Shown in pieces: positions 1 through 64,000 of a DNA stretch of 64,000 bases. The stretch spans positions 1 to 64,000 of the IMG/VR virus record IMGVR_UViG_3300006076_000003. One strand, written 5' to 3'. Made by a program: the position numbers and the translations under genes. A model generated the notes under the pieces. That model was not told the origin of the DNA and ran no database searches. It saw only the letters and a list, made by a program, of their open reading frames with translations. The stretch comes from a virus. How positions within the stretch are numbered: position 1 is the first letter of the stretch; the number at the start of each line of letters is the position of its first letter.

Positions 1-279
1 AGATATACTCACTTTTTTCGTTATTTTTTTAAATTTTTATCAAATTTACTAAAAAAACGAAATAGAATTACACACTTTTTATTCCTCAAACTCTCCGCTA
101 TACCGTGCTAAAGTGGCACTTTTTAAAAAATTACCTATTATATTTAATATAATATATAGAAAATTTTATTTTTAAAAAATTTAAAATTTAAAATTTAAAA
201 AATTCAAACTGTATCTAATCGCTCCGCCTAACGGCTACGCTCCATAACATGTATCCCCCGAGCTGTGGCTTTAAGACGC

Positions 280-1059
280 CTACCTAAATATTACATTTAG
301 TACACGTCTATCAACTTCTGCTTTAGTTTTTGGTGATACCATATGCTTATTTATAAAATAAACAATATTTGCTATATCATTTTTGCTGTATCCCATAGCT
401 TGCATCTTAAATGCTGCTGCCAATAAAGTCTTAGAACGACTGCCTGGCACAGCCTTGCTAAAACTTAGCCAATCATTGCTAATTTTTGTTGTATCTAATA
501 AATCAATAGCATAATCTGACTCCTTACTATTAAATTTGTAATCTGCTACATTTAGCATATTACCTTTAAAATTGCTATATATGGTAGATCCTTTATAAGC
601 ATACATCACACCTGCTGCTTTAATACTTGCTCCTACATCCATGTCTTCTATAAGTCCATACTCCTTAACACCTCTAACAACTTGTTTATATTCTGCTACA
701 TCTACTTCGCTGTCTAATAAAAGCAATACTCTATACTTATTCATATCTGCTCTATTTGACGTTGTAGCTATTATATGTACCAAACCTTCATCTTTAAGCT
801 GTTCGTGCCTTATAGCTATATCTATGTTAGTATTATCAACATCTATAACTATAAATCTTGTTGTACCTATTACTGTGTCATTACCTCTCCTTCTACCTAC
901 AAAGTTAAAAGGGCTATAAATATAGTCACCTTTTAACATTTTTGCTAAATTTTTAAAGTCTGTTTTAACAAAATGTGTAAAGTAGACAAATTTTGTCCTC
1001 TCATCTTTACTCAGACCATCAACATGTCTATACGACAATGTTACTTGGGCTAAAGACAT
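280..1059 (-). CDS. AEP-superfamily primase with PriCT-like C-terminus
   Basis: hhhDxD motif (IVIDVDN), TTS..KYRVLL motif, C-terminal GSRSKTLLAAA PriCT-like helix; follows helicase and polA. Confidence 0.7.
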   Translation of the reverse strand: MSLAQVTLSYRHVDGLSKDERTKFVYFTHFVKTDFKNLAKMLKGDYIYSPFNFVGRRRGNDTVIGTTRFIVIDVDNTNIDIAIRHEQLKDEGLVHIIATTSNRADMNKYRVLLLLDSEVDVAEYKQVVRGVKEYGLIEDMDVGASIKAAGVMYAYKGSTIYSNFKGNMLNVADYKFNSKESDYAIDLLDTTKISNDWLSFSKAVPGSRSKTLLAAAFKMQAMGYSKNDIANIVYFINKHMVSPKTKAEVDRRVLNVIFR

Positions 1060-3277
1060 CTATTAGCTCCTCTTGTGGTATAGAGTGTTCTACAAGATTA
1101 TTGATATCTGTAACAACTTCTATAATTTTGCTATCTTCTACCTTATGCATCTTCATATCATAAATCAATCCTGCCATAAATAGCTTAGACATATCAGACG
1201 CATTGTAGATGTCAACTATTAAGTCTTTGTTATCTAATATCTCTTTTTCTAAGTATTTAGCAGGTTTTTTATCTACTAATGTTGCTAATTTAGGTATATC
1301 AGCATTTGTTGCATATGCTGCTAATATGCCACTAACATCAAATAAATCACCATCTGTTTTGCTAAGTACTTCTGTTGACTCTTTAATGTTAATAACATGT
1401 TCTGCTTCATGTTCTTCAGGCAGTACACGCATTAACAATTGTTGTGCTATTGACATACAAATATATTTATACTCTTGCTTATTAACAGCATTGTTTATAG
1501 GTAGCAGTATTAATTGCTTACCTTCAGCAGTTTGTCCTATAAAATGTTGTTTATCTAATAGCTTATGTAACAATTTAGCTTCTATAATTGCTTCATTTGC
1601 TGTTATTGCTATAACATTTGTTGTATCTTCAGCAAATACATTAAATCTACAATCACCTGACAATAATTTGTTAAATACAGTAACTTGTTTATCTTTTACA
1701 ACTTTTAACCCATCTTCAGCATTTCTTGCTATTTTGTAGTTATATTTATAACCTCCTTCAGTTTCTGTGTTTTTCTTAAGAGGTGTAAATACAAATAAAT
1801 TGTTAACTTCATCATATGTTACAGTTGCTTCTCCTCTTAAACGTGCATTAACAGGCTTTAAAAAAGCATTAATTGCTTGTTTACTTGTCTGCTTAGTAGT
1901 TATATAACCTCTTGTTATTGCTCTATCTATACTAATTTGATTATCAGGGAAGAAACCTTGTAACCAATCAGTAGCAAATAGCTCATAATCTTTTAACTCT
2001 AAAGTAGACATAAATCTTGTTAAATGCTCTGCAGCATGATTTACATAGTGTATAGCTGCTAAAATTGTTTCTTTATCTATTAATGCTCTGTTTTGAGCAA
2101 AAGACCATACAGCAGCAATTCTAAGCATCTTAAATGCTATACCAAGTAATTGAGTACCATTAACAGATTCTGGGTCATTTAATAGCTCTTTCTTACCTAA
2201 CAATTCTGTATAGCCTTTGTAATCTTCATAGATTTGTGATGCTTCGTCATCCATTGCTATAACATTGTTGTCTTTAGCTCTTTTAACAGCTTTTAATAGA
2301 TGTTTAGACAGTTTTTCACTAATTTCTTTTGCTTCTACTCTATTTTTAGCTTGTAGCTCACGCTTTTCTTTTAATGTTGTAGGTATAATTTCATTTTCAA
2401 ACTCCTCATTTGCTTTACTAAAAATAATAACTGAACGTCTTGCTAATGCTGTTTTAATCATTGGTACAAGTTGTTTTGTTACTACACTATCTTTTATATA
2501 AAATGGTGCAGGTGCAGATATACCCATAAAGTTCATATATTGACTCTTGATTGCTTTTTCTTTGCTTTCAGCAGTCTTATATTCATTCATAGACATTTCA
2601 CCCATATCATATAGTCCAGACAATAACTCAATTATTTCTAATACATAAGGACTTGATTGAATTGACATACCTAATTCTGAAGCAAAAACATTTTTGTTAC
2701 CATAAGATTGATTATGTAATCTATTAAGAGATGAAACAAGTCCTGCTCTACTTGAACCTAAAGTAACAAATTTAGCTTCTAAAGGTTCTATTAAATCAGC
2801 ATAATCTTCTGGTATTACTTTAGTTTCATCAAACTTTGGATTATCCTTTTTCATCATCCTAATAAACTTATTTTTTGCTTTTTCTTCAAGTTCTTCTTTT
2901 TGTAGCATTTCAATATAATCAAATGCTTTACTACAAACTTCTTGTAAAGATCTAAATGTTCTATCTTTACCTGAACCAGAGCGTGATATTAAAATTGTGT
3001 AGCTATTTACACCTAACATTTGCTCACTATAAATAGTATCGTTAATTTTTACTCTTAATTGACCAAACAAACTTGATAGTACAAATGTTGATATAGCAGT
3101 AGCTGCTATATTGCTAAAGCTTGGTGATTGTAGGATAGAAAATCTTACCATACCTTGCATTACTGATGGTAGCTTTGACACATCATATTTTGATGTATCA
3201 ATTTTTAAATATGGTAATTCTTCTTCATACTCTTTAATTAAATTATTTATACTATCCTGTATCTTTTGTTTTTGCAT
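1028..3277 (-). CDS. Replicative helicase-like P-loop ATPase (DUF3987-like) with degenerate C-terminal primase domain
   Basis: Walker A SRSGSGKD, ASELG Walker-B-like motif; C-terminal third aligns by eye with 280..1059. Confidence 0.6.
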   Translation of the reverse strand: MQKQKIQDSINNLIKEYEEELPYLKIDTSKYDVSKLPSVMQGMVRFSILQSPSFSNIAATAISTFVLSSLFGQLRVKINDTIYSEQMLGVNSYTILISRSGSGKDRTFRSLQEVCSKAFDYIEMLQKEELEEKAKNKFIRMMKKDNPKFDETKVIPEDYADLIEPLEAKFVTLGSSRAGLVSSLNRLHNQSYGNKNVFASELGMSIQSSPYVLEIIELLSGLYDMGEMSMNEYKTAESKEKAIKSQYMNFMGISAPAPFYIKDSVVTKQLVPMIKTALARRSVIIFSKANEEFENEIIPTTLKEKRELQAKNRVEAKEISEKLSKHLLKAVKRAKDNNVIAMDDEASQIYEDYKGYTELLGKKELLNDPESVNGTQLLGIAFKMLRIAAVWSFAQNRALIDKETILAAIHYVNHAAEHLTRFMSTLELKDYELFATDWLQGFFPDNQISIDRAITRGYITTKQTSKQAINAFLKPVNARLRGEATVTYDEVNNLFVFTPLKKNTETEGGYKYNYKIARNAEDGLKVVKDKQVTVFNKLLSGDCRFNVFAEDTTNVIAITANEAIIEAKLLHKLLDKQHFIGQTAEGKQLILLPINNAVNKQEYKYICMSIAQQLLMRVLPEEHEAEHVINIKESTEVLSKTDGDLFDVSGILAAYATNADIPKLATLVDKKPAKYLEKEILDNKDLIVDIYNASDMSKLFMAGLIYDMKMHKVEDSKIIEVVTDINNLVEHSIPQEELIDVFSPSNIVV

Positions 3278-5912
3278 CTCTTATTTCCTTTAACTGTTCT
3301 TTTATTTCTTCAATAGAACTATCTGCTTCTAATGTAACAACATTATATAAGTCATAGCCAAAGTCTACTTCAGCTCCTAAATCAATGGGTTGATCAAATA
3401 AAAACTGTTGTTTCATTATTCGTGGAAGATTATCATTTACAAACTTTATCACTTCTAAATCATCATCTAACTCAAGATAAAGGGCGTCGTGTATGATATT
3501 GACAAGTTTGATTCTGTCTTGTAAATTATGTTTATATATCTCCTCTCTTAATCTAATTCCTGCTATTAATGTTAAGTCACTATAAGATTGCATTGTTGCA
3601 TTATTTAAGGTTCTGATATCTTTTTCAGCATCATCAGAATAAAGTTTTAAACCCCAATTTAAATGTATATAACCTTTTTCTTTAACAGTTGGTAATACAT
3701 ATTCATCTCTATACTTAGTTTTTCCAGAGTATAAAACATTGTGGTATAAGTCAAATATTCTTTCACCTTCCTCTAAAGGAGCTTTCATACTTTTTGCTAA
3801 TTTTGGAGGAAACGCTCCATAAGAAGCTGCAAATGTGACACCCTTACTATCTTGTCTTAAATTCTTACAACGTACATCCTTTTTAGTGAATTCTTTATAT
3901 TTTTTATTTACTTCAAGTGACTTCATATCAAATTTAATACTTGTTATCTTCTCCCATTGGTCTTGCCAATAAACAGCAGAATGTAATACATGAGTATCAA
4001 ATTTTTCTTTTAAAGTAATCAAAGATGTTTCATCTTTTGTTAAGATTGCTCCTATATGGCCTTCTAAATTATTGTAGTCTGAAGATGCTAATATTTTACC
4101 TTTTGGTGCAATAAACATCTTTTTAACTGTTGAGCCATAAATTGGATTGCTACTTGGTTGAGTAACAAGATTTATACCAACTTTATGTTTATCTTCTCCT
4201 TCAATCTTAGGTGATTTACCGCTTAATCTTGCACTAATTGTCCCTAACAATACTAAACTACCATAGACTCTACCATCAACTGTTGAGCCATAATATTTAG
4301 GTATATATTGAGTTAACAAGTTTTTAGATTGAGCAATATCTAAATAAGCTTTAATAGCTTTTTGTACATCACCAGATGTTGTATTTGCTAATTCTCGCAA
4401 TACATCACTACTAAAGCTCATTTCTCCCGTTTTCTTTGATATTTCATCACTTTCTAAACCCATATATAACCACATCTGTGTTAATTGCTTGTAGTTATAA
4501 GGATTAAATCCTAAATCAACATATTTCTCAGGATGTTCTATTTTGTCAATACGATTAGCATTAATATTTTGCCTTCTACACTCCATTTTTTCATAAGCTC
4601 TAACAGCTTCTTTTATTTTGGGGTGTTCAAAATCTTTTGCTAACAGTATCTTACAAATTTCAGTATCTAATTCTTTTAAATCTTTAGCAGATACTTTTTC
4701 AAAATCTGTGTTATCCCAATAATTAACAACAAATGTACGCATAGCAATATTATTTTTATAAGCAATACCTTTAGGCTTTTTAAGTGCTTTTTTAACAGGT
4801 TCTAAGAACTTTTCAATTCTCTCTTTATCTGCTTTAGCAATAAATTCTTTAACTATTGGTATAGAATTAATTTCTTCTAACTTTTTCTTATTAAACTCCT
4901 TAACTTCACTTTCTAACTGTTTTACTTGCTCTAAATCAATTGCTTGTCCATTGTTCATCATTTCAATAACAACAGGTATAGCAGGTTTTAGAATAAAGTC
5001 ATAAAAATAGCGTTGATTAAATTGCTCTACATTATCTTTTGGCTCAGATGTTGGCATAATCCACTTATCAGGTTTTGCTTCTTTATTAGCAAACTTTTCC
5101 CAAGCTAATTTTGTTGCACTTGAGTCTATCCCAGCATAAGCAATTAAGGCTAAATTATATTTACTGCTATCTCCACTACCAACATAAACAGTACTATCTA
5201 CTGTATTATTTAATGTTGTATCGTATAAATCAAAAGACTCTTTAGCAGTTGCCCATTTACCATATAAGTTACCAGCAATATCTTTTAGATTTACTTTGCG
5301 TTTTACTGGGTTTATGTGATTTCTATATACTTTACCAAGTAACATAGCATCTTCTACATCTTTTGGAAACTTACCAGTAAAATGATGTATTAATTTAACA
5401 TCATATAAAGCATTAAACCAAACTTGTTTTAGCTTTGTTGTTGTAAGCCAATCTAATACCAATTCTTTCATAGCATTGCTATTTATAACAATTACTGTTG
5501 ACTTAGTATATGACCAACTTAAAGACAACATTGTTAAATCAGTATAGTGAGGTAACAATAATCCAGTAGTCTCAAAGTCAGCAGCAATAATGCTATATTT
5601 AGCATCATACGTTGCTAACCATTTCTTTGCTATCTCTAAATCATCAGTAAACCAAGTCTTATGCTTAATGTGTTCAGATGCTAATCGTTCAGCAATATCT
5701 GCTACTTTTAGGCTATTAACATTTGTTACATTGTATCGCTTTAAGCCATAGTAGTCAGTAATTATATTACCATTAATGCTATCTGCATCAAATCCATCAT
5801 AATACTTCAGTACTTCACATTTAACATTAACATTAAACTTTTGTTTTGCATAAGCCTCGACACGTTCAGCAAACTTTGGCGGTGGGTCTATCGTGACAAT
5901 TTTATAAGCCAT
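3252..5912 (-). CDS. polA: DNA polymerase family A with 3'-5' exonuclease
   Basis: Exo motifs ADFETTG, FNALYD, YAGID; pol motif A SDYNNLE, motif B RQDSKGVTFAASYG (Phe762 type), motif C IIHDA; start placed at ATG 5912 after AAAGGA. Confidence 0.95.
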   Translation of the reverse strand: MAYKIVTIDPPPKFAERVEAYAKQKFNVNVKCEVLKYYDGFDADSINGNIITDYYGLKRYNVTNVNSLKVADIAERLASEHIKHKTWFTDDLEIAKKWLATYDAKYSIIAADFETTGLLLPHYTDLTMLSLSWSYTKSTVIVINSNAMKELVLDWLTTTKLKQVWFNALYDVKLIHHFTGKFPKDVEDAMLLGKVYRNHINPVKRKVNLKDIAGNLYGKWATAKESFDLYDTTLNNTVDSTVYVGSGDSSKYNLALIAYAGIDSSATKLAWEKFANKEAKPDKWIMPTSEPKDNVEQFNQRYFYDFILKPAIPVVIEMMNNGQAIDLEQVKQLESEVKEFNKKKLEEINSIPIVKEFIAKADKERIEKFLEPVKKALKKPKGIAYKNNIAMRTFVVNYWDNTDFEKVSAKDLKELDTEICKILLAKDFEHPKIKEAVRAYEKMECRRQNINANRIDKIEHPEKYVDLGFNPYNYKQLTQMWLYMGLESDEISKKTGEMSFSSDVLRELANTTSGDVQKAIKAYLDIAQSKNLLTQYIPKYYGSTVDGRVYGSLVLLGTISARLSGKSPKIEGEDKHKVGINLVTQPSSNPIYGSTVKKMFIAPKGKILASSDYNNLEGHIGAILTKDETSLITLKEKFDTHVLHSAVYWQDQWEKITSIKFDMKSLEVNKKYKEFTKKDVRCKNLRQDSKGVTFAASYGAFPPKLAKSMKAPLEEGERIFDLYHNVLYSGKTKYRDEYVLPTVKEKGYIHLNWGLKLYSDDAEKDIRTLNNATMQSYSDLTLIAGIRLREEIYKHNLQDRIKLVNIIHDALYLELDDDLEVIKFVNDNLPRIMKQQFLFDQPIDLGAEVDFGYDLYNVVTLEADSSIEEIKEQLKEIRDAKTKDTG

Positions 5913-5913
5913 T

Positions 5914-6948
5914 TTATATCCTTTGGTATTGATCACATATCTCACTAAATTGACAATACTTCTCACAAGCAAGATATGTTGGTTCTGTTATAAACTCTTG
6001 ATCTCCTGGTCTTCCTTTCTCTCTTACAAAACGTTGGAAGTCAGCAAGATTATCAAACTTACTTCCTCTGACAGTACTCCATTTACCACTTGGTCCTAAA
6101 CGTTGCAATTTATACTCGCCTGGTCTAAACATACGCTCTTTGTCTGTACAATAAACTGTTGGTTCATTTAATTGCAACTGTTCTTCTACTAAGGCAATTT
6201 TACGTCTCATAAATGCTTCTACTTCTTCAGCAGGTAGCAGAGGGAATTTCATTGCTGTTTCATTTGGTATGTCACTACCAAAACTTGGCTTACTTGATAA
6301 CATAAACAAGATCTCACCAAAAGGTTGCAATTTATACTTGTTTCTTGCTAAATAAGCATATATGCTAAGTTGCAGTTGAAATTTGGTGTAGTGTGGATAC
6401 AGTTCCATAGATTCTTCAATAGACTCTACTTGCTCCATAACATCTTTTTCTTCCATTACTTGCTTATAAACATATCCACTTACATGTTTTAGATCTTTAA
6501 TCATTCTATAACCATCTTCATCTTCAGGTGTTAACATATCAAACTTACCAGCAATAGTCCATTCACCAAACTCTTGTCCAAAACGTTCTTCAATAATATA
6601 TTGCTTTGCTACATCATCAAATTGTTTGTTGTAAGCCTCTAATGCTTGCTCCATAGTGCTGTGGTGACTAGTACCTTTAGCAGATGCCAATAAAGCACTT
6701 ACATCTGTTTGCTGTTGTTGCTGCCCTTTAGTTTTTAGTTTATAAACAAGTCTTCTAACAGGCATAATTAAATCAGATGCTGACAAATACTTTTGTTTGT
6801 CGTCTTGGTCATAGAGTGTATTAGCATAAATAGCAAATAATGCTAATTCTTTAGGCACATTGCTATTATTTGTAACTGCTAAACCATTTAACTCTATTGT
6901 ATTTCCTATATTGCTATCTTGTTCAGCAATATCTGTTAAATAACTCAT
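5914..6948 (-). CDS. Cas4-like PD-(D/E)XK exonuclease
   Basis: GTSHH, GKFD..IKDLK, QLSIY motifs and C-terminal CEKYCQFSEIC cysteine cluster. Confidence 0.8.
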   Translation of the reverse strand: MSYLTDIAEQDSNIGNTIELNGLAVTNNSNVPKELALFAIYANTLYDQDDKQKYLSASDLIMPVRRLVYKLKTKGQQQQQTDVSALLASAKGTSHHSTMEQALEAYNKQFDDVAKQYIIEERFGQEFGEWTIAGKFDMLTPEDEDGYRMIKDLKHVSGYVYKQVMEEKDVMEQVESIEESMELYPHYTKFQLQLSIYAYLARNKYKLQPFGEILFMLSSKPSFGSDIPNETAMKFPLLPAEEVEAFMRRKIALVEEQLQLNEPTVYCTDKERMFRPGEYKLQRLGPSGKWSTVRGSKFDNLADFQRFVREKGRPGDQEFITEPTYLACEKYCQFSEICDQYQRI

Positions 6949-8303
6949 TACTTCTCCTTAAGTGAATATATCTTTTTACGTCCATCAATTGTTACTAATA
7001 AAACATTATCTTCAACCATTTCTTCTAGTGCACCTGGTAGATTATGCTTCATAAAGTACTTTGTGAAAGTGTATTCGTTTTGTTGTTCGATATAAGTATT
7101 TAATTTACTACGTATATCTGTTGCTGTTAAAGATACAGTATTATCAAATAAATCTATAATTGCCTTTTTTAAAGATTCTTTTTGTCCTGTTTTTAAACTT
7201 TTTACATTTGTTTCTACTCTACCAACTTTTAATATTTCTTTTGCCATATCTCCAAGAGATAGCAATTTATTCTTTTTTGTTGCTAATAGCATGTTAACAG
7301 TATTATTTTCATCAGTTAAGTATAAGTATGCTTTATTACTACCCTTTTCTTTTGTATACACCAATTCTAAAGTAGGCAATAGCGTTCTTAACCAGTTTTT
7401 AGCATCAATAGCAGAAATATAATTCAGGTCATCTGAATGTAGTTCATCCTCACCTTCACACATGCTGTATATAGCTGATTCAAATTTTGTTGCTTGTACT
7501 ATTTTAAAATCATTTTCTTTAAGGTAGTTTACTACTGATAAAACAATATTTTTTAATCGTTTCTTTTTATAAGCCATCTCATTTTCCACAATATCTCCCT
7601 TTTGCAATATTTTATATTCTATGATATAATTATCAAGATCAATTGGTACAGTTTCATAATGATTAGTTACTTTATGTAGATTTTCATTATCTTTTATTAC
7701 TGTCGCAGTTACTGTACCTTGATAATCTTTCCTCAGTTGTATTACCTCACCAAATTCTGATACAATTGTTGAGGCTCCTCTTACACCTGTAGGATCTTTT
7801 TGATTTTTACCACTATGTGCTATTATTGTTGTATTTATCTTTTCATGTTTCATGAAAGCAGATTGTAGTTCATTTATCACATTTGTTACTATTGCGTTTT
7901 CATTTTCAAATTCTCCTATCAATTTAGATAAATTGTCAATTAAGATAAATACTTCGTCGTACTTATTTACTTTACTTTTAACCACATTTTTACCTATATG
8001 TATAACATATTCTAAAAATGATGTCGCTTTAGTTTTTTTACTATTTAAATCAGTATAGAAATTAAAGTAGTAACCTTTTAACTTATCTTCCATAAATTGT
8101 TTAAACTTTTGTTTTTGCTTTAAAGATTTATCATCTGCGTCTATAAATATAAACAGGCTACTTTTGCTTTGTTCCGTTAGTTTCCTATTTTTATCTCTAA
8201 ACTCAGACAAGCAAAAAGTTGTCTTTCCTACTCCTGCTAATGCAGTGACTATCGTTCGTTGTTGTAAAATTATTGATGTTTTTATAGCATTTTTAGTACT
8301 CAA
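6948..8303 (-). CDS. RecA/SF4-fold (AAA_25, RepA-like) ATPase with probable C-terminal winged helix
   Basis: Walker A ALAGVGKTT, FIDAD, LIDNL Walker B, IIAHSGK, VRGAS motifs; TTG start. Confidence 0.7.
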   Translation of the reverse strand: MSTKNAIKTSIILQQRTIVTALAGVGKTTFCLSEFRDKNRKLTEQSKSSLFIFIDADDKSLKQKQKFKQFMEDKLKGYYFNFYTDLNSKKTKATSFLEYVIHIGKNVVKSKVNKYDEVFILIDNLSKLIGEFENENAIVTNVINELQSAFMKHEKINTTIIAHSGKNQKDPTGVRGASTIVSEFGEVIQLRKDYQGTVTATVIKDNENLHKVTNHYETVPIDLDNYIIEYKILQKGDIVENEMAYKKKRLKNIVLSVVNYLKENDFKIVQATKFESAIYSMCEGEDELHSDDLNYISAIDAKNWLRTLLPTLELVYTKEKGSNKAYLYLTDENNTVNMLLATKKNKLLSLGDMAKEILKVGRVETNVKSLKTGQKESLKKAIIDLFDNTVSLTATDIRSKLNTYIEQQNEYTFTKYFMKHNLPGALEEMVEDNVLLVTIDGRKKIYSLKEK

Positions 8304-8314
8304 AATGACTCCTT

Positions 8315-8534
8315 ATTTTCTTATAATTTTCCTAATTATACTCATTATTTTCTTATATTTTCCTAAAGGTTAAAAAAGTTAAAAGGGTATCACATAAAAA
8401 ATTTCAAAATTGTAGGAAAATTAAGAAAATAGGAAATAACGGAAATATATATTTATGTAGGAAATACATATGTAATTTTCCTATTCTTCTTAAGTTGCCT
8501 ATATAATTGACTTTGAGTTTGTGATACCCCCCTT
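8315..8534. repeat. Origin-like element A: long imperfect inverted repeat with TAGGAAA(A)T units
   Basis: AAGGGTATCACA (8383) pairs with TGTGATACCCCCCTT (8520-8534); internal TAGGAAAAT/ATTTTCCTA units also flank the ATPase -10 box at 8315-8365. Confidence 0.65.
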
Positions 8535-8602
8535 ATTTTAAACATAGTATTAACATGTAGACTATATATAGTTTATATACTTTTAATGTACTTAAGTTTC
8601 AT

Positions 8603-8764
8603 TTAAGGGGTATCACACAACTCAAAAATTTTTTTATAGGGATAATAGGGATAATAGGGACGATAAGGATGATAGGATTATCCCTATATTTCTATTATCC
8701 CGGTCATCCCTATTGTCCCTATCATCCTGTCACTTTTTGGTTGGCTGCGTGTGTGCCCCCTTAA
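8603..8764. repeat. Origin-like element B: inverted repeat with 9-bp TAGGGATAA-type tandem units
   Basis: TTAAGGGGTATCACAC...GTGTGTGCCCCCTTAA ends; GGGATAATA repeats mirrored by TATCCC/TGTCCCTA units. Confidence 0.7.
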
Positions 8765-8806
8765 AGAAATCTTAAATTGAAAATGGTGAAATTTAACATT
8801 ATTTTC

Positions 8807-8980
8807 TTAATTATTTATATATCCTGTATTATTCTTTTTATTCAAGCGTTCATATTCCAGTCTAAAGTTAGCCAAACAAAAACTAGTTTTACCTTTACCT
8901 GCCAAGGCAGATACTAACGTTCTCTGGTGTCTAATAATAGGTGAATATGAACCAGAATCTAAACTAAATTTATCATTTAT
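8807..8980 (-). pseudogene. Truncated N-terminal remnant of a paralog of the 6948..8303 ATPase
   Basis: Translates to ..PIIRHQRTLVSALAGKGKTSFCLANFR.. versus SIILQQRTIVTALAGVGKTTFCLSEFR; AAGGA RBS followed by ATA; stop after 57 codons. Confidence 0.8.
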
Positions 8981-9091
8981 TCTATTTCCTTTTTATATTT
9001 CGGTTTTATTCTATTGCCGTCCTACTCTACATCCTATATTAACCTTAATTTAAACTTTTTTTGGGCACTTATATTTTTTTGATATAAAAAG

Positions 9092-9189
9092 TCCGAATAT
9101 TCCGAATATAAAGAATAACATTATCTATAAACTATAACTAATATATAAGTAATTATTATATTATAAAAGTTATATTCCTTATATTCGGA
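9092..9189. repeat. Origin-like element C: TCCGAATAT repeats and inverted repeat around an AT-rich core
   Basis: TCCGAATATTCCGAATATAAAGAATAAC ... GTTATATTCCTTATATTCGGA. Confidence 0.55.
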
Positions 9190-9295
9190 GTATTTAGTGG
9201 CTGGATCTATAAAGGCTTTTTTTGCTATCAACTTTATTGAGTGTTATTGACTCAACTTTAATAGGCTGCGGCTTAAATAGCAAGCTTTGGAGGTT

Positions 9296-11142
9296 TTAAT
9301 CCTCCTCTAGCCTGCTAAAGAATTTAATAGCATCTTTGCGTGAGATAGCATCTTTTTGTATAAATTCAAATACATCATATATTGTTTCTTTACGCACAGC
9401 TTTCATCCAGTAATAAACAATGCCATCTTTAAAGTCTAAAGTAGTAGCAAGTGTATATAAATTTGCTTTTATGACTTTGCGTAAGAATGACATGTGGTTC
9501 TTGCTATTCCAATTAATAAGAGGCAATAAGTTATTTAATGCTTTATTTATTGTTACATTTGGCAATTTTAGCTTAGTATTTGCTATTAGGTAAAATGGCC
9601 TACCACTAAAGTATTTTACTGCTTTGCTATATAGCTCAGCACTGCTGTTAAATGTATAAACATCTAATCGTCTTTGCTGTACATCTTGGAAGATAGCAAT
9701 AGCTTTATGCTCAGTTTTGTCATATATACATGTTATTGAATTAACAACTTTACTTGTTGTTCCATTATAAACCTGTACTAAATCCTCAGGATCTACTGTT
9801 GATAAAGTATTTAGTTTATATGATGTTATTAAGCCACATTTGCATTTAGCCCATTTGATTTGATAGCCTGGGTACTCTACTGTTTTATATTGCATTTGAT
9901 GTAGAGGTACCATTTCTTTACAAGGAGTGCCTTTATGCACTTTAAAGTTAGATACATAAGGATTATTTGCTAATGCTTTAGGTAGCTCCCCAGAACAATA
10001 CTGCATTGGTGCATCTGCTATACAACCTGCTAAACACATATACTTCTGCAGCTCGTCCTTTTTATGCTGTCGTTCACACTCCTCTTTACAACTGCCTTTT
10101 TTGCTGTATTGTTTAAAGTCTGTGAATGGATTAACAATTTGTAGCTGACCTGTCATGTCATATACTACTGATTGCTTGTTAGTGTTGTTAGGATCTACTG
10201 TTGAAGCACGCCATAGTATTTGCAATGCCAATGAGTGTATTTTTGTGAATATAGCAAAAATTAGTCTATCTGACTGTGGACTATTAAAACCAAGAGATAA
10301 TGCTCTCACGTTGATTAAAATGCCTTTAGAAGCATGATATCTATCTATTGCTTCTTGTTGTTCCTTATATGACATTTTGCTATGTACTATGTTAACATTA
10401 TGTTTATCTGCTAATAGCTTATAAAGTTGTTCAGCAGTTTCTATATAATTAACATATATTAGCGTGTTATGCTCAGTGTCTAAATGCTCTGCTTCTATAA
10501 GTTGCTGTATGCTGTCTAATAAGCCCTCCTTATCAATCAATTGTCTTACAACATCTTCATTATAGTCTTGCCTTTTTGTTTTTAGCAGCTCAGCATTTTC
10601 CCCTATAATATTGCTGTTGCTATAAAATATTGTTGGTGCTAACCAACCATTTTCTAGCATTTCCTTTACTGTTACAGTCTGTATAAAATTATCTATGTCA
10701 TCTAACATTAACTTATTGTTGTTTTTAAGCGGTGTACCAGTAAATAATATGTTAGTTATGCCTTCACGTCTTGTTATCTCTTTTGTTGCTTTAGATTGTC
10801 GTGAGTGTACTTCATCTTGTATTATCATATCAAATTCATCTAAATCTATGTTACGATTGTTAAATGTTTGAAATGTTGCTAATACTACTTGTTTTGTGTG
10901 GTCGTAGTCTTTGCCAGATAATACAAAAGTGCTTGTACTGGGGAAGTATTCTTCTAATTGTTCTACAATTTTTCTAAAGCCAACAACAATTAATACTTTT
11001 TTTGGTTTATACTCATCTATAATGAGTTTCATTACGTAGCTTTTCCCAGCTACCGCATCGGTAAGACAATTAAGTTAGTTTTGCCTAACTCAATTTGTCC
11101 TACCGCCTCCAACTGATAAGGTCTAGCAGTTATATTTTGCAT
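9296..11142 (-). CDS. Superfamily 2 DExH helicase; 5' end frameshifted at about 11048-11059
   Basis: QDEVH, FTGTP, LSLGFN, Q.LWRA motifs; the Q motif (RPYQ) and start of Walker A lie in another frame from ATG 11142. Confidence 0.85.
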
Positions 11143-11145
11143 TTG

Positions 11146-11625
11146 TTAATCTCCTAATAATTGATTTATTTGTTGTTTAATAGCATTTATTGACAAATTT
11201 GACGGAAAAAACAATTTATTTTCCTCATTTATGCTATTTAGTACTCTTGTTTTGTTCTGTTGTTTATACTCTGTTGTTAAATTACTTGCTATTGCTTGTA
11301 GTACTTCATCAACAGATCTAACAATATAGTAGTTATGTCCTAATTGTTTAAGCTCTTGTTCTACTTGTTTTTGGTCTTCAGATTGTACACCTCCCTCAGG
11401 TCGTTTAAACTCTAAATTAACAACTTTGCCTTCTGGTAAGTAAAGTAGTACATCAGGCATACCTCTTCTAAAACCTTGTTGTTTAAGCTGTCTAAATAAC
11501 TTGCTTTTGTCTGCAGGTTTTAAGCCATTTAAATTAATACCAGATAATGATAAATTAATAACAATCTCTGGGTATATATGCTTTATTGCTTGAATTGCTG
11601 TTTGTTGTAAGATTTCTTCAGTCAT
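11146..11625 (-). CDS. VRR-NUC family nuclease
   Basis: E..LQ, GMPD, LEFK, QSEDQK motifs. Confidence 0.85.
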   Translation of the reverse strand: MTEEILQQTAIQAIKHIYPEIVINLSLSGINLNGLKPADKSKLFRQLKQQGFRRGMPDVLLYLPEGKVVNLEFKRPEGGVQSEDQKQVEQELKQLGHNYYIVRSVDEVLQAIASNLTTEYKQQNKTRVLNSINEENKLFFPSNLSINAIKQQINQLLGD

Positions 11626-11687
11626 TATTATTTCCTTAATATAAGTAATATTATACTTAATGTATAAGTTGTGATATTCTTATCATT

Positions 11688-12212
11688 TTAATCCAATTTA
11701 TTAGCTGCTGATTCGCATATATTGTACCATTTTTGTATATCCTCTAAAGGTATATTATATTTTATAATAGGTCTAATACCTTTATGTTTTTTACCCCTTA
11801 TATTTATAGGAAATGGTATACTTTCTTTATGATCTTTATAAATTAAGTCACAAAATATGTAGTTATTTGATTTTTTAACCTCATCAAGATAATACATTAA
11901 GGTTTTAATTTTTTTAGTACTATTTTTAATAAGTAGCTCTTGAACTTGTATTTCATAAAGTAAATTAAAAGCTAATTCATTATAACTATGAATAGTTGTA
12001 TGTTCTTTACCTATACCATAAACTAACGCATGAGTTTCTTTTATATAATATGGTACCATACTTTGCCTATGAACCGAAGGTTTATCTATTTTTTTGTTAA
12101 TTACTTTTTCAAAATGCTCCTTATTATTTTTATTCATTTCATATACTAAGTGTATTTTTCTGTAAATGCCTATTAAAATGATTAATAGTACAATAATGCA
12201 TATGTAACTCAT
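11688..12212 (-). CDS. Hypothetical protein with N-terminal membrane anchor
   Basis: ORF with AGGAG RBS and hydrophobic N-terminus. Confidence 0.55.
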   Translation of the reverse strand: MSYICIIVLLIILIGIYRKIHLVYEMNKNNKEHFEKVINKKIDKPSVHRQSMVPYYIKETHALVYGIGKEHTTIHSYNELAFNLLYEIQVQELLIKNSTKKIKTLMYYLDEVKKSNNYIFCDLIYKDHKESIPFPINIRGKKHKGIRPIIKYNIPLEDIQKWYNICESAANKLD

Positions 12213-12246
12213 ATGAACTCCTATATTGATTTTTAATTTAAGGTAT

Positions 12247-12878
12247 TTATTTAGCTCTTGTAGGTAGTTCTCCTATAAATGGTTCATAAAATTCCCAATG
12301 TTCCTCATATACTACTTCAGTATTACCTTTTAGTGGTAAATGTGTGATTACTTTATTTGAATCTAATTCAAATCTATTGAATTTTCTCAGTTCTACAAAA
12401 CGATCTAATTTATTCCATACCCAAACCCATTCATTTTCTTTAGGCTTCCAACGTGTTAATGTAAATGTTTGTACTTCACCTACATCTTTTAAGTATGTGT
12501 ACCCATCTTCTGAATCTTTTTTTACTTTTCTTAATAATCCATCATACAATACAAAATCATCTTTTTTAAATTTTGACACTTCTGGTTTAATTCTATAAAA
12601 ATCTACTTTTACCGTAGTTTCTATTTTATCTACATCTTTCCATCCATTAAAATACCCATCACTGTCTATGTCTTTACATTGTATTACCTTACCTTCTGCT
12701 AATGCCTTTCTGAGTTTAAAGTACGAATAAAATGTTTACGTGCTATATAATAGTCTGTACACCATTCATCTGCACTATACTCGTCTTCTTCAAAGGCTAA
12801 TGTATCAAATACTGCTAATGTTGCATAATCAGCATTTGAGCCTGTTTTATGTTTTTTATTTTTAAACTCAATTTACAT
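12247..12878 (-). pseudogene. Disrupted hypothetical phage gene
   Basis: ATG at 12878 is followed by TAA; frameshift near 12730; downstream frame reads RKALAEGKVIQ..W.D..YRIKPE into ORF 12247..12579. Confidence 0.5.
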
Positions 12879-13141
12879 TATTTATCCTTTACTTTTATTA
12901 TTTTATATCTATACATTACACCCTCTTTTTTATCGTTTTCAACTTCATTTTTTACTATTCTTATAGCATCAAATTTATTTTTAAATTGTACATATTCAAT
13001 TTCTTGATTTTTCATATCCTTTTTTGAACACCATTCATAATAAAAGGTATTATCTTTACTGTTAGCGTATTTAGTTTCTACCATTAGGTATAGAACTGTT
13101 TTACCATAATTAGCAGTTTTACAGGCTATAATATAGCTCAT
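12878..13141 (-). CDS. Small paralog family member (MxYIIA..FxNxFxA..YxIIK)
   Basis: Shared motifs with 14342..14599 and 23116..23334. Confidence 0.7.
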   Translation of the reverse strand: MSYIIACKTANYGKTVLYLMVETKYANSKDNTFYYEWCSKKDMKNQEIEYVQFKNKFDAIRIVKNEVENDKKEGVMYRYKIIKVKDK

Positions 13142-13177
13142 GTTGTATCCTTTTAGTTATATAAAGTATTAAATTTA

Positions 13178-13996
13178 TTATAATTTAACCGTATATGCTA
13201 TGGTTGCATAATCTTTTACCAATCTTAATTTTGGGTGAAGTTTATCGCTACTGCTAATGCTATTTTTAATAACTGCAATGTTATTACATTGTTTATTCGC
13301 AGATTCAATATATCTATTTAATGCGTTTACTTTATTTTGTACTTTGTTCTCTCTGGTCACTATAAATTCTTTAAACTCTTTACTTGTTTCCATATATTGT
13401 TTAAGTAATGACTGTAGGTGTTCCATTGTTACTTTTATTTTTTCCACCGATTGGTCAAAATTAAATAAAGCTATATAAAGATAAAATTGTATTACCATCT
13501 CATCAATCTTGTTAGTCTTTTTTATTGATTCAGGTAATCCTACTAAGTAGTAATTACTTTTCATTTTATCATCCTCATAGAGTACATCTAATACATTACC
13601 TGCTAACATAAATATAACTTTAGTGCTAAGGTATAATAACTTGCTATTTTCTGTTATATTTTTGTCTTTCGCATCTTCAGAAGATATTACAGTTATTGGC
13701 ATTGCTGTGTTTAAATCTTTTTCCATATAAGCTTTTTTAAATATACCTTTTATTATCAAGGTATATAAAAACTTTTTTGTTTTTGGAGTTTTATCAAATA
13801 TAAAATTCAGTAACTCTACTAATTGCTTATTATTACCTTTATTTAATTTATAGATCTTATTTAAACTATTTGTATGTGCTTTTTCTGCTACCATTTCTTT
13901 TGATACTTTTGTATAGTCATTAATTGCTTCAGCAGCAGTTATTCTTTTACCTACTTTATACTTTGATTTGATTAAATTTATTTCAAACTCATTCAT
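13178..13996 (-). CDS. Hypothetical protein
   Basis: 272-aa ORF with AAGGA RBS. Confidence 0.6.
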   Translation of the reverse strand: MNEFEINLIKSKYKVGKRITAAEAINDYTKVSKEMVAEKAHTNSLNKIYKLNKGNNKQLVELLNFIFDKTPKTKKFLYTLIIKGIFKKAYMEKDLNTAMPITVISSEDAKDKNITENSKLLYLSTKVIFMLAGNVLDVLYEDDKMKSNYYLVGLPESIKKTNKIDEMVIQFYLYIALFNFDQSVEKIKVTMEHLQSLLKQYMETSKEFKEFIVTRENKVQNKVNALNRYIESANKQCNNIAVIKNSISSSDKLHPKLRLVKDYATIAYTVKL

Positions 13997-14025
13997 TGTT
14001 TATTCCTTTAATCTATGTTATAAAA

Positions 14026-14340
14026 TTATTTACTTTTTAAATAATTGATAACATCTAATTCGCTAACTAATTCATATTTTAGATTTGGTCTAAATTCTAT
14101 TATTTTATTTAAATTTGTACGTACTTCAAATAGACTTCCTTTAATTAAATTTGCTCTATGATAAAACAAGTCAGCTGGTTGTTCTGGTCTAAATACATTA
14201 TAATATTTAATTGCAATACTATAATGTCCTACATTTAGTTCTTTTAGTGTGTTTATCCTAATAGGTTTAATATTATCACGTGTTAACACATATAAATATA
14301 AACCATCTCTTTTTGTTTTGTGTTTTAAGTAATATTCCAT
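14026..14340 (-). CDS. Small paralog family member (divergent)
   Basis: MEYYL..LYVL..GSLFEV..YELV pattern. Confidence 0.55.
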   Translation of the reverse strand: MEYYLKHKTKRDGLYLYVLTRDNIKPIRINTLKELNVGHYSIAIKYYNVFRPEQPADLFYHRANLIKGSLFEVRTNLNKIIEFRPNLKYELVSELDVINYLKSK

Positions 14341-14341
14341 C

Positions 14342-14599
14342 TCATTTTACCTTTATAATCCTATATTTTAGAACATGTGTAACCAAGTCTTTTTTATCCA
14401 TCTCAATTTCTTCTTTTACGACTTTAATGGCTTCAAATTTATTTTTAAATAAGATAATACAATTATCCTTATCTACTTCATTTTTAGGTAACCAATCTTC
14501 AACTTTAATGTCATTAGTTTTACACAGGTATAGTACATTTCCTTTTATATAATTACTAAATGTATTTGTCTTAACTAAACAAGCTATAATGTACATCAC
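14342..14599 (-). CDS. Small paralog family member
   Basis: MYIIAC..VLYL..FKNKFEAIKVVK..YRIIKVK. Confidence 0.7.
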   Translation of the reverse strand: MMYIIACLVKTNTFSNYIKGNVLYLCKTNDIKVEDWLPKNEVDKDNCIILFKNKFEAIKVVKEEIEMDKKDLVTHVLKYRIIKVK

Positions 14600-14787
14600 A
14601 TTAATCCTTCATACTCACCAAATAGTTTTTTAGCTGAGCCTATACTTGTTTTTTCTTTACAAATTTGACATACCCCAATATGCATTGTATAAATACCATT
14701 GTATGGTTTATTGACTCTATGTTGTTTTGCACAAGCTGGACAGCAAAATTTAATTTCTCCTGCTTTTACTTTATCTAAAATTGTCAT
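14596..14787 (-). CDS. Small zinc-binding protein
   Basis: CPAC and CQIC motifs. Confidence 0.6.
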   Translation of the reverse strand: MTILDKVKAGEIKFCCPACAKQHRVNKPYNGIYTMHIGVCQICKEKTSIGSAKKLFGEYEGLM

Positions 14788-14788
14788 T

Positions 14789-15019
14789 TTATTCTCCTGT
14801 TAAGGTTTTTGATAATTCCTCTAATGACATAATAGTTATATCTGTATGAAATTTAACTTTATCTGCTTGTTGTTTTGCCTCAAATAGATTGTCAGCAATT
14901 AATGTTTTAGCACAAAATGTAAAAGAATTATTATCAATTCTATTAAAGGTTTCTAAATCTTCGCATAACAAGTAGATTATTTTTTTATTTGGGCTTTGTC
15001 TTGCTAATATATACTGCAT
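14789..15019 (-). CDS. Small paralog family member
   Basis: MQYILA..IIYLL..ADNLFEAK. Confidence 0.65.
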   Translation of the reverse strand: MQYILARQSPNKKIIYLLCEDLETFNRIDNNSFTFCAKTLIADNLFEAKQQADKVKFHTDITIMSLEELSKTLTGE

Positions 15020-15495
15020 TACTGTGTCCTATAAATATAATATGTTGTTCCATTAATAGCTACTTCATATTCATTTCCATCATAAGTTGCTATTACTGCT
15101 CCTCTATCTAAATCTATTCTCATATCATCAATTAACTTCTCTTTATCAAAGTATGCTTTAATATTATTACTTAAATCATAAATTTGTTCATCTGCCATAC
15201 CTTCAAGATATGTCATATATGTTTCTTCAGCTTCTTCTTCAGTTAAAACTAAATATTTTTTCTTATTTTCAACTTCATCTTCTGCTTCTTCAAACATAAT
15301 GCATGTGTCATATTCCATTAGAGCTAATATCTTTTCATCAATATTGTTTATAACTACTTGTTCATAAAATAGTCCTAAAATTAATGTTAATGATGTTATT
15401 TGCTCAAAATCTGACGCTGTATCTTTTAGAGATTCAAAAAATTCATCTTTTAAATCACAGTTTTCTATTAAATCTAATATTTGTGCATTAGTCAT
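15019..15495 (-). CDS. Acidic protein with ArdA-like C-terminal segment
   Basis: Strongly D/E-rich; IKAYFDKEKLIDD resembles the ArdA YxDYExxxRD motif. Confidence 0.4.
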   Translation of the reverse strand: MTNAQILDLIENCDLKDEFFESLKDTASDFEQITSLTLILGLFYEQVVINNIDEKILALMEYDTCIMFEEAEDEVENKKKYLVLTEEEAEETYMTYLEGMADEQIYDLSNNIKAYFDKEKLIDDMRIDLDRGAVIATYDGNEYEVAINGTTYYIYRTQ

Positions 15496-15934
15496 TTTTA
15501 TTCTTTCCTTTAATTAATTTATTACAATGTCGTACAAAACACAACATTTTTTTATCTACATTTGCTGTTGATAATATAGTTTTATCATTGATTGTTGTAG
15601 CTTTAAATAAATGTCTATTTAACCACATTGTTATTTCAAATGGCGACCATTTTGTTTTAGATGCTACATATGTTGCAATATCTTTTTCTGTATAATCCAT
15701 ATCTATCAATTTATAGTATAGTAACTCAGCATCTTCTTGTAATTTGCTTAGTTTAGTTCTCCTATCGATAAAGTAATTTTCATCTATTAGTTTGCTACGT
15801 TTATATTCTTTAGTTAAGTAGTCTGGCCATAAATTTAATTTAATGCTTCTACCGTAGGCTTGATAGATGTGATTTTTTGTGATTTTATACTTTTCACAAA
15901 ATTCACTAACTGTTAACCAACTTTCTGCTTTCAC
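15488..15934 (-). CDS. HTH DNA-binding protein (paralog of 20048..20488)
   Basis: LTVSEFCEKYKI..IY excisionase/MerR-like N-terminus. Confidence 0.55.
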   Translation of the reverse strand: MKAESWLTVSEFCEKYKITKNHIYQAYGRSIKLNLWPDYLTKEYKRSKLIDENYFIDRRTKLSKLQEDAELLYYKLIDMDYTEKDIATYVASKTKWSPFEITMWLNRHLFKATTINDKTILSTANVDKKMLCFVRHCNKLIKGKNKND

Positions 15935-16392
15935 AATATTTTCCTTTCGAATAACAATTTAAATAGTTCATTTTTCTCCTTTTGTAAAATATCAAATTGA
16001 TCAGCTATTCTCACAAATTTTTTATAATCATATAGTACTTCTTGTTTATGTTTTCTAACTGTTTTTGCTCTATAAGCGATATTGCACGCAAATTGTTTTA
16101 ATGCATAATCTATTGTAGGTTTAATAGCATACTCTGAAGGAGTATAAGATAGATATTCTATCTTATGTTTAGTTAGCAAAATTTTTAGAGTATTTGCATG
16201 TTTTGCACTTGTTTTTGAATAATTTGCAGTACTGTTGTTAATTAAAATAAGATTATTAACAACATTATTATAACTTGCTAATTCTTCATCATAACTATAT
16301 AACGCCCCCAATAAATAATGTAAATTCTTAGAACTTAAGTCATTTATATCTTTATTTATAAATGCTTCTATAACTTCTTTATTTGTTGCCAC
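15931..16392 (-). CDS. Hypothetical protein
   Basis: ORF overlapping both neighbours. Confidence 0.6.
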   Translation of the reverse strand: MATNKEVIEAFINKDINDLSSKNLHYLLGALYSYDEELASYNNVVNNLILINNSTANYSKTSAKHANTLKILLTKHKIEYLSYTPSEYAIKPTIDYALKQFACNIAYRAKTVRKHKQEVLYDYKKFVRIADQFDILQKEKNELFKLLFERKIL

Positions 16393-16825
16393 TTATGTAC
16401 CCTTCATAAAAATTTGTTAATAACCTATCAATAAATTTGTAGCTTTTTAACTCATATTCTGGTGATATCTTAAAACTCCTATGTGTTGCTACTTTAACAA
16501 TAGCATTTTCTTTAAGTCCTAACTTTTGCAGTTCTTGTTTCATTTCAGAAGCAAGTGTCATTAATAAAATTGCAGGTTCCATTGTTAGATCTTTAAATTC
16601 GTCTTTTGTTTTTTGCCACGCCTTATCTGCAATTTCACCTATACTTCTATACTCGTCTATGTGTTTTTTTGCCCAATTAAACTCAATTTTGTTTATCTTT
16701 TTATACAGCTTATCTTCAGCTTTTGTTCTTTTTTTGTTAACTAATAAAATGGTTCTATAAAAAAGTAAAATAGCGATAGCAGTAGGTTTATGAGTGTAGT
16801 AGGGCTTTTGTTGTTTTTTAAACAT
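16379..16825 (-). CDS. Hypothetical protein
   Basis: 148-aa ORF in operon. Confidence 0.6.
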   Translation of the reverse strand: MFKKQQKPYYTHKPTAIAILLFYRTILLVNKKRTKAEDKLYKKINKIEFNWAKKHIDEYRSIGEIADKAWQKTKDEFKDLTMEPAILLMTLASEMKQELQKLGLKENAIVKVATHRSFKISPEYELKSYKFIDRLLTNFYEGYISGNK

Positions 16826-16860
16826 TGTAAAGCCTTTTAAGATAACAAAATAGTTAAAAT

Positions 16861-17107
16861 TTATTTTTTACTAACTTTAGTTTTAGTATTCATTTTTACT
16901 ATTCTATATTTATAATTTAAATTATTTGCTATATCAAAACTCTTTTCAGCTTTTAGTAGCTTTAAAACATCAAAGTAATTATCAAATACAGCAGGTTTGA
17001 AAGGTTCATTTCTTGTAAACCACCTATATTCACCTTCTTTTTTTGCCGTGGGAATAGATATAAAATAGTCCTCCATTTTTTTCTTTACAAACTAATATAT
17101 ATCTCAT
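16861..17107 (-). pseudogene. Small paralog family member with frameshift in an A7 run
   Basis: ATG 17107 (RBS AAGGA) gives MRYILVCKEKNGGLFYIY; removing one A from the run at 17038-17044 joins it to ..VFDNYFDV..YKYRIVK. Confidence 0.6.
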
Positions 17108-17153
17108 TATAAATCCTTAACATATCATACAGCTAATAAAGCTGTATGATTGG

Positions 17154-18557
17154 TTAAATTAGATGTATATCTATAGCATTGTTACCAGATAGTTTATATG
17201 CTACTGGATTTGATATTGGTGAGATAAAGTAGACTGATGGGATTAATGTCATAGTTTTGCTAAATTTAACCCAACTGCTTTCGATGTCACTGTAATTATC
17301 TGAAAAACTAAAAACTATAGTTTTATCTAATTCATTTTTCGGCATATCATCTAAGTATTGAAAACAAGCATAATGTGAGGTACCTCCGCTTTGATAACGA
17401 GTTCCAAGTGCTTTTTTGAATTGAGGGTCAGATGTAATTTTTGATGTATCTTTTAATGAGAAAGTTTTAACTATTTCTGTATCAAAAATTAGTACATCAA
17501 GTTTTGCAATTTTTTTATCTAATTCCTCAATAAGTGAGAGTAATTTACCAAGTGCTTGATCACCCACTGATCCTGATTGGTCAATCATTAAAACTATATT
17601 TAGTTTATGATTATAAAATTTTTTAGATGGTGCTTTAAATTTTTTACGGTAAATTGAGTTTAAACTTGACCAAGTAGAGTCAAACTCATTAGTCATCTCA
17701 AATACTTGTTTCTTAAGCATTTTTTTGAACTTTTTAAGTTGACCCTGTTTAATAGGTTCTTTTTGAATTAATTCTTCAAATACAGCAGCAGTAGCAGTTC
17801 CTCTTGATGCATCAACTAAAGCTTTATTTAGATTTTCTCCTAAATCTGTAATGATTTCATTGTACTCATCATTAATTGGAAAATCTGCAAATTGCATATA
17901 ATCATCTTCTTTACCAAAAATTGTGAATAGTCCATCTTCTACAAATTCCATTTCATAATTTTTAGTAGCGATGTTTAATGCTTCAATCTCGTCACCTTCG
18001 AAGTTAGGCACATAACGTTGGTATTGTAAGATTTTGTTAATTCTTGCTTCATTTGAGGATACTTCATACATTTTATAAATAATGCTATTTACAACAATAT
18101 CTGATGCAGCCATTGCATAAGCATAATATAGTTGTCTATCTATATTTGTATTTACTAAATGTCTTTTTAACATATCAAAAAATGCTCTTGTATTATGGTT
18201 ACGTGTTAAACGTAACATTTCTCTAACATATAAGTACCCAAGATAATATTGATGTTTTTCTAATCCTTTTAAGATTTTTGTTAAATCTGTTTCTTTATGG
18301 TAAAAGATAGATACAAACATCTCAGCAGAATTACCTGGCTTAGTATAAGCTACAACATTTGTAGCTAAACCTGATAGTTTAGACTTCTTTTTAGCTACCT
18401 CTGGTAATTTTCTTAAATCAACATTGATTGGGTAATTTGCAAATAAAGTTGCTATTGCACTACTTGTTTTATTGCCTGTAAGTATTTCATTTACTTGTAC
18501 TGCAACTGCTTCTACAATGAGACGTTTTGCTTTGTGTAAAAATTCTTTTTTATCCAT
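17154..18557 (-). CDS. vWA-domain protein with degenerate metallopeptidase-like N-domain (N4 gp25-like)
   Basis: MIDAS DQSGS, GGT, FSD; adjacent to AAA ATPase. Confidence 0.8.
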   Translation of the reverse strand: MDKKEFLHKAKRLIVEAVAVQVNEILTGNKTSSAIATLFANYPINVDLRKLPEVAKKKSKLSGLATNVVAYTKPGNSAEMFVSIFYHKETDLTKILKGLEKHQYYLGYLYVREMLRLTRNHNTRAFFDMLKRHLVNTNIDRQLYYAYAMAASDIVVNSIIYKMYEVSSNEARINKILQYQRYVPNFEGDEIEALNIATKNYEMEFVEDGLFTIFGKEDDYMQFADFPINDEYNEIITDLGENLNKALVDASRGTATAAVFEELIQKEPIKQGQLKKFKKMLKKQVFEMTNEFDSTWSSLNSIYRKKFKAPSKKFYNHKLNIVLMIDQSGSVGDQALGKLLSLIEELDKKIAKLDVLIFDTEIVKTFSLKDTSKITSDPQFKKALGTRYQSGGTSHYACFQYLDDMPKNELDKTIVFSFSDNYSDIESSWVKFSKTMTLIPSVYFISPISNPVAYKLSGNNAIDIHLI

Positions 18558-18568
18558 TTTTTATTCCT

Positions 18569-19759
18569 TTAAACGATATATTTAGCACCAATATTTAATA
18601 GTGTTTCTTTGTTTTGTATCTCAAAAGATTGCATTTTTTTCCATTCTTTATCAGTTACACCATCGTATTCTTTTCTATCTAATTCTTTACAAAGTAGTAT
18701 ATCAATTACAAACTTAACTCCTTTACTGATTTTACCAGTTTCTTCCATTTGTAAATATTTTCGATATAACTCGCCAATAGTAAATCCAACAAAACTTTTG
18801 TCATCTACATTTTTATCAAGTAATTTTAAAACATATTCACCGTGTTTAATTGTGTCTACAAAATTAACAATGTATGAAAAGATAATTGAGTCAAGGGGGT
18901 CACGTTTAGACATATCTACAATGTCTTTATCATTAATCACTTTCTCAAAATTAATAGCATTAATATATGCTACATGTTTAGCAAATGCATTAGCTGCTGT
19001 TGAAGATACTTGTGAACCAGCAATTTCTCTTGCATGTTTTGTTACAAAATCTTTATCCATAAATGCTAAAGAGGCACTGATAGATGACCATACTCTTGGA
19101 CTTGCAGCACCTTCAATTTCAGTAGTTTCTTCTTCTACTGCATATTGTGGTTTATCACGTAAGAATGAAGCTACACGATAGTCTAAATTCTTTCTACCCC
19201 AGTTTTCAAACCACCAATCAAAATCGAATTTTACAGGGTGAATCATCATTCTATTTCTTACAGCAGCATTAATACCTTGAAAACCAGCAGAATCTGAGTC
19301 ATTTAGTGTACCTAAAATTACAACATTGTCATACAATTTATAGTTACCTAAAGCTCGTTGCAATAGTAACTTAAAGAAATAGGCTTGGAGATGTGGTGCT
19401 ACCATATGAAAATCATCAAGTAGTAAAATAGTATCTTGTTTTTCTGCCATAGTATTAGCAGCTGCTATAATCTCTGGAATTGTCCATTTTGTTAGTTGTA
19501 CATTTGTACCACTTTGCACTATTTCACTTTTAGCTAAATGATTAGCATCTATTTCATCAGGCAGTCCATTTAATAGCTCAATGGTTAATGCTGGGGCACT
19601 AATATCTAATAAGCCCATATTTAATTCTTTAGCAATTGCTGCTAATGTACTACTTTTACCAACACCAACACTACCACTTATAAATAATGGTGCTACTGTT
19701 TTATCCTCTAATTGACCTCTAATATTTGTTTTAATTAATTCAATATCTGTTGTGTTCAT
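18569..19759 (-). CDS. MoxR-like AAA+ ATPase (N4 gp24-like)
   Basis: GSVGVGKS, LLLDD, AVRNR, SPRVW motifs. Confidence 0.85.
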   Translation of the reverse strand: MNTTDIELIKTNIRGQLEDKTVAPLFISGSVGVGKSSTLAAIAKELNMGLLDISAPALTIELLNGLPDEIDANHLAKSEIVQSGTNVQLTKWTIPEIIAAANTMAEKQDTILLLDDFHMVAPHLQAYFFKLLLQRALGNYKLYDNVVILGTLNDSDSAGFQGINAAVRNRMMIHPVKFDFDWWFENWGRKNLDYRVASFLRDKPQYAVEEETTEIEGAASPRVWSSISASLAFMDKDFVTKHAREIAGSQVSSTAANAFAKHVAYINAINFEKVINDKDIVDMSKRDPLDSIIFSYIVNFVDTIKHGEYVLKLLDKNVDDKSFVGFTIGELYRKYLQMEETGKISKGVKFVIDILLCKELDRKEYDGVTDKEWKKMQSFEIQNKETLLNIGAKYIV

Positions 19760-20037
19760 TTTATAATTCCCTTTTTTATATTTTTTGGTAATAGATGTTT
19801 TATTTCTTTAAATAGTTTAATATCATATACCCACTCATCAATAAGCATATACTTACTATCTAATTTTTTACAGTGCTCCATAGCTTTTTTAGCTATAAAT
19901 AAATTAGCAAATACAATTATTGAACTATTTGAAAGAACATTTGATAGTAGATAATCCCAACTTAAATTGTCTTCACTAAAATCAATCAGTACTAAAATAT
20001 TATTATTAGCAAACATTTTAGTTGTAATAACATACAA
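19756..20037 (-). CDS. Small paralog family member (divergent)
   Basis: MYVIT..VFANLFIAKK..YDIK. Confidence 0.6.
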   Translation of the reverse strand: MYVITTKMFANNNILVLIDFSEDNLSWDYLLSNVLSNSSIIVFANLFIAKKAMEHCKKLDSKYMLIDEWVYDIKLFKEIKHLLPKNIKKGIIK

Positions 20038-20047
20038 AGCACACTCC

Positions 20048-20455
20048 TTAAATTAAATTTTTTAGAAGCTGCTTGCTGTATCTATAAAAACATAATTTTA
20101 GTTTAGATTGTTTTATTTTTAAAATACTTTCTGGTATTTGTTTTGTAATGTTATAAGTCATAAACACTGACCAACTATCCTCTGTACTACCTGCTTTTTG
20201 TACTAAGTACCTACTAATTGCTACATCTGATACTCCGTTCTCTTTTAATTTGTAGTACGTAGATGCTATAGTATCATTTACTCTTTGTTGTTTTTGCTTT
20301 TTTTCTAAAAACCAACTATCATTTACATACCACTTGTTGCTCTTTTTTTGCAGTGCTTTATTGCTTAAATGAGTATTTCTCATTCTAAATATTAAACTAT
20401 AAAGAGTACCCATTGGTATAGAATATTTTTCACCAAATTGTTGTAAAGTTAGCAT
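20048..20455 (-). CDS. HTH DNA-binding protein (paralog of 15488..15934)
   Basis: MLTLQQFGEKYSI..LY; shared YYKL and W motifs; start likely the second Met. Confidence 0.55.
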   Translation of the reverse strand: MLTLQQFGEKYSIPMGTLYSLIFRMRNTHLSNKALQKKSNKWYVNDSWFLEKKQKQQRVNDTIASTYYKLKENGVSDVAISRYLVQKAGSTEDSWSVFMTYNITKQIPESILKIKQSKLKLCFYRYSKQLLKNLI

Positions 20456-20456
20456 T

Positions 20457-20669
20457 TTAGATCTCCAAATAATCTGCTCTATTAGCAAGTTCTTTTAGAT
20501 AATCATATTCTTCACTATCTTTATCTACTTTTTCTAATAAATCTTCTATAATAAATAAATACCCTCTACCATCCTGTGTTATCATATAATAATCCATATT
20601 ATGTAAAATTTCTAATATATTAGGTGGTAAACGTGGTACATAAATAACTTTATATTCAAATGTTCTCAT
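20457..20669 (-). CDS. Hypothetical protein
   Basis: ORF with overlap coupling. Confidence 0.55.
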   Translation of the reverse strand: MRTFEYKVIYVPRLPPNILEILHNMDYYMITQDGRGYLFIIEDLLEKVDKDSEEYDYLKELANRADYLEI

Positions 20670-21606
20670 TTCTTATATCCTCTGTAATTTGTGTTAGATT
20701 GCTTATGTAGCTATATAAATCTTCTGCAATAGGCTCTTTTCTACTTTTAAGTTCTTTAACAATTTTTATGTATAGTTCAGATTTACTGTATAATAGCATT
20801 AATGCTTTTAATAACACACTTGTTGGTGTTTTATCAAAATCTTTTTGTGTTACTGATAAGTCATATCTTTCAGATTTTGTATCTCTATAAAAATTTTCAA
20901 ATGGTGTATCAAACCGTTCATCACCAACAGTAATAAATACATCAAATATGTTTGCATCTGAATCTTTAAGAGTGTTAAGGTAAATGAATTTATAAGTACT
21001 CATATTTAGTTTTACTTTTTTAAGTAAAACATCACTCCACTTTTTTGAAAACTTTAATGAGGCCCCCCAAAATATATTAAATTTATACTCTTTACTTGAA
21101 CCAAACATATACTCTAAGTCAGTAGAAGTTAACGATTTATCTTTAACACTTGTCTCTACTAATTTTAATGTAAAATCATTAAGGTTATCTTGTCCAATAA
21201 AAAGTCGTTCTTTTAATATTACACGCTTTTTAATATCTGCAGCTTCAAACAAATCATCTACTACATCTCTTCTTAATAGATCTAATGACTTCTTTGTAAT
21301 TGATTCATCAATACCAGTTACTAAATTAGCAAATTTTGATTGATACCCTTTAAAATGTTGTGCATAATTTCTTTCAATACTTTGAGTTATTTTATAAGCG
21401 TCATCATAAGTATAATAAGAGTGTGTATCAATCTCAAATATTTCTTCAAGCATACTATTTTTAATATGGTATAGAATAAAAGTAAGTGCTTTATCCTGCA
21501 ACTCTTTAGAGTCTATTAACTGTTGTTTAACTTCAGAAACAAATCTCTCATCAGTCTTAAGTTTTTCTATTACACTTAAAATATCTTGTATATCTATTTT
21601 TTGCAT
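20656..21606 (-). CDS. Hypothetical protein
   Basis: 316-aa ORF with AAGGA RBS. Confidence 0.6.
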   Translation of the reverse strand: MQKIDIQDILSVIEKLKTDERFVSEVKQQLIDSKELQDKALTFILYHIKNSMLEEIFEIDTHSYYTYDDAYKITQSIERNYAQHFKGYQSKFANLVTGIDESITKKSLDLLRRDVVDDLFEAADIKKRVILKERLFIGQDNLNDFTLKLVETSVKDKSLTSTDLEYMFGSSKEYKFNIFWGASLKFSKKWSDVLLKKVKLNMSTYKFIYLNTLKDSDANIFDVFITVGDERFDTPFENFYRDTKSERYDLSVTQKDFDKTPTSVLLKALMLLYSKSELYIKIVKELKSRKEPIAEDLYSYISNLTQITEDIRNENI

Positions 21607-21778
21607 TGTCTTCCTTTAATTAAAGTTTAATTGTTGTTCTCTATTTTGTTCAGCAAAATAAGATTGTAAAGCAAATATTGCTGCATCTGTTTTAAAAGGT
21701 TTAGCTTTATGAAAAATATAAACTTTTTTATGTCTTTTAAAAAGCTCTAACTGGAAACGTGTGTTAAAAATAAACATT

Positions 21779-22381
21779 TTATGCATCCTTTGGATTTATT
21801 ATGTTTTCTACTATGCTGTCTATAGTATTTAGTAGTACTTCATTATTTTGAAGATTGCTATCTTTCATTTGCTTAAAACCATTTGCTTGTAACACTTTAT
21901 TCCATATAGCAGTACGAATATCTTTATCACTCATAAACACACTCATAAAATTCATTTTTATCTGTTTAATACTTTTTGCCATAATTTCAACATCTTTTTT
22001 ATGTGTGAATATTAAAATGTCAGCAGTAGTATTTATGTCAGTAACAGAACTAAATGTGTTAATTAGTCTAAATGGTATTTTATGTAATAAATACATATCC
22101 CCATATTTAGGGTAGCTATTAAAATAAGCTTTTAATGTTTCTTTTTTAGCAGCATTTTCTTTTATAGTAAATAAGTCTAATCCTAATTTTGATGCTTCCT
22201 CCATACTAAAAAAGAAATCAAAATCTGCTTTACTGTTATCTAAATGACTATTAGTAATGAATGCTCTTGAACCAAATAATCTATTTTCAATAAAGTACCA
22301 TTGTGAAGCAGTAAAATTAGCTCTGTTTATTTCCATTGTTAATTTTTTACTAAATAATGTCTTTTTTACCATGTTTGCCAT
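21779..22381 (-). CDS. Hypothetical protein
   Basis: 200-aa ORF with AAGGA RBS. Confidence 0.6.
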   Translation of the reverse strand: MANMVKKTLFSKKLTMEINRANFTASQWYFIENRLFGSRAFITNSHLDNSKADFDFFFSMEEASKLGLDLFTIKENAAKKETLKAYFNSYPKYGDMYLLHKIPFRLINTFSSVTDINTTADILIFTHKKDVEIMAKSIKQIKMNFMSVFMSDKDIRTAIWNKVLQANGFKQMKDSNLQNNEVLLNTIDSIVENIINPKDA

Positions 22382-23112
22382 TCCTTTTTGTATTTACCAT
22401 TATTGTGATACTTAATAACTTTGTCCCTAAATGCCTCTGAGTATTCTGCCTCAAAATCTGACTTACAAGTGTGCACATTTTTACTCGGGCAGTCCCAATT
22501 GGAGTAATCATGATAGATAATAACATCTTCTAAATAGTCATTAGTTAATGATGCTATTTCTTGTTCTAATGTAATAGAAGCTTTTGTATCACCAGTAATA
22601 ACTATTGATCTTTCATTATCTAAATCTGAAATAACAAGTCCATTAGACTGTGTTTCACCATGAAATGTTTCTTTAAGTGGAAATAGATAGATATTATTAA
22701 TAATATTTGCACCTCTATCGATTAATTCTACAATTGAACTTGTTATAGATACTTTAGGGTTTGTTCTACCTCCACTATAAAGTTTTCTATTTGTTATTTT
22801 AAGTTTTAAATACTGTATAACTTCCATATTAGCAGCATAATATGTCATAGTCACATTATTTTTAAAATAATTCCAAAACATCAACGTTTCTAAGTTACCT
22901 ACATGATCATCGTGTATATGACTTATAAACACATGTTTTATTTGTTTAATATGAAAATCCGTAGTTGTCTTTTCTAACTGAATTAATCTTTGCATTATAT
23001 TAAAACCACAATCAAATAGTAAATATTCATTTTTACTAACTTCAATTAAAAAACTACTATTTGTTGATAGTGGATCTAATCCACCACCATTACCTAACTG
23101 TATAAACTTCAT
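22366..23112 (-). CDS. Metallo-beta-lactamase-fold hydrolase (RNase Z/Apyc1-like)
   Basis: LGNGG, NSSFL, LFDCG, SHIHDDHVGNLE (HxHxDH), H, TGDT, YHD, H motifs. Confidence 0.85.
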   Translation of the reverse strand: MKFIQLGNGGGLDPLSTNSSFLIEVSKNEYLLFDCGFNIMQRLIQLEKTTTDFHIKQIKHVFISHIHDDHVGNLETLMFWNYFKNNVTMTYYAANMEVIQYLKLKITNRKLYSGGRTNPKVSITSSIVELIDRGANIINNIYLFPLKETFHGETQSNGLVISDLDNERSIVITGDTKASITLEQEIASLTNDYLEDVIIYHDYSNWDCPSKNVHTCKSDFEAEYSEAFRDKVIKYHNNGKYKKEWQTW

Positions 23113-23115
23113 TTG

Positions 23116-23334
23116 TTATCCTTTACATTTAATTATTTTATATCGATATGGTAGGTCTATTTGTTTTTCACCTTCTACAAATTTTATTGCTTCAAATAGA
23201 TTATCAAATACACATAAGCTAAGTCCTATGTTTTTTATTTTATTCTTAACTACCCATTGATGACCAATAGTCAAATAGTAAACTCTAACTTTAGTAGTCT
23301 CAATAGCTTTAGCAGCTGCTATTATATAACTCAT
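23116..23334 (-). CDS. Small paralog family member
   Basis: MSYIIA..VYYL..FDNLFEAIK..YRYKIIK. Confidence 0.7.
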   Translation of the reverse strand: MSYIIAAAKAIETTKVRVYYLTIGHQWVVKNKIKNIGLSLCVFDNLFEAIKFVEGEKQIDLPYRYKIIKCKG

Positions 23335-23513
23335 TTTTTACCTTTCATTAAAAAAACAATTGTTACTGGCCAAAGCAATAAGACAATTTGCCAAATAAGC
23401 AATATTTGTATTAACCGTCCTATAGATTTGTTGCGAATTAAAACAACAAGTTTAGGAGCAGTTAATACATAACCCACAAAATAACCAGCTAAGTACGCTT
23501 GTTCGACGAACAT
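23331..23513 (-). CDS. Small membrane protein
   Basis: Two hydrophobic segments. Confidence 0.5.
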   Translation of the reverse strand: MFVEQAYLAGYFVGYVLTAPKLVVLIRNKSIGRLIQILLIWQIVLLLWPVTIVFLMKGKK

Positions 23514-23603
23514 GCAATAATCTGTGGATTGTAGCCTTTTGCTTTAAAGGCTTCAAACATGGAAAATGCAATGTACTCATCAGAGTACATCACAGTTTGC
23601 TGT

Positions 23604-23984
23604 CTACGCTTTGGGTGCTGATAAATTATCTTTACCATTTGTCTCTCCTTCAATTAAACTAAGTTTTGCTTTTGCTTTAGCAAGTCTTTTTTGAATTCTT
23701 GCTTGTTCTTGCATTTTAAAAACTTGCTCCTCTAACAGGTCAAGTTCTGACTTTTCAGTTGCTTTAGCAAACAATTTTTTAACATTTTCAAAACTAACAT
23801 TATGTACAACAAAATAGGTAGTACCTGTTGTCTTTTTAGTTAATTCTGAACCTGATGCCATTAGATAAGCACCAGATGTTGAAAAATCATCACGAGGTGT
23901 AAGCCCAAGTTCCTCACATTTTTCTTCAATAGCATCTGCTGCTCTATACAGTTGTTTAATTAATGGGGCATTTCTTAATGACAT
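23604..23984 (-). CDS. Hypothetical protein
   Basis: AAGGAG RBS, 126 aa. Confidence 0.6.
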   Translation of the reverse strand: MSLRNAPLIKQLYRAADAIEEKCEELGLTPRDDFSTSGAYLMASGSELTKKTTGTTYFVVHNVSFENVKKLFAKATEKSELDLLEEQVFKMQEQARIQKRLAKAKAKLSLIEGETNGKDNLSAPKA

Positions 23985-24331
23985 TTAATCTCCTTTATTT
24001 TAATACCAATATCTTTTTTTATTGTATATAGATCATCACTTGGTTTAGTCAACTCATAAATAGACCCAACAAAAGTTACATAGCGTAATTGTTTGATGTT
24101 GTATTTTTTTATGAGCTTTTTATCTTTAACCCAAATGTGATCAATTTCATAATCCACACCATCTATTTTGATGTGTGTAAATAGCATGGAGTCCTTGGCA
24201 GCATTACAGCTGCTACCGTTTTTTATATATTTAGCCGTAAACAACAACTTTTTATCTAATAGATTGTTGTTTTTTAAAAACGTTAGACGGTCTGATTGCT
24301 GTATTCTCATTTCCATGATACCCTCCCCCAA
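23975..24331 (-). CDS. Hypothetical protein
   Basis: ORF with DHIWV motif; start uncertain. Confidence 0.55.
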   Translation of the reverse strand: MGEGIMEMRIQQSDRLTFLKNNNLLDKKLLFTAKYIKNGSSCNAAKDSMLFTHIKIDGVDYEIDHIWVKDKKLIKKYNIKQLRYVTFVGSIYELTKPSDDLYTIKKDIGIKIKEIKCH

Positions 24332-24537
24332 CCATGCGGCGAGTCGAAATTAGGGTACCCTTGGAATGCTGTCTCTGTGGACAGCAAAAATTCCTCGGTA
24401 TTGCTGTAATAAGGCTCATCTGCCCAACCCTCAAATGGTACCTCTTGTTGCTGTGATTCAATACAACAATCTTGGCTTACATATTCTTCCGCTTCAATTG
24501 CATTTGCTAATTCTTCAAGTTCTTTAATTAATAACAT
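24307..24537 (-). CDS. Small acidic early protein
   Basis: AGGAG RBS; E/D-rich. Confidence 0.55.
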   Translation of the reverse strand: MLLIKELEELANAIEAEEYVSQDCCIESQQQEVPFEGWADEPYYSNTEEFLLSTETAFQGYPNFDSPHGWGRVSWK

Positions 24538-24579
24538 AATACGCTCTCCTGTAATTAAATTTTTATTCTTAACTAAAGT

Positions 24580-24732
24580 CTATAATTTGACTTTAATTAT
24601 TGCTGGGCGGTTTTCATGTTTATCCGCCGCAGCTTTTGCTGACTCATAATCAGCATATATTAGTCTTTCGACTAACTTCTCAGTTGAGTCAAAGTACGAC
24701 TCTTCACCCCATTCTAAAATGTAAACATACAT
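24580..24732 (-). CDS. Small hypothetical protein
   Basis: AAGGAG RBS before ATG 24732 (MYVYILEWGE..). Confidence 0.55.
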   Translation of the reverse strand: MYVYILEWGEESYFDSTEKLVERLIYADYESAKAAADKHENRPAIIKVKL

Positions 24733-24754
24733 TTTTTCTCCTTTAATTAAATTT

Positions 24755-24847
24755 TTATTCCTGCCAACCGCACGCTTGGCAGTAGCTGTTTGTAACCCAA
24801 TGTCCACACATAGGACAATCGCCTGTGTAAAATTTTGTAATTTGCAT
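24755..24847 (-). CDS. 30-aa zinc-ribbon peptide (not in ORF track)
   Basis: MQITKFYTGDCPMCGHWVTNSYCQACGWQE; AAGGAG RBS; two CxxC. Confidence 0.6.
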   Translation of the reverse strand: MQITKFYTGDCPMCGHWVTNSYCQACGWQE

Positions 24848-24930
24848 ATTTACTCCTTTTAGCTTGTATATGCTATTAAAATAATAGCAAGTATTACAGC
24901 AAAATCTAATAACATTGCTATGGCCATTTT

Positions 24931-25071
24931 TTATCCTTTCACCATAGCTTGATATATTGATACTTCAAATTGAAATGGGCTCCCTAAAGGTTTCCATCCC
25001 ATAGCAATATGCTCTCTAACAAATTCCTCTAAAAGGTCAATTGTGTGACCTTGCAAAATTCTATAGCTCAT
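24931..25071 (-). CDS. DUF1737-like small protein (not in ORF track)
   Basis: MSYRILQG..LEEFVREHIAMGWKPLGSP..YQAMVKG; AGGA RBS. Confidence 0.6.
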   Translation of the reverse strand: MSYRILQGHTIDLLEEFVREHIAMGWKPLGSPFQFEVSIYQAMVKG

Positions 25072-25096
25072 AATATTATAATCCTACAATTAATAT

Positions 25097-25122
25097 AGCA
25101 GTTTAAAGTCTTGCTTAGGACT
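25097..25122 (-). ncRNA. Pseudoknot motif copy 1
   Basis: AGTC-CTAAGCAA-GACT-TTAAAC-TGCT. Confidence 0.65.
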
Positions 25123-25127
25123 GAGTA

Positions 25128-25481
25128 TTAGTTGCAGATGAATCCAGGTACACTTACAATGTTGCCTTTAGCATCTCTTGTTGCATTGTTAGTATCTGGT
25201 GCCACTAAGTCTTGACGCTCAGGGAATGCAGCAAGGATCATAGCACTAACAATTAAAATTTTGTTAGGTTGTGGTTCAGGTAAGTTGTGGCCAGTGACCA
25301 CTTGACGGGAGACTGTGAACATATCTATGTCCCCCACGATTTGATTTTCTTTTTCAAGGCGAGCCTCATTACCTGATGGCTCATAAGTGGTTGTACCCCA
25401 GCCGTTTTTTAATGTAATTGCATGTGGAGTCCAATTCTCCACTACTAATTCTGTATAATTCATTAAAGTATCCTCAATCAT
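25128..25481 (-). CDS. Conserved-type phage hypothetical protein (NxTPH motif)
   Basis: NWTPH..PSG..ARL..LPEP..IVS..DLVAPD..RD..G pattern. Confidence 0.65.
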   Translation of the reverse strand: MIEDTLMNYTELVVENWTPHAITLKNGWGTTTYEPSGNEARLEKENQIVGDIDMFTVSRQVVTGHNLPEPQPNKILIVSAMILAAFPERQDLVAPDTNNATRDAKGNIVSVPGFICN

Positions 25482-25519
25482 TTTATTCTCCTAAAATTAG
25501 ATTTTTTGACCTATAGGGT

Positions 25520-25553
25520 AGGCCTCCTTAGGTCTGTGCCTGAGGGGCTTTTT
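25520..25553. terminator. GC-rich hairpin with T tract
   Basis: GCCTCCTTAGG-TCTGTG-CCTGAGGGGC-TTTTT. Confidence 0.45.
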
Positions 25554-25723
25554 ATATAAGTCTTAATTAAATCTTAATTTATTTATTAAAACTTAATTAA
25601 AACTTAATAGAAATAATCAAAATAGTTGTTATGACTGTATAAGTTTTAAACTTTAAAGTTGTATAAAAAATATACAGTCTATTTTTGAGGTTTGTGGGTT
25701 TGTTGGTTTTGTTTAGAGGGCTG

Positions 25724-26041
25724 TTAGAGGTCTGGAAGGAGCTCCAAATGCTCCTCCCTACCGCTATTTTCCACGTATAGCTCCTCATAAATTTTGTCGT
25801 AAATCCCCTCTTTCCCAAGAGACGATAACTCTCGTAAATGTGTGAGGTACCACTCTTGTCCACCTATATAATCCAAGTAACTACCGCCTTCAGCTTTAGC
25901 TTTTGCTTTAGACTGCTTAATTATCAATTTTTCTAAAGCTTTATCACTCATCTTTGGAGTGATTTTTAATTCCTTTATTTTGCCTATTACTGCCTTAGTG
26001 CGTTTAAACACTAAGCCAGCAATCTCTTGCTTGTAATGCAT
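25724..26041 (-). CDS. Hypothetical early protein
   Basis: AAGGAG RBS before ATG 26041 (MHYKQE). Confidence 0.6.
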   Translation of the reverse strand: MHYKQEIAGLVFKRTKAVIGKIKELKITPKMSDKALEKLIIKQSKAKAKAEGGSYLDYIGGQEWYLTHLRELSSLGKEGIYDKIYEELYVENSGREEHLELLPDL

Positions 26042-26347
26042 TTCTGCTCCTTTAATTAATAAATTCAATTAACCGAGGCCCCGTACGAGGTAATAGATAG
26101 AGTGTCGACACTATAAGTAGATATTGTTTATTTGTTAAAAAATAACAAATAAAAACAAAAGTAATATATGCTCTTTAAAAAACAGGCTACTCAAAGGTAG
26201 TTCCTAAGGAGAGCATATAAAACTCAATGCTGCTTTCCGTAGAAAACAGCAGTGAATTTTAAATTAAACTTAGACCAGCCCAAATGTCTATTTTTTCAAG
26301 TTTGGGCAGTCGTCCCAAAATTAAAAAATTAGGACACATACTCTTTA

Positions 26348-26586
26348 TGACCTTTTCGTGGTCATGTGGTGTAACCTAAGGGTTACACACCACTGCCCAC
26401 AACGCAAAATTAAGGTTATGGTCATTTCGTGGTCAAATTTCGTGGTCAAAATTTAACTCAAAAAACCCATGAAATAAGGCTTTGTCACTTTCATGGTCAT
26501 TTCGTGGTCAAATTTCGTGGTCAAATTTCGTGGTCAAAATGGTTGACCATGAAACCTCTTGTGGTCAAATAAAATGACCACGAAAA
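26348..26586. repeat. Iteron-like array TTTCGTGGTCA (origin-like element D) with hairpin
   Basis: Exact copies at 26354, 26425, 26438, 26500, 26513, 26526; variant at 26489; inverted copies at 26544 and 26575; hairpin GTGTAACC-TAAG-GGTTACAC at about 26369-26388. Confidence 0.85.
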
Positions 26587-26657
26587 TGTTAAATATTTAA
26601 TATTAGTTTAAAATTAAATGTGTATAATACACACATATAAATACTAAGGAGCAAGTG

Positions 26658-26828
26658 ATGAGAAAAAACATATGGTTCTCAAAATATCAACAAGAGATAA
26701 TGAGAGGGATAAAACAGTTTACAGATAACGTAAAAGAGACTGATTCAGAAATAATCAGAAAATCAATGGAATACTACCTACAGTATTTAAAAGATAACAA
26801 AATGGAGAAAGTGAATGATGAAAAATAA
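26658..26828 (+). CDS. Ribbon-helix-helix (CopG-like) protein, 56 aa (not in ORF track)
   Basis: MRKNIWFS..SEIIRKSMEYYL; AAGGAG RBS; TATAAT at 26623; overlaps next gene. Confidence 0.7.
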   Translation: MRKNIWFSKYQQEIMRGIKQFTDNVKETDSEIIRKSMEYYLQYLKDNKMEKVNDEK

Positions 26829-27798
26829 CACAGAGGTAATAGAATTTGAAAAGTACTTTAACAAGGTACCTGATGAATTAATAACACCAGATTGGCTATA
26901 TAAAAACCTTATTGAGAAAAATTCATTAAACGTTATGTTTGGTGCAACAGGATCTATGAAAAGTTTTGTTATTTTAGATATGCTATTGCATATAACAAAT
27001 AATAAAGATTGGCAAAACTTTAAATTAAAAGAGCAAGATGTTGTTGCTCTATATGTTGCTGGGGAAGGACAGACTGGTCTAAACCTTAGAATAAAAGCAG
27101 CATGTAATAAACATGAATTAAATCATGACAATTTGTTAATAAGCAAAACACCTGTTGATTTAATGAATGAGGGACATATTAACAAATTAATAGCAGCAAT
27201 TAAGAGTATAGATAAACATGTTTTTATCATATTTGATACACTAAACAGAAACTTTAGTGGTGATGAAAATAGCAGCAAAGATATGGCTGTTGTATGGCAG
27301 AATGTAACAAGATTAACAAAAGTTAATGCTACTGTTATGATAATTCACCATACAGGACATGGTGTTTCAAATAGAGCAAGAGGTAGTTCATCTATAAGAG
27401 CAGCAATGGATGGTGAGTTTGGTGTAGAACTCAATAAGGAAACAAAAGTTATAACTGTTTCAAATACCAAAGCTAAAAACACTGAAGAAGCAGATGCTAT
27501 TACTTTAACATATGAAAAAGTTATATTAGGAAAAGATGAAGACGATGATGACATTACCTCATTAGCATTGTTACCTTATATTGATGAGGACAGCAATGAT
27601 ACAGAAGAAGTATTAATAAATACTGCTGAACTCATCAAAGATAAATTACCTATGAGTCATAAAGACATTAACAAATTGATTGCTGATGTTTTTAATAAGG
27701 CAGAGGAGACAGTTAGAAAAAGCATAAAACCAAAGGTCTATGCTTATCTAAAAGATAAATATAACATCCAGTCCGCTAAATCTGGCTGGGTGTTATGA
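26815..27798 (+). CDS. AAA_25 / RSF1010 RepA-like helicase
   Basis: GATGSMKSF, YVAGEG, IFDTLNR..GDENS, IHHTG, RARGSS motifs. Confidence 0.85.
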   Translation: MMKNNTEVIEFEKYFNKVPDELITPDWLYKNLIEKNSLNVMFGATGSMKSFVILDMLLHITNNKDWQNFKLKEQDVVALYVAGEGQTGLNLRIKAACNKHELNHDNLLISKTPVDLMNEGHINKLIAAIKSIDKHVFIIFDTLNRNFSGDENSSKDMAVVWQNVTRLTKVNATVMIIHHTGHGVSNRARGSSSIRAAMDGEFGVELNKETKVITVSNTKAKNTEEADAITLTYEKVILGKDEDDDDITSLALLPYIDEDSNDTEEVLINTAELIKDKLPMSHKDINKLIADVFNKAEETVRKSIKPKVYAYLKDKYNIQSAKSGWVL

Positions 27799-27837
27799 TA
27801 CCATGTTATCTCTGAGAAAGAGGTTAAACCTCTTCCT

Positions 27838-29925
27838 CTATGCTTGCATAAAGTTATCTCCTATAATTAATTTAGTCTCTTGTTTATCAGGTCGTAGACT
27901 TGCGACCTCTTCTGCTGTTAATTTGTCACGGCTCATAGATTTTAATGCCATTAACATTGCTTCCTGCTCCCAAGCATCCAGTAAATCTTGTTTTCCTACT
28001 CGAAGCAATCCTTCCTGAAGCATTCCACATGCCCCATCATTATCGTGTATAAATATTGCTGACCCACCAAGTTCAGCAACATAATCTATTTTAGCTCTAA
28101 CAGCTACAGCATCATCTGCATGTGTTGCATTTGCTAAAGCTCCACTCATTTTAACTTTAGATTCAACATCTTGTTTATCGCCTCTTCCTTTGATTACTGA
28201 GACTGCTGGCACATATTTACCATTGTTTAAGATAAATAGCAATGGCATATGTCTAACAATACTCATAGACTTTAGGTTGTCATAACCCAACTTTTCATTG
28301 AACGATCTTCCTTCCTCATCACTTGAGATGTAGAATACCTTAGATTGGTATCCTTCTAAATAAGCAATTGATCTGGCTGGAAAACCATCCCTTGTCATGA
28401 TGTTTAACTCTGAGTACTCATTGTTATAAAATGAGTTCCCTATCTTGTTATACAGGTGGAATAATTCACCTGTATCTCCATATACTTCTTTAACAATCTT
28501 GAGATATACCTCCTCTGTTAGATTTATTTCCTCACTATGTGCTTCTAAGAAGTACTGTTCAGCCTTCTTAACAGCAGATTTAGGTGATACCCCAGCAGTA
28601 ATTGATTGTGATACTGCTTTCTTGATATCATCCCTTGTTGCTGATAGATTTGTTATTTTATTAAATGCTTTAGTAAGCTCCTTGTGTGGATCCATAACTG
28701 ATTTGTAGTCAAGTAGATTACATATTCTTAAAGCTTTACGCTCTTTACTAAGTCCAGCAGCAAACCTTATTGCTCCTGAGTTGGTGTAATCTGTGAACAG
28801 GTATGTTGCATTTGGTGTGCCACTTAAGTAATCATAATATGCTTGTACTACTCGCTTATGATAAAGCTCCTCTAAATAGCCATTAGCCGATTTTAAAAAT
28901 TTGCTAATGTTTTTATCAACATCCTTTTCAAACTCTGCTATTGCATTGTTTGGGTTCAACCTTTTAAGAGTTGACATAATTACAAATACAATATATTTGT
29001 AATCTAACTCATTTAATACTCTAGGCTTAAAACTCTCCCACATATATTTACCTATCTTTGTTTGTGGGTTTAATAAAGGATTTGGTGATGTATAATAAAC
29101 CCTTCCCCTGTAATCATATGCTGTCTCTATAAACAAGGGAAAGTTTCCACTTTCTTGTTTATTTTTTAATTCTACCAATGCTTTAATATACCTTTTGTAA
29201 TTTTGTTTTAATTTGTCTAACCTATCTTTGATTAGCAATCTCCTTTCAAGATTGCTGTATTTTCTTGTTTTAGATAAAAATTTGCCTTCTTTAACAGCTA
29301 TATATTCTTTGCTGGTCAGCAAATATTTATACAGCTTTTTAATCTCTACATCATTTACAAGACGATGTTGCATCTTGTTAGCATTTGCTAAAGTCTTTTT
29401 AGCAGCACTATTAAGTTTACGTGCTGGCATACCTGCTTTACCTGCTACTTTAGTTTTAGGCTTTTGTGGTGAAAATGTTACACCACTAGTAGCATCTTTA
29501 AGAGCTACTTCAATACTAGGGTCCCCAATAAACTTTTCAATCTTTTGGTACTGCTTGTTACGACTTCTATACACTTCAACTCTTTTATTTGGACCTACTT
29601 TCATATAAGCATTTAGCACTGCTGCTGCAATGCTTAACTTTGCATGTTCCCTCCAGTGAGGGTTGAAATCTCCTAAGCCTCTTGAGTTTAGCCTATAAGA
29701 CAGTGCAGCAACTGCGTTATGCAGTTCAGTTTCTCTTAGATTTTCTAAGAAAGATAGGATATCTTTCTTATAGCCTCCTTTGAAAAAGATATCATAGGCA
29801 GCTACCATTGCTGCCCATTTTTCGTCTTTACCTTCTAAAGTCTTTAGAACTTTTAAATCTTCAAGAGATTTTTTGCTTTCTTTTAATTCAATATACACTT
29901 TTCTATAGATTGTTTCAGTTTTCAT
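27838..29925 (-). CDS. Single-subunit T7/N4-RNAPII-type RNA polymerase
   Basis: YDYRGRVY, motif A TDYTNSG, motif B RDDIKKAV, ANATHADDA, motif C FIHD. Confidence 0.85.
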   Translation of the reverse strand: MKTETIYRKVYIELKESKKSLEDLKVLKTLEGKDEKWAAMVAAYDIFFKGGYKKDILSFLENLRETELHNAVAALSYRLNSRGLGDFNPHWREHAKLSIAAAVLNAYMKVGPNKRVEVYRSRNKQYQKIEKFIGDPSIEVALKDATSGVTFSPQKPKTKVAGKAGMPARKLNSAAKKTLANANKMQHRLVNDVEIKKLYKYLLTSKEYIAVKEGKFLSKTRKYSNLERRLLIKDRLDKLKQNYKRYIKALVELKNKQESGNFPLFIETAYDYRGRVYYTSPNPLLNPQTKIGKYMWESFKPRVLNELDYKYIVFVIMSTLKRLNPNNAIAEFEKDVDKNISKFLKSANGYLEELYHKRVVQAYYDYLSGTPNATYLFTDYTNSGAIRFAAGLSKERKALRICNLLDYKSVMDPHKELTKAFNKITNLSATRDDIKKAVSQSITAGVSPKSAVKKAEQYFLEAHSEEINLTEEVYLKIVKEVYGDTGELFHLYNKIGNSFYNNEYSELNIMTRDGFPARSIAYLEGYQSKVFYISSDEEGRSFNEKLGYDNLKSMSIVRHMPLLFILNNGKYVPAVSVIKGRGDKQDVESKVKMSGALANATHADDAVAVRAKIDYVAELGGSAIFIHDNDGACGMLQEGLLRVGKQDLLDAWEQEAMLMALKSMSRDKLTAEEVASLRPDKQETKLIIGDNFMQA

Positions 29926-29959
29926 TTTGAACTCCTATAATTAATTTTTTTTTGTTCAA

Positions 29960-30073
29960 CGTACCTTTGTTTAAGCAGTTGGTCTGCTCTTGTTAACTAA
30001 CAACTAACCCACCATTAAGTACTCCATTGAGTACTTAAGGATGAGTGAACAGTTTATAGTCTTGTTCAGGACT
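29960..30073 (-). ncRNA. Structured leader of RNAP gene: pseudoknot copy 2, long hairpin, ACCAA-loop element
   Basis: AGTC-CTGAACAA-GACT-ATAAAC-TGTTCA; hairpin 30008-30045; AGCAG-ACCAA-CTGCT..GGTACG. Confidence 0.65.
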
Positions 30074-30089
30074 AAGGCAGATCTTAGAG

Positions 30090-30599
30090 CTATTCAATCC
30101 TAAAATCTACCATGGGAACTTCTAATCCCTTAGCAGCTAATGCTGCTAAGGTTAATATTCCTTCTTTGGCAATCCCCTTCCTTTCATATTCCCTTATTTC
30201 AAGTGTTGTCTCTCTATCAATTATTTGTTGTACAAATTCTCTATATAATAGAGAGACTATTAAGTATTTGGATATATCCTCCTGTATCCTACTATACTTT
30301 GATTCTACTTTAGTTTGTAGGACTATTTTATCTCTTTTAATCTCTAATAGGGAAATTGATATGTCTGCATACATGTCTTTATTATTAATTCCTGCTTTTG
30401 TGATTCTTTCCTCAGGAGCCTCTGACTCCCAACCAAATACTCTACGTTCTCCTTTTACCCATCCTTTACTTATAAGCCAATACTTAAATGTATGGTTATT
30501 CAAAACTTCAGACATTTCTGCGTACTCTTTGTATGCTTCTCTATTTGCAAGGCCACCTAATTTTTTGTGTCCGTAAAATTCAATTGTTAAAGTTTTCAT
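30090..30599 (-). CDS. Hypothetical early protein
   Basis: AAGGAG RBS, 169 aa. Confidence 0.65.
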   Translation of the reverse strand: MKTLTIEFYGHKKLGGLANREAYKEYAEMSEVLNNHTFKYWLISKGWVKGERRVFGWESEAPEERITKAGINNKDMYADISISLLEIKRDKIVLQTKVESKYSRIQEDISKYLIVSLLYREFVQQIIDRETTLEIREYERKGIAKEGILTLAALAAKGLEVPMVDFRIE

Positions 30600-30629
30600 A
30601 ATGTTCTCCTTAAATTAATTTATTATGAG

Positions 30630-30748
30630 CGTACCTTTTTAAAAGAGTTGGTCTCTTTTCTATTGAACAATTAAACTAACTACCCACCATTAAACATTCC
30701 TAAGAATGTTTAAAGATAGGTAAGCAGTTTTACAACATGCTTAGGTTG
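30630..30748 (-). ncRNA. Structured leader: pseudoknot copy 3, long hairpin, ACCAA-loop element
   Basis: CAAC-CTAAGCAT-GTTG-TAAAAC-TGCTTA; hairpin 30683-30720; AAAAGAG-ACCAA-CTCTTTT..GGTACG. Confidence 0.65.
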
Positions 30749-30754
30749 TTGTTT

Positions 30755-31096
30755 TTATTTTTGTTTTTCAATCTCCTTTTTTAATTTTGCTAGTTTAAGC
30801 TCTCTTCTGAGAGCTTCCTCTTCCTCACGAGCTGTCTTCTCTTCTTCGCTCTCCTCTAACAGAGTAGAGAACCACTCTGCTGAGTTTTTAATATGTGTTG
30901 GTGTATTACCAACAAACTCAATTGTTCTATAAGTAGCCTCTGCAGTCAATGCTGCAGTTTTAGAAATTGACGCAGTAGAGTAAACTACCGCATCGTTTAA
31001 GTCAGCTAAAGGAGTTAATCCTTTATCTGCACAATTAGACTCTACTGAGTCAACTAAATCTTCAATAAACCATTTTGCTTTTGTGAATACTTTCAT
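30755..31096 (-). CDS. First early protein (hypothetical)
   Basis: AAGGAG RBS before ATG 31096 (MKVFTKAKWF). Confidence 0.65.
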   Translation of the reverse strand: MKVFTKAKWFIEDLVDSVESNCADKGLTPLADLNDAVVYSTASISKTAALTAEATYRTIEFVGNTPTHIKNSAEWFSTLLEESEEEKTAREEEEALRRELKLAKLKKEIEKQK

Positions 31097-31118
31097 TGTA
31101 TTCTCCTTTAAATAAATT

Positions 31119-31144
31119 AGCAGTTTTACTACTTGCTTAGGTAA
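31119..31144 (-). ncRNA. Pseudoknot motif copy 4
   Basis: TTAC-CTAAGCAA-GTAG-TAAAAC-TGCT. Confidence 0.6.
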
Positions 31145-31149
31145 AATTA

Positions 31150-31420
31150 GGTACTTCAACCACCATAGGGGGGGGGTATCCCCACTTGATTGGCGTTGGA
31201 TGCACCTAACTACACACCTCACTAAAAAGAAAGAAAAAACACCTATCACCAAACCTAAAAACTGCACACTGCAAACAATTTAACATCACATGCTAAAAAA
31301 TTTTTATTTTTATTACTACTACTATTATTATTAAGTTATAAAAAGAAATATATAAGTATTTAAAGAAAAGCCCCAGCGGCTCAGCTAAAAGGACGGGTGG
31401 GGTGTTAGGCAATTTTGTTA
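31150..31420. other. Probable genome-end / terminal repeat region between divergent arms
   Basis: Strand switch, G-run followed by TATCCC at about 31168-31182, strong strand-compositional skew; lies upstream of the terminase genes as in N4. Confidence 0.45.
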
Positions 31421-31426
31421 TTGTTA

Positions 31427-31435
31427 TGCTATAAT
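31427..31435 (+). promoter_or_regulatory. Extended -10 promoter (TGnTATAAT)
   Basis: TGCTATAAT upstream of late operon. Confidence 0.55.
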
Positions 31436-31560
31436 CTACCAAAACTTAAAAATAGGCTTAAAAGTTATGTTATATTATATAGACTTTTTTTGTTTGCACT
31501 GCAATTCAACAAACAAATGCATACTAAAAGACAACATTATAAAATGTCCTTTATGCAACA

Positions 31561-32466
31561 ATGTTATATATGAAAAAGGAAAAAACAATGGCAGAAAAAA
31601 AGAAGAAAAAAGAACCCCAATATGGGACGCCAGCAAGTAGGCGTGAGAAATATGAAAACAGAATTAAAGAACAAGTTGCTTTATATAAGCCACAGATTAG
31701 TCAATTAGGTAAAGTAGCATTATCAGATAAACCTGTTGATGTTGAAGAATTACATAAAAGGTTCCCTCGTTATAAGAAGTTAATCAACCCTGAACATTCA
31801 CGTTTGCTAAATGAGTTTATGAAAGAAAAAGATTTCAATATACAAATGTTTATGGATGAACTTGTTTATTACCAAGATGTTATGGGAGAAACTAAAACAA
31901 GTATGAAGAACTATATACTTGCTGTAAGATATGTTAGCTTTCTCCCTGTTTATAAATACAATAAGACACAAACATTTAAACGTGTGTTTCCAAATAATCC
32001 TAATGTACGCAAGTGTGAAGCTTGGCTTGCTGAAGATGGTAATAAAAGAGAAGATTGTATAGATTGTAAATTTGTTTCTGCAGAGGCATCAAAATATTCT
32101 AATTCACCACTTGTACAAAAATTAATTGCTTTAAGTATGATGCCACTTGACTATATGTTAATGGGTGATCGTATTAAAATGTTAAATGTCCTAACTAAAG
32201 AAGCAATGACTGCTAAAACAAGTAGAGATAGAATTGCTGCTGCTGATAAATTCTTAACACATACAAAAACTATTGAAACAAATAAAATTACTATGGAAGA
32301 TAAAACAGGTAAAGAAATACAAAACAGTTTGCAGTCTATATTAGAAGAGAAACTTGCTGAATCTGTTAAGATGCAAAAACAAATGTTAGCTCAAGGTATG
32401 GGTATTGATGAAGTACAGAAGTTAGGGATAGAAATAACAGATGCTGAGGTAATAGAAGATGAGTGA
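31561..32466 (+). CDS. Probable terminase small subunit (N4 gp69 position)
   Basis: Directly upstream of terL; true start probably 31588. Confidence 0.55.
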   Translation: MLYMKKEKTMAEKKKKKEPQYGTPASRREKYENRIKEQVALYKPQISQLGKVALSDKPVDVEELHKRFPRYKKLINPEHSRLLNEFMKEKDFNIQMFMDELVYYQDVMGETKTSMKNYILAVRYVSFLPVYKYNKTQTFKRVFPNNPNVRKCEAWLAEDGNKREDCIDCKFVSAEASKYSNSPLVQKLIALSMMPLDYMLMGDRIKMLNVLTKEAMTAKTSRDRIAAADKFLTHTKTIETNKITMEDKTGKEIQNSLQSILEEKLAESVKMQKQMLAQGMGIDEVQKLGIEITDAEVIEDE

Positions 32467-34177
32467 ATATGAATATGTGCCTACACCATTTGATGCACAC
32501 TTAGCTTTAGAAACAATTGATTATTCATTCCCGAATTATACACCAAGTGATGATGCTTTAGAATTTTTTAATTTAATGCGATTAGTAGAAGGTAAAGACT
32601 TTGAATACAATACACCTTTATTCCACTACTTTATAATTGATGCTATTTTTGGTCATGTCAAAGCAGAGAACTTCCCATATTCTGATGAAGTTAAAAAAAC
32701 AATACACCTCAATCAACGCCGTATAGCAATTGTTGCTACACGGGGGGGAGCTAAGAGTTCTGTTGTTACAAAGTTCTTACCTCTATATCTTGCTATTAAA
32801 GGTAGAATGCCTAAGAATAAACAAAAGATAAGATTTGTTATTGGTATTGCTGCTTCTGCAGAAGGTGGTGCAAGAGTTATTAGTAAAGCATTAGGTGCTA
32901 TGATTAATGAGTCTGAGTTTTGTCAAGAGTACTTTGAATCAATTCGTATTACAGAGTCAGAAGTAGAGCTTGTTAGAAAAGGTAAAGGTAGTGCTAAAAA
33001 TAGAACATTCCTCATGAGAAACATGGGATGGGCTGGAGGAATACGTGGTATCAGGGATTCCTATGGTGAAAGACCTGATATGGCATTACTAGATGACATC
33101 ATTCCCAACTCTGCTGCTGCTCATTCTGAAACACAGATGGATCAACTAAATACTATCGTACAATCTGATATTTTAAATGCTTTAATTGGTGGTAACAAAG
33201 GTTATGTTATATCTGTTGCTACACCATTCACAGAAAATGATGTTGTCTGGAAAACATTAACAAGTGGTGTTTATACTCCTTTGATATTCCCCATTTGTGA
33301 AAAGATTGATGAACATATGACACCTGATGAAATTGTTAGTATATGGCCTGCTATGCACCCCCCTCAAGCAATTTATGAGCAATACATTGCTGCTAAAATG
33401 AGTGGTAACTTACAATCATTTATGCAAGAACGTATGTTACGTATCACAAGTGAAGAAGATAGATTAATACCAGAACATATGCTATCTTGGTATGACAATA
33501 GAAATTTAATACTAAAAAATATACACAATTTTACTGTTATCATTACAACAGACTTTACTGCAGGTAATACTAAAAAAGGTGATTATTCAGGTATTGCTGT
33601 TTGGGCTATAAATGTTAATGATGATAAATTTTTAGTAGATTTGTTTTTACAAAAATGTACTATACAAGAACAATATGATGCTTTGTTTAATTTTGTACAA
33701 AAGTGGGGTACTGCTGGTACTACATTAGAAGTTGGTGTTGAGATAGATGGGCAACAACAATTAAACATTAATAGACTTGAAGCAATGATGATAGAGCGTA
33801 ATGTATGGTTTAGATTTGCAAGACAAAAAGGTAAACCTGCTTCACAAACTGGTATTAGAACAAGTGGTATGAAAAATAAGTTAGAAAGATTAAGAGCAAC
33901 TATACCAGATTTTGAAATGCATAGGATAAAGTTCCCAAGAGAATTACAAGATACAGCAGAAATGAAAGAATTATTGAGTGAAATTCGTAAAACAAATACA
34001 TCAATTATAACAAGTGTACATGATGATGGTTTAGATCTAATATCACAATTAATGTTAATTGATTATCCTAAAGCAAGTACTTCTATAAGTAGTCCTGATA
34101 CAATAGAAGGTTGGGACATTGACTCACTATCAAATGAAAATGATGAGGAGTATAGTAGAAGTTCAGTAATATTTTGA
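32459..34177 (+). CDS. terL: Terminase large subunit
   Basis: ATRGGAKSS Walker A, GIRG..RPD..LLDD Walker B, TTDFT..DYS and HDDGLD nuclease motifs. Confidence 0.92.
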   Translation: MSEYEYVPTPFDAHLALETIDYSFPNYTPSDDALEFFNLMRLVEGKDFEYNTPLFHYFIIDAIFGHVKAENFPYSDEVKKTIHLNQRRIAIVATRGGAKSSVVTKFLPLYLAIKGRMPKNKQKIRFVIGIAASAEGGARVISKALGAMINESEFCQEYFESIRITESEVELVRKGKGSAKNRTFLMRNMGWAGGIRGIRDSYGERPDMALLDDIIPNSAAAHSETQMDQLNTIVQSDILNALIGGNKGYVISVATPFTENDVVWKTLTSGVYTPLIFPICEKIDEHMTPDEIVSIWPAMHPPQAIYEQYIAAKMSGNLQSFMQERMLRITSEEDRLIPEHMLSWYDNRNLILKNIHNFTVIITTDFTAGNTKKGDYSGIAVWAINVNDDKFLVDLFLQKCTIQEQYDALFNFVQKWGTAGTTLEVGVEIDGQQQLNINRLEAMMIERNVWFRFARQKGKPASQTGIRTSGMKNKLERLRATIPDFEMHRIKFPRELQDTAEMKELLSEIRKTNTSIITSVHDDGLDLISQLMLIDYPKASTSISSPDTIEGWDIDSLSNENDEEYSRSSVIF

Positions 34178-34233
34178 TAATCCTAAAAATTTTTGTATAA
34201 TAGCTCTAAACTAATATGTTGGAGTTATGATTA

Positions 34234-34860
34234 ATGACATTAAATGAATTAATTACAATTCTTAAGAAATCTGAGTTAAAACAGCTTTCAATTGTGGACG
34301 ATAATGAAGCAATTGTTGGTTTGATTAATTTAGGTTTAATAGAGTTGTATAAACGTTTTCCTATAAAAACAAGAGAATTTTTAATTACTCCAGACGGTAC
34401 AACAACTACATTTACATTACCTGCTGATTGTATGTGGATTCTACAAGCATTTAGAGAGGCAGATAGTAATGAAAATAAACCAATAAATTTACCCATTAAT
34501 GATGATGAAAATCCTTTAAGTATTAATACTATTAGTTGGAATGAGGTTCAAATACCTTTAGCTGTTAAAGATGTAACAATTAGTATAATATACTCAGCAG
34601 CACCAGTGCTATTTGTGTATGATGCCAATGACAATAGTTACTTAGATATTGAAATACCTTTACCAATGCAAATGATTGAGCCTTTGGTAGAATTTGTTGG
34701 TTATAAAGCAAATGCTACTGTATCAGATCCAACAAATATGGAAGATGATGTAAGATATAGAAGATTTGAAGCAAGCTGTGAAAGAGTTACATTGTTTAGT
34801 ATGTATAACACACAAGGACTTCAATTAACAAATAAATTCTACAATAGGGGATTTGCATAA
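34234..34860 (+). CDS. Head-tail adaptor-like virion protein (N4 gp67-like)
   Basis: INLGLIELYKRF motif; position after terL. Confidence 0.65.
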   Translation: MTLNELITILKKSELKQLSIVDDNEAIVGLINLGLIELYKRFPIKTREFLITPDGTTTTFTLPADCMWILQAFREADSNENKPINLPINDDENPLSINTISWNEVQIPLAVKDVTISIIYSAAPVLFVYDANDNSYLDIEIPLPMQMIEPLVEFVGYKANATVSDPTNMEDDVRYRRFEASCERVTLFSMYNTQGLQLTNKFYNRGFA

Positions 34861-35258
34861 TGTATGCTTCAAGTTTAAATGCTAATGGCTTGCTTAGTAA
34901 AGAAATGCGTGATTTAGAGTCTAAGTATGATGTTATTAAAGCTGTTAAAGATAAATTACCAGATATTGATAAAATTAACTCTGAAGATATCGATGGGTTA
35001 ATAAATTCTTTAAATGATGCTAAAGACTTTACAGGTATTAATGTTGTTGCTGGTGATTCAGCTTCATTTGATCCTGATACTAAAACAATTACAGTTCCTA
35101 CTATTAAAGGTGATACTGGGCCTCAAGGACAAGCTGGTATAAATGGTAAAGATGGGATTGATGGTAGAAATGGCCTTGATGGTAAAACACCAATAATTGC
35201 CTTCAGTTATAATGCCACTACTGGTGATTTAGAATATGAGGTAACAGGATATGAATAA
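34860..35258 (+). CDS. Collagen-repeat virion protein
   Basis: GXY repeats KGDTGPQGQAGINGKDGIDGRNGLDGK. Confidence 0.7.
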   Translation: MYASSLNANGLLSKEMRDLESKYDVIKAVKDKLPDIDKINSEDIDGLINSLNDAKDFTGINVVAGDSASFDPDTKTITVPTIKGDTGPQGQAGINGKDGIDGRNGLDGKTPIIAFSYNATTGDLEYEVTGYE

Positions 35259-36571
35259 TGGCTAAACAAGCAATTACAAATTTAGATGATGTTGTAACTA
35301 CTTCAGTCAATAATAATGCAAAATTTGGTGAGAAGATGGCAGAAATTAATGATGCCAAGACTGATGTAATTAATACTGCTGACCAAAAGAAATTAGAAAT
35401 AGAGGCATCTGGTAATGATGCTGTTGCACAAGCAACTGCAAAGGCAGATGAAGCTAATGCTTCTGCTCAAGAAGCTAATGATAAGCTAATACAAACTACT
35501 GATTTAAGAGATGCTGTTGCTACTGATAGACTTGCTGTCTTACAAGCAAAAGCTGATACATTGACTGCACAAGATCAAACTAATATTTATAAAAATGATG
35601 TTGTTGATAAATATACTAAAATAGTTGCTATCGAGAGTAATGTAGAATCTATTGAAGATAATGTTGAAGCAATTAATTTAGAAGTAATACGTAATCGTGA
35701 TAGAGCTGAGAATGCTACTACATTAGTAACAACTAAGTATTTAGGCTCATTTGACACAGCTCCTACCAAAGACTATTATAATAACCCAATAAACGAAGGT
35801 GCTTTATATTGGGATAACACAACAGATAATTTAATGTTGTTTAGAAATAATGTATGGGTTGGACTTGATTTATCATCTGTACTACAAATTAAAAACAATT
35901 TAGCAGATTTAACTGATAAACAAGCAGCAAGAGATGTATTAGAGGTAGAAACAAGTAATCAATTAAACGATAGAGATACTGCTAATAGAGATAGAGCAAA
36001 TCATACTGGTACTCAAGATTATTCTACAATTACTGAAACAGACGATGTTAAACATTATGTTACTGCTGACAAAACAAAAGTAGACCATATAACTGTTGAT
36101 AATGAGGTTGATTTAGATAATGTTGTTGATAGAATTAGCACTATTGAAGATATGAAAGATACTGATGTTGATTTAGCAGCAAATAGTGATGATAAATATG
36201 CTACTCAAAAAGCAATTAAATCTTATGTTGATACTCAAATTGCTAACACAGTAGCAAGTGAAATGTCCTATAAAGGTGGTTATGATGCTGACGCTAATTC
36301 ACCAAATTTAGATGATAATCCTGATACAGGTACTATTGCTAAAGGTGACATGTATACTGTAACTGTTGCTGGTGTATTTTACTCAATTGATGTTGCAGTC
36401 GGTGATGTATTAATTGCTAATGTAGATGATGCTGATAGTGAATCTGATTGGACTATTGTTAATAGAAATATACTTGAAGTGGCTACTGAAATAAATGTTG
36501 ATACAAGCGGTAATCTAACTGAAGCAAATGTGCAAGCTGAGTTAGAAAAAATTGAAAAAGGAGATTGGTAA
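35258..36571 (+). CDS. Tail fibre-like protein
   Basis: Coiled-coil N-half; YLG..PT.D..GALYW, NNLADL, RANHTGTQ, YKG.YDA..GD fibre motifs. Confidence 0.75.
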   Translation: MAKQAITNLDDVVTTSVNNNAKFGEKMAEINDAKTDVINTADQKKLEIEASGNDAVAQATAKADEANASAQEANDKLIQTTDLRDAVATDRLAVLQAKADTLTAQDQTNIYKNDVVDKYTKIVAIESNVESIEDNVEAINLEVIRNRDRAENATTLVTTKYLGSFDTAPTKDYYNNPINEGALYWDNTTDNLMLFRNNVWVGLDLSSVLQIKNNLADLTDKQAARDVLEVETSNQLNDRDTANRDRANHTGTQDYSTITETDDVKHYVTADKTKVDHITVDNEVDLDNVVDRISTIEDMKDTDVDLAANSDDKYATQKAIKSYVDTQIANTVASEMSYKGGYDADANSPNLDDNPDTGTIAKGDMYTVTVAGVFYSIDVAVGDVLIANVDDADSESDWTIVNRNILEVATEINVDTSGNLTEANVQAELEKIEKGDW

Positions 36572-36978
36572 TGGCTGGTATAGCTAAAGTAGTACCAAGT
36601 GGTTCAAAACCATCACAACCTCTATTAGAAAAAGAGATTGGTTATGATACAGATGGTAATGAATTATATATTGGTAGCGGAAGTGGTACAGCAGATGGTA
36701 ACACAGATGCTATTGATGCTAATGAAGTAAGAGTTACGAGAAATAAAGAATTAAATGAGTTAACTGATAGAGTTGAAGATTTAAAAACAGAGTCAGCATC
36801 TGCCACTGCTGATGGTGATGAAACAACCATTGATATTAAAAATAGAGATAACTCACCTTTATCAATTTATTTAAATGGTATTTTAAATAATGAAACTTTA
36901 AAAAGTAGAACAACAACATCAGTTACTGTTAATACAAGTGATGGTGATGAAGTTTATGTTGTTGCACATAATGGATAG
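36571..36978 (+). CDS. Tail-associated protein
   Basis: LLEKEIGYDTDGNELYIG fibre N-terminal motif; start at ATG 36571. Confidence 0.6.
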   Translation: MAGIAKVVPSGSKPSQPLLEKEIGYDTDGNELYIGSGSGTADGNTDAIDANEVRVTRNKELNELTDRVEDLKTESASATADGDETTIDIKNRDNSPLSIYLNGILNNETLKSRTTTSVTVNTSDGDEVYVVAHNG

Positions 36979-36986
36979 GAGATAAT

Positions 36987-39900
36987 ATGGGATTTGTTCG
37001 TAAGCCAATTTATGAGTTTAAAGATGAAACAAGCACAGGTTTAGATAAAGTACCAAATGGTAGTAAAGTTGTACTTAAAGACAGTGGTAAAGAATTTATT
37101 AAAAATGATGTTAATAAAATAATTACACCTTCACATACTGTTGCTGAAGTACTGTATGGATCATCTACAAAAGATTTATTATTTAATGAACAGTATAACA
37201 AATTAAAAGAATTTGTAAGTGCTAATTATAACGGTATAAGTGGATTTGTTGATAAAGAGGTAGATTTAGAAATTAGTGAAACAAATGCAATAGTGGGGTT
37301 AAAAAATAGATTTGCTAAATTTGGTGATGAGATTGTTGATTTGTATGGACCAGAGTTGGTTACTAATGGTGACTTTAGTGATGGACCTACTGGATGGACT
37401 TTACCTGAAAATGTTATATTGGATAATGAAAAATTATATGTCTATAACGCTGCACATGGTGCTAATATTGACAGTACTGCTCAACTAATTGCCGGAAAAA
37501 CTTATCTCGTTAAGTTCAATCTCCTTAATATAACGGGCGGTGGTATTACTTTTTATACATATGGTGGTGCATCTGACAAACAAGGGACAAAGTATTCTTC
37601 TGAAGGTGAAATTGAGATTATTTGTAATGTTACGCAATCTGGAACTTTAAGATTGCAAGTTGATGCTGTTAATTTTGGTACTCCTAATATGTATTTGGAT
37701 AAAGTTTCAGTCCGTGAAATTAAATCAATAGACCTAACACCCCAAATTCCAGAAGTTCAAACTATTGGTTCTACATCATTAACAGTAACTAATTCTACAA
37801 TTTCTCACCATCCAGTTAGACAAGTAGATACTATATCTGCTATTGATGTGCAAGATAGTACTGATTATACAGTTACAATTGCTGGAACTGATTACACATA
37901 TACAAGTGACTCAGATGCTACATTAACTGAAATTCAAGATGGAATTATAGCTGCTTTACCAAGTTCTTGTACGGGTTCAGTAAGTGGAGATGATGTAGTT
38001 GTAAGTGCGGCAACAGTTTGTGATGGGTATGATATTTCAGTTTCTTCAAATATGACACTAACTAATACAACTGCAAATGTTGATTGTATTAATGTTGACT
38101 CAGTTGTTGGAACTAATGCTATTATACCTGCACACAACAACGGACACCAAACTAAAATTATTGCAAGAGTTAAATCTTCAACCAATGGTATGGAAGTACA
38201 GATTTTAGATAAGTCTGATAGTAACAATGTTATTAGAACACAATCATTAGATGCTTTTGAAAATGATAAAACATTAACATTTTGGGTACCAAGTAATGCT
38301 GATGGTTATGAAGTTAAAGCTATTAAAAGAGTTAATGACGGTGCTGGAGATGAAAGTGTTGTAGTTAGTGCTTTTGGCTTTGAAGATTTAGTTACTACTG
38401 ATTTAGTAGAGTCTGGAGATTATGCTGTAATTGATAAAGAAGAATTAGTTGTTAACGGAACTTTTGATGTTAATGTTGATGGATGGACTATAGTAGGAGA
38501 AAATTGTTCTTTTTCACAAGAGAATGGAAAAGCTAAAGTAGTTGTAGGTTCAGAGGGAGATGGGGATTATAATGGTTTTAAAGGTATATTCTCTGTAAAA
38601 GAAAATACAAAATACCTTATAAAAATTAGTTGCGAGACTAATAAAGAAATCTATACACATATAAGGTTTTTTAATGATGATGGTGCTACGGTTTCACCAG
38701 ATGCTTCTTTTATACCTACAATAACTGAAAATGCTGTTTTACAAAAGACTATTATTATACCTAGTGGTGCTACTAAGATAAGGATACAACCACAAACAAA
38801 TCATAGTTATGATTTTACTTTTTATATTGACAACATCTCCGTAACACCAGTCAACGACATTTTTAGAGCAACAGAAGATATTCCAGCTGGTACATCAGTT
38901 TATGACAGTAGATTTGAGACAAGAGAATACATCAGTAACCAAAACTTAGTTACTCTTAAAAAAGAAAACAATGTTGTATCAATGCACAGTGAAGTATTGT
39001 TTGAAGACGCTTATCCAGAAACTACACAAAAACAAATGATGTTAGCTAATGGTTTTGTTGAGAAAGAAGTTGGTTTATACACTAAAGATGGTGCTGAACA
39101 CTTGGTTGTTGGGTTGTGGCAAGGATTGAATAAAGGTGCTTATCACGAAATCTTTAATAAATTTGGCACTGTACTTAGTGCAAGAGTTATAAATAATTTA
39201 GTAGCTTCAAGAGAAAATTGGTACAGTAGTTATATACCAACTTTTAACAGTATTAAAGATACATTTGGACCTATTAAAGTTTGGCATAATATAGCTAACC
39301 CAACTATTAATTATAGATGGAAGGATACCTATTTAACTGGTTCAATACTAAATGGATTAAGTGGTAGACCAGACGCAAAATTCTACGACGTAGTTTACAA
39401 AAACGACTTCATAAAAAAATTTAATAGCATTCAACCTGATACAGTACAAGATAAACAAAAACGTAGTAATGCGATTAAGAATGGTACTTATGAAGGTGTT
39501 AGTGGGTTAGTTAGTACAACTCAAATTATACTTAATTTAATGTCAAGTGGTATAGATTCTAATAATAATTATTGGTATTTTGATGATATGCTTAATGATA
39601 TAAATTATAAATTAGATATATCTATACCTGATACATCAAGTTCAAAATATTTATCCTCTTATTTATCAGTAAAGGAACGTGTATTTGTATTAATAAATGA
39701 TTCTGTCTATACTGATATACGATTTTATAATAAAGTTATGTATATAGATTGTGACAGTACCGCAACTGAAAATCAAAAAGTAACTATATTATATACAAAC
39801 GAACTTCCAATTCTCTCAACAACCTCACACCTAACAACAGACTTAATAGGTGACCCTTCACCTTTCTCAGCTACAAGTGGAATAGATATTGTTTTAACAG

Positions 39901-40124
39901 GTGACGGACAAGATGTAGCTGATGGACAAATAGTTTGGCAACCAAGTGATGGATTTGCTTATAAAAATATTTCTGGAGATACAATTACAGGTGTAACTGA
40001 TGGAGATATTACAAGTCCTGGTAGTTGGCAAAGAATGTTTAAAGGATACCCGTCTTCATGGATTTCAAGATTAGCCTCTGGATTACCTCTTATTGGTATA
40101 AATGTAAATCTCGTTGAAAATTAA
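36987..40124 (+). CDS. Tail fibre / receptor-binding protein, N-part
   Basis: Two ELVxNGxF..GW..DxxSV carbohydrate-binding-like modules; NKGAYH..FN.FG and SGRPD.KFYD motifs. Confidence 0.75.
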   Translation: MGFVRKPIYEFKDETSTGLDKVPNGSKVVLKDSGKEFIKNDVNKIITPSHTVAEVLYGSSTKDLLFNEQYNKLKEFVSANYNGISGFVDKEVDLEISETNAIVGLKNRFAKFGDEIVDLYGPELVTNGDFSDGPTGWTLPENVILDNEKLYVYNAAHGANIDSTAQLIAGKTYLVKFNLLNITGGGITFYTYGGASDKQGTKYSSEGEIEIICNVTQSGTLRLQVDAVNFGTPNMYLDKVSVREIKSIDLTPQIPEVQTIGSTSLTVTNSTISHHPVRQVDTISAIDVQDSTDYTVTIAGTDYTYTSDSDATLTEIQDGIIAALPSSCTGSVSGDDVVVSAATVCDGYDISVSSNMTLTNTTANVDCINVDSVVGTNAIIPAHNNGHQTKIIARVKSSTNGMEVQILDKSDSNNVIRTQSLDAFENDKTLTFWVPSNADGYEVKAIKRVNDGAGDESVVVSAFGFEDLVTTDLVESGDYAVIDKEELVVNGTFDVNVDGWTIVGENCSFSQENGKAKVVVGSEGDGDYNGFKGIFSVKENTKYLIKISCETNKEIYTHIRFFNDDGATVSPDASFIPTITENAVLQKTIIIPSGATKIRIQPQTNHSYDFTFYIDNISVTPVNDIFRATEDIPAGTSVYDSRFETREYISNQNLVTLKKENNVVSMHSEVLFEDAYPETTQKQMMLANGFVEKEVGLYTKDGAEHLVVGLWQGLNKGAYHEIFNKFGTVLSARVINNLVASRENWYSSYIPTFNSIKDTFGPIKVWHNIANPTINYRWKDTYLTGSILNGLSGRPDAKFYDVVYKNDFIKKFNSIQPDTVQDKQKRSNAIKNGTYEGVSGLVSTTQIILNLMSSGIDSNNNYWYFDDMLNDINYKLDISIPDTSSSKYLSSYLSVKERVFVLINDSVYTDIRFYNKVMYIDCDSTATENQKVTILYTNELPILSTTSHLTTDLIGDPSPFSATSGIDIVLTGDGQDVADGQIVWQPSDGFAYKNISGDTITGVTDGDITSPGSWQRMFKGYPSSWISRLASGLPLIGINVNLVEN

Positions 40125-40137
40125 AGGGGTATATGCT

Positions 40138-40914
40138 ATGTCAGATATAACACAAAAACAATTAAAGGAAAAATACACTTATAACCCAGATACTGGGTTA
40201 TTCTATACTAACAAAGACTGGGGTAAATTTAAAAAAGGCACAGCAGTAGGTTATATACATAAAAATGGTTATATAATTGTAGATGTAATTGTTAAAGGTA
40301 GGACCAAAAAGTATAAAGCTCATAGATTAGCATGGTTATACATGTATGGTAAATTTCCAAACAAAGACCTTGTGATTGATCATATAAATCAAATTAGAAC
40401 TGATAATAGAATTATTAATTTACGTGTTGTTAATAAATCTATGAATCGTAGAAATTGTTCCACTAATAGTTTAAATACAAGTGGTGTTACAGGAGTGACG
40501 TATCAAAAGGATAGAAATAGATGGTATGCGTATATTAAGATTAATGGAAAAATGAAAAGTTTAGGGAGACATAAAACTTTTGAAGAAGCTGTCATAGCGA
40601 GAAAGGAGGCTGAACGCGTACTGGGCTTCTCTGCTAATCATGGTAGCCCACGCAAAGTTGTTGATGCTATATCCTGGACTGAACAGATTAAAGAAAATGC
40701 AAATTACACTTGCAGTATTTGTGGTAGTAAAGATAGTATAGTTGCACATCATTTACAATCTATTGATATAGAACGACCTGAAACATATAAGTTACGTTAT
40801 GATATAGATAACGGAGTATGTTTGTGTAGCGATTGCCATATTAAATTCCACAAGGAATATGGATATGGTAACAATACTACAGAACAATTTAATGAATATA
40901 TAAGGAGCAAATAA
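40138..40914 (+). mobile_element. Free-standing HNH homing endonuclease (HNH_3 + AP2 + second HNH)
   Basis: AHRLAWLY..IDHIN..DNRIINLR, NTSGVTGV..W.A.I..LG..F..A..AR, then CSIC..HH..NGVCLC..CH. Confidence 0.9.
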
Positions 40915-41819
40915 TGGCAAGTGGAGATTCACTAATACCAAATGGAGTAATAGATTCATTTAAATTATCAAATAAAGCGATAACAATACACAATGGAGTT
41001 AGAACAACTAATGCTGGGGAAAGCTATACCTCGTTTATACCGACAAACAGTATGGTCAGTAATAATGTGACAATGCCAGATGAACCTTCAAATAATGTAA
41101 TTCTTATTAGTTACACAGCTTCAAACACACCTCTAACACAATCTACACCAAAACCAATAGATTATGTTGAAGGGAAAGTAACATTTAGCAATAGCCACTC
41201 AATTTATAGAGCTGGTAACATAACTAATATGTTAGGTAAAGTTGCAGTGGGTGATGGTGAGATTGATTTTGAGAGTAATCAAGTAAATAATTTATTGTTA
41301 GATGAAAACGGTAGTATAGTTACTAATCCTTCTCACATAGCGCCTCAGCTTAGTTCAAGTAGCTCACCAGCAAGTAAATCATTTTACACAACAGCTGTTG
41401 AAGATGATAGTGTATTTGACCAAGTGTTTGTGCAAGAAATGGTTTGGGATTTTGATGTTGACTCTGGATATTATGATGCAGTAAATGTTGGAAGTAGCGA
41501 TGATAAACATGACTATACAAGTGGTACACTTTATCGATGGGACAGTGGAGCTTTGGACGGTAGATCTGGATTTGCTTTAAAAGATTTTACAGATTTTGCA
41601 ATAACTGGAGTGAACAATAGAACACTTATACACGAAAATGGTATAGATTACATTGTAGATTCTTCTAATAGTAAAGATTTTAGATTATGGAATGGTACAG
41701 GTTTTGGTGATACAGGTAAATTTGACAGTCTAACAAACGGTGTAACAACTGACTTAAACAACAAACAATGTAAAACAGTTGTAGCAAGTGCAGAAACACA
41801 ATTTAGGAGTATTCAATGA
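40914..41819 (+). CDS. Tail fibre, C-part
   Basis: Beta-rich fibre-like composition; ATG overlaps the HNH stop codon. Confidence 0.6.
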   Translation: MASGDSLIPNGVIDSFKLSNKAITIHNGVRTTNAGESYTSFIPTNSMVSNNVTMPDEPSNNVILISYTASNTPLTQSTPKPIDYVEGKVTFSNSHSIYRAGNITNMLGKVAVGDGEIDFESNQVNNLLLDENGSIVTNPSHIAPQLSSSSSPASKSFYTTAVEDDSVFDQVFVQEMVWDFDVDSGYYDAVNVGSSDDKHDYTSGTLYRWDSGALDGRSGFALKDFTDFAITGVNNRTLIHENGIDYIVDSSNSKDFRLWNGTGFGDTGKFDSLTNGVTTDLNNKQCKTVVASAETQFRSIQ

Positions 41820-42574
41820 ATAATGTAGAACAACGATTAGAACACCAATTAAAAAATGGTAGAGTAGAGTTAGCGAAAGCTACTCTACAAGAAAAATATA
41901 GCATTGAAACCAAAGATGCTTGGTTAGCTGAAATGCAAAAAGAGTATAATGAGATTTTTCCAGAATTCAGAGAACCAACTCAAGAAGAAATTGATGAACA
42001 ATACGAAAAAGTTAAAGATCAAATTGCAAAAGAAGATTTTGAACCAGAATTAATAAAAATTGACTATTCAGATGACCCAAACTACAAAACATTTGATGAA
42101 TGGTTAAGCGAGACAAAAGTTGTAAAAGAAGCAGTATTGGATGAAGAGGGAAATATTCTTGAACCTGAAGTTACAGAATTAGTTCGACCTTATGTTGAAC
42201 CAAAAGGTAAAATTGAAAAAGAAGTTGAATATTATATTGAACATTCTGAGCTATATAAAAACTTTTTAAAACAACAAAAGATTAAAAAACTAAATGAACT
42301 CAAAATAACATCCAACAGTGTAGCTTATGATGCAAATGGTAAAGCAATTGGTAATATGAGTGCAGTAGTTAGTTTGGCTAATGCTAAATTTAATGCCTCA
42401 CTAGCAAATGGTATAGCACCAGATGTGGCGTATAGAGTAATTTATAAAGATAAAAAGATAGGTTGGAAAAATGCTAATAATGATATTTCTATGGTACAAG
42501 TAGAAAGTATAGTTGAAGCACTTGAAAAATCTATGTATGAAATTGCTAAAGTTGTAGGTGTTGCTGAAAAATGA
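41816..42574 (+). CDS. Tail fibre assembly-like protein
   Basis: C-terminal YDAN..WKNANN pattern resembling DUF4376; follows fibre genes. Confidence 0.5.
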   Translation: MNNVEQRLEHQLKNGRVELAKATLQEKYSIETKDAWLAEMQKEYNEIFPEFREPTQEEIDEQYEKVKDQIAKEDFEPELIKIDYSDDPNYKTFDEWLSETKVVKEAVLDEEGNILEPEVTELVRPYVEPKGKIEKEVEYYIEHSELYKNFLKQQKIKKLNELKITSNSVAYDANGKAIGNMSAVVSLANAKFNASLANGIAPDVAYRVIYKDKKIGWKNANNDISMVQVESIVEALEKSMYEIAKVVGVAEK

Positions 42575-43023
42575 TTAGCATAGCATTTTATAAAGGAAAA
42601 GGTGATTGGACAGATAAACTAATTCGATGGTGGACTAAAAGTCCTTACAGTCATGTAGAATTAGTGATTGGTGACCCAAAAGATGGTGATTGGATAAGTA
42701 CAAGTCCAAGAACAATGAGACTTGAAAAAAGGCATATCAATTATAAACCTGAAAATTGGGACGTTATACAAATTAATGAAGAAATTTGTGACTTAAATGT
42801 ATATAGAGTGCAAAAACTATATATTAAATATAAACTTGTTTCTTATGACTGGTTCGGGATATTTTTTAGTCAAATAATACCACTCAATAAAGATAACAAA
42901 AATAAGTTATTTTGCAGTGAATGGGTGATGACTTGTTTATTAGTCAAAGACCCAAATAAGTACAGTCCTGGAGATGTCTACCAATACTGTAAAGACAAAA
43001 ATTATTTTAAAGGAAAATTATGA
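42571..43023 (+). CDS. Permuted papain-like (YiiX/NlpC-P60-like) enzyme
   Basis: YSHVELV before FCSE; YD..G; SPGD. Confidence 0.75.
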   Translation: MISIAFYKGKGDWTDKLIRWWTKSPYSHVELVIGDPKDGDWISTSPRTMRLEKRHINYKPENWDVIQINEEICDLNVYRVQKLYIKYKLVSYDWFGIFFSQIIPLNKDNKNKLFCSEWVMTCLLVKDPNKYSPGDVYQYCKDKNYFKGKL

Positions 43024-43310
43024 GAAATATTATTGATTTCTTTAAACAAACTGATAAACAAAAACATGCAGTATTTAGTTTTTTATTGACTTTAGCAACA
43101 TTTTTTATTCTTAATGTTTTTACAGTTTCAATTAATTACTCAGTAATATTTAGTTTTTTAGCTGTGTCATTAATTGGGTTTAGTAAAGAAATTTGGGATT
43201 ATTACGGATGGTTTAATCATAAAGGAACTGCTGATGTATACGATTTAATAGCAGATTTAATAGGTACTTTATTGGCTGAGTTAATTTTGATTATAACATT
43301 TGTTATCTAA
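43020..43310 (+). CDS. VanZ-like membrane protein
   Basis: DKQKH, KEIWD, DLIADLIG; about 3 TM segments. Confidence 0.6.
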   Translation: MRNIIDFFKQTDKQKHAVFSFLLTLATFFILNVFTVSINYSVIFSFLAVSLIGFSKEIWDYYGWFNHKGTADVYDLIADLIGTLLAELILIITFVI

Positions 43311-43323
43311 AAAGGAAAATATA

Positions 43324-43548
43324 ATGACAAAAGAACAACTTTTAAATAAAGAACGGTTAGAAGTTAATGAAAAACTTGAAAATCTAACCAAAAAATTGGA
43401 TTTTACAGATGCTAAAATCACTGAATTGATAAATATTTTTCGCGAAGCTAAGATTAAAAGACTTTTAACTTGCCCAGAAAAAGTTGAAGATTTAGAGCAA
43501 CGTGTTAAAGCTTTGGAAGAAAGATTATTGAATGGAACAAACACTTAG
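43324..43548 (+). CDS. Coiled-coil hypothetical protein
   Basis: AAGGA RBS before MTKEQL. Confidence 0.5.
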   Translation: MTKEQLLNKERLEVNEKLENLTKKLDFTDAKITELINIFREAKIKRLLTCPEKVEDLEQRVKALEERLLNGTNT

Positions 43549-43935
43549 TTATGATGCTTTATTCTACATAGGAAGTTCTGTTATTACTTTGGTAATGGCA
43601 GCTACCTATGTAAAATTCAAACAGCAAGATTTAGACGAAAAAGTTAAACAAAATTCTAAGAACTTAGCAGAGTTAACAACCTTTATGCAAAATAAAAGAC
43701 CTATGTTAGACCATTTTAACAAGATAGAAAATGCTTTTGGTAAAAAGATTGATGAACATTCTAATGGAATAACAACTCTCAAAGAAAAAATATCCCAAAC
43801 AATATCTTACAAAGAAGTCTAAGAAGATTTTGTTAAAAGGAATGAACTTCAATTACACCTTGAAAAGATTGAAGTTGAATATAAAGCTCTCGGTAGATAT
43901 ATAAAACGACTTGAAAGGATGCTAAATGACAGCTA
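43532..43935 (+). CDS. Membrane-anchored coiled-coil protein with in-frame TAA at 43820-43822
   Basis: N-terminal TM segment; frame stays open for about 37 codons after the stop and runs into the next gene. Confidence 0.5.
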
Positions 43936-44129
43936 AAGAAAAGTCCAAACAACGCAGTATATTCTTTTGGGTAAGTGTTAGTTATATACTTTTAATGACA
44001 ACTGTATTATTTATCTTTCAAATTTTAGATTATAAGGTAAATGATTTTCTTCCTATATTTGCTAATACAACAGCGTTCTTGGGAAGTTTAGGTATAACTA
44101 ACTATTTAACAACTCCAAAGGATACATAA
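43926..44129 (+). CDS. Putative holin
   Basis: 67 aa, two TM segments, in lysis cluster. Confidence 0.55.
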   Translation: MTAKEKSKQRSIFFWVSVSYILLMTTVLFIFQILDYKVNDFLPIFANTTAFLGSLGITNYLTTPKDT

Positions 44130-44407
44130 TGCACAACTTTGATATGAATGGTGATGACAGAATTACTATTTTTGATTTATTGAAGTGGTTGTGGTTTGAA
44201 ATTAGACACGGAAATTTTTTCGTAATTTCTTTTATTTTATTCTTAGTTTATTATTTTGGTATTCCATTTTATAAACAAATTACAACCAAACAAGTAAAAA
44301 TAGAACAGAACACTAAAAAACTTCAAGAAGAACTTGATCAATTAAAAGATAAAATGGTAAATATGCAGAATAGGAGGTACGGAGTTGTTGGAACTACTAC
44401 TTTCTAG
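44129..44407 (+). CDS. Membrane protein, possible spanin/holin component
   Basis: One TM segment plus coiled coil, upstream of endolysin. Confidence 0.4.
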   Translation: MHNFDMNGDDRITIFDLLKWLWFEIRHGNFFVISFILFLVYYFGIPFYKQITTKQVKIEQNTKKLQEELDQLKDKMVNMQNRRYGVVGTTTF

Positions 44408-44708
44408 TATAATTTTATTTGGTGGTGGATATGCTTATAGATTTTATACAGAACCAAAAGTTGAGTGTAAATCTATAAAATTCGATTATCCAAAGTATTT
44501 AACAAAAAGAGAACATGCTCAAACAGATTGTTTTGAAGGTTTTGATGCAGGACAGATAAATATATGTAAAATACCTTATCCAAGAGCAATTGTAAATTTA
44601 AAAGAGTATGAATCTGGTGTTCAAGAATGTAATCAATTAAGAGTCTATCTACGTTCTTGTGTAAACACAATTGATAAGTATAATAAAAATAAGGAAATAT
44701 TAAAATGA
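44385..44708 (+). CDS. Membrane-anchored Cys-rich protein, possible spanin
   Basis: Hydrophobic N-terminus, several Cys, precedes endolysin. Confidence 0.35.
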   Translation: MLELLLSSIILFGGGYAYRFYTEPKVECKSIKFDYPKYLTKREHAQTDCFEGFDAGQINICKIPYPRAIVNLKEYESGVQECNQLRVYLRSCVNTIDKYNKNKEILK

Positions 44709-45100
44709 ATATGATTAACTCTATTAAAATTGAAGAAGGTTTTAGTGGTTTACCATACGATGATACTGAAGGTATTTTAACAATTGGGTATGGGACTAAA
44801 TTACCACTAACAGAAATAGAAGGTGAGATGCTATTAAGGCATCGCCTATCAATTATAGAAGCAAGTTTATCTACAAGACAACCTATATATAATACTTTAC
44901 CTGAAGAAGCAAAGGAAGTGCTACTTAGTATGGCCTATCAACTAGGTGTTAATGGTGTATTAAAGTTTAAGCGTATGTGGAAAAATTTAAAAAATTATGA
45001 TTATGAAGCTGCAGCATATGAAATGTTAGATAGCAAGTGGGCTATACAAACACCAAATAGAGCTAATAGATTAGCAGATAGAATGCGAAATGTGGTATAA
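44705..45100 (+). CDS. Endolysin, lysozyme (GH24-like)
   Basis: EEG..PY.D..G..TIGYG catalytic motif; M.YQLG, EMLDSKWA.QTPNRA. Confidence 0.9.
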   Translation: MNMINSIKIEEGFSGLPYDDTEGILTIGYGTKLPLTEIEGEMLLRHRLSIIEASLSTRQPIYNTLPEEAKEVLLSMAYQLGVNGVLKFKRMWKNLKNYDYEAAAYEMLDSKWAIQTPNRANRLADRMRNVV

Positions 45101-45101
45101 T
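45093..45101 (+). promoter_or_regulatory. Extended -10 promoter
   Basis: TGGTATAAT upstream of portal. Confidence 0.5.
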
Positions 45102-45130
45102 GCAAAAAACTATTGTAAAGAGAATGTTAA

Positions 45131-47101
45131 ATGCAAATAAATAAAAATCAAATATTAACATCCTTAAAAGCCGATTTAGCTAATTCTAAAACATTTCATG
45201 ATGAATGGAGAATTAAGGTTGATAAGTATAAACGTGAAACTTATGCTAAACCGTATGGAAATGAGAGAAAAGGTAAATCACGTATTGTAAGTGCTGATAT
45301 AAAAAGGCAACTTGAAAGTATGATACCTTCTATCATTGATCCATTTGTATCATCACCAGAAGTATTTAAATGCTATCCAGTTACTTTTGAAGACACAGAA
45401 GCAGCAAGGCAAAATGAATTATTGCTAAACACACAATTCGTTAGGAAATTTAATCGATACAACTTCATTAATAAAGCTTGTAGAGTACTTGCTACTGAAG
45501 GTACAGTAGTTATACAAACTGGTTGGGAAACTGTTGAAAAACAAGTTAAAGATATTGTTGAAATTATTGAAGTTTTGCCTGATGGTACTGAATATATTAC
45601 TGAAAAAGAAGTGATGCGTACTGTCAAAGTAAAAAATCAACCAACAGCAATAATTCGCAGAAATGAAGATATATTCTTTGATCCTACTGCAATGGATGAA
45701 CAGGATAAAATGCAATTTGTTATTGTACGCTATGAAGCAGATTACAGCACATTGAAAAAAGAAGGAAAGTATAAAAATTTAGAAAAAGCATTTATGCCTG
45801 ATCCTAATTGGGATGGTAGTTATATACCTGAAGATACAACATATTTTAAATTTAAAGATAAAGCAAGAAAAAAAGCAGTTGTGTATGAATACTGGGGTAA
45901 GTACGATATTAACAATGATGGTATTGTAGAGAATATTGTTTGTACTTGGATTGGTGATACAATCATTAGATTAGAAGATAATCCATATCCAAATGGTGAA
46001 TTACCATTTATTATTGTACCATTTAGCACTATACCATTTCAATTGCCTGGTGAAGCTTTAGCAGAAAATATAGGCGATAATCAAAAAGTTAAAACAGCAT
46101 TGATTAGAGGTACAATTGACAATCTTGCTGCAAGTAACAATGGACAAATTGGTATTAGACAAGGTGCTTTAAACCCAATTAATAAAAAAAGATTTTTAAG
46201 TGGTGATAATTTTGAATATGCTGGTACAGTAAACGACTTTTGGCAAGGTAACTATAATCAAATACCAAGTAGTGTATTTAATGTTATGTCATTGATGAAT
46301 GCTGAGATTGAAAGTCAAACAGGGGTACGTTCTGCTGGAGCATTAGCTGGTAATGGTGCTTTAGGTGAAACAGCAACAGCAGCAAAAGGAGCAATGGATG
46401 TTTATGCTATGCGAACATTAAATATTGTTCGTAATATTGCAGAAAATTTAATGAAACCACTTGCACGTAAATGGATGGCTTACAACTCTGAATTTTTAGA
46501 ACCAGAAGAGGTTGTTAGAGTAACAAATAGTCAATTTGTACCTGTAAGGCGTGATGACTTATCTGGTAGAGTTGATATTGATATAACAATTAATACAGCA
46601 GAAGATAATGCTGCACGTAGACAAGAACTGTCATTCTTATTGCAAACACTTGGTAATACTATCCCATTTGAAATGACACAGCAAATACTTGCAGAAATTG
46701 TTAAACTTAGTAAAAATCCTAAATTAGAAAAAGAAATAAAAGAATTTCAACCACCTAAAGATCCATTACAAGACGCTCTTAAACAATTAGAAATAACAAA
46801 AATACAATTAGAAAATGAACGATTAAAAGCTGAAATAGCAGATAAATATGCAAGAGTAGATGAAAATAAAGTAGATGTAGAATTAAAATTACGCAAAGCA
46901 GAAGTAGAAGCTGCTAAAGCAAGAAAACTTAATAAAGATGCTGATAAAACTGAATTAGATGTTATAGATAAAAATTATGGTTTTAAAGCACAATTTGAAG
47001 CAGAAGAAAAAGAAAGAGAAAGACAACACCAAGTTGAAATGGCTAAGATTCAGGCTATGCTTGGTGGACCAAATGAACAAATAGGAGTAACAGAAAAATG
47101 A
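45131..47101 (+). CDS. Portal protein (N4 gp59-like)
   Basis: GKSRIV, PVTFED..AARQNELLLN.QF, VYEYWG.YDI, ETATA motifs. Confidence 0.9.
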   Translation: MQINKNQILTSLKADLANSKTFHDEWRIKVDKYKRETYAKPYGNERKGKSRIVSADIKRQLESMIPSIIDPFVSSPEVFKCYPVTFEDTEAARQNELLLNTQFVRKFNRYNFINKACRVLATEGTVVIQTGWETVEKQVKDIVEIIEVLPDGTEYITEKEVMRTVKVKNQPTAIIRRNEDIFFDPTAMDEQDKMQFVIVRYEADYSTLKKEGKYKNLEKAFMPDPNWDGSYIPEDTTYFKFKDKARKKAVVYEYWGKYDINNDGIVENIVCTWIGDTIIRLEDNPYPNGELPFIIVPFSTIPFQLPGEALAENIGDNQKVKTALIRGTIDNLAASNNGQIGIRQGALNPINKKRFLSGDNFEYAGTVNDFWQGNYNQIPSSVFNVMSLMNAEIESQTGVRSAGALAGNGALGETATAAKGAMDVYAMRTLNIVRNIAENLMKPLARKWMAYNSEFLEPEEVVRVTNSQFVPVRRDDLSGRVDIDITINTAEDNAARRQELSFLLQTLGNTIPFEMTQQILAEIVKLSKNPKLEKEIKEFQPPKDPLQDALKQLEITKIQLENERLKAEIADKYARVDENKVDVELKLRKAEVEAAKARKLNKDADKTELDVIDKNYGFKAQFEAEEKERERQHQVEMAKIQAMLGGPNEQIGVTEK

Positions 47102-47490
47102 ATCCATACTTAGACCCAAATACAACAATAGTTGAAGCTGCCACTAATCAGGAGCTTGGTAAAAATTATAGAATGGCTAAAGAACGCCAATTAGGTGCTA
47201 AACAATATAGAGATGCTTTAGCTCAAAAAGCAATTGCAGCTCAACAAGCAGAACAACAACAACTAGCTCAACAGTCAGCATTTGCACAACAACAGCAGCA
47301 GCAACCACAACAACCTGTTGGTATAGGACATGTATCACAAGAAGCCATTCAAAAGTGGATTGATGAACAGATTGCTAAAGGTGTACCAATTCAAACTATT
47401 AAACAGCAATTAGCTCAAATATTAGGGCAAGCTGATGGTACTGCACAGGTGAACCCACAATCAGCATCAGCATTTAGTCAGACTGTTTAA
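47098..47490 (+). CDS. Gln/Ala-rich virion protein
   Basis: Poly-Q tract; coupled to portal. Confidence 0.55.
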   Translation: MNPYLDPNTTIVEAATNQELGKNYRMAKERQLGAKQYRDALAQKAIAAQQAEQQQLAQQSAFAQQQQQQPQQPVGIGHVSQEAIQKWIDEQIAKGVPIQTIKQQLAQILGQADGTAQVNPQSASAFSQTV

Positions 47491-47562
47491 GTATCTATTA
47501 AGCTTTAGGAAGATAAAATTCCTTAAGCTTACTTTAAAGCTAAATAATTATAAAGGAATCGA

Positions 47563-47877
47563 ATGAATTCGAATAACCAAAACATATCACTTAATGCAGA
47601 GTTAGAAACAACTTCAAATGAGTATTGGGTAGAGCAATATGAAGCTCTTCAAAGACTTAAAGAAAATCCTGATTTTCAAAAAGTAATTTTAGAAGGTTAC
47701 TTTAAAGATAAAGCTATTGCAAGTACAAGTATGTTAGCAACAGAATATGTTCGTCAAACAGGTACTCGTGGAGTAGTTGTGGAAGAACTTATTGCTATTA
47801 GCCATCTTGAGAATAGATTTCATACTATTGAAAATCTTGGTGCTCCTGTTGAAGAAGAAGAATTAGAGGAAGCATAA
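47563..47877 (+). CDS. Conserved head-region protein (N4 gp58-like)
   Basis: ALQRL..NPDFQKVILEGYF motif; position. Confidence 0.6.
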   Translation: MNSNNQNISLNAELETTSNEYWVEQYEALQRLKENPDFQKVILEGYFKDKAIASTSMLATEYVRQTGTRGVVVEELIAISHLENRFHTIENLGAPVEEEELEEA

Positions 47878-47878
47878 T

Positions 47879-49078
47879 ATGCCAAATACTATTACTGAAG
47901 ATGAACTCTATGATATGAGTGATGAAGAATTAGAAGCTTTAAGAAAACAAACGGCAGAACAAGAAGTTGATGTTGAACCATCTACAGAAGTTCAGCCTGA
48001 ACCTTCTGCTGATGAGCAAGGAGAAGTTGTTCAACAAGAAAGTGTGGAAGAAAACAATGTTGATTTGGAACAACCTATTGAAAATGAGGATTCCAAAGAA
48101 ACTATTGAAACTGACAATCCTACACAGGAATTAGAAAATAAAATTGATGAACAACAAAAAGAACCTGTTGAACAGACTCAGGAACAAGAAGAACAACCTG
48201 AAAAATCTGAACAACAATTAAGTTCAAAACGAAAATTTAAAGCTGTCGGTAAAGAATTTGAATTTACTGATGATGAGATACTGCAACAATTTCCAACAGT
48301 ATTTGCTCAAGCCATGGATTATAGGCGTAAAACACAAGCTATTGCTCCTTGGCGTAAGACAATAGATGCTATTGAAACTGCAGGATTAAGTCACGATGAT
48401 ATTAATTTAGCTATCGATGTTTTAAAAGGTAATAAAGACGCAATTACTGAAGTGCTTAAAAAACATGAGATTGATACAATGGCTATTGATCCAGATACAC
48501 ATCAAGGGTATAAACCAAATGATTATGGTAGAGATCCATCAGTAATTGAAGTTGAAAACACTATTAAAGAATTATCTGAAGATCCTGACTTTATGAAAAC
48601 TGAAAAAGTTTTAGGACAAGAGTGGGATGATAAATCAATGCAAGAAATTTATCAAAATCCAGAGTATATCAGATACATTCATGAAGATATTAAAAATGGT
48701 GTTTATGATAGACTTGCTCCTGAGGCACAAAAGTTAAAAGTTTTTGATGGTGGTAGAAAATCTGATATAGAATACTATCAAGAAGCTGTACGACTAGATG
48801 CACTACGTGCTCAAGAACAACAATTAAAAATAACTGCTGAAGAATCTATTCGTAAGCAAGAAGAGGCTCAAAGAGCTGAACAAGAGCGTATAGCAAAAAT
48901 TAAAGCAGCTGAAGAAGCACGTAGAAGAGAGCAAGAATTGGATGAAAAACGTAAGGCTGCTACTATTAATACACAAGCAAGTAATGGTAGTAAAGTTACA
49001 GATTACTTAGATGCTTTAGATGATGATGAAGGCTTTAAAGCATTCTATGCTAAAGCAATGGGTATTAACTTAGAATAA
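47879..49078 (+). CDS. Scaffold-like protein (N4 gp57-like)
   Basis: Acidic disordered N-terminus, FKAVGKE..MDY.RK, directly upstream of MCP. Confidence 0.7.
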   Translation: MPNTITEDELYDMSDEELEALRKQTAEQEVDVEPSTEVQPEPSADEQGEVVQQESVEENNVDLEQPIENEDSKETIETDNPTQELENKIDEQQKEPVEQTQEQEEQPEKSEQQLSSKRKFKAVGKEFEFTDDEILQQFPTVFAQAMDYRRKTQAIAPWRKTIDAIETAGLSHDDINLAIDVLKGNKDAITEVLKKHEIDTMAIDPDTHQGYKPNDYGRDPSVIEVENTIKELSEDPDFMKTEKVLGQEWDDKSMQEIYQNPEYIRYIHEDIKNGVYDRLAPEAQKLKVFDGGRKSDIEYYQEAVRLDALRAQEQQLKITAEESIRKQEEAQRAEQERIAKIKAAEEARRREQELDEKRKAATINTQASNGSKVTDYLDALDDDEGFKAFYAKAMGINLE

Positions 49079-49098
49079 AATAATAAAGGTAAACCACA

Positions 49099-50310
49099 AT
49101 GGCAACAAATATTTATGGTAATGGTACAAACTCAAGTCCTGGAGAAAACGTCAATAAGCACTATTATGACCGTGCTGGAATTGAAGCAGCAAATGCTGTA
49201 TCTGTATACTCTCAATTTATTGATAGAAAATCTATCCCACAAAAAACTGGTAAGGTTTTTAAAATTAGTAAATGGCAAAAACTATACGATTTAGCAACAA
49301 ATGATCCTGATTTTCAAAAGAAAGGATACCTTGGTAAACGTGATTTAGCAACAGTATCTGCTAAACTTGCTCAAACTGATGGAACTGGTGCAGCACTTAC
49401 AGAAGGTGTTGGAGCTATTAATCAAGTAACACCAACTAAAGTAACAGTTGAAACTGAACTTGCACGTTATGGTTATATGATTAAGTACTCTGATGAAATT
49501 GAACTTTTTTACAACGATGATATTCAAATCAAATATCGTGAGGCACTTGGTGATTTAATGAACCAAACTTATGAAGATTTGATTCAAACAGATATGCTAA
49601 ATGGTGCTGGTGTTGTAATTAATGCTGGTGGTGATATCACTAAAGATCAAATTGGTGATGGTATTGGTACTGATGATTCAGGTGCAGAAGCTTATAAAGT
49701 AAGTTTTGACTTAATCCGTAAAGGTGTTAAAGCACTTGTTAGAAATAGAGCACAACGTAATACTGAGATGGTAACAGGTTCTACAAAAATTGGTACTAAA
49801 CCAATTAATAAAGCATTCTATGCTATCGTTGGACCAGAAGTAAAATATGACCTTGAAACAATTACACGTGGTTCAAATGCTGCAGAAGAATTTGCTTATA
49901 TCCCTGCTTATACTTATGCTTTTGCTGGTAACCTTGCACAAGGTGAAATTGGTTCTATGCACGATGTAAGATTTATTGAATCTGAGGGTGCTATGGTTGA
50001 AACTGGTGCTGGTGCTGAAGTGCCAGATGGATATGCAGGACAATTAGCATTTACGGGTGCTGCTTCTGGCGATGATGGTACTCGTGGACACTTTGATATT
50101 TTCCCAATCCTTTTTCCAACTAAAGGTGCATTTGCTTCATTAAGTTTAAAAGGTAAAGGTAAAATTACATTCCATTCTGGGGCTCCTGAAGATACAAACT
50201 TAATTAACCCACATGGAACTGAAGGTTTCTTTAGTGCTAATATGTTCTATGCTGGTCTTGTATTACAACCAGAACGTCTTCTTAGAATTAACGTAGTAGC
50301 AACTGCTTAA
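49099..50310 (+). CDS. Major capsid protein (N4-gp56 family)
   Basis: PQKTGK..K, LTEG..NQV, YG....YSDE, TGSTKIGT, GEIG..RFI, PHG..GF motifs. Confidence 0.92.
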   Translation: MATNIYGNGTNSSPGENVNKHYYDRAGIEAANAVSVYSQFIDRKSIPQKTGKVFKISKWQKLYDLATNDPDFQKKGYLGKRDLATVSAKLAQTDGTGAALTEGVGAINQVTPTKVTVETELARYGYMIKYSDEIELFYNDDIQIKYREALGDLMNQTYEDLIQTDMLNGAGVVINAGGDITKDQIGDGIGTDDSGAEAYKVSFDLIRKGVKALVRNRAQRNTEMVTGSTKIGTKPINKAFYAIVGPEVKYDLETITRGSNAAEEFAYIPAYTYAFAGNLAQGEIGSMHDVRFIESEGAMVETGAGAEVPDGYAGQLAFTGAASGDDGTRGHFDIFPILFPTKGAFASLSLKGKGKITFHSGAPEDTNLINPHGTEGFFSANMFYAGLVLQPERLLRINVVATA

Positions 50311-50317
50311 TTTATTT

Positions 50318-50343
50318 AACTATCCAACTATTGTTGGGTAGTT
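50318..50343 (+). terminator. Hairpin after MCP
   Basis: AACTATCCAAC-TATT-GTTGGGTAGTT. Confidence 0.5.
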
Positions 50344-50424
50344 ATACTGCATTATATATCTATTTGTATATTTAAAAAATTTTATGTATAATACTCACAA
50401 TACAAAAACAATAAAGGAAAATTA

Positions 50425-50889
50425 ATGGTCACTTTTGAAGAATTAAAAGGTATAGCCGACTCTATGGGAATTTCTTATAGCCCAAATATTAAATTTGAAA
50501 CACTCTGTAAGAGAGTAGAAGATGCACAAGGTTTTGCTTTTGAAGATGATGAAGCACAAACTGAAAATGAAAATTTAACAGAAGATACAGTAGAAAAGCC
50601 TAAAAAAGCTAAAAAAACAGTGCAAGAAATTATCAAAGAAAATGAACGTAAAAATAAGCAAACAAAAATTGTAAGAATTACAATGGTTGATAAAAGAGAA
50701 GCAAGCACTGCAACTAACGCATTCTTCTCTAATGGTAATATTCAAATGGATATTCCATTAGATACTTTTGTCGAAATGCCTGTTGTTCTTATTAAACAAG
50801 CAGAAGATGCAAAAGCAGTTATTCATGTTAAAGTTGGTGATAAAACTCAGAAAAAATTAGTTAAAAAATACGTTGTAGAATACAAATAA
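50425..50889 (+). CDS. N4 gp55-like protein
   Basis: LK..AD.MGISYSPNI..ETL N-terminal motif; follows MCP. Confidence 0.65.
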   Translation: MVTFEELKGIADSMGISYSPNIKFETLCKRVEDAQGFAFEDDEAQTENENLTEDTVEKPKKAKKTVQEIIKENERKNKQTKIVRITMVDKREASTATNAFFSNGNIQMDIPLDTFVEMPVVLIKQAEDAKAVIHVKVGDKTQKKLVKKYVVEYK

Positions 50890-50964
50890 AACTAAATCTA
50901 TATTAGAGCACACATTTTGCTGTGTGTTCATATATAAATTTGTAATTACCAAAGGTGAATAATT

Positions 50965-51639
50965 ATGGCTGAAATTTTATTAACTGATTTAACTAATGGT
51001 TCATTAGATAGCAATAACGATTGGAATGGTGATGGTATATTTGATGTACTTATAAATGCAGTAAATAAAAATATTGAAGGCCAATTTAAAAACGGCCGTA
51101 TAACAGGTAATACGTATGCTAATGTTTATCTTGGCAGTATGCAAAGTGCTATGGCAGAAAGCTTTCAATTTTTATTAAATAAAAAAATGATGGAAGCGGA
51201 AATCGATTTAAAAGTAAAAGAACTTGATAAACTTAACTCTGACATAGCTTTAACTGACACACAAAAGAGTGAGTTAGAAGCAAATGGAGCTAAAGATAGG
51301 GATATTAAAGAAAGACAGATGGCTGAAGAAGAAGCTACTGGAGCTAAAAATAGAGACATTTTAGATGTGGAAAAAAATACTAAAGATTATCAACTTAATA
51401 ATATTTTACCTAAAGAACTTGATAAACTTAATTCTGATATAGCTTTAACTGATACACAAAAAAGTGAGTTAGAGAATCAAAGTACACTTACACTTGCAAA
51501 TGTAGGTAGAGTTAAATTAACAACGGATGCAGAATATGCAAAAGCACAAAAAGAAATTGATTTACTTGAAAGTAATATCACTAAATCACAACAAGAAATT
51601 ACATTAATAAAACAAAAAATAATTGGGCGGGCTCACTAA
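50965..51639 (+). CDS. N4 gp54-like virion protein with internal duplication
   Basis: G.GIFDVL..GRITG..YA.VYLG; KELDKLNSDIALTDTQKSELE occurs twice. Confidence 0.65.
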   Translation: MAEILLTDLTNGSLDSNNDWNGDGIFDVLINAVNKNIEGQFKNGRITGNTYANVYLGSMQSAMAESFQFLLNKKMMEAEIDLKVKELDKLNSDIALTDTQKSELEANGAKDRDIKERQMAEEEATGAKNRDILDVEKNTKDYQLNNILPKELDKLNSDIALTDTQKSELENQSTLTLANVGRVKLTTDAEYAKAQKEIDLLESNITKSQQEITLIKQKIIGRAH

Positions 51640-51643
51640 CTAA

Positions 51644-51910
51644 ATGGCTGATGAAATTAAAGATAATATTACTGATTGGGTTAATGATATAACAGATGGT
51701 GATATTAATACTTGGCTAGATAATGTTACAAGTGATTTAAACACAACTGTATTAGGTCAAGTTGTTGACGATAACTATGAAGAGATAAAAAATTTAGTTA
51801 AAAACCAATTAGGAATAATTGAAGATGATAACAATAATACAGTTTCAGTAGATAAGAACTATGGTGAAGTGTATACAGATTACAACAAATTAACTGATGG
51901 AGATTGGTAA
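51644..51910 (+). CDS. Acidic hypothetical virion protein
   Basis: ORF in late operon. Confidence 0.5.
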   Translation: MADEIKDNITDWVNDITDGDINTWLDNVTSDLNTTVLGQVVDDNYEEIKNLVKNQLGIIEDDNNNTVSVDKNYGEVYTDYNKLTDGDW

Positions 51911-51912
51911 AT

Positions 51913-52167
51913 ATGGCAATTAACACAACAGAAATCCAACGTGTTTATAATAGTTTTTTTAATACACAAAAGGGTAAACTTGATACACTATACACAGATA
52001 AAGTGATTGATGCTGAAACATATAATACTATGATTATTGAAGCAACTAATAGATCATTAGAATTAGCAATTAATGCAGTTACTAGGCAAGAAGAAGTGAA
52101 AGTAAATCTATACAAAGATAAACAATTGTTAAGTCTTCCTGCAGACTTTTTAGCGGAGACAATATAA
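51913..52167 (+). CDS. Hypothetical virion protein
   Basis: GGAG RBS before MAINTT. Confidence 0.5.
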   Translation: MAINTTEIQRVYNSFFNTQKGKLDTLYTDKVIDAETYNTMIIEATNRSLELAINAVTRQEEVKVNLYKDKQLLSLPADFLAETI

Positions 52168-52544
52168 TGGCAAAATTTAAATTACCTATTGGAGAAGATT
52201 TCAAGTTTAGTGTAGTTATATATCAAGACGATACATTTCTAATACAGCCACTTACTGATGATGATGGTAATTCAATAGTTGATGAAGCTACATTTGAATT
52301 AATTAACCCGCAAGATAATAGTGTATTATTTACAGTTACAGCAGATACTATTAGTAATGGAGATGAAAAGTTATTTTTTAATATACAAGCATCAGATACT
52401 GATAATTTAACAACTTCAACAGGTACTTTAGGTTCTTGGTACTATACAAAACCTAAATATAAAGGTAAAATCAAAGTTAAATTTACAGATGCAAGCAAAG
52501 TGACTGATAAATTAGTTTTAATTGATAAAGTGTATATGGTGTAA
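52167..52544 (+). CDS. Hypothetical tail protein
   Basis: Beta-rich ORF coupled to neighbours. Confidence 0.5.
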   Translation: MAKFKLPIGEDFKFSVVIYQDDTFLIQPLTDDDGNSIVDEATFELINPQDNSVLFTVTADTISNGDEKLFFNIQASDTDNLTTSTGTLGSWYYTKPKYKGKIKVKFTDASKVTDKLVLIDKVYMV

Positions 52545-52548
52545 TTAA

Positions 52549-55500
52549 ATGAGTTTTGAACTAACGAAATCAAATATAAAAGTAGCAAAAAATAATGATG
52601 TAGATGTAATAACAAAAGATTACGTTCTATCAAACGCAACAATTTATTCTAATACATTAAAAGGTGGTATACCAGAATGGTTAGACACTGCAATAACTGC
52701 TGCGATATCAAATGGTACTGTTTCCCTAAGTGAAGCGATAGCAGATTTAAATTCAACTATTGATGCTTTGCAAACAGGTATATCACAATCAATACAATCA
52801 ATACAAAGTGATGTAGAATCAACAAATACTCTAATAACTACTGTAAAAAGTGAACTTAATGACAATATAGCAGCTGTTGCTGATATTGCTAATTCAAAAG
52901 TAACTGAGTCAGAAGCAAGATCTATATCTGAACAAATTGTCGGTTCAAAGTTTAGAGTAGGTAATGAAGATGAAGCAGAAGCTTGGGCTACAAGTCTTAC
53001 TGAGTCTTATGCGTCACAAAATCTTGCATATGCACAAACAGTTGATAATATTATAGCAGTACAAAATGACCAACAAATAACACTTAGTGATGTTAATAAA
53101 GTTATTGCAGGGCAATTCCAATTCTGGGGTGGTGAAGATCCAATTACAGTTGGTTGTATAATTTACACAACAGATGATAATGTTCCTGATTGGGGGAATA
53201 ACACAACAACAGATTCATATCTTGATAATGGTGATGGTACTACAAGCCCTTACCAATTGTGGCAATATTTAGGTAAAGGACTTGGTTCTTCTACAAACAA
53301 TTGGCGAAAAATTGATAACATAAATGGTACCTTAGGTGTTGCAAAAAGTCTAGCAACAGATGGCGATGGTAATATCACAGGTTGGGCATATGCTTCTGGT
53401 AGTGGTGGTGAGTCTGAATTTGCTATTCACGCAGACCACTTCTATATTAGTAATTCAGATAACTCAGCAAGACCATTTAATATTGACTCAGATGGTATTC
53501 ATTTTGTAGGTAAAGTTACATTTAGTTCTATAACGGATAGACAAGAATATATTGTAGATCCTATAAATGATTTACAAGATAACAAAGCTACTGTATTTAG
53601 GACATCTACTGAACCTACCGTTAATGATAATAATTTATCAGTTAATGATTTATGGATACCACCTTCTGATGTTGATGATTATAAAGCTAATGAGATATAC
53701 CAATGTACTGATATAGATCCTGTTACATTTGTAAATCTTACAACTATAAATGAAGCTATTAGTAATGTTCAAGTTAATTTACAAAATCAAGTTGATTCGA
53801 AAATAGACATGTACTACCAAGATAATCCACCATATGACAATGCTTCTGAAGAAAATGCTTTAAATGATAGTAGAGTTGGAGATTATTGGTATTGTGGAGC
53901 TACTTCTGATGATTACACAAAAGGTATAGTTTATAAGTACACAAAAAATAATTCTGACTATACTTGGGAAGTATCACAAGATGTGTCACATGAAGTATTT
54001 GATATTGCTGATAGTAAAAGAACAATATATAGTAATGCTACTGATGATACACCTAACGGAGAAGTTAATGACTTATGGATACCTCTATCTGGGGATACCG
54101 TTACATTAGATGGTGTTGATATTATTAAGACAAAAGTATATATTTTTTCACCTGACTCTAAATGGATAGTCGCTACTGACTATACTAATAATGACTATGC
54201 TGAAAGTATAGTTAATGGTAATACTCAAATAGATTTAGCACAACATTTAGACTCTTTAGGCTGGGAACAGCGAATTAGTGACTCTGAAGATGCTTTGAGT
54301 ACCCATACAGCAGAAATTGCTGGTTTAGAAGAAACAAATGATGGAGTTGTAAATTCATTTTACCAAACAACTGCTCCTGATTCTGATGTATCAAGCTATG
54401 GGGATTGGTGGGTTGATACTGATGCATCGCCATTAAAAGCTTATAGATATGAAGATTCAGATGGTAAAAATGTTAATACCTTAGACTGGCGTGATAATTC
54501 AGATAGTATTTTAGGCAGAGCATACATCTCGGCTCAAAATGCTCAAGCTACTGCTGATGGTAAGATTGTCTCATTCTTTCAAAATGATGTACCTACTGCT
54601 GAAGGTGTAGGTGATTTATGGGTTGATACTGATGACAATAATAAAACTTATAGAGCTGCTTCAATAGGAGCTAATGAAATAAAAAGTGGTGAATGGGAAC
54701 CTATAACTGATAGTAGTGCTTTAAATAACTTTATTTCTACAACTTATACTAATGACCAAATTAATATTGGTAATCAATTAGATAATAAAGCTGAAGCTTA
54801 TTTTCAAAATACTGAACCTTATGCTGCTTCTGATGGACAACCTTCACAAGATGCGGATACTTGGTATAACTCTGATAATGGTGAGTTAAAAGTATTTAGA
54901 TATGATGCTGATAATCCTGAATGGGTTTTAATTACTGACCCTAAAGCTATTAGTGCTTATCAAGCGGCTCAAAATGCTCAAGCTACTGCTGATGGTAAGA
55001 TTGTCTCTTATACTGGTTCATCAGAACCTACAAATTACTCAGTTGGGGATGTATGGTTACAAGGTTCAAGTGGGGATATATATGTTTGTCAAACAGCTCA
55101 TGATACTTTTAGAAGCTCAGATTGGTTAATTGCTTCAAAGTATACTGACGATACAACTGCCTTAAATGCACAAAACTTAGCAAATGTTGCTTTACAGCAG
55201 TTACCAACTATCGCTATTAAAGCAAATGCTAATGCAAATAATTTAGATGCAGCTAATGGAGAATGTGCTATCTTTGGGTACAACTCAAATGGGGAGATAT
55301 CCCATAGTAATATAAGTATATTATTTAATGGTCAAAGAGTAAATTTAGAAGTACAACCTAATAGAGATTTATTTGTAAATACTATTGACACATTTGGTTA
55401 TATACTCTATATAAGAGATAAGGATGTACTAAAGTACAAAGATGGTGATAACTTAGCTGATGGGGATAGAAATTTTTGGGTTGTGACATATGATAAAGTA

Positions 55501-57750
55501 AGGGGTTGGTTATATGACAATAATTCATATTTAGCACCTTGTAGTGACTACGTTGATTTCTCTACTCTCACAGAGGGTTATGACTATATGTTAGTAGGTG
55601 ACATCAGAACTGGTTATTTAGCAAATCAAGCTCAAGTTGATGCCTATATTGATGGTGGTGGCGATGATTCAGTAAAAGTTGGTGATTATGTTAATGACTG
55701 GACAACTGAAGCTAATGTATACCAAGAAGCAATAACTTTTGATAGTGTTGAAAATCATTTTGATAAGATGGAAATATTAAAAAACGGTGGTGTTGATTCA
55801 CTATTTAGTAGAGCTTGGAAAGACCCGTTTAATGAAGATAGTTGGACTGTAACGGACAATAATGAAGGAACTATTGCTATTCAAAAAGGATACAATGTAT
55901 CAGTAAGCAGTGATGACCAAGACTCACATGACTCTTGGGCAATAAGCACTAAAAAATTTAAGTACGACCCAAATAGCTTATATAAAATAACATTTAAAGG
56001 TTATACAGAAACAGATGGCACACATAACTTTTATGCTGGTGTTATGGGGTTTGCTGCAGATGGAACAACTAAAGTAAATGTTGCTGGTTCTGATGCAAGT
56101 GATAATCAACACTATATAGCAGCACATAGTGAAGATTTAGTAGATGGTCAACACTTTGAATTTACTGGATACTTTAAAGGTATTGGTACAAGTGATGATT
56201 ACCATTATGATACTGATATATTATATCCATCACCACTAAATTCTGCTGTTGTGTACTTTTCACCAATGGTTGTTGCTGGATATGATGCTGATGTTAATCA
56301 AACAACATACCTAACAGATGTTCAGGTTGAGATAGTCTCAACAGCTACTATTCAACATGCTTATTCCAATTCACCAAAATTAGATATTAAAATAAACCAT
56401 GAAAATTATACTGATAGCGGTACTGGAGAAGCGTATATATATGGTATAAGTGAAGTTGGTAGACCAATTGAAACTGGTTCTGGTGGATATGTTTTATATA
56501 GTAATGAGAAATTGTATATATCAAACCAAAAAATGTATACCAATCTAAAGAATAAAAATGGTTATATTTGTTTTAGAAGAAGTGGGTTTCCTAATGTTGC
56601 TGATAAAACAGTACAAATCGTATTTGCTTACCCTAAATCAAATACTGTATCACAGTGGTACTATGATGCTAATTCAGATACACCAGTATTATTTGATTTT
56701 ACAGATGCAGATTTCTCTGATATTTATGTAATAGGGGAAATGGTTACTTGTGAAACATCAAATGATTGTATTAAGAGTGCCTCTATATGGTTACAAGCTA
56801 AAAAAATAGAAGAAATACATAGGATTGCTAAACAATTTAGTACTGGAACAACAGAAATTAATGGTGATGTAATTACAACAGGAACTATAAAATCAGATAA
56901 AATGGCAGTAGGACAATCAATTGTATCTGCTAATTTCAACCCACATTCTTCTGATGATGTATCAGACACACCAACAGAAGCAGACTATTATGATGCAATA
57001 GATGATAGTGTAACACCTGCTGGTTTTAGATTAAAAGCTGGAGCAACTGGAACTTACTCAGACCCGAATATCTATGGTGGTGCTATTAGGGGTAGTAAAA
57101 TATATTCATCATTATTTATGAATATTAATACCTATGATAAGCCATACTTAAAAAATTTTAGTGGGCATATTCATCCAGGAGCATTTGATGGAGATGCTAT
57201 AACAAGTCTTACTATAAATACGTATATTGTCGATGCTGATCAAAATGGAGATATTGAAAATGGTATTTCACCAACTTACTCATCTAATACAGGTAAGTGT
57301 GAAATTATAACTAATGCCCCATGGTACTATTCCTATAATATAGTTAAAGGACGAACAGCAATTGACAATGATCAAAATTGTGAAGTAAAAATACAATTAT
57401 TTAGATATGAAAACATAGATAATACTGGTGATATAAATGTTGTAGCAACATATACATATAAACATAATATAGGTGATGACACGATTGACCAATACTTTAC
57501 AATGACAAATTTAAATATTGTTTTTAGAATTATTATATACTATGATTCTGGAGCGGATTCAGTTATGTATTACCTATATTATATAAATTCTGGAATGATG
57601 TATGGTATGGCTGGAAACGACTCAAAATATCAAGGTGCATACCAAATATTTATATCAGCTCATTTTACTGATAGTGATGGTAATGACTTAGATGATGGTG
57701 ATACGAATAATTTTATTTCAAACAGATATACAATTGTAACAAATCCGTAA
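52549..57750 (+). CDS. Large tail fibre / host-specificity protein
   Basis: DUF1983-like SEFAIHADHF; repeated DGKIVS..P..GDxW modules; TEINGDVITTGTI motif. Confidence 0.75.
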   Translation: MSFELTKSNIKVAKNNDVDVITKDYVLSNATIYSNTLKGGIPEWLDTAITAAISNGTVSLSEAIADLNSTIDALQTGISQSIQSIQSDVESTNTLITTVKSELNDNIAAVADIANSKVTESEARSISEQIVGSKFRVGNEDEAEAWATSLTESYASQNLAYAQTVDNIIAVQNDQQITLSDVNKVIAGQFQFWGGEDPITVGCIIYTTDDNVPDWGNNTTTDSYLDNGDGTTSPYQLWQYLGKGLGSSTNNWRKIDNINGTLGVAKSLATDGDGNITGWAYASGSGGESEFAIHADHFYISNSDNSARPFNIDSDGIHFVGKVTFSSITDRQEYIVDPINDLQDNKATVFRTSTEPTVNDNNLSVNDLWIPPSDVDDYKANEIYQCTDIDPVTFVNLTTINEAISNVQVNLQNQVDSKIDMYYQDNPPYDNASEENALNDSRVGDYWYCGATSDDYTKGIVYKYTKNNSDYTWEVSQDVSHEVFDIADSKRTIYSNATDDTPNGEVNDLWIPLSGDTVTLDGVDIIKTKVYIFSPDSKWIVATDYTNNDYAESIVNGNTQIDLAQHLDSLGWEQRISDSEDALSTHTAEIAGLEETNDGVVNSFYQTTAPDSDVSSYGDWWVDTDASPLKAYRYEDSDGKNVNTLDWRDNSDSILGRAYISAQNAQATADGKIVSFFQNDVPTAEGVGDLWVDTDDNNKTYRAASIGANEIKSGEWEPITDSSALNNFISTTYTNDQINIGNQLDNKAEAYFQNTEPYAASDGQPSQDADTWYNSDNGELKVFRYDADNPEWVLITDPKAISAYQAAQNAQATADGKIVSYTGSSEPTNYSVGDVWLQGSSGDIYVCQTAHDTFRSSDWLIASKYTDDTTALNAQNLANVALQQLPTIAIKANANANNLDAANGECAIFGYNSNGEISHSNISILFNGQRVNLEVQPNRDLFVNTIDTFGYILYIRDKDVLKYKDGDNLADGDRNFWVVTYDKVRGWLYDNNSYLAPCSDYVDFSTLTEGYDYMLVGDIRTGYLANQAQVDAYIDGGGDDSVKVGDYVNDWTTEANVYQEAITFDSVENHFDKMEILKNGGVDSLFSRAWKDPFNEDSWTVTDNNEGTIAIQKGYNVSVSSDDQDSHDSWAISTKKFKYDPNSLYKITFKGYTETDGTHNFYAGVMGFAADGTTKVNVAGSDASDNQHYIAAHSEDLVDGQHFEFTGYFKGIGTSDDYHYDTDILYPSPLNSAVVYFSPMVVAGYDADVNQTTYLTDVQVEIVSTATIQHAYSNSPKLDIKINHENYTDSGTGEAYIYGISEVGRPIETGSGGYVLYSNEKLYISNQKMYTNLKNKNGYICFRRSGFPNVADKTVQIVFAYPKSNTVSQWYYDANSDTPVLFDFTDADFSDIYVIGEMVTCETSNDCIKSASIWLQAKKIEEIHRIAKQFSTGTTEINGDVITTGTIKSDKMAVGQSIVSANFNPHSSDDVSDTPTEADYYDAIDDSVTPAGFRLKAGATGTYSDPNIYGGAIRGSKIYSSLFMNINTYDKPYLKNFSGHIHPGAFDGDAITSLTINTYIVDADQNGDIENGISPTYSSNTGKCEIITNAPWYYSYNIVKGRTAIDNDQNCEVKIQLFRYENIDNTGDINVVATYTYKHNIGDDTIDQYFTMTNLNIVFRIIIYYDSGADSVMYYLYYINSGMMYGMAGNDSKYQGAYQIFISAHFTDSDGNDLDDGDTNNFISNRYTIVTNP

Positions 57751-57759
57751 TGATATAAT
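57751..57759 (+). promoter_or_regulatory. Extended -10 promoter
   Basis: TGATATAAT upstream of 57789. Confidence 0.5.
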
Positions 57760-57788
57760 ATTAATAATAAATGTAAAGGAAAATATAA

Positions 57789-59012
57789 ATGGCAACAGAA
57801 ATAGTATATGAAGAAGTCCCAAAGTTAGATTATATAGATAGATATAAAGAATTAATGGAAGTATCATTAAGTGATGAAAGTGCTTTTTTAGCGGCTAAAG
57901 AAATTATTGAAGATTTAGTTAGCTCTAATGAATTAACAGCAAGAGAAAAAGCAGAAATTGTATCCAAGACAGTTGGTGATATTGCTACGTCTATAACAAC
58001 AAATGCTATGCAACTTGCATACCAAGCATCAGTAGAAGAACGCAATGCTAAATATGTTGTAACTAAACTTAGAGAAGATATGCTATTAGCAAAGGGAAAT
58101 GCTGATAGAATGGATAAAGAAGTTGAATTAGTACAAGCTCAAAAAGACCAAATTGCAGCAGAAATTATAGCTGCACATGTTAGAAAACAAGAAGTGCAGT
58201 TAAAAATGTTAAGTGAGTATGGTTTAACAAGTATTCCTTCACCAACAGATAACATAGATGCTGCAAATGCTACTGTAAAAGGCAACAATAGTATATATGC
58301 TAAAAAAATAAATTTAGAAGATGCAACAATATATGATAAATGGGCTACAACATATAGACAAAATGGGCATTTATGGTTCAATAGTAATGGTGAAGTATTG
58401 ACATCAGTAGTCGATGCTGGGGACCCAAATGATGAGTTAACAAAAGGACTTATATATAATCAATCAAGAGTAGCTGTAAGACAGTATAATGGCTTTGATG
58501 ATAATATGAGACAACATGTTGTTAATGCATCATCAAGTATGGTGTCAATGATGCTAGCAAATAGTGATGCAGTAGATGCTTCTAAGATTGTTGACGCTTA
58601 TCAAAAATGGTCAACTGGTGTTGAATATCTTAATAATAGAGGCTCAACAGAAGCTCTGCCAGAACTTGCTATTACACTTGTTAATTATGATGAATTTACT
58701 GATGATGCTATTAGTAATCCCTCAAGTGATGGAATATCAATTGGTGGTTTTTGTACTAATTTCCCAGCTGGAGCAAATATCTATATAAACTTAGTTAAAG
58801 TAGATACAGATGATACAATATTAGATACAGTTTATGACACATCAGAAGTACCTGGTATTGTTGCAATTGATGGTACTTGGACTGCTAAAACACATATACT
58901 TTATAATAAAGCATCAAGTATAAGTAATGGAGATTGGAAAATTGTTGTGTCTATTAAGGATAATTATCTAAGAACAGTAAAAGCATATACAGAGAAACGA
59001 ACTAAAAGCTAA
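57789..59012 (+). CDS. Virion structural protein
   Basis: Helical N-part, Ig-like C-part; late operon. Confidence 0.55.
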   Translation: MATEIVYEEVPKLDYIDRYKELMEVSLSDESAFLAAKEIIEDLVSSNELTAREKAEIVSKTVGDIATSITTNAMQLAYQASVEERNAKYVVTKLREDMLLAKGNADRMDKEVELVQAQKDQIAAEIIAAHVRKQEVQLKMLSEYGLTSIPSPTDNIDAANATVKGNNSIYAKKINLEDATIYDKWATTYRQNGHLWFNSNGEVLTSVVDAGDPNDELTKGLIYNQSRVAVRQYNGFDDNMRQHVVNASSSMVSMMLANSDAVDASKIVDAYQKWSTGVEYLNNRGSTEALPELAITLVNYDEFTDDAISNPSSDGISIGGFCTNFPAGANIYINLVKVDTDDTILDTVYDTSEVPGIVAIDGTWTAKTHILYNKASSISNGDWKIVVSIKDNYLRTVKAYTEKRTKS

Positions 59013-60790
59013 TGTATAAAACTTATGACTTTGTTCAACCTCAAATAATGGGTTGGACAACAAGAAATAATTTTGTTAATTTAATACTAAATAAATGGCC
59101 TACTGTAACAAAGCAGAGTACAAAATGTGATGGTAATGATATAGTACCAGCAGAAGAAGCATTAGTATTTGATAATGTTTTAATATCACACGAAGGTAAC
59201 TTTATATCGGATAATGCTAAACTTTTAAAACCATTTGGTATTGATGAGAAATTTGTAAAAGATAAAAAGAAAGAATTTAAAAAAGGTAACATCAAAGATG
59301 TATATGCCAAATTTTCTAAGCGTGACTTATCTAAAACAAATACATTCATAGAAGACTTAGATTTAATAGCAGAATATTTAAATAACTTTATATCTAATTG
59401 GGATCCATACAATACTTATTTACATAGAAAAATAACATTTGAACAATCTGCAAGATTAATGAATAAGTGTGATAATTGGAGTCATCATTCACCAATACAG
59501 AATAGGATTGAATTAAGTGAATTATTTTATTACAATGATAATGATATTGTTGATTATATTAAATATATTGATGTGTTATTATATACACCAATTGACGCTA
59601 ATTACAATGTACAAGTAATATACCCAGATACAGAAGTTGATAAAGAAGTAGTTGGACTTGCAACACTACTATCTATTCTTGATACTGACAAAGAGGTATT
59701 TTTTGGTGATGTTAATTTACTTCAAACAGTAATAAATAATGCTAAAGAGTATGGTTTAATTGGTGATATACAATCAGCATACTACTGTGGTAAGGACACT
59801 TACCAAAGAATATATACTGAATTAGAAATTGCTAAATTTATTTGGACATTTACAGAACCAAACTTAGATGCTAATTCAAAAATTGTAAGAAGATTAGCAA
59901 ATCTATTACAAAATCCAAATAAGTTAATAATAGATCCAGCAATATCTGATAATGATAATCCAGGATTAGTATTTAAAGATGTCCTTGATAAAACAAAAGC
60001 AGAAATAACAGCATTAGGAGAAAGTAAGTTAGAAAACTATATATTTAAATACGAACTTGCAACTAATATTGCTGGAGTTTGTGCTAATGATAATAACAAA
60101 AATGGTAGAACATATTTGAGATTTGATGTAATGCAAAGTATAGCTCTAAGTGATAAAAAACTATTTACAAAAATAATAACTAATTCCTTTTCAATAGATT
60201 ATACAAGACATAAAGAAACACTATTACAAAAAATAGCTAATTTTATTGTTACAGGACTTGCTGTTGCACTTGCGGCTGTAACAAACGGTGCTTCACTTAT
60301 GGTAGCTAAATTAATATTTAGTGTTGAACAAATTGCTTTTCAAAAATTAGGTATGTACAAAGAAGCATTTTATTCTGACCAATTTGTAGAAATTATTGAT
60401 ATATACTCTAATATAATAGCAGGTATTAACTTAGTAAATCAAGTAAATGATGTTTCAATTGATGCTTTAGTAGATGCATTAAAAAATGAATTTAAATCTT
60501 TAAAGTTTAGCATTAAGTCATTACCAGATTATATACACTATGCTTCTATTGGGTATAACTACTATGAAACAAATAAATTAAAACATACAATACAAAAAGT
60601 TGAGAAGAAACAGCAACAACTAAATGATTTAGTTGAGCGTACTAATATACATAACAGCGTTAAAAGCTTTGATATTATAGAGAAAAGAAGATATAATAAC
60701 TATTATGCAGAGCAATTAGATCAATTAGACAGTTCATTTTATACTATGACAGGCGGTTCAATAGATAACATGACAAACAAATATTACTAA
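59012..60790 (+). CDS. Virion protein with hydrophobic C-terminal segment (N4 gp53 position)
   Basis: IVTGLAVALAAV segment; position. Confidence 0.5.
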   Translation: MYKTYDFVQPQIMGWTTRNNFVNLILNKWPTVTKQSTKCDGNDIVPAEEALVFDNVLISHEGNFISDNAKLLKPFGIDEKFVKDKKKEFKKGNIKDVYAKFSKRDLSKTNTFIEDLDLIAEYLNNFISNWDPYNTYLHRKITFEQSARLMNKCDNWSHHSPIQNRIELSELFYYNDNDIVDYIKYIDVLLYTPIDANYNVQVIYPDTEVDKEVVGLATLLSILDTDKEVFFGDVNLLQTVINNAKEYGLIGDIQSAYYCGKDTYQRIYTELEIAKFIWTFTEPNLDANSKIVRRLANLLQNPNKLIIDPAISDNDNPGLVFKDVLDKTKAEITALGESKLENYIFKYELATNIAGVCANDNNKNGRTYLRFDVMQSIALSDKKLFTKIITNSFSIDYTRHKETLLQKIANFIVTGLAVALAAVTNGASLMVAKLIFSVEQIAFQKLGMYKEAFYSDQFVEIIDIYSNIIAGINLVNQVNDVSIDALVDALKNEFKSLKFSIKSLPDYIHYASIGYNYYETNKLKHTIQKVEKKQQQLNDLVERTNIHNSVKSFDIIEKRRYNNYYAEQLDQLDSSFYTMTGGSIDNMTNKYY

Positions 60791-60807
60791 ACGGAGGAAT
60801 ATATTAA

Positions 60808-61356
60808 ATGGAAAAAAATAGTGCGTTTAACTTAACTTTAGATAACTCATTAAATCAAACACCATATGTTTCAAATGAAGACGTCGTACTAAAGAAATTA
60901 TTTGACGATAGGAATAAAGATTTTAATGAAAGTGCTTTTAGTAGATATCTTAGAATGGGTAAAATTCATACTATTAATGGTCTTAGAGATACACAGGATT
61001 GGGCATCACAATATTTTAAAGACTTAGGACACGATGTTGGTGAAACAGCAGGAACTATTAAAGATGGTGTAGTTGATAATGTTATTAACCCAATAGGTAG
61101 TGCATTTGGAGGTGATTTTACTAATAGTAAAAAAGGTTGGTTTGATGAAATGACACCAGAAGAAAAAAATAAATTTAGATTGGGACTTGGTGGATTTGGT
61201 TTAGGATTAATGGGTGCAATTGACAAACATAATCAAACAAAAGCATTAACGGATTATTATGGTCATATGAATGGAAATTTAGATGCTCAAACAGCTAAAG
61301 TAAATGACCATATCGCACATAACAAAGAAATAAGATCTGCATTTGCAAGGATATAA
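60808..61356 (+). CDS. Probable ejection protein (N4 gp52 position)
   Basis: Gly-rich LGLGGFGLGLMG segment. Confidence 0.5.
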   Translation: MEKNSAFNLTLDNSLNQTPYVSNEDVVLKKLFDDRNKDFNESAFSRYLRMGKIHTINGLRDTQDWASQYFKDLGHDVGETAGTIKDGVVDNVINPIGSAFGGDFTNSKKGWFDEMTPEEKNKFRLGLGGFGLGLMGAIDKHNQTKALTDYYGHMNGNLDAQTAKVNDHIAHNKEIRSAFARI

Positions 61357-61359
61357 TAT

Positions 61360-63057
61360 ATGAATAACTCTAACCCATTTTATAATGCACTATCACAATA
61401 TGATAGTTACCTTAAAGAAAAAGGTTTAAGAGAAGCTTTTAACTCAACACCAAAACAAACTAATCCATTTGATTATGATGGAATTGGTGCAGAAGTAAAT
61501 GATGCTTATGAAAAATTAGCTCAACAAGATGCTAAATATAATACTTATGGACCAAGTGATAAAGTACTAAAACTAAACAAAGTTATACAAAGATTTTATA
61601 ATGTAAATAAAGACAGATATTCTAATGAAGATTTTGATAATTATAGAAAACAAACAATTAGTAATTTAGTACAAAAAGGTTATGGTATTGATGATGCTAA
61701 TAAAATATGGAGCACAATAGCAGAACAGAAATTTGGTGATAAGTACACAGATAAACAAGCAGCATTAGATAAACAAAATGCAATTAATGTCTTTAAAGCA
61801 AAATATCCAGGTAATTTGTTAACAAAACTTGTTGGCTCAGGTAGTTCTACTAAAGGTACAAAAGATTATAAAGTTGTCACTAAAGATAATAACTTTGATG
61901 CAGCCTCACTTAAAGAATGGTTATTAGATCCTAAAACACAACATTTAACAGGAGCTACATCTCATGTACCATTTAGTGATGTAGGATTAGCACATTATAT
62001 CAGTAATCATTATGGTGGTATACCTGTGGATAATGCTAATTTTATTACTTCTGCTATTCAAGGCCTAAACGAAAAATTGCATGAGAAAGGATTACCTCCT
62101 GTAAATACCCAAACAGCAAAAAATTTATTACTCTCTGCAACTAATACTGGTAAAAAAGGTTATGGAGAATTTAATGGAATAATGTCAAATACATTCAAAG
62201 AGGAAATTAAAACACCTGAAGACCTCTCATTAAGACTTTTAAAAATAATGAATGCTGAAGGATTAAGCAATAATACCAGTGAAAGGAGTCGTAAAAATGC
62301 TGCATCACAAGCTGCAGCAGTTAATAGTTTATTACATAACACACAATATAAAAAAGATTATTCTACCTTAGAAAAAAGATTAAAAGATATTGACAGTAAA
62401 ATAGGAAGTAGGCGTAAAGTTGGTTTTGTTGGTTTAAATGATATCAACAAAATATATGATGGTACTTTTGATAAATTAGATACACCTGAAACACAACCAA
62501 AAGAACAAACTACAAATAAATCAGAAAATACAGCAATATCTGAGATCATTGCAAAAATGGAAAAAGATAAAAAAGATAGAGCAAATGACCCTATGCCTAA
62601 AGATTTAACAGGACAAACAATTTATAATCTATTAGCTCAACTACATAAAAAGAATGGTGAAGATAATATCCCAATTAGATTACCTAAATTTAAAACACAA
62701 GAACAAAAAGTTAACTATGCTAATTTCTTAAAACAACAATTAGGTATACCATCTCAGCCAGAGATTAATTTTAAGACACCTGCAGATGGACAACCAATTC
62801 CAGTTATTAAAGATGAATCAACATCATCTATAAATAATAGTAATAAGCATTTATTTAAAAGTCAAGTTAACAATACAGTTAAAAAATTAATTAATAACTT
62901 ACCACCAGAAGAAAAAGCTAAAGTTAAAGCAATTGCTGAAAATCAAGGAACTTCTATGGTAAGAGCATATAGAATATATGTTTCTACATTAAAAAATGAA
63001 TCAAAAATACCAGCAAGTGATGTTGGAGATCTTGTTGTACTAGGAGGTAAAGGATGA
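61360..63057 (+). CDS. Probable internal virion/ejection protein (N4 gp51 position)
   Basis: 565-aa ORF; position. Confidence 0.5.
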   Translation: MNNSNPFYNALSQYDSYLKEKGLREAFNSTPKQTNPFDYDGIGAEVNDAYEKLAQQDAKYNTYGPSDKVLKLNKVIQRFYNVNKDRYSNEDFDNYRKQTISNLVQKGYGIDDANKIWSTIAEQKFGDKYTDKQAALDKQNAINVFKAKYPGNLLTKLVGSGSSTKGTKDYKVVTKDNNFDAASLKEWLLDPKTQHLTGATSHVPFSDVGLAHYISNHYGGIPVDNANFITSAIQGLNEKLHEKGLPPVNTQTAKNLLLSATNTGKKGYGEFNGIMSNTFKEEIKTPEDLSLRLLKIMNAEGLSNNTSERSRKNAASQAAAVNSLLHNTQYKKDYSTLEKRLKDIDSKIGSRRKVGFVGLNDINKIYDGTFDKLDTPETQPKEQTTNKSENTAISEIIAKMEKDKKDRANDPMPKDLTGQTIYNLLAQLHKKNGEDNIPIRLPKFKTQEQKVNYANFLKQQLGIPSQPEINFKTPADGQPIPVIKDESTSSINNSNKHLFKSQVNNTVKKLINNLPPEEKAKVKAIAENQGTSMVRAYRIYVSTLKNESKIPASDVGDLVVLGGKG

Positions 63058-64000
63058 ATACACTAGATGATTTAACACACGAATATCTAAGTTCCCTTAG
63101 TCCTGAAAGTTCTTCATTACCTGAAGAACCAACAGGTTATGCTACTCCTCAATTAAACAAACCTGCAGTTGTTAATACACCATCAGGATACACTGATGCT
63201 GAAATTAACGCAATGATTGCTGATAGAAATAAAGACATAGCACCAGAATCAGATTACATGGATGAGATACAAGCATCTTTATATAGAGGTGCACAATTAA
63301 TAGGTAGGGGTGGAGCTGATGCATTAAGTTGGGGTGCAGATAAATTAGGTATACCACAAGCTTCTAAATTCTTAGACTCTATTGACTGGAAGTCAGATGA
63401 TGAGATAAATGATGCAGTTGGGTATGATCCATCAGCAGCTGAATTAGCCTACCAAAAACAAAAAGATGCTTATAAAGCTTTTACAAAAAATGTTGATTTA
63501 AGTTCTGGTTGGGATTTAGTTACAAGTACAGCAAATACTTTGCCACATATGTTAGCTGACAATGCTGATATTATAGCAACATTAGCACCTAATCCTTTAG
63601 GACCTGAAGCATATATTGCTGGTAAATTTGCATCTGGAGCTGAAAAGGCAGCACAAGCTGCAGAAGCTGCTAAATTAGCAAATAGCTCTAAAGCACTTGA
63701 CCGTATTAAAGCAGTTGGTCAAGCTCCTAAAACACAAGTTGGAGTTACAAGTAAATTAGTGCAACCTGAAGCACAAACACTAAGTAAATTTGCTAAATCT
63801 CCATTATCACATGATGAAATTGCTATGGCAAGACAAGCAATCTTAAAAGATGCACAACAATTTAAAAAAGCTAAAAATGCTGAGATTGAATCAAATTTAA
63901 AACTTGCTGATAGACTAAGAACAGTAAACAACTATGTACCTATAAATAAACGTTCAATATTATATGGCTCTGGAATGGCAGCAGAAAATAATAGAAAATT
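63054..64000 (+). CDS. Start of large virion protein, truncated by window (N4 virion RNAP position)
   Basis: ATG overlaps previous TGA, GGAGG RBS, open to window end (MNTLDDLTHEYL..); Ala-rich; no catalytic motifs visible within the window. Confidence 0.55.
   Translation, partial: MNTLDDLTHEYLSSLSPESSSLPEEPTGYATPQLNKPAVVNTPSGYTDAEINAMIADRNKDIAPESDYMDEIQASLYRGAQLIGRGGADALSWGADKLGIPQASKFLDSIDWKSDDEINDAVGYDPSAAELAYQKQKDAYKAFTKNVDLSSGWDLVTSTANTLPHMLADNADIIATLAPNPLGPEAYIAGKFASGAEKAAQAAEAAKLANSSKALDRIKAVGQAPKTQVGVTSKLVQPEAQTLSKFAKSPLSHDEIAMARQAILKDAQQFKKAKNAEIESNLKLADRLRTVNNYVPINKRSILYGSGMAAENNRK

What the first reader, a model, noticed from the sequence alone, without database searches (positions are those of the whole stretch)
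25097..31144. Four dispersed, covarying H-type pseudoknots in early-gene leaders
Seen (minus strand): AGUC-CUAAGCAA-GACU-UUAAAC-UGCU (25097-25122), AGUC-CUGAACAA-GACU-AUAAAC-UGUUCA (30046-30073), CAAC-CUAAGCAU-GUUG-UAAAAC-UGCUUA (30721-30748) and UUAC-CUAAGCAA-GUAG-UAAAAC-UGCU (31119-31144). P1 changes compensatorily (AGUC/GACU, CAAC/GUUG, UUAC/GUAG with a U-G pair). P2 also covaries (AGCA/UGCU versus AACA/UGUU), while CU and UAAAC are invariant. All copies are intergenic and upstream of early genes, including the RNAP gene. Established: the geometry (4-bp stem, 8-nt loop, xxAAx linker, UGC) resembles type III antitoxin ToxI pseudoknots, which phage phiTE mimics. Inference: a phage cis-regulatory or protective RNA element, such as a 5' exonuclease block, processing signal, ligand sensor or ToxI-like decoy. 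I cannot assign it to a named family.
Basis: partly seen in the sequence, partly recalled or inferred. Interest (0 to 1): 0.85.

Follow-up and report, generated by a model that had tools for sequence, protein, structure and literature searches.

The report
Gene-end RNA pseudoknot in a phage
The four repeats are real copies of a tiny, knot-shaped RNA fold that very many unrelated phages place a few bases after a gene's stop codon; I found it in no RNA catalogue or paper, and it probably acts as a physical barrier marking the ends of messages, though this is untested.

Summary
All four elements exist at the stated places on the minus strand. Chance expects 0.01 such matches. They are the only good copies in the 86.6-kb phage record.

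They belong to a large family. It also occurs in cultured phages of Moraxella, Clostridium, Lactobacillus, Anoxybacillus and cyanobacteria.

Both stems covary strongly, and G-U pairs outnumber A-C pairs 123 to 32. This points to an RNA pseudoknot on the sense strand, not a DNA promoter.

The family is anchored to the upstream stop codon. In 125 of 286 instances a long open frame stops 4-10 nt before stem 1, most often 5 nt, and never 0-3 nt. Window copies have spacers of 5, 6 and 16 nt.

Rfam 15 has no match. The closest known element is the coremin Xrn1-resistant motif of plant RNA viruses.

The most likely function is a mechanical roadblock at cistron ends; this is inferred, not shown. The ToxI-decoy idea is not supported. 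This scan has already followed up the same motif on other genomes.

The parts
31117..31144 (-). Pseudoknot copy D. Stem 1 is 31144-31141 with 31132-29. L1 is C at 31140. Stem 2 is 31139-34 with 31122-17, of which only 4 pairs are clean. L3 is UAAAAC at 31128-23. It lies about 20 nt upstream of the first ATG (31096) of the leftward arm, and no long ORF ends before it.
   Evidence: (45.8 bits)
30721..30748 (-). Pseudoknot copy C. Stem 1 is CAAC/GUUG and stem 2 is UAAGCA/UGCUUA (6 bp). It starts 6 nt after the TAA (30757-30755) of the 113-aa ORF.
   Evidence: (49.6 bits)
30046..30073 (-). Pseudoknot copy B. Stem 1 is AGUC/GACU and stem 2 is UGAACA/UGUUCA, with two compensated changes relative to copy C. 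It starts 16 nt after the TAG (30092-30090) of the 169-aa ORF and lies about 120 nt upstream of the RNAP-like gene.
   Evidence: (32 bits)
25095..25122 (-). Pseudoknot copy A. Stem 1 is AGUC/GACU and stem 2 is AGCA/UGCU. It starts 5 nt after the TAA (25130-25128) of the 117-aa ORF and lies 23 nt upstream of the DUF1737 ORF.
   Evidence: (47.4 bits)
30673..30730 (-). Extended imperfect hairpin (about 19-25 bp) that begins at or inside the 3' strand of stem 2 of copy C. It may be a double-strand-specific processing site.
   Evidence: 150-nt fold, z -4.13, 0 of 200 shuffles as good; alignment
30006..30046 (-). Core of the matching extended hairpin right after copy B. Its arms differ from the hairpin after copy C but keep pairing.
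   Evidence: z -4.43
30755..31096 (-). First ORF of the leftward arm (113 aa from the ATG at 31096). It matches no family. Its stop codon is followed by copy C.
30090..30599 (-). ORF of 169 aa with no family match. Its stop codon is followed by copy B.
27838..29925 (-). ORF of 695 aa, a distant single-subunit RNA polymerase of the N4 RNAPII kind.
   Evidence: phrog_2051, 1.4e-7, residues 338-442; 24.6% identity to the Alteromonas phage PT11-V19 RNA polymerase, E 2e-11; chain 6dt7_B 'RNAP2', E 0.028; no Pfam match
25128..25481 (-). ORF of 117 aa whose stop codon is followed by copy A.
   Evidence: (phrog_21731, unknown function)

Best explanation
The four elements are members of a widespread family of about 28-nt H-type RNA pseudoknots.

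Anatomy: a 3-4 bp stem 1 closed by an invariant C-G pair; a one-base loop 1 (C); a 5-6 bp stem 2 formed by the hairpin loop with the bases downstream; one junction base; and a six-base loop 3 (WWAAAC) that should lie in the minor groove of stem 1.

Proposed function: the knot acts in cis on the polycistronic message, without a protein partner, as a compact mechanical roadblock at the end of a cistron. It folds just outside the footprint of the ribosome terminating on the upstream gene. It then stops processive enzymes, so that the RNA on its two sides is processed and decays independently.

For this phage I commit to the variant in which it caps the 3' end of the upstream message. Cleavage in the long hairpins that follow copies B and C (in other phages, RNase P at a tRNA or a hammerhead) would leave the knot a few bases from the new 3' end, where it would hold up 3'-to-5' exonucleases.

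Shown: the fold, its spread and its anchoring to stop codons. Inferred: every step of the function. My odds are about 0.97 that it is a real structured RNA family, about 0.6 that it is a cis-acting roadblock or punctuation mark of some kind, and about 0.4 for the 3'-cap variant. The score given applies to the statement as a whole.
For: Structure:
- Covariation in both stems. On 39 copies, 94.9% of cells are paired, against 24-40% when partners are slid by 1-3 columns.
- G-U 123 against A-C 32 over the ten pairs in 281 distinct copies. This fits RNA on the sense strand.
- Loop 1 C and the last C of loop 3 are almost fixed.

Position:
- 125 of 286 instances have an open frame of 60 or more codons stopping 4-10 nt before stem 1. 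The counts are 48 at 5 nt, 30 at 6, 16 at 7, and 0 at -7 to +3.
- The mirror test for antisense ORFs gave 7 of 286.
- The rule holds in both collections: 75 of 151 viral and 50 of 135 genomic instances.
- Window copies A, C and B have spacers of 5, 6 and 16 nt.

What follows the knot:
- A tRNA starts 3-13 nt after stem 2 in 8 of 292 instances, and hammerhead-like cores follow at once in 4.
- In the window, a 19-25 bp hairpin follows copies B and C at once.

Generality:
- Neighbouring genes are of all kinds: head genes in Lj965, A403 and CV244; ribonucleotide reductase and glutaredoxin in CRP-6; ORFs of unknown function.

Precedent:
- The coremin motif has the same layout, stalls Xrn1 and scanning ribosomes, and drives -1 frameshifting (passages of PMC10520033, PMC10321173 and PMC6546385).
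Against: - There is no experimental or RNA-end evidence. No RNA run is listed for this DNA.
- Copy D has no upstream ORF, and 106 of 286 family members have no open frame of 60 or more codons stopping within 60 nt upstream or at the motif's own stop triplet. Part of this may reflect short genes.
- Known relatives of the fold (coremin, flavivirus xrRNAs) block 5'-to-3' enzymes, not 3'-to-5' enzymes.
- A simple hairpin would suffice to slow PNPase or RNase II, so the strict sequence conservation across phyla is not explained by a 3' cap alone.
- In a few loci a terminator-like hairpin ends just before the knot (6 of 255 within 20 nt). A 3' cap would be redundant there.
- In a family of 20-codon mini-ORFs, and in 6 of 163 long ORFs, the stop codon lies inside the knot, so the ribosome must open it.
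- All family statistics come from pattern-selected copies and their neighbours, so conservation is overstated.
Confidence: 0.42

Rival explanations
1. It is a true exoribonuclease-resistant RNA working in the 5'-to-3' direction. Decay or scanning coming from the upstream gene (RNase J1 where the host has it, or 5'-end-dependent RNase E scanning) halts at the knot. The downstream cistron, such as the scaffold and major head genes or the RNAP gene here, therefore outlives the upstream one.
For: - Feature-by-feature likeness to coremin, which stalls Xrn1.
- A flavivirus xrRNA also stops bacterial RNase J1, so such blocks are enzyme-independent (PMC5760640 passages).
- In Lj965, A403 and CV244 the knot sits between low-copy head genes and downstream structural genes: the scaffold gene, then the major head gene, in Lj965 and A403.
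- Copy D lies in a 5' leader with no gene before it.
Against: - The second hairpin that coremin needs for Xrn1 resistance is not a general feature. The 40 nt after the knot fold to -6 kcal/mol or better in 31% of 261 instances, against 35-36% at control places.
- Where a tRNA or a hammerhead follows within 3-13 nt, cleavage separates the knot from the RNA it would protect.
- The motif occurs in phages of Moraxella and in Polynucleobacter contigs. By my recollection these groups lack RNase J; this was not tested here.
- The tight link is to the upstream stop codon, not to the downstream start.
Confidence: 0.2
2. The target is the ribosome. The knot sits at the mRNA entry site exactly when the stop codon is in the A site. 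It either changes termination (a pause, frameshift or read-through), or acts as an insulator that keeps terminating or sliding ribosomes off the downstream RNA.
For: - The 5-6 nt modal spacer and the empty 0-3 nt zone match the spacer range of -1 frameshift signals; that range is my recollection.
- Coremin stimulates -1 frameshifting, including in a screen run in E. coli, and stalls scanning ribosomes.
- Structured RNAs (tRNA, hammerhead, long hairpins) often follow directly.
Against: - An in-frame XXXYYYZ heptamer lies within 21 nt before the stop in 2 of 125 instances, against 6 of 125 in a control window.
- After the stop, all three frames close quickly, at a median of 4-8 codons.
- Members next to tRNAs, or with no upstream ORF, have no ribosome to act on.
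- A minimum spacer is also expected simply because the knot must stay folded.
Confidence: 0.1
3. It works in trans or binds something. After excision it would be a small RNA that sequesters a conserved host or defence protein (a ToxI-like decoy is one version), or it is an aptamer for a small molecule.
For: - Near-invariant loop bases across phyla suggest a specific surface.
- In L061 the knot lies 1 nt after one tRNA and 4 nt before the next, so tRNA processing would release it as a roughly 33-nt RNA.
- Type III antitoxins are also A-rich H-type pseudoknots (PMC12283969 passages).
Against: - No tandem array in the window.
- No ToxN match in the record (without a positive control).
- No gene family is consistently next to it.
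- No riboswitch family matched in Rfam.
- The stop-codon anchoring is not explained.
- The conserved bases are the same ones that coremin needs for its fold, so a partner is not required to explain them.
Confidence: 0.08
4. It is a very small self-cleaving ribozyme that cuts operon transcripts between genes.
For: It has the same kind of distribution as hammerheads in phages: intergenic, several per genome, and next to tRNAs and hammerheads.
Against: - At 28 nt it is smaller than any natural self-cleaving class I know of.
- No ribozyme family matched it.
- A hammerhead placed 5-12 nt after it would be redundant.
Confidence: 0.04
5. It is a DNA signal: a promoter for the phage's own RNA polymerase, or an N4-type hairpin promoter on single-stranded DNA.
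For: - There are four conserved roughly 25-bp boxes, all in one orientation, ahead of genes in the arm that carries an RNAP-like gene.
- The record may be N4-like.
Against: - A double-strand promoter does not need covariation in two interleaved stems.
- G-U pairs exceed A-C pairs 123 to 32, so pairing is on the sense strand, not the template strand.
- The motif is in temperate siphoviruses, jumbo cyanophages and bacterial contigs of many phyla.
- 0 of 50 motif-bearing viral records matched PF00940. This is weak evidence, because nothing matched in the controls either.
- Only four copies are present, and none is in the late arm.
Confidence: 0.03

Closest known systems
Coremin motif (xrRNA-C) and its Watson-Crick variant (xrRNA-WCC) of beny-, cucumo- and other eukaryotic RNA viruses. 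Sources, passages read: Dilweg et al. 2019 PMC6546385; 2023 PMC10520033; 2023 PMC10321173.
   Same: - A short first hairpin of 3-4 bp with a C-G loop-closing pair. G-C works poorly in coremin; the phage motif has CG 38, GC 1.
- The first loop base is C, tolerated only as C or U in coremin. In phages, non-C gave 7 stretches against at least 114, and the plausible exceptions are mostly U.
- The spacer after the hairpin reads UUAAACU in coremin, as printed in PMC10520033: GUCCGAAGACGUUAAACUAC. There the UU may become AA, but AAA and CU may not change. The phage motif reads WWAAACU, with the same pattern of free and fixed bases.
- Loop bases pair with the end of the spacer to give an H-type knot. 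This pairing is canonical in xrRNA-WCC.
- Loops of 6-8 nt are tolerated.
- Both occur in intergenic regions and as dispersed repeats.
   Different: - The phage loop is CUAAGCAW, not YGAD or YGNNAD.
- Stem 2 is 5-6 canonical pairs instead of 3 or non-canonical ones.
- The second hairpin that coremin needs to stall Xrn1 is not a general feature.
- The hosts are DNA phages and bacteria, which have no Xrn1.
- The element is anchored to stop codons.
- Function is untested.
- Neither of the two 2023 papers mentions phages or bacteria (0 occurrences each). A search for 'coremin' with 'phage' gave one unrelated paper.
Luteovirid-type compact H-type frameshift pseudoknots (BWYV, PLRV), named as the structural model for coremin in PMC10321173. 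Details beyond that paper are my recollection.
   Same: About 28 nt; one or two bases in loop 1 starting with C; one junction base; an A-rich loop 3 over a short stem 1; placed 5-7 nt after the codon in the ribosomal A site.
   Different: No slippery heptamer (2 of 125) and no open shifted frame. The A-site codon is a stop codon. The motif is also found next to tRNAs.
Type III antitoxin RNAs (ToxI, CptI, TenpI). Source, passages read: PMC12283969.
   Same: Small A-rich H-type pseudoknots, found in phages as well as bacteria.
   Different: Antitoxins are tandem repeats between a promoter and a toxin gene, and are specific to each system. Here the copies are single and dispersed, there is no array and no ToxN match, and the same sequence occurs in many phyla.
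Intercistronic stabilisers and punctuation of bacterial and phage operons: REP elements, RNase III sites of T7 early RNA, and hammerheads flanking phage genes. These are my recollection; hammerhead type III is Rfam RF00008, matched in L153.
   Same: Placed between cistrons close to the upstream stop codon. Thought to set 3' ends and differential stability. Hammerhead-like cores sit right next to the knot in 4 loci.
   Different: Those are simple hairpins or ribozymes, whose sequences are specific to a species or to a ribozyme class. This is one conserved pseudoknot shared across phyla.

Membership tests
Any Rfam 15 family | Covariance-model match at or near the family's gathering score | tested here: not met
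   There were 0 matches at gathering score over 64 kb. At E up to 10 over 24900-31400 there were 8 weak matches. Only freshwater-2 (22.2 bits against a gathering score of 49.9, E 4.8) and mir-4662 (24 against 97) touch copies D and C.
Coremin / xrRNA-C | First hairpin of 3-4 bp with a C-G loop-closing pair | tested here: met
   Pair 9-18 is CG in 38 and GC in 1 of 39 copies. Pairs 7-20 and 8-19 are paired in 114 and 113 of 115 copies.
Coremin / xrRNA-C | Loop consensus YGAD, or YGNNAD for six-base loops | tested here: not met
   The phage loop is C-U-R-A-G-C-A-W (8 nt). The first base, Y, fits; the second is U, not G. PMC10520033 reports one octaloop that also departs from the rule.
Coremin / xrRNA-C | Conserved roughly 10-nt spacer with essential AAA and CU | tested here: met
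   The spacer is WWAAACU in all four window copies. AAA is invariant in the 39 less-biased copies, and C27 and U28 are at least 90% conserved. Non-C at the last loop-3 base gave 8 stretches against at least 114. The bases after CU differ: GCU here, AC in coremin.
Coremin / xrRNA-C | Second hairpin directly after the spacer, required for Xrn1 resistance | tested here: not met
   The 40 nt downstream fold to -6 kcal/mol or better in 31% of 261 instances, against 35% and 36% at controls. A hairpin is present after window copies B and C. None is evident to my eye after copy D, and the short fold spanning copy A is no better than its shuffles (z -0.40).
Coremin / xrRNA-C | Stalls a 5'-3' exoribonuclease | not testable with these tools
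   This needs an in vitro digestion assay.
Type III antitoxin (ToxI-like) | Tandem array of pseudoknot repeats | tested here: not met
   Tandem Repeats Finder on 24500-31700 reported no array of the motif. The copies are 396, 675 and 4951 bases apart.
Type III antitoxin (ToxI-like) | Adjacent ToxN-family endoribonuclease gene | tested here: inconclusive
   PF13958 gave no match in the 86.6-kb record, but it also matched nothing in the control genomes. The CptN and TenpN families were not searched.
-1 programmed frameshift signal | In-frame slippery heptamer 5-9 nt upstream, and an open -1 frame | tested here: not met
   2 of 125 against 6 of 125 in the control window. The median open length after the stop is 8 codons in the -1 frame.
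Phage RNA-polymerase promoter (double-strand or N4-type hairpin) | Function carried by DNA sequence or a template-strand hairpin, with no need for sense-strand wobble pairs | tested here: not met
   G-U 123 against A-C 32 over the ten pairs. Two interleaved covarying helices.

The most novel reading that the evidence does not exclude
DNA phages of most bacterial phyla carry a prokaryotic counterpart of the coremin exoribonuclease-resistant RNA of eukaryotic RNA viruses. One 28-nt, protein-independent, mechanically rigid pseudoknot would serve as universal punctuation of operon transcripts, halting exonucleases and ribosomes at gene ends. This would be the first xrRNA-type element in bacteria and their viruses. 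It would be a fold shared, or invented twice, by DNA phages and RNA viruses.
Probability: 0.3. Interest if true: 0.9.

Novelty: new variant of a known kind. Interest (0 to 1): 0.78.

Why it matters
If the reading holds, a single tiny RNA fold is one of the most widespread cis-elements of phage genomes, yet I found it in no catalogue I could search. It would give phage and prophage annotation a new feature that marks real gene ends.

It would also offer a 28-nt portable part for insulating or stabilising cistrons in synthetic operons. And it would extend the idea of mechanically resistant viral RNAs from eukaryotic RNA viruses to bacteria.

The stop-codon spacing, with a floor at 4-5 nt, is an in-genome readout of how far a terminating ribosome opens the message. 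The link to coremin makes the still-unsolved coremin structure approachable through hundreds of natural covarying variants.

Tried and rejected
Promoter reading. I first suspected a T7- or T3-like or N4-type promoter because of the box-like conservation. I dropped it after the covariation and the G-U/A-C asymmetry. The PF00940 search of 50 motif-bearing records found nothing, but had no positive control, so it counts for little.

Relatives of the RNAP-like protein. A scan of viral contigs gave 13 pattern matches, none confirmed by tblastn.

Recoding. There was no slippery heptamer and no open frames after the stop. The motif's own U-R-A triplet is usually a stop triplet, but UGG and CAA variants exist. 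Open frames upstream of it are no longer than in the other two frames. I therefore treat the stop-like triplet as incidental.

Terminator reading. Strict terminator-like hairpins are rare around the knot: 6 of 255 just upstream, and at most 6 in any other 20-nt bin.

Second hairpin. It is not enriched.

A shared partner protein. PHROG scans of genes flanking multi-copy loci gave only families of unknown function. I did not run an all-against-all comparison of motif-bearing genomes.

The 20-aa mini-ORF has no NCBIfam match.

Virion RNAP. The 2388-aa ORF beyond the window has no PHROG match and no convincing PDB sequence match (one weak hit, E 0.21, to an oxidoreductase). The N4-like label rests only on the weak RNAPII likeness.

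RNA evidence. No RNA holder is listed for this DNA; the only holder is a hydrothermal-vent metagenome that may be its source.

Literature.
- Searches found no paper describing this phage motif.
- I saw only passages of PMC10690425, a catalogue of 10,006 candidate viral RNAs from IMG/VR.
- I read passages only of PMC10520033, PMC10321173, PMC6546385, PMC5760640 and PMC12283969.

Rows dropped. For alignment A3 I used 35 of the 45 extra model matches printed. I left out 9 with insertions (length not 39) and one near-duplicate from L056. Family statistics exclude the window's own loci and collapse identical 120-nt contexts.

Full report
OBSERVATION

On the minus strand the window holds four copies of a 26-28-nt element, at 25122-25095 (A), 30073-30046 (B), 30748-30721 (C) and 31144-31117 (D). 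A degenerate 20-mer that fits all four has exactly four matches. Shuffles gave 0.01 on average, and 0 of 100 shuffles reached four.

The window is the first 64 kb of an 86.6-kb IMG/VR phage record rated 97% complete. The whole record holds the same four copies and no others: pattern search; covariance model. In the model search the four scored 32-49.6 bits and the next match 12.8 bits.

A 4-bp stem 1 encloses an 8-nt loop. Four to six of the loop bases pair with the bases that follow a six-base A-rich linker.

IS THE FOLD REAL?

Four copies alone give three kinds of stem 1 and two kinds of stem 2. The decisive evidence comes from outside the window.

A version allowing A or G at one stem-2 base hit the limit in one-genome-per-species GTDB, with at least 118 stretches.

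In an alignment of 115 copies, stem 1 is free in sequence but almost always paired. Pair 7-20 reads GC 54, CG 31, AU 20, UA 8, UG 1, other 1. Pair 8-19 reads AU 78, UA 33, CG 1, GC 1, other 2. The outermost pair is weaker, at 88 of 115. No shuffle out of 500 reached the observed covariation score.

Those copies were selected for the stem-2 sequence. I therefore built a covariance model with stem 1 only and searched 916 kb of fetched loci. That gave 45 further copies that do not fit the first pattern.

On 35 of these plus the four window copies, stem 2 covaries. Pair 12-32 reads GC 25, AU 7, GU 3. Pair 13-31 reads AU 36, GC 2. Pair 14-30 reads GC 35, AU 4. Pair 15-29 reads CG 31, UG 8. Overall 94.9% of cells are paired, against 24-40% when the partners are slid by 1-3 columns. 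The variant in window copy B (UGAACA/UGUUCA) recurs in L027 and L055.

Over 281 distinct copies, G-U pairs outnumber A-C mismatches 123 to 32. That is expected for RNA pairing on this strand. It is not expected for a double-strand DNA site or a template-strand hairpin.

The single base of loop 1 and the last base of loop 3 are nearly fixed as C. Patterns with any other base gave 7 and 8 stretches in IMG/VR. Several of those lack a stem 1, and the plausible loop-1 exceptions are mostly U.

I conclude that the H-type pseudoknot is real.

WHERE IT SITS

The family shows a sharper rule.

In 125 of 286 non-redundant instances, an open frame of at least 60 codons stops 4-10 nt before stem 1. The counts are 48 at 5 nt, 30 at 6, 16 at 7, 10 at 8 and 12 at 9. 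None stops between 7 nt inside the element and 3 nt before it. The mirror analysis for antisense ORFs gives 7 of 286. The rule holds separately for viral contigs (75 of 151) and genome contigs (50 of 135). The distance to the next start codon is broad.

In the window the spacers are 5 nt (A), 6 nt (C) and 16 nt (B). Copy D has no long ORF before it.

A floor of 4-5 nt is what one expects if the knot must stay folded while a ribosome sits on the stop codon. This is an inference from the known reach of the ribosomal mRNA entry site, which I recall rather than tested.

What follows the knot is also informative. A tRNA gene starts 3-13 nt after stem 2 in 8 of 292 instances. In L061 the knot lies 1 nt after one tRNA and 4 nt before the next. 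Hammerhead-like cores begin at once in 4 instances. Rfam confirmed one type III hammerhead in L153, but about 195 nt upstream of the knot, not the adjacent one.

In the window, copies B and C are each followed at once by an extended hairpin of about 19-25 bp. The arms differ between the two leaders but keep pairing (z -4.1 and -4.4).

In cultured phages the element lies in unannotated gaps:
- Between the minor head and scaffold genes of Lactobacillus prophage Lj965 (5 nt after the stop) and of Anoxybacillus phage A403.
- Between two structural genes of Lactobacillus phage CV244.
- Between the ribonucleotide reductase and glutaredoxin genes of roseophage CRP-6.
- Between ORFs of unknown function in Moraxella Mcat1, Clostridium phiCT19406B, Microcystis Ma-LMM01, Acaryochloris A-HIS1 and Planktothrix PaV-LD.

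So it is neither early-specific nor tied to one gene family.

WHAT IT IS NOT

Rfam 15 gives no match at gathering scores over the window. A permissive scan of the 6.5-kb region gives nothing meaningful.

There is no tandem array and no ToxN match (no positive control). The ToxI reading therefore rests only on the general fold.

There is no slippery heptamer (2 of 125 against 6 of 125 in a control window), and frames after the stop close within a median of 4-8 codons. A recoding signal is therefore unlikely.

Terminator-like hairpins are rare around it.

A promoter is contradicted by the pairing evidence above.

CLOSEST KNOWN

After I had the stop-codon rule, the scan's own notes showed that the same motif has been followed up at least eight times on other genomes, with the same conclusions. 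The notes named the coremin motif as a relative, and I checked this in the papers.

Coremin is printed as GUCCGAAGACGUUAAACUAC in PMC10520033. It is a 3-4-bp hairpin with a C-G closing pair, a loop whose first base must be C or U, and a roughly 10-nt spacer. In the spacer UU may change, but AAA and CU may not. A second hairpin of any sequence is required for stalling Xrn1 (PMC6546385).

The authors model coremin as a BWYV-like H-type pseudoknot. They show that it stalls scanning ribosomes and drives -1 frameshifting. They also found a variant with canonical loop-spacer pairs (PMC10321173).

The phage motif shares the closing pair, the loop-1 C, the WWAAACU spacer with the same free and fixed positions, and the topology. 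It differs in several ways. It has a longer loop that does not fit YGAD or YGNNAD. Its canonical stem 2 is 5-6 bp. It lacks a general second hairpin: 31% of 261 instances, against 35-36% at controls.

It therefore works like a coremin-type knot in structure, but fails two of coremin's defining features. I file it as a new variant of this kind, not as a member. Whether the likeness is descent or convergence is open.

MECHANISM

Shown: the fold, its spread, the fixed bases, the stop-codon anchoring and the frequent processing sites just downstream. Inferred: the function.

The reading that fits most contexts is a protein-independent roadblock at cistron ends.

I favour the 3'-cap version. Cleavage by RNase P, a hammerhead or a double-strand nuclease a few bases downstream leaves the knot at the 3' end of the upstream message. 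This covers the tRNA, hammerhead and long-hairpin contexts, and the tie to the upstream gene.

The main rival is the 5'-to-3' version: an xrRNA proper, protecting the downstream cistron. It is backed by the coremin precedent, by the finding that a flavivirus xrRNA also stops bacterial RNase J1 (PMC5760640), and by the head-gene contexts. It is weakened by the missing second hairpin, and by the tRNA and hammerhead contexts.

Several facts remain unexplained by either version:
- The conservation is strict where a plain hairpin would do.
- Copy D and many family members have no upstream ORF.
- A family of 20-codon mini-ORFs has its stop codon inside the knot.

CONTEXT OF THE WINDOW

Genes diverge from about 31.3-31.5 kb.
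- The rightward arm holds terminase, portal and large structural ORFs.
- The leftward arm holds small ORFs, the 695-aa RNAP-like gene, and then helicase, DNA polymerase and primase.
- The RNAP-like gene matches phrog_2051 and has a weak likeness to N4 RNAPII chain 6dt7_B.
- The four knots lie in the first 6 kb of the leftward arm. 'Early' is an inference by analogy with N4.
- The source sample is a hydrothermal-vent metagenome, and no RNA data are listed.

VERDICT

The element is a member of an apparently undescribed, very widespread gene-end pseudoknot family, whose nearest known relative is the coremin xrRNA. I found no paper on it. The closed supplement of PMC10690425 may list it.

Noticed in passing
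window 29995-30061 and 30673-30730 (minus strand), plus 31160-31215: After the knot, the leaders of the second and third genes share a long covarying hairpin, then TGGTGGGT, then GACCAACT in a small hairpin, then AAAGGTACG before the ribosome-binding site. A shorter ATGGTGG...GTAC, preceded by a GGGG-ATA-CCCC hairpin, lies upstream of copy D. These could be RNase III-type sites or N4-style hairpin promoters.
   Followed up: partly
window 31137-31205 (minus strand): A 22-codon open frame starts at a GTG 9 nt after a GAGGTG box, contains three consecutive proline codons, and ends at the UAA inside copy D. This is the same layout as the mini-ORF family seen in bacterial contigs. It may be chance in so short a frame.
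   Followed up: no
L135, L159, L187, L204, L235, L170, L215, L221, L239, L131, L213 (GTDB contigs): A stand-alone unit made of a promoter-like box, a ribosome-binding site and a 20-codon ORF (MKRFxVPRxxHCxxGCxxxS), followed by a terminator hairpin. The ORF's stop codon is the U-R-A inside the pseudoknot. The peptide is conserved through synonymous changes and has no NCBIfam match.
   Followed up: partly
L141, L157, L206, L240 (GTDB contigs): The motif lies inside CRISPR spacers, flanked on both sides by the same direct repeat, in 4 of the 118 genome loci. Hosts therefore acquire spacers against this conserved phage sequence.
   Followed up: no
L061 (IMG/VR contig of 78 kb): Inside a tRNA array, one knot sits 1 nt after a tRNA-Thr and 4 nt before a tRNA-Ser. 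tRNA processing would release it as a free RNA of about 33 nt.
   Followed up: no
window 26350-27798 (plus strand): An AAA_25 ATPase gene (8.9e-28) lies on the opposite strand in the middle of the leftward arm. It is preceded by 13-bp direct repeats (ATTTCGTGGTCAA, 3.1 and 2.1 copies), like a plasmid-type iteron origin. Other first-stage notes also list it.
   Followed up: no
window 27838-29925 (minus strand): The 695-aa RNAP-like protein matches only the large-subunit part of N4 RNAPII-type profiles, in its second half (residues 329-442). It may be a fusion of the two N4 RNAPII subunits. It has no Pfam match.
   Followed up: partly
L269 2632-9798 (record bases 66632-73798, beyond the window): A 2388-aa ORF follows an ORF of at least 811 aa. 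Neither has a PHROG match, and the larger has no convincing PDB sequence match (best E 0.21).
   Followed up: partly

Follow-up and report, generated by a model that had tools for sequence, protein, structure and literature searches.

A duplicated hairpin cassette in the early operon of an N4-like vent phage, a candidate variant of terminator-plus-hairpin-promoter units

The leaders of two early genes of an 86,601-bp (86.6-kb) vent phage, one gene encoding a 169-aa protein and the other a 695-aa RNA polymerase (RNAP), each carry on the minus strand a long hairpin (b) and an element (c) that comprises a small hairpin with an ACCAA loop and the box GGUACG. To judge by its sequence the phage is a deep-branching N4-like virus and, by analogy with N4, we tentatively favour the reading of the repeated unit as a stop-and-restart cassette in which hairpin b would end or process the upstream RNA and element c would be a variant of the hairpin promoter. 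The cassette is a plausible variant of a known arrangement, with few sequences behind it. Positions are those of the window, the whole 64-kb stretch of DNA that was analysed.

Results

Organization of the duplicated leader

The initial annotation had proposed a duplicated, modular leader cassette, and the duplication is real: every string quoted there was located on the minus strand, and the cassette lies directly 5′ of the RNAP gene and of the gene before it. The RNAP gene (27838-29925, minus strand; ribosome-binding site (RBS) AGGAG at 29936-29932) encodes a single-chain polymerase of the N4 RNAPII/T7 kind, while the preceding early gene (30090-30599, minus strand; RBS AAGGAG at 30611-30606) encodes the 169-aa protein. 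In both copies GGTACG is succeeded by an AU-rich tract, a GGAG RBS and the ATG (29925 and 30599). The motif ACCAA-N(9-18)-GGTACG occurs twice in the window against 0.01 expected, a count reached by none of 100 shuffles, and a search of the whole 86,601-bp record gave two occurrences on the reverse strand, none on the forward strand and none in the control. GGTACG by itself is not rare (4 observed vs 2.74 expected); the pair of b and c has only these two occurrences in the 86.6-kb genome.

A further small hairpin adjoins each hairpin b. Module a2 (30721-30745, minus strand), with a 6-bp stem and an 11-nt loop ending in UAAAAC, sits just past the stop codon of a 113-aa gene and is one of four copies in the genome; its 3′ half has an alternative pairing with UAGUUU downstream of hairpin b2. 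Module a3 (30046-30070, minus strand) has the covarying stem UGAACA/UGUUCA and a loop ending in UAAAC. The 113-aa gene (30755-31096, minus strand) is the first of the early genes and is preceded by module a1 (31141-31118), with neither a b nor a c element. At the head of the operon (31168-31206, minus strand) a small hairpin (GGUG..CGCC) is followed by GAUA and a run of nine Cs, and this TACCCCCC run is invariant among the relatives examined. Elements c2 and c3 precede the second and third genes of this operon, which opens the replication arm of a phage that encodes a virion-RNAP homologue. The physical ends of the genome are predicted near 31210-31560, in which case c2 and c3 would be at most about 1.3 kb from the end that goes in first.

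Hairpin b in the minus-sense RNA

In hairpin b2 (30682-30721, minus strand) segments of 7 and 10 bp are separated by a U/U mismatch and capped by a UUAG loop, and the lower stem contains two G·U pairs; hairpin b3 (30007-30046, minus strand) has segments of the same lengths with a C/U mismatch between them, an AAUG loop and again two G·U pairs. The stems differ in sequence yet stay paired, as had been claimed, since all 17 pairs form in both copies (34/34 cells); three pairs have changed on both sides and two on one side only, from C-G to U·G. Sliding the partners out of register, for b and c alike, lowers the paired cells from 83-100% to 29-47%, and in a shuffle control that is weak for b, with only two sequences to compare, the score of the real pair is attained by 56 of 500 shuffles. 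The view that the G·U pairs, two in each copy, favour the minus-sense RNA also holds, as this sense folds better: its z values against shuffles are -4.41 and -3.73, those of the plus sense -2.13 and -2.06.

Minimum-energy folds extend b2 to 25 bp and b3 to 27 bp, so that b as a long minus-sense RNA structure is long enough for an RNase III substrate, in agreement with the initial annotation. With its 17-bp core, interrupted by one mismatch, and these longer folds it has the helix of about two turns that such a substrate presents, often with an internal loop that restricts cleavage to one strand; in the published account of RNase III substrates 'two helical turns' are described, with internal loops limiting cleavage (PMC1540722). 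The tails of b are U-rich and interrupted, lacking the clean U run of an intrinsic terminator, and it is for this reason that b is not called a terminator by a consensus scan: b2 and b3 are absent from the nine terminator-like sites in 29700-31700, a scan whose rules may differ from those of a phage polymerase. The 3′ arm of hairpin b also contains a mini-ORF of 3-4 codons (AUG GUG GGU).

Element c: covariation of the stem and the proposed pseudoknot

Element c2 (30630-30659, minus strand), a candidate hairpin promoter, consists of a hairpin with a 7-bp stem and the ACCAA loop (30659-30641), an AAAAA linker and GGTACG (30635-30630), and element c3 (29960-29988, minus strand) of a hairpin with a 5-bp stem and the same loop (29988-29974), a UAAACAAA linker and GGTACG (29965-29960). 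The set available for comparison comprises three sequences, c2, c3 and the counterpart in the diverged homologue L006, plus one identical 35-nt block. The stems keep pairing, as had been stated: the inner five pairs (11-25 to 15-21) are formed in 14 of 15 cells, pairs 12-24 and 13-23 have changed on both sides, and columns 14-22 are invariant save for A/G at one loop position. As with b the shuffle control is weak, 52 of 500 shuffles of these three sequences reaching the observed score. Every one of the 16 stem pairs of c2, c3 and L006 (7, 5 and 4 bp) is Watson-Crick, with no G·U, and therefore both DNA strands can fold; the template-strand hairpins of the window have energies of -4.2 and -4.8 kcal/mol, and that of L006 is weak at -1.6 kcal/mol. 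Between the end of the c hairpin and the RBS lie 29 nt (c2) or 37 nt (c3), probably too great a distance for the hairpin to occlude it directly.

The initial annotation further held that ACC of the loop pairs with GGU of the box to form a pseudoknot. The two strings are complementary in both window copies, but the pseudoknot helix itself does not find support, as it shows no covariation: it has 3 bp, 7 of 9 cells are paired and none of the three pairs shows a two-sided change. L006, a homologue of the kind on which the proposal had been said to turn, retains the hairpin and has GGACG instead, with the loss of the A-U pair. The early-operon heads of relatives carry GTAC-type motifs after hairpins that have no ACC in the loop, and the conservation of GGUAC is therefore independent of the loop. 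A preQ1-like mini-pseudoknot was also considered and dropped, there being no Rfam match and the loop being too small.

Relatives and searches for further copies

L006, with a polymerase 39% identical and a 4-bp stem, is the sole diverged homologue with the c hairpin, and its leader as a whole folds no better than shuffles (z -1.20). The polymerase leader of L007 and L008 (polymerase 31% identical) is unstructured (z 0.15), and that of V19 and R22Y carries a different covarying hairpin. Three further polymerases (P0002, P0003 and P0005) are 40-54% identical. Four terminase-related loci (55-71% identity) share neither the gene order nor the motif. A blastn search with 27800-31300 against 50,697 phage records gave no match, and in Rfam, positions 27000-33000 have eight matches with E of 10 or less, all far below the gathering scores. 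Searches of IMG/VR by way of the polymerase returned 13 pattern matches with the single protein, none of them confirmed, and with a profile three distant loci (24-30% identity) without the motif; a profile search of genome contigs returned 121 pattern matches, none confirmed.

The c motif itself was also searched for. Among 121 IMG/VR matches examined of those listed, three have at least four flanking pairs and none lies in an AU-rich leader before an RBS, and they were judged to be chance; the exact 23-mer of c3 has no match in IMG/VR. Genome contigs gave 11 matches, none stem-flanked and likewise judged to be chance, so that there is no sign that c was copied from a host genome. A generic scan for a hairpin followed by GTAC found a hairpin at 35 of 147 sites, none remarkable beyond c2 and c3. 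The covariance-model search suggested in the initial annotation, run with a model of c2, c3 and L006, yielded no further real copy in 162,635 bases; a match at 43320-43360 (26.9 bits) was rejected because it lies inside a coding ORF. Contigs of the source sample, probably a hydrothermal vent metagenome, show no variants within the phage. A literature search gave no description of the element, which is not proof that it is unpublished.

The two polymerases and the early proteins

The 695-aa protein matches the N4 RNAPII chain 6dt7_B, T7 RNAP and the V19 RNAP. By tblastn a 2388-aa ORF resembles the 'RNA polymerase' of Alteromonas phage PT11-V19 (E 5e-99, with 73% of the query aligned), whereas its similarity to virion RNAPs from N4-like Vibrio phages is weaker. 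The identity of this protein as a virion-RNAP homologue rests on tblastn; its Pfam matches are two and sub-threshold, with none above the curated cut-off, PHROG gave no match and the PDB sequences one non-significant match (E 0.21). V19 and R22Y are described as Schitoviridae, each with a virion RNAP and a second RNAP (PMC11705849). For the 169-aa protein, Pfam and PHROG give no family, a word-indexed search no relative and a full search three weak relatives; it shows no detectable similarity to N4 gp2, though of the same size class. The 113-aa protein was likewise assigned to no family.

Discussion

The anatomy from which an RNA cassette had been proposed fits an N4-type hairpin promoter with an upstream terminator or processing hairpin as well or better. 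In the stop-and-restart reading, hairpin b would act where the upstream cistron ends and at the level of the minus-sense RNA, as a terminator for a phage polymerase or alternatively as an RNase III-type site leaving a protective 3′ hairpin, and c would serve in its DNA form as an N4-type hairpin promoter. The c loop (template TTGGT, central G) and the loop-proximal AG/CU pairs would be recognized by one of the phage's RNA polymerases, with the 2388-aa homologue, as the putative injected virion enzyme, the likeliest candidate and the 695-aa enzyme itself the alternative, the distal stem having only to pair. With the GG of GGTACG as the start, the transcripts would carry AU-rich 5′ UTRs without structure, some 35-40 nt long, and the two copies would drive the polymerase gene and the gene preceding it much as N4 P2 and P3 do for gp2 and RNAPII. 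Each of these functional steps we infer; directly observed are the covarying hairpin structures, the bias of b towards the minus-sense RNA, the synteny and the presence of both polymerase genes.

Element c displays the grammar of a promoter in its invariant loop, the AG/CU closing pairs, the two two-sided changes in the distal stem and the conserved GG, which lies 13 nt from the loop centre in L006, 15 nt in c2 (15-16 also counted) and 16 nt in c3. A second genome in the source sample shares a block with c3 that stops exactly at GGTACG, and there too the RBS and ATG come next. What speaks against a promoter is the 5-nt loop (3 nt in N4 and in LUZ7 early promoters), the A+T-rich stems, the variable distance from loop to GG and the first early gene (113 aa), which has no c element. 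Further points against this reading are the weak template hairpin of L006, the polymerase leaders of L007 and L008 (unstructured) and of V19 and R22Y (a different covarying hairpin), the absence of b from the terminator calls and the small comparative set. A sigma-70 promoter inside the cassette was considered and rejected, the coding (minus) strand having no sigma-70-like site.

The strand bias that assigns b to RNA, with two G·U pairs per copy, changes from C-G to U·G and only the minus sense folding well, also suits a leader that acts wholly as RNA. The three early genes would then form one transcript, with b an intercistronic RNase III site as in T7 and with the ACCAA pentaloop and GGUACG forming the site of a phage protein, two parts of a joint account that we regard as possible but unlikely. 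The protein bound at c could make the site a translational or stability operator, or could bring about nut/boxB-like antitermination on the next b; c resembles the boxB of lambda, a 5-bp stem capped by a pentaloop that is present twice in each genome. The combination of a conserved loop and a conserved linear box with a stem that covaries would also befit an RNA site bound by a protein, the single candidate start signal at the operon head (the TACCCCCC motif) would fit a polycistronic RNA, and the 25-27 bp of b with their single mismatches fit the description of RNase III substrates (PMC1540722). Such an account has to contend with the position of c, which makes direct occlusion of the RBS unlikely, with stems in which none of 16 pairs is G·U, with the lack of any candidate binding protein, the 169-aa and 113-aa proteins being without family, and with the lack of an Rfam family, all eight matches falling far under the gathering scores. 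We consider it distinctly improbable that c, as a pentaloop hairpin plus GGUACG box in the leaders of the polymerase gene and a presumed cofactor gene, is an RNA operator of a new type, bound by an early protein or folded as a minimal pseudoknot, by which RNA feedback would set the dose of the transcription machinery while b uncouples the cistrons.

The 35 nt of c3 (29960-29994) are identical in the second source-sample genome, which is about 7-fold deeper (107-128 vs 14-18), and the flanks found there (30 nt on each side) are absent from this genome. This could be taken to mean that the unit is a recombination module, a conserved intergenic repeat for gene exchange like the PeSLs of T4-like phages, or the site of a DNA regulator, with hairpins that have no role in RNA synthesis or processing. 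PeSLs do serve as exchange points (PMC4122927), but exchange is compatible with regulation, PeSLs doing both, and the compensatory changes among c2, c3 and L006 and between b2 and b3 point to selection for pairing beyond sequence identity; an explanation of this kind seems to us very unlikely. Least probable of all is the model of the initial annotation, in which c, as an H-type pseudoknot (ACC-GGU), and a small pseudoknot upstream would protect both sides of an RNase III cut. The ACC/GGU complementarity is shared by c2, by c3 and by the block of the second genome that is identical to c3, and the linker is A-rich, as are many third loops of pseudoknots. Apart from the three pairs, none changed on both sides, and the GGACG of L006 (7/9 cells), the conserved box GGUACG exceeds what the pairing needs, relatives have GTAC motifs also after hairpins whose loops lack ACC, and ACC abuts the 5′ stem strand with two As before the 3′ strand, a geometry that by general rules of pseudoknot folding would probably be strained.

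To our knowledge hairpin promoters are known only from N4 and its close relatives, for example LUZ7, and their loops are always of 3-4 nt. If c is read by a divergent virion polymerase, its 5-nt loop and longer spacer would widen the grammar of DNA-hairpin recognition and provide a promoter for a deep Schitoviridae-like lineage with a single-chain second polymerase; should c act at the RNA level instead, it would add a new regulatory RNA to those known.

Comparison with known systems

The early genes of T7 are arranged with RNase III sites between them. The T7 early sites (e.g. R1.1) resemble b in being intercistronic, imperfect duplexes of about two turns with a single mismatch, and no sequence similarity to them is seen in b. 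Here a T7-like site would stand before a phage polymerase gene, where cleavage of a single strand, as described for such sites, would leave a protective 3′ hairpin (PMC1540722). The rules for the proximal and distal boxes of such sites, which exclude antideterminant pairs, are those of the E. coli enzyme. The cassettes also recall PeSLs, composite terminator/promoter motifs of T4-like phages that are described as points of exchange (PMC4122927), in being short repeated units of a stem-loop plus a promoter, here a candidate one, between early genes that are shared across unrelated flanks (PMC4122927; PMC2839356). They differ in that PeSL promoters are early promoters for host sigma-70, whereas the cassettes have no sigma-70-like site on the minus strand.

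Compared by published description, the promoters of LUZ7, an N4-like Pseudomonas phage, share with c a stem of at least 4 bp. Their starts, mapped by ONT-cappable-seq, are preferentially at a G that lies 13-14 nt downstream of the centre of the hairpin in early promoters and about 15 nt downstream in middle ones (PMC9163698); the GG of c is 13-16 nt from its loop centre. According to the same description their loops are of 3-4 nt and the middle hairpins G+C-rich, unlike c, and the gene of the polymerase cofactor Drc lies behind the strongest of the early ones (PMC9163698).

The early hairpin promoters P1-P3 of coliphage N4 are read by its injected virion RNA polymerase. N4 promoters are described as conserved from -17 to +1, with a heptamer at -11 and flanking inverted repeats, and their stems as having variable bases that need only pair (PMC4496689). 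Element c follows the same plan: an inverted repeat whose loop and loop-proximal pairs do not vary, a distal stem that is free but paired and a GG shortly downstream; its conserved loop and freely paired stem are those of the N4 type, and the stems of c3, c2 and L006 match in length those of N4 (5-7 bp) or LUZ7 (at least 4 bp). The loop has 5 nt (ACCAA; template TTGGT) rather than the 3 nt of N4, where it reads TCC or TTC on the coding strand; its central template base is G, a purine as in the N4 type. The stems are A+T-rich, unlike those of N4, and the GG lies 13-16 nt from the loop centre rather than the 11 nt of all three of P1-P3, whose template hairpins have energies of -3.7 to -6.7 kcal/mol; nor does a c hairpin precede the first gene. 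The 695-aa RNAPII-type enzyme is one chain here as against two subunits in N4, and the virion-type polymerase has 2388 aa as against 3500 aa.

The positions correspond to those in N4, as c2 lies between the 113-aa and 169-aa genes (in N4 gp1, 108 aa, and gp2, 161 aa) and c3 directly before the polymerase gene, just as an N4 promoter precedes RNAPII; the GCTCCGC-centred hairpin of the N4 gp1-gp2 spacer recurs with a different stem about 50 nt before gp15 (RNAPII). That spacer contains first a G+C-rich hairpin trailed by UUUU and next a second one that combines a 7-bp stem with a TCC loop and TTGG, so that in both phages a hairpin precedes the promoter or candidate promoter within the spacer, that of N4, unannotated, being a terminator by our reading of the UUUU that follows. 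Both phages also encode a giant virion-type polymerase together with an RNAPII-type enzyme. By this analogy the closest counterparts of the cassette seem to be the terminator-plus-hairpin-promoter units of N4, of which it would be a variant, and it does not look like a new RNA pseudoknot.

Results

The IMG/VR virus record, of which the window forms the first 64 kb, measures 86,601 bp with a completeness estimate of 97%; its DNA, derived from a metagenome of a hydrothermal vent, has a G+C content of about 30%. Minus-strand genes running leftward from about 31.27 kb comprise early and replication functions (DNA polymerase, primase, helicase), and plus-strand genes running rightward from 31.56 kb encode terminase, portal and the major head protein. 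The minus-strand arm opens with genes for proteins of 113 aa (31096-30755), 169 aa (30599-30090) and 695 aa (29925-27838). On sequence evidence the third gene encodes a single-chain RNA polymerase of the N4 RNAPII/T7 kind. The 695-aa protein matches PHROG 2051 'RNA polymerase' (E 1.4e-7) and, in tblastn, a protein of Alteromonas phage PT11-V19 (V19) named 'RNA polymerase' (E 2e-11). A profile of this protein and four relatives hits T7 RNAP (E about 0.004-0.006) as well as chain 6dt7_B of N4 RNAPII (E 0.0017). A 2388-aa ORF (66632-73798 of the record; 3633-10799 of its piece L009) has a tblastn match to the large V19 'RNA polymerase' (E 5e-99, 73% of the query), and the C-terminal part of its product weakly resembles virion RNAPs encoded by N4-like Vibrio phages. 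This homologue, about 1100 residues shorter than the 3500-aa N4 enzyme, gave no significant hit to Pfam, PHROG or PDB sequences and was recognised by tblastn alone (V19/R22Y and the Vibrio N4-like phages). V19 and R22Y are described as Schitoviridae with a virion RNAP and a second RNAP (PMC11705849). Their placement, with the 2388-aa match, identifies the vent phage by homology as a deep-branching N4-like virus whose RNAPII is fused.

The spacers preceding the 169-aa and polymerase genes (30754-30600 and 30089-29926, minus strand) align with a mean column identity of 77%, and the duplicated leader proposed in the initial annotation is borne out, the same three modules following in the order a, b, c in both. 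Module a, a small hairpin whose 11 loop nucleotides end in UAAAC, occurs four times in the genome (31141-31118, 30745-30721, 30070-30046 and 25119-25097, minus strand; loop end UWWAAAC). The long hairpin b forms 17 of 17 pairs in both copies, three of them changed on both sides, as expected from the remark that the stems differ yet keep pairing. Two pairs change from C-G to U.G between copies, and there are two G.U pairs per copy; these would be A.C mismatches on the other strand, in agreement with better minus-sense folding (z -4.41 and -3.73, against -2.13 and -2.06 in the plus sense), so that the suggested bias towards minus-strand RNA also holds. In the best folds b lengthens to 25 bp in copy 2 and 27 bp in copy 3, through pairing of AAACUG, which lies in the 3' half of module a, with the UAGUU that follows GGUGGGU; module a and the extended b are thus partly exclusive structures. 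The invariant 3' arm of b contains AUG GUG GGU (30693-30679 and 30018-30007, minus strand), with a stop after 0-1 further codons and GGAG or AGGA 6-7 nt upstream in the loop-side arm, which may be a mini-ORF of 3-4 codons, or chance. Module c consists of a 7-bp or 5-bp stem, an ACCAA loop, an A-rich linker (5 or 8 nt) and GGUACG, followed by 24-33 AU-rich nucleotides, a GGAG ribosome-binding site and ATG. The window has two matches to its pattern, where 0.01 would be expected, and the entire genome holds no third.

In the source run the contigs of the vent phage (depth 14-18) are interrupted at c3, because exactly 29960-29994 and three of the next four bases (window 29960-29998) also occur in three short contigs of depth 107-128, which then diverge. 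Their continuation is absent from the vent phage genome, so these 35 nt are also present in a second genome of the sample, about 7-fold more abundant. The block common to both stops precisely at GGUACG, with a ribosome-binding site and ATG following in the second genome too, which an exact 23-mer of the block did not find in IMG/VR.

Four polymerase relatives, 40-54% identical, are present in the protein collection, and scans for polymerase loci yielded one useful locus, L006, a 3.1-kb JGI contig (polymerase 39% identical). Here AGAG-ACCAG-CUCU-AUAACA-GGACG lies about 40 nt 5' of the polymerase ribosome-binding site, preceded by a long composite hairpin; the c hairpin, its loop and closing pairs are conserved, and across c2, c3 and L006 two stem pairs are changed on both sides. 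In the same leader a UUCG-loop hairpin and the long hairpin flank an ORF of 10 codons (165-210) that has a strong ribosome-binding site, AAGGAGG. The loci L007 and L008 (31% identical) lack a c-type element, their polymerase leader being unstructured (z 0.15). V19 and R22Y have two hairpins 5' of the polymerase gene, the second with two pairs changed on both sides, a conserved 15-mer after it and no ACCAA loop. Their early leaders carry repeated cassettes of their own (2476-2605 and 2834-2908 in V19; 474-602, 830-925 and 1207-1282 in R22Y), with a G+C-rich hairpin UUUCCCC/GGGGAAA, one compensatory C-G to G-C change and then UGUCAGAG; a second repeated block ends in a AUUUUAAAC hairpin. Leaders of this repeated, structured sort seem characteristic of the lineage. 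In both phages the AUUUUAAAC-loop hairpin overlaps an early-gene ribosome-binding site (about 2570-2595 in V19), and in L006 the 9-mer AUUUUAAAC lies 5' of that of the polymerase (about 322-337). The module a-type hairpin is an older and wider element than b or c.

We read the N4 promoters in NC_008720. N4 encodes gp1 (108 aa) and gp2 (161 aa), with gp15/gp16 (RNAPII) further on. The gp1-gp2 spacer holds, in order, a terminator-like G+C-rich hairpin that has one G.U pair and UUUU after it, a second hairpin, and a 7-bp hairpin with a TCC loop and then TTGG. The GCTCCGC centre of this last hairpin recurs on another stem about 50 nt 5' of gp15, and a TTC-loop version is found 5' of gp1. These hairpins agree with what has been published on the early promoters P1-P3, conserved from -17 to +1 with a heptamer centred at -11 between inverted repeats, whose non-conserved stem bases are needed for pairing alone (PMC4496689). 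By our count the loop centre lies 11 nt from the first G in all three.

Discussion

The initial annotation took module c for a pseudoknot in which the loop ACC pairs with GGU. Such a helix would have 3 bp, none of which covaries, and the homologue comparison gives pairing in seven of nine cells because L006 has GGACG. GGUACG, the conserved box, extends beyond what the pairing would require. An ACC that follows the 5' stem strand without a linker makes a strained fold under the rules for H-type pseudoknots; in c it abuts that strand directly, and the geometry is probably strained. At the early-operon head of V19, R22Y and L007 a small hairpin with no ACC in its loop precedes, by 7-9 nt, (G)GUAC and a C run, so a GUAC-type box can follow a hairpin in this lineage without any complementarity to its loop. 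We regard the pseudoknot as very improbable.

The reading we favour, tentatively and at somewhat less than an even chance, is that b marks the end of the upstream RNA, which would be cut short by termination or RNase III-type processing, and that c is a hairpin promoter, because c shares grammar and genomic places with N4 P2 and P3 and has hairpins of comparable stability. Like these, c combines an invariant loop and closing pairs with a freely covarying distal stem; c2 lies between the 113-aa and 169-aa genes and c3 directly before the polymerase gene, an RNA-type hairpin preceding each as in N4. All 16 c pairs are Watson-Crick, so both DNA strands can fold, and the template-strand hairpins (-4.2 and -4.8 kcal/mol) are as stable as those of N4 (-3.7 to -6.7). 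The conserved GG lies 13-16 nt from the loop centre, compared with 11 in N4. In LUZ7, mapped early starts fall on a G 13-14 nt from the centre of hairpins whose stems have 4 bp or more and whose loops have 3 nt, and middle promoters have a hairpin about 15 nt 5' of the G start; the strongest early promoters drive a polymerase cofactor (PMC9163698). The reader of c would most likely be the injected polymerase, otherwise the 695-aa enzyme, as at LUZ7 middle promoters.

Against a promoter stand the loop of 5 rather than 3 nt, the A+T-rich stems, the inconstant loop-to-GG distance, the lack of a c element before the first early gene (113-aa) and its absence from more distant relatives; against b as a terminator, no uninterrupted U run follows it and the terminator scan passed it over. 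An all-RNA leader, with b as an RNase III site and c as a protein-binding hairpin, perhaps nut-like, is rather unlikely. That the cassette serves mainly recombination, as a study of PeSL cassettes in T4-like phages proposes for these (PMC4122927), is less probable still; such a role is compatible with a regulatory one.

A TACCCCCC run with a small hairpin before it is invariant at the early-operon head of the vent phage (31168-31206, minus strand), V19 (2036), R22Y (about 28-36) and L007/L008 (1812); in N4 nine consecutive C stand at nt 32-40 (region 31-40). The R22Y record stops about 30 nt before its run. The run may represent the first start signal or mark where the genome physically ends. 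N4 early genes run inward from one genome end and structural genes from the other. If the vent phage genome were cut in its divergent spacer (31270-31560), its early and structural genes would likewise run inward from opposite ends, and c2 and c3 would be some 0.5 and 1.2 kb away from the end entering first. The distance from C run to c2 (about 520 nt) almost equals that from C run to P2 in N4.
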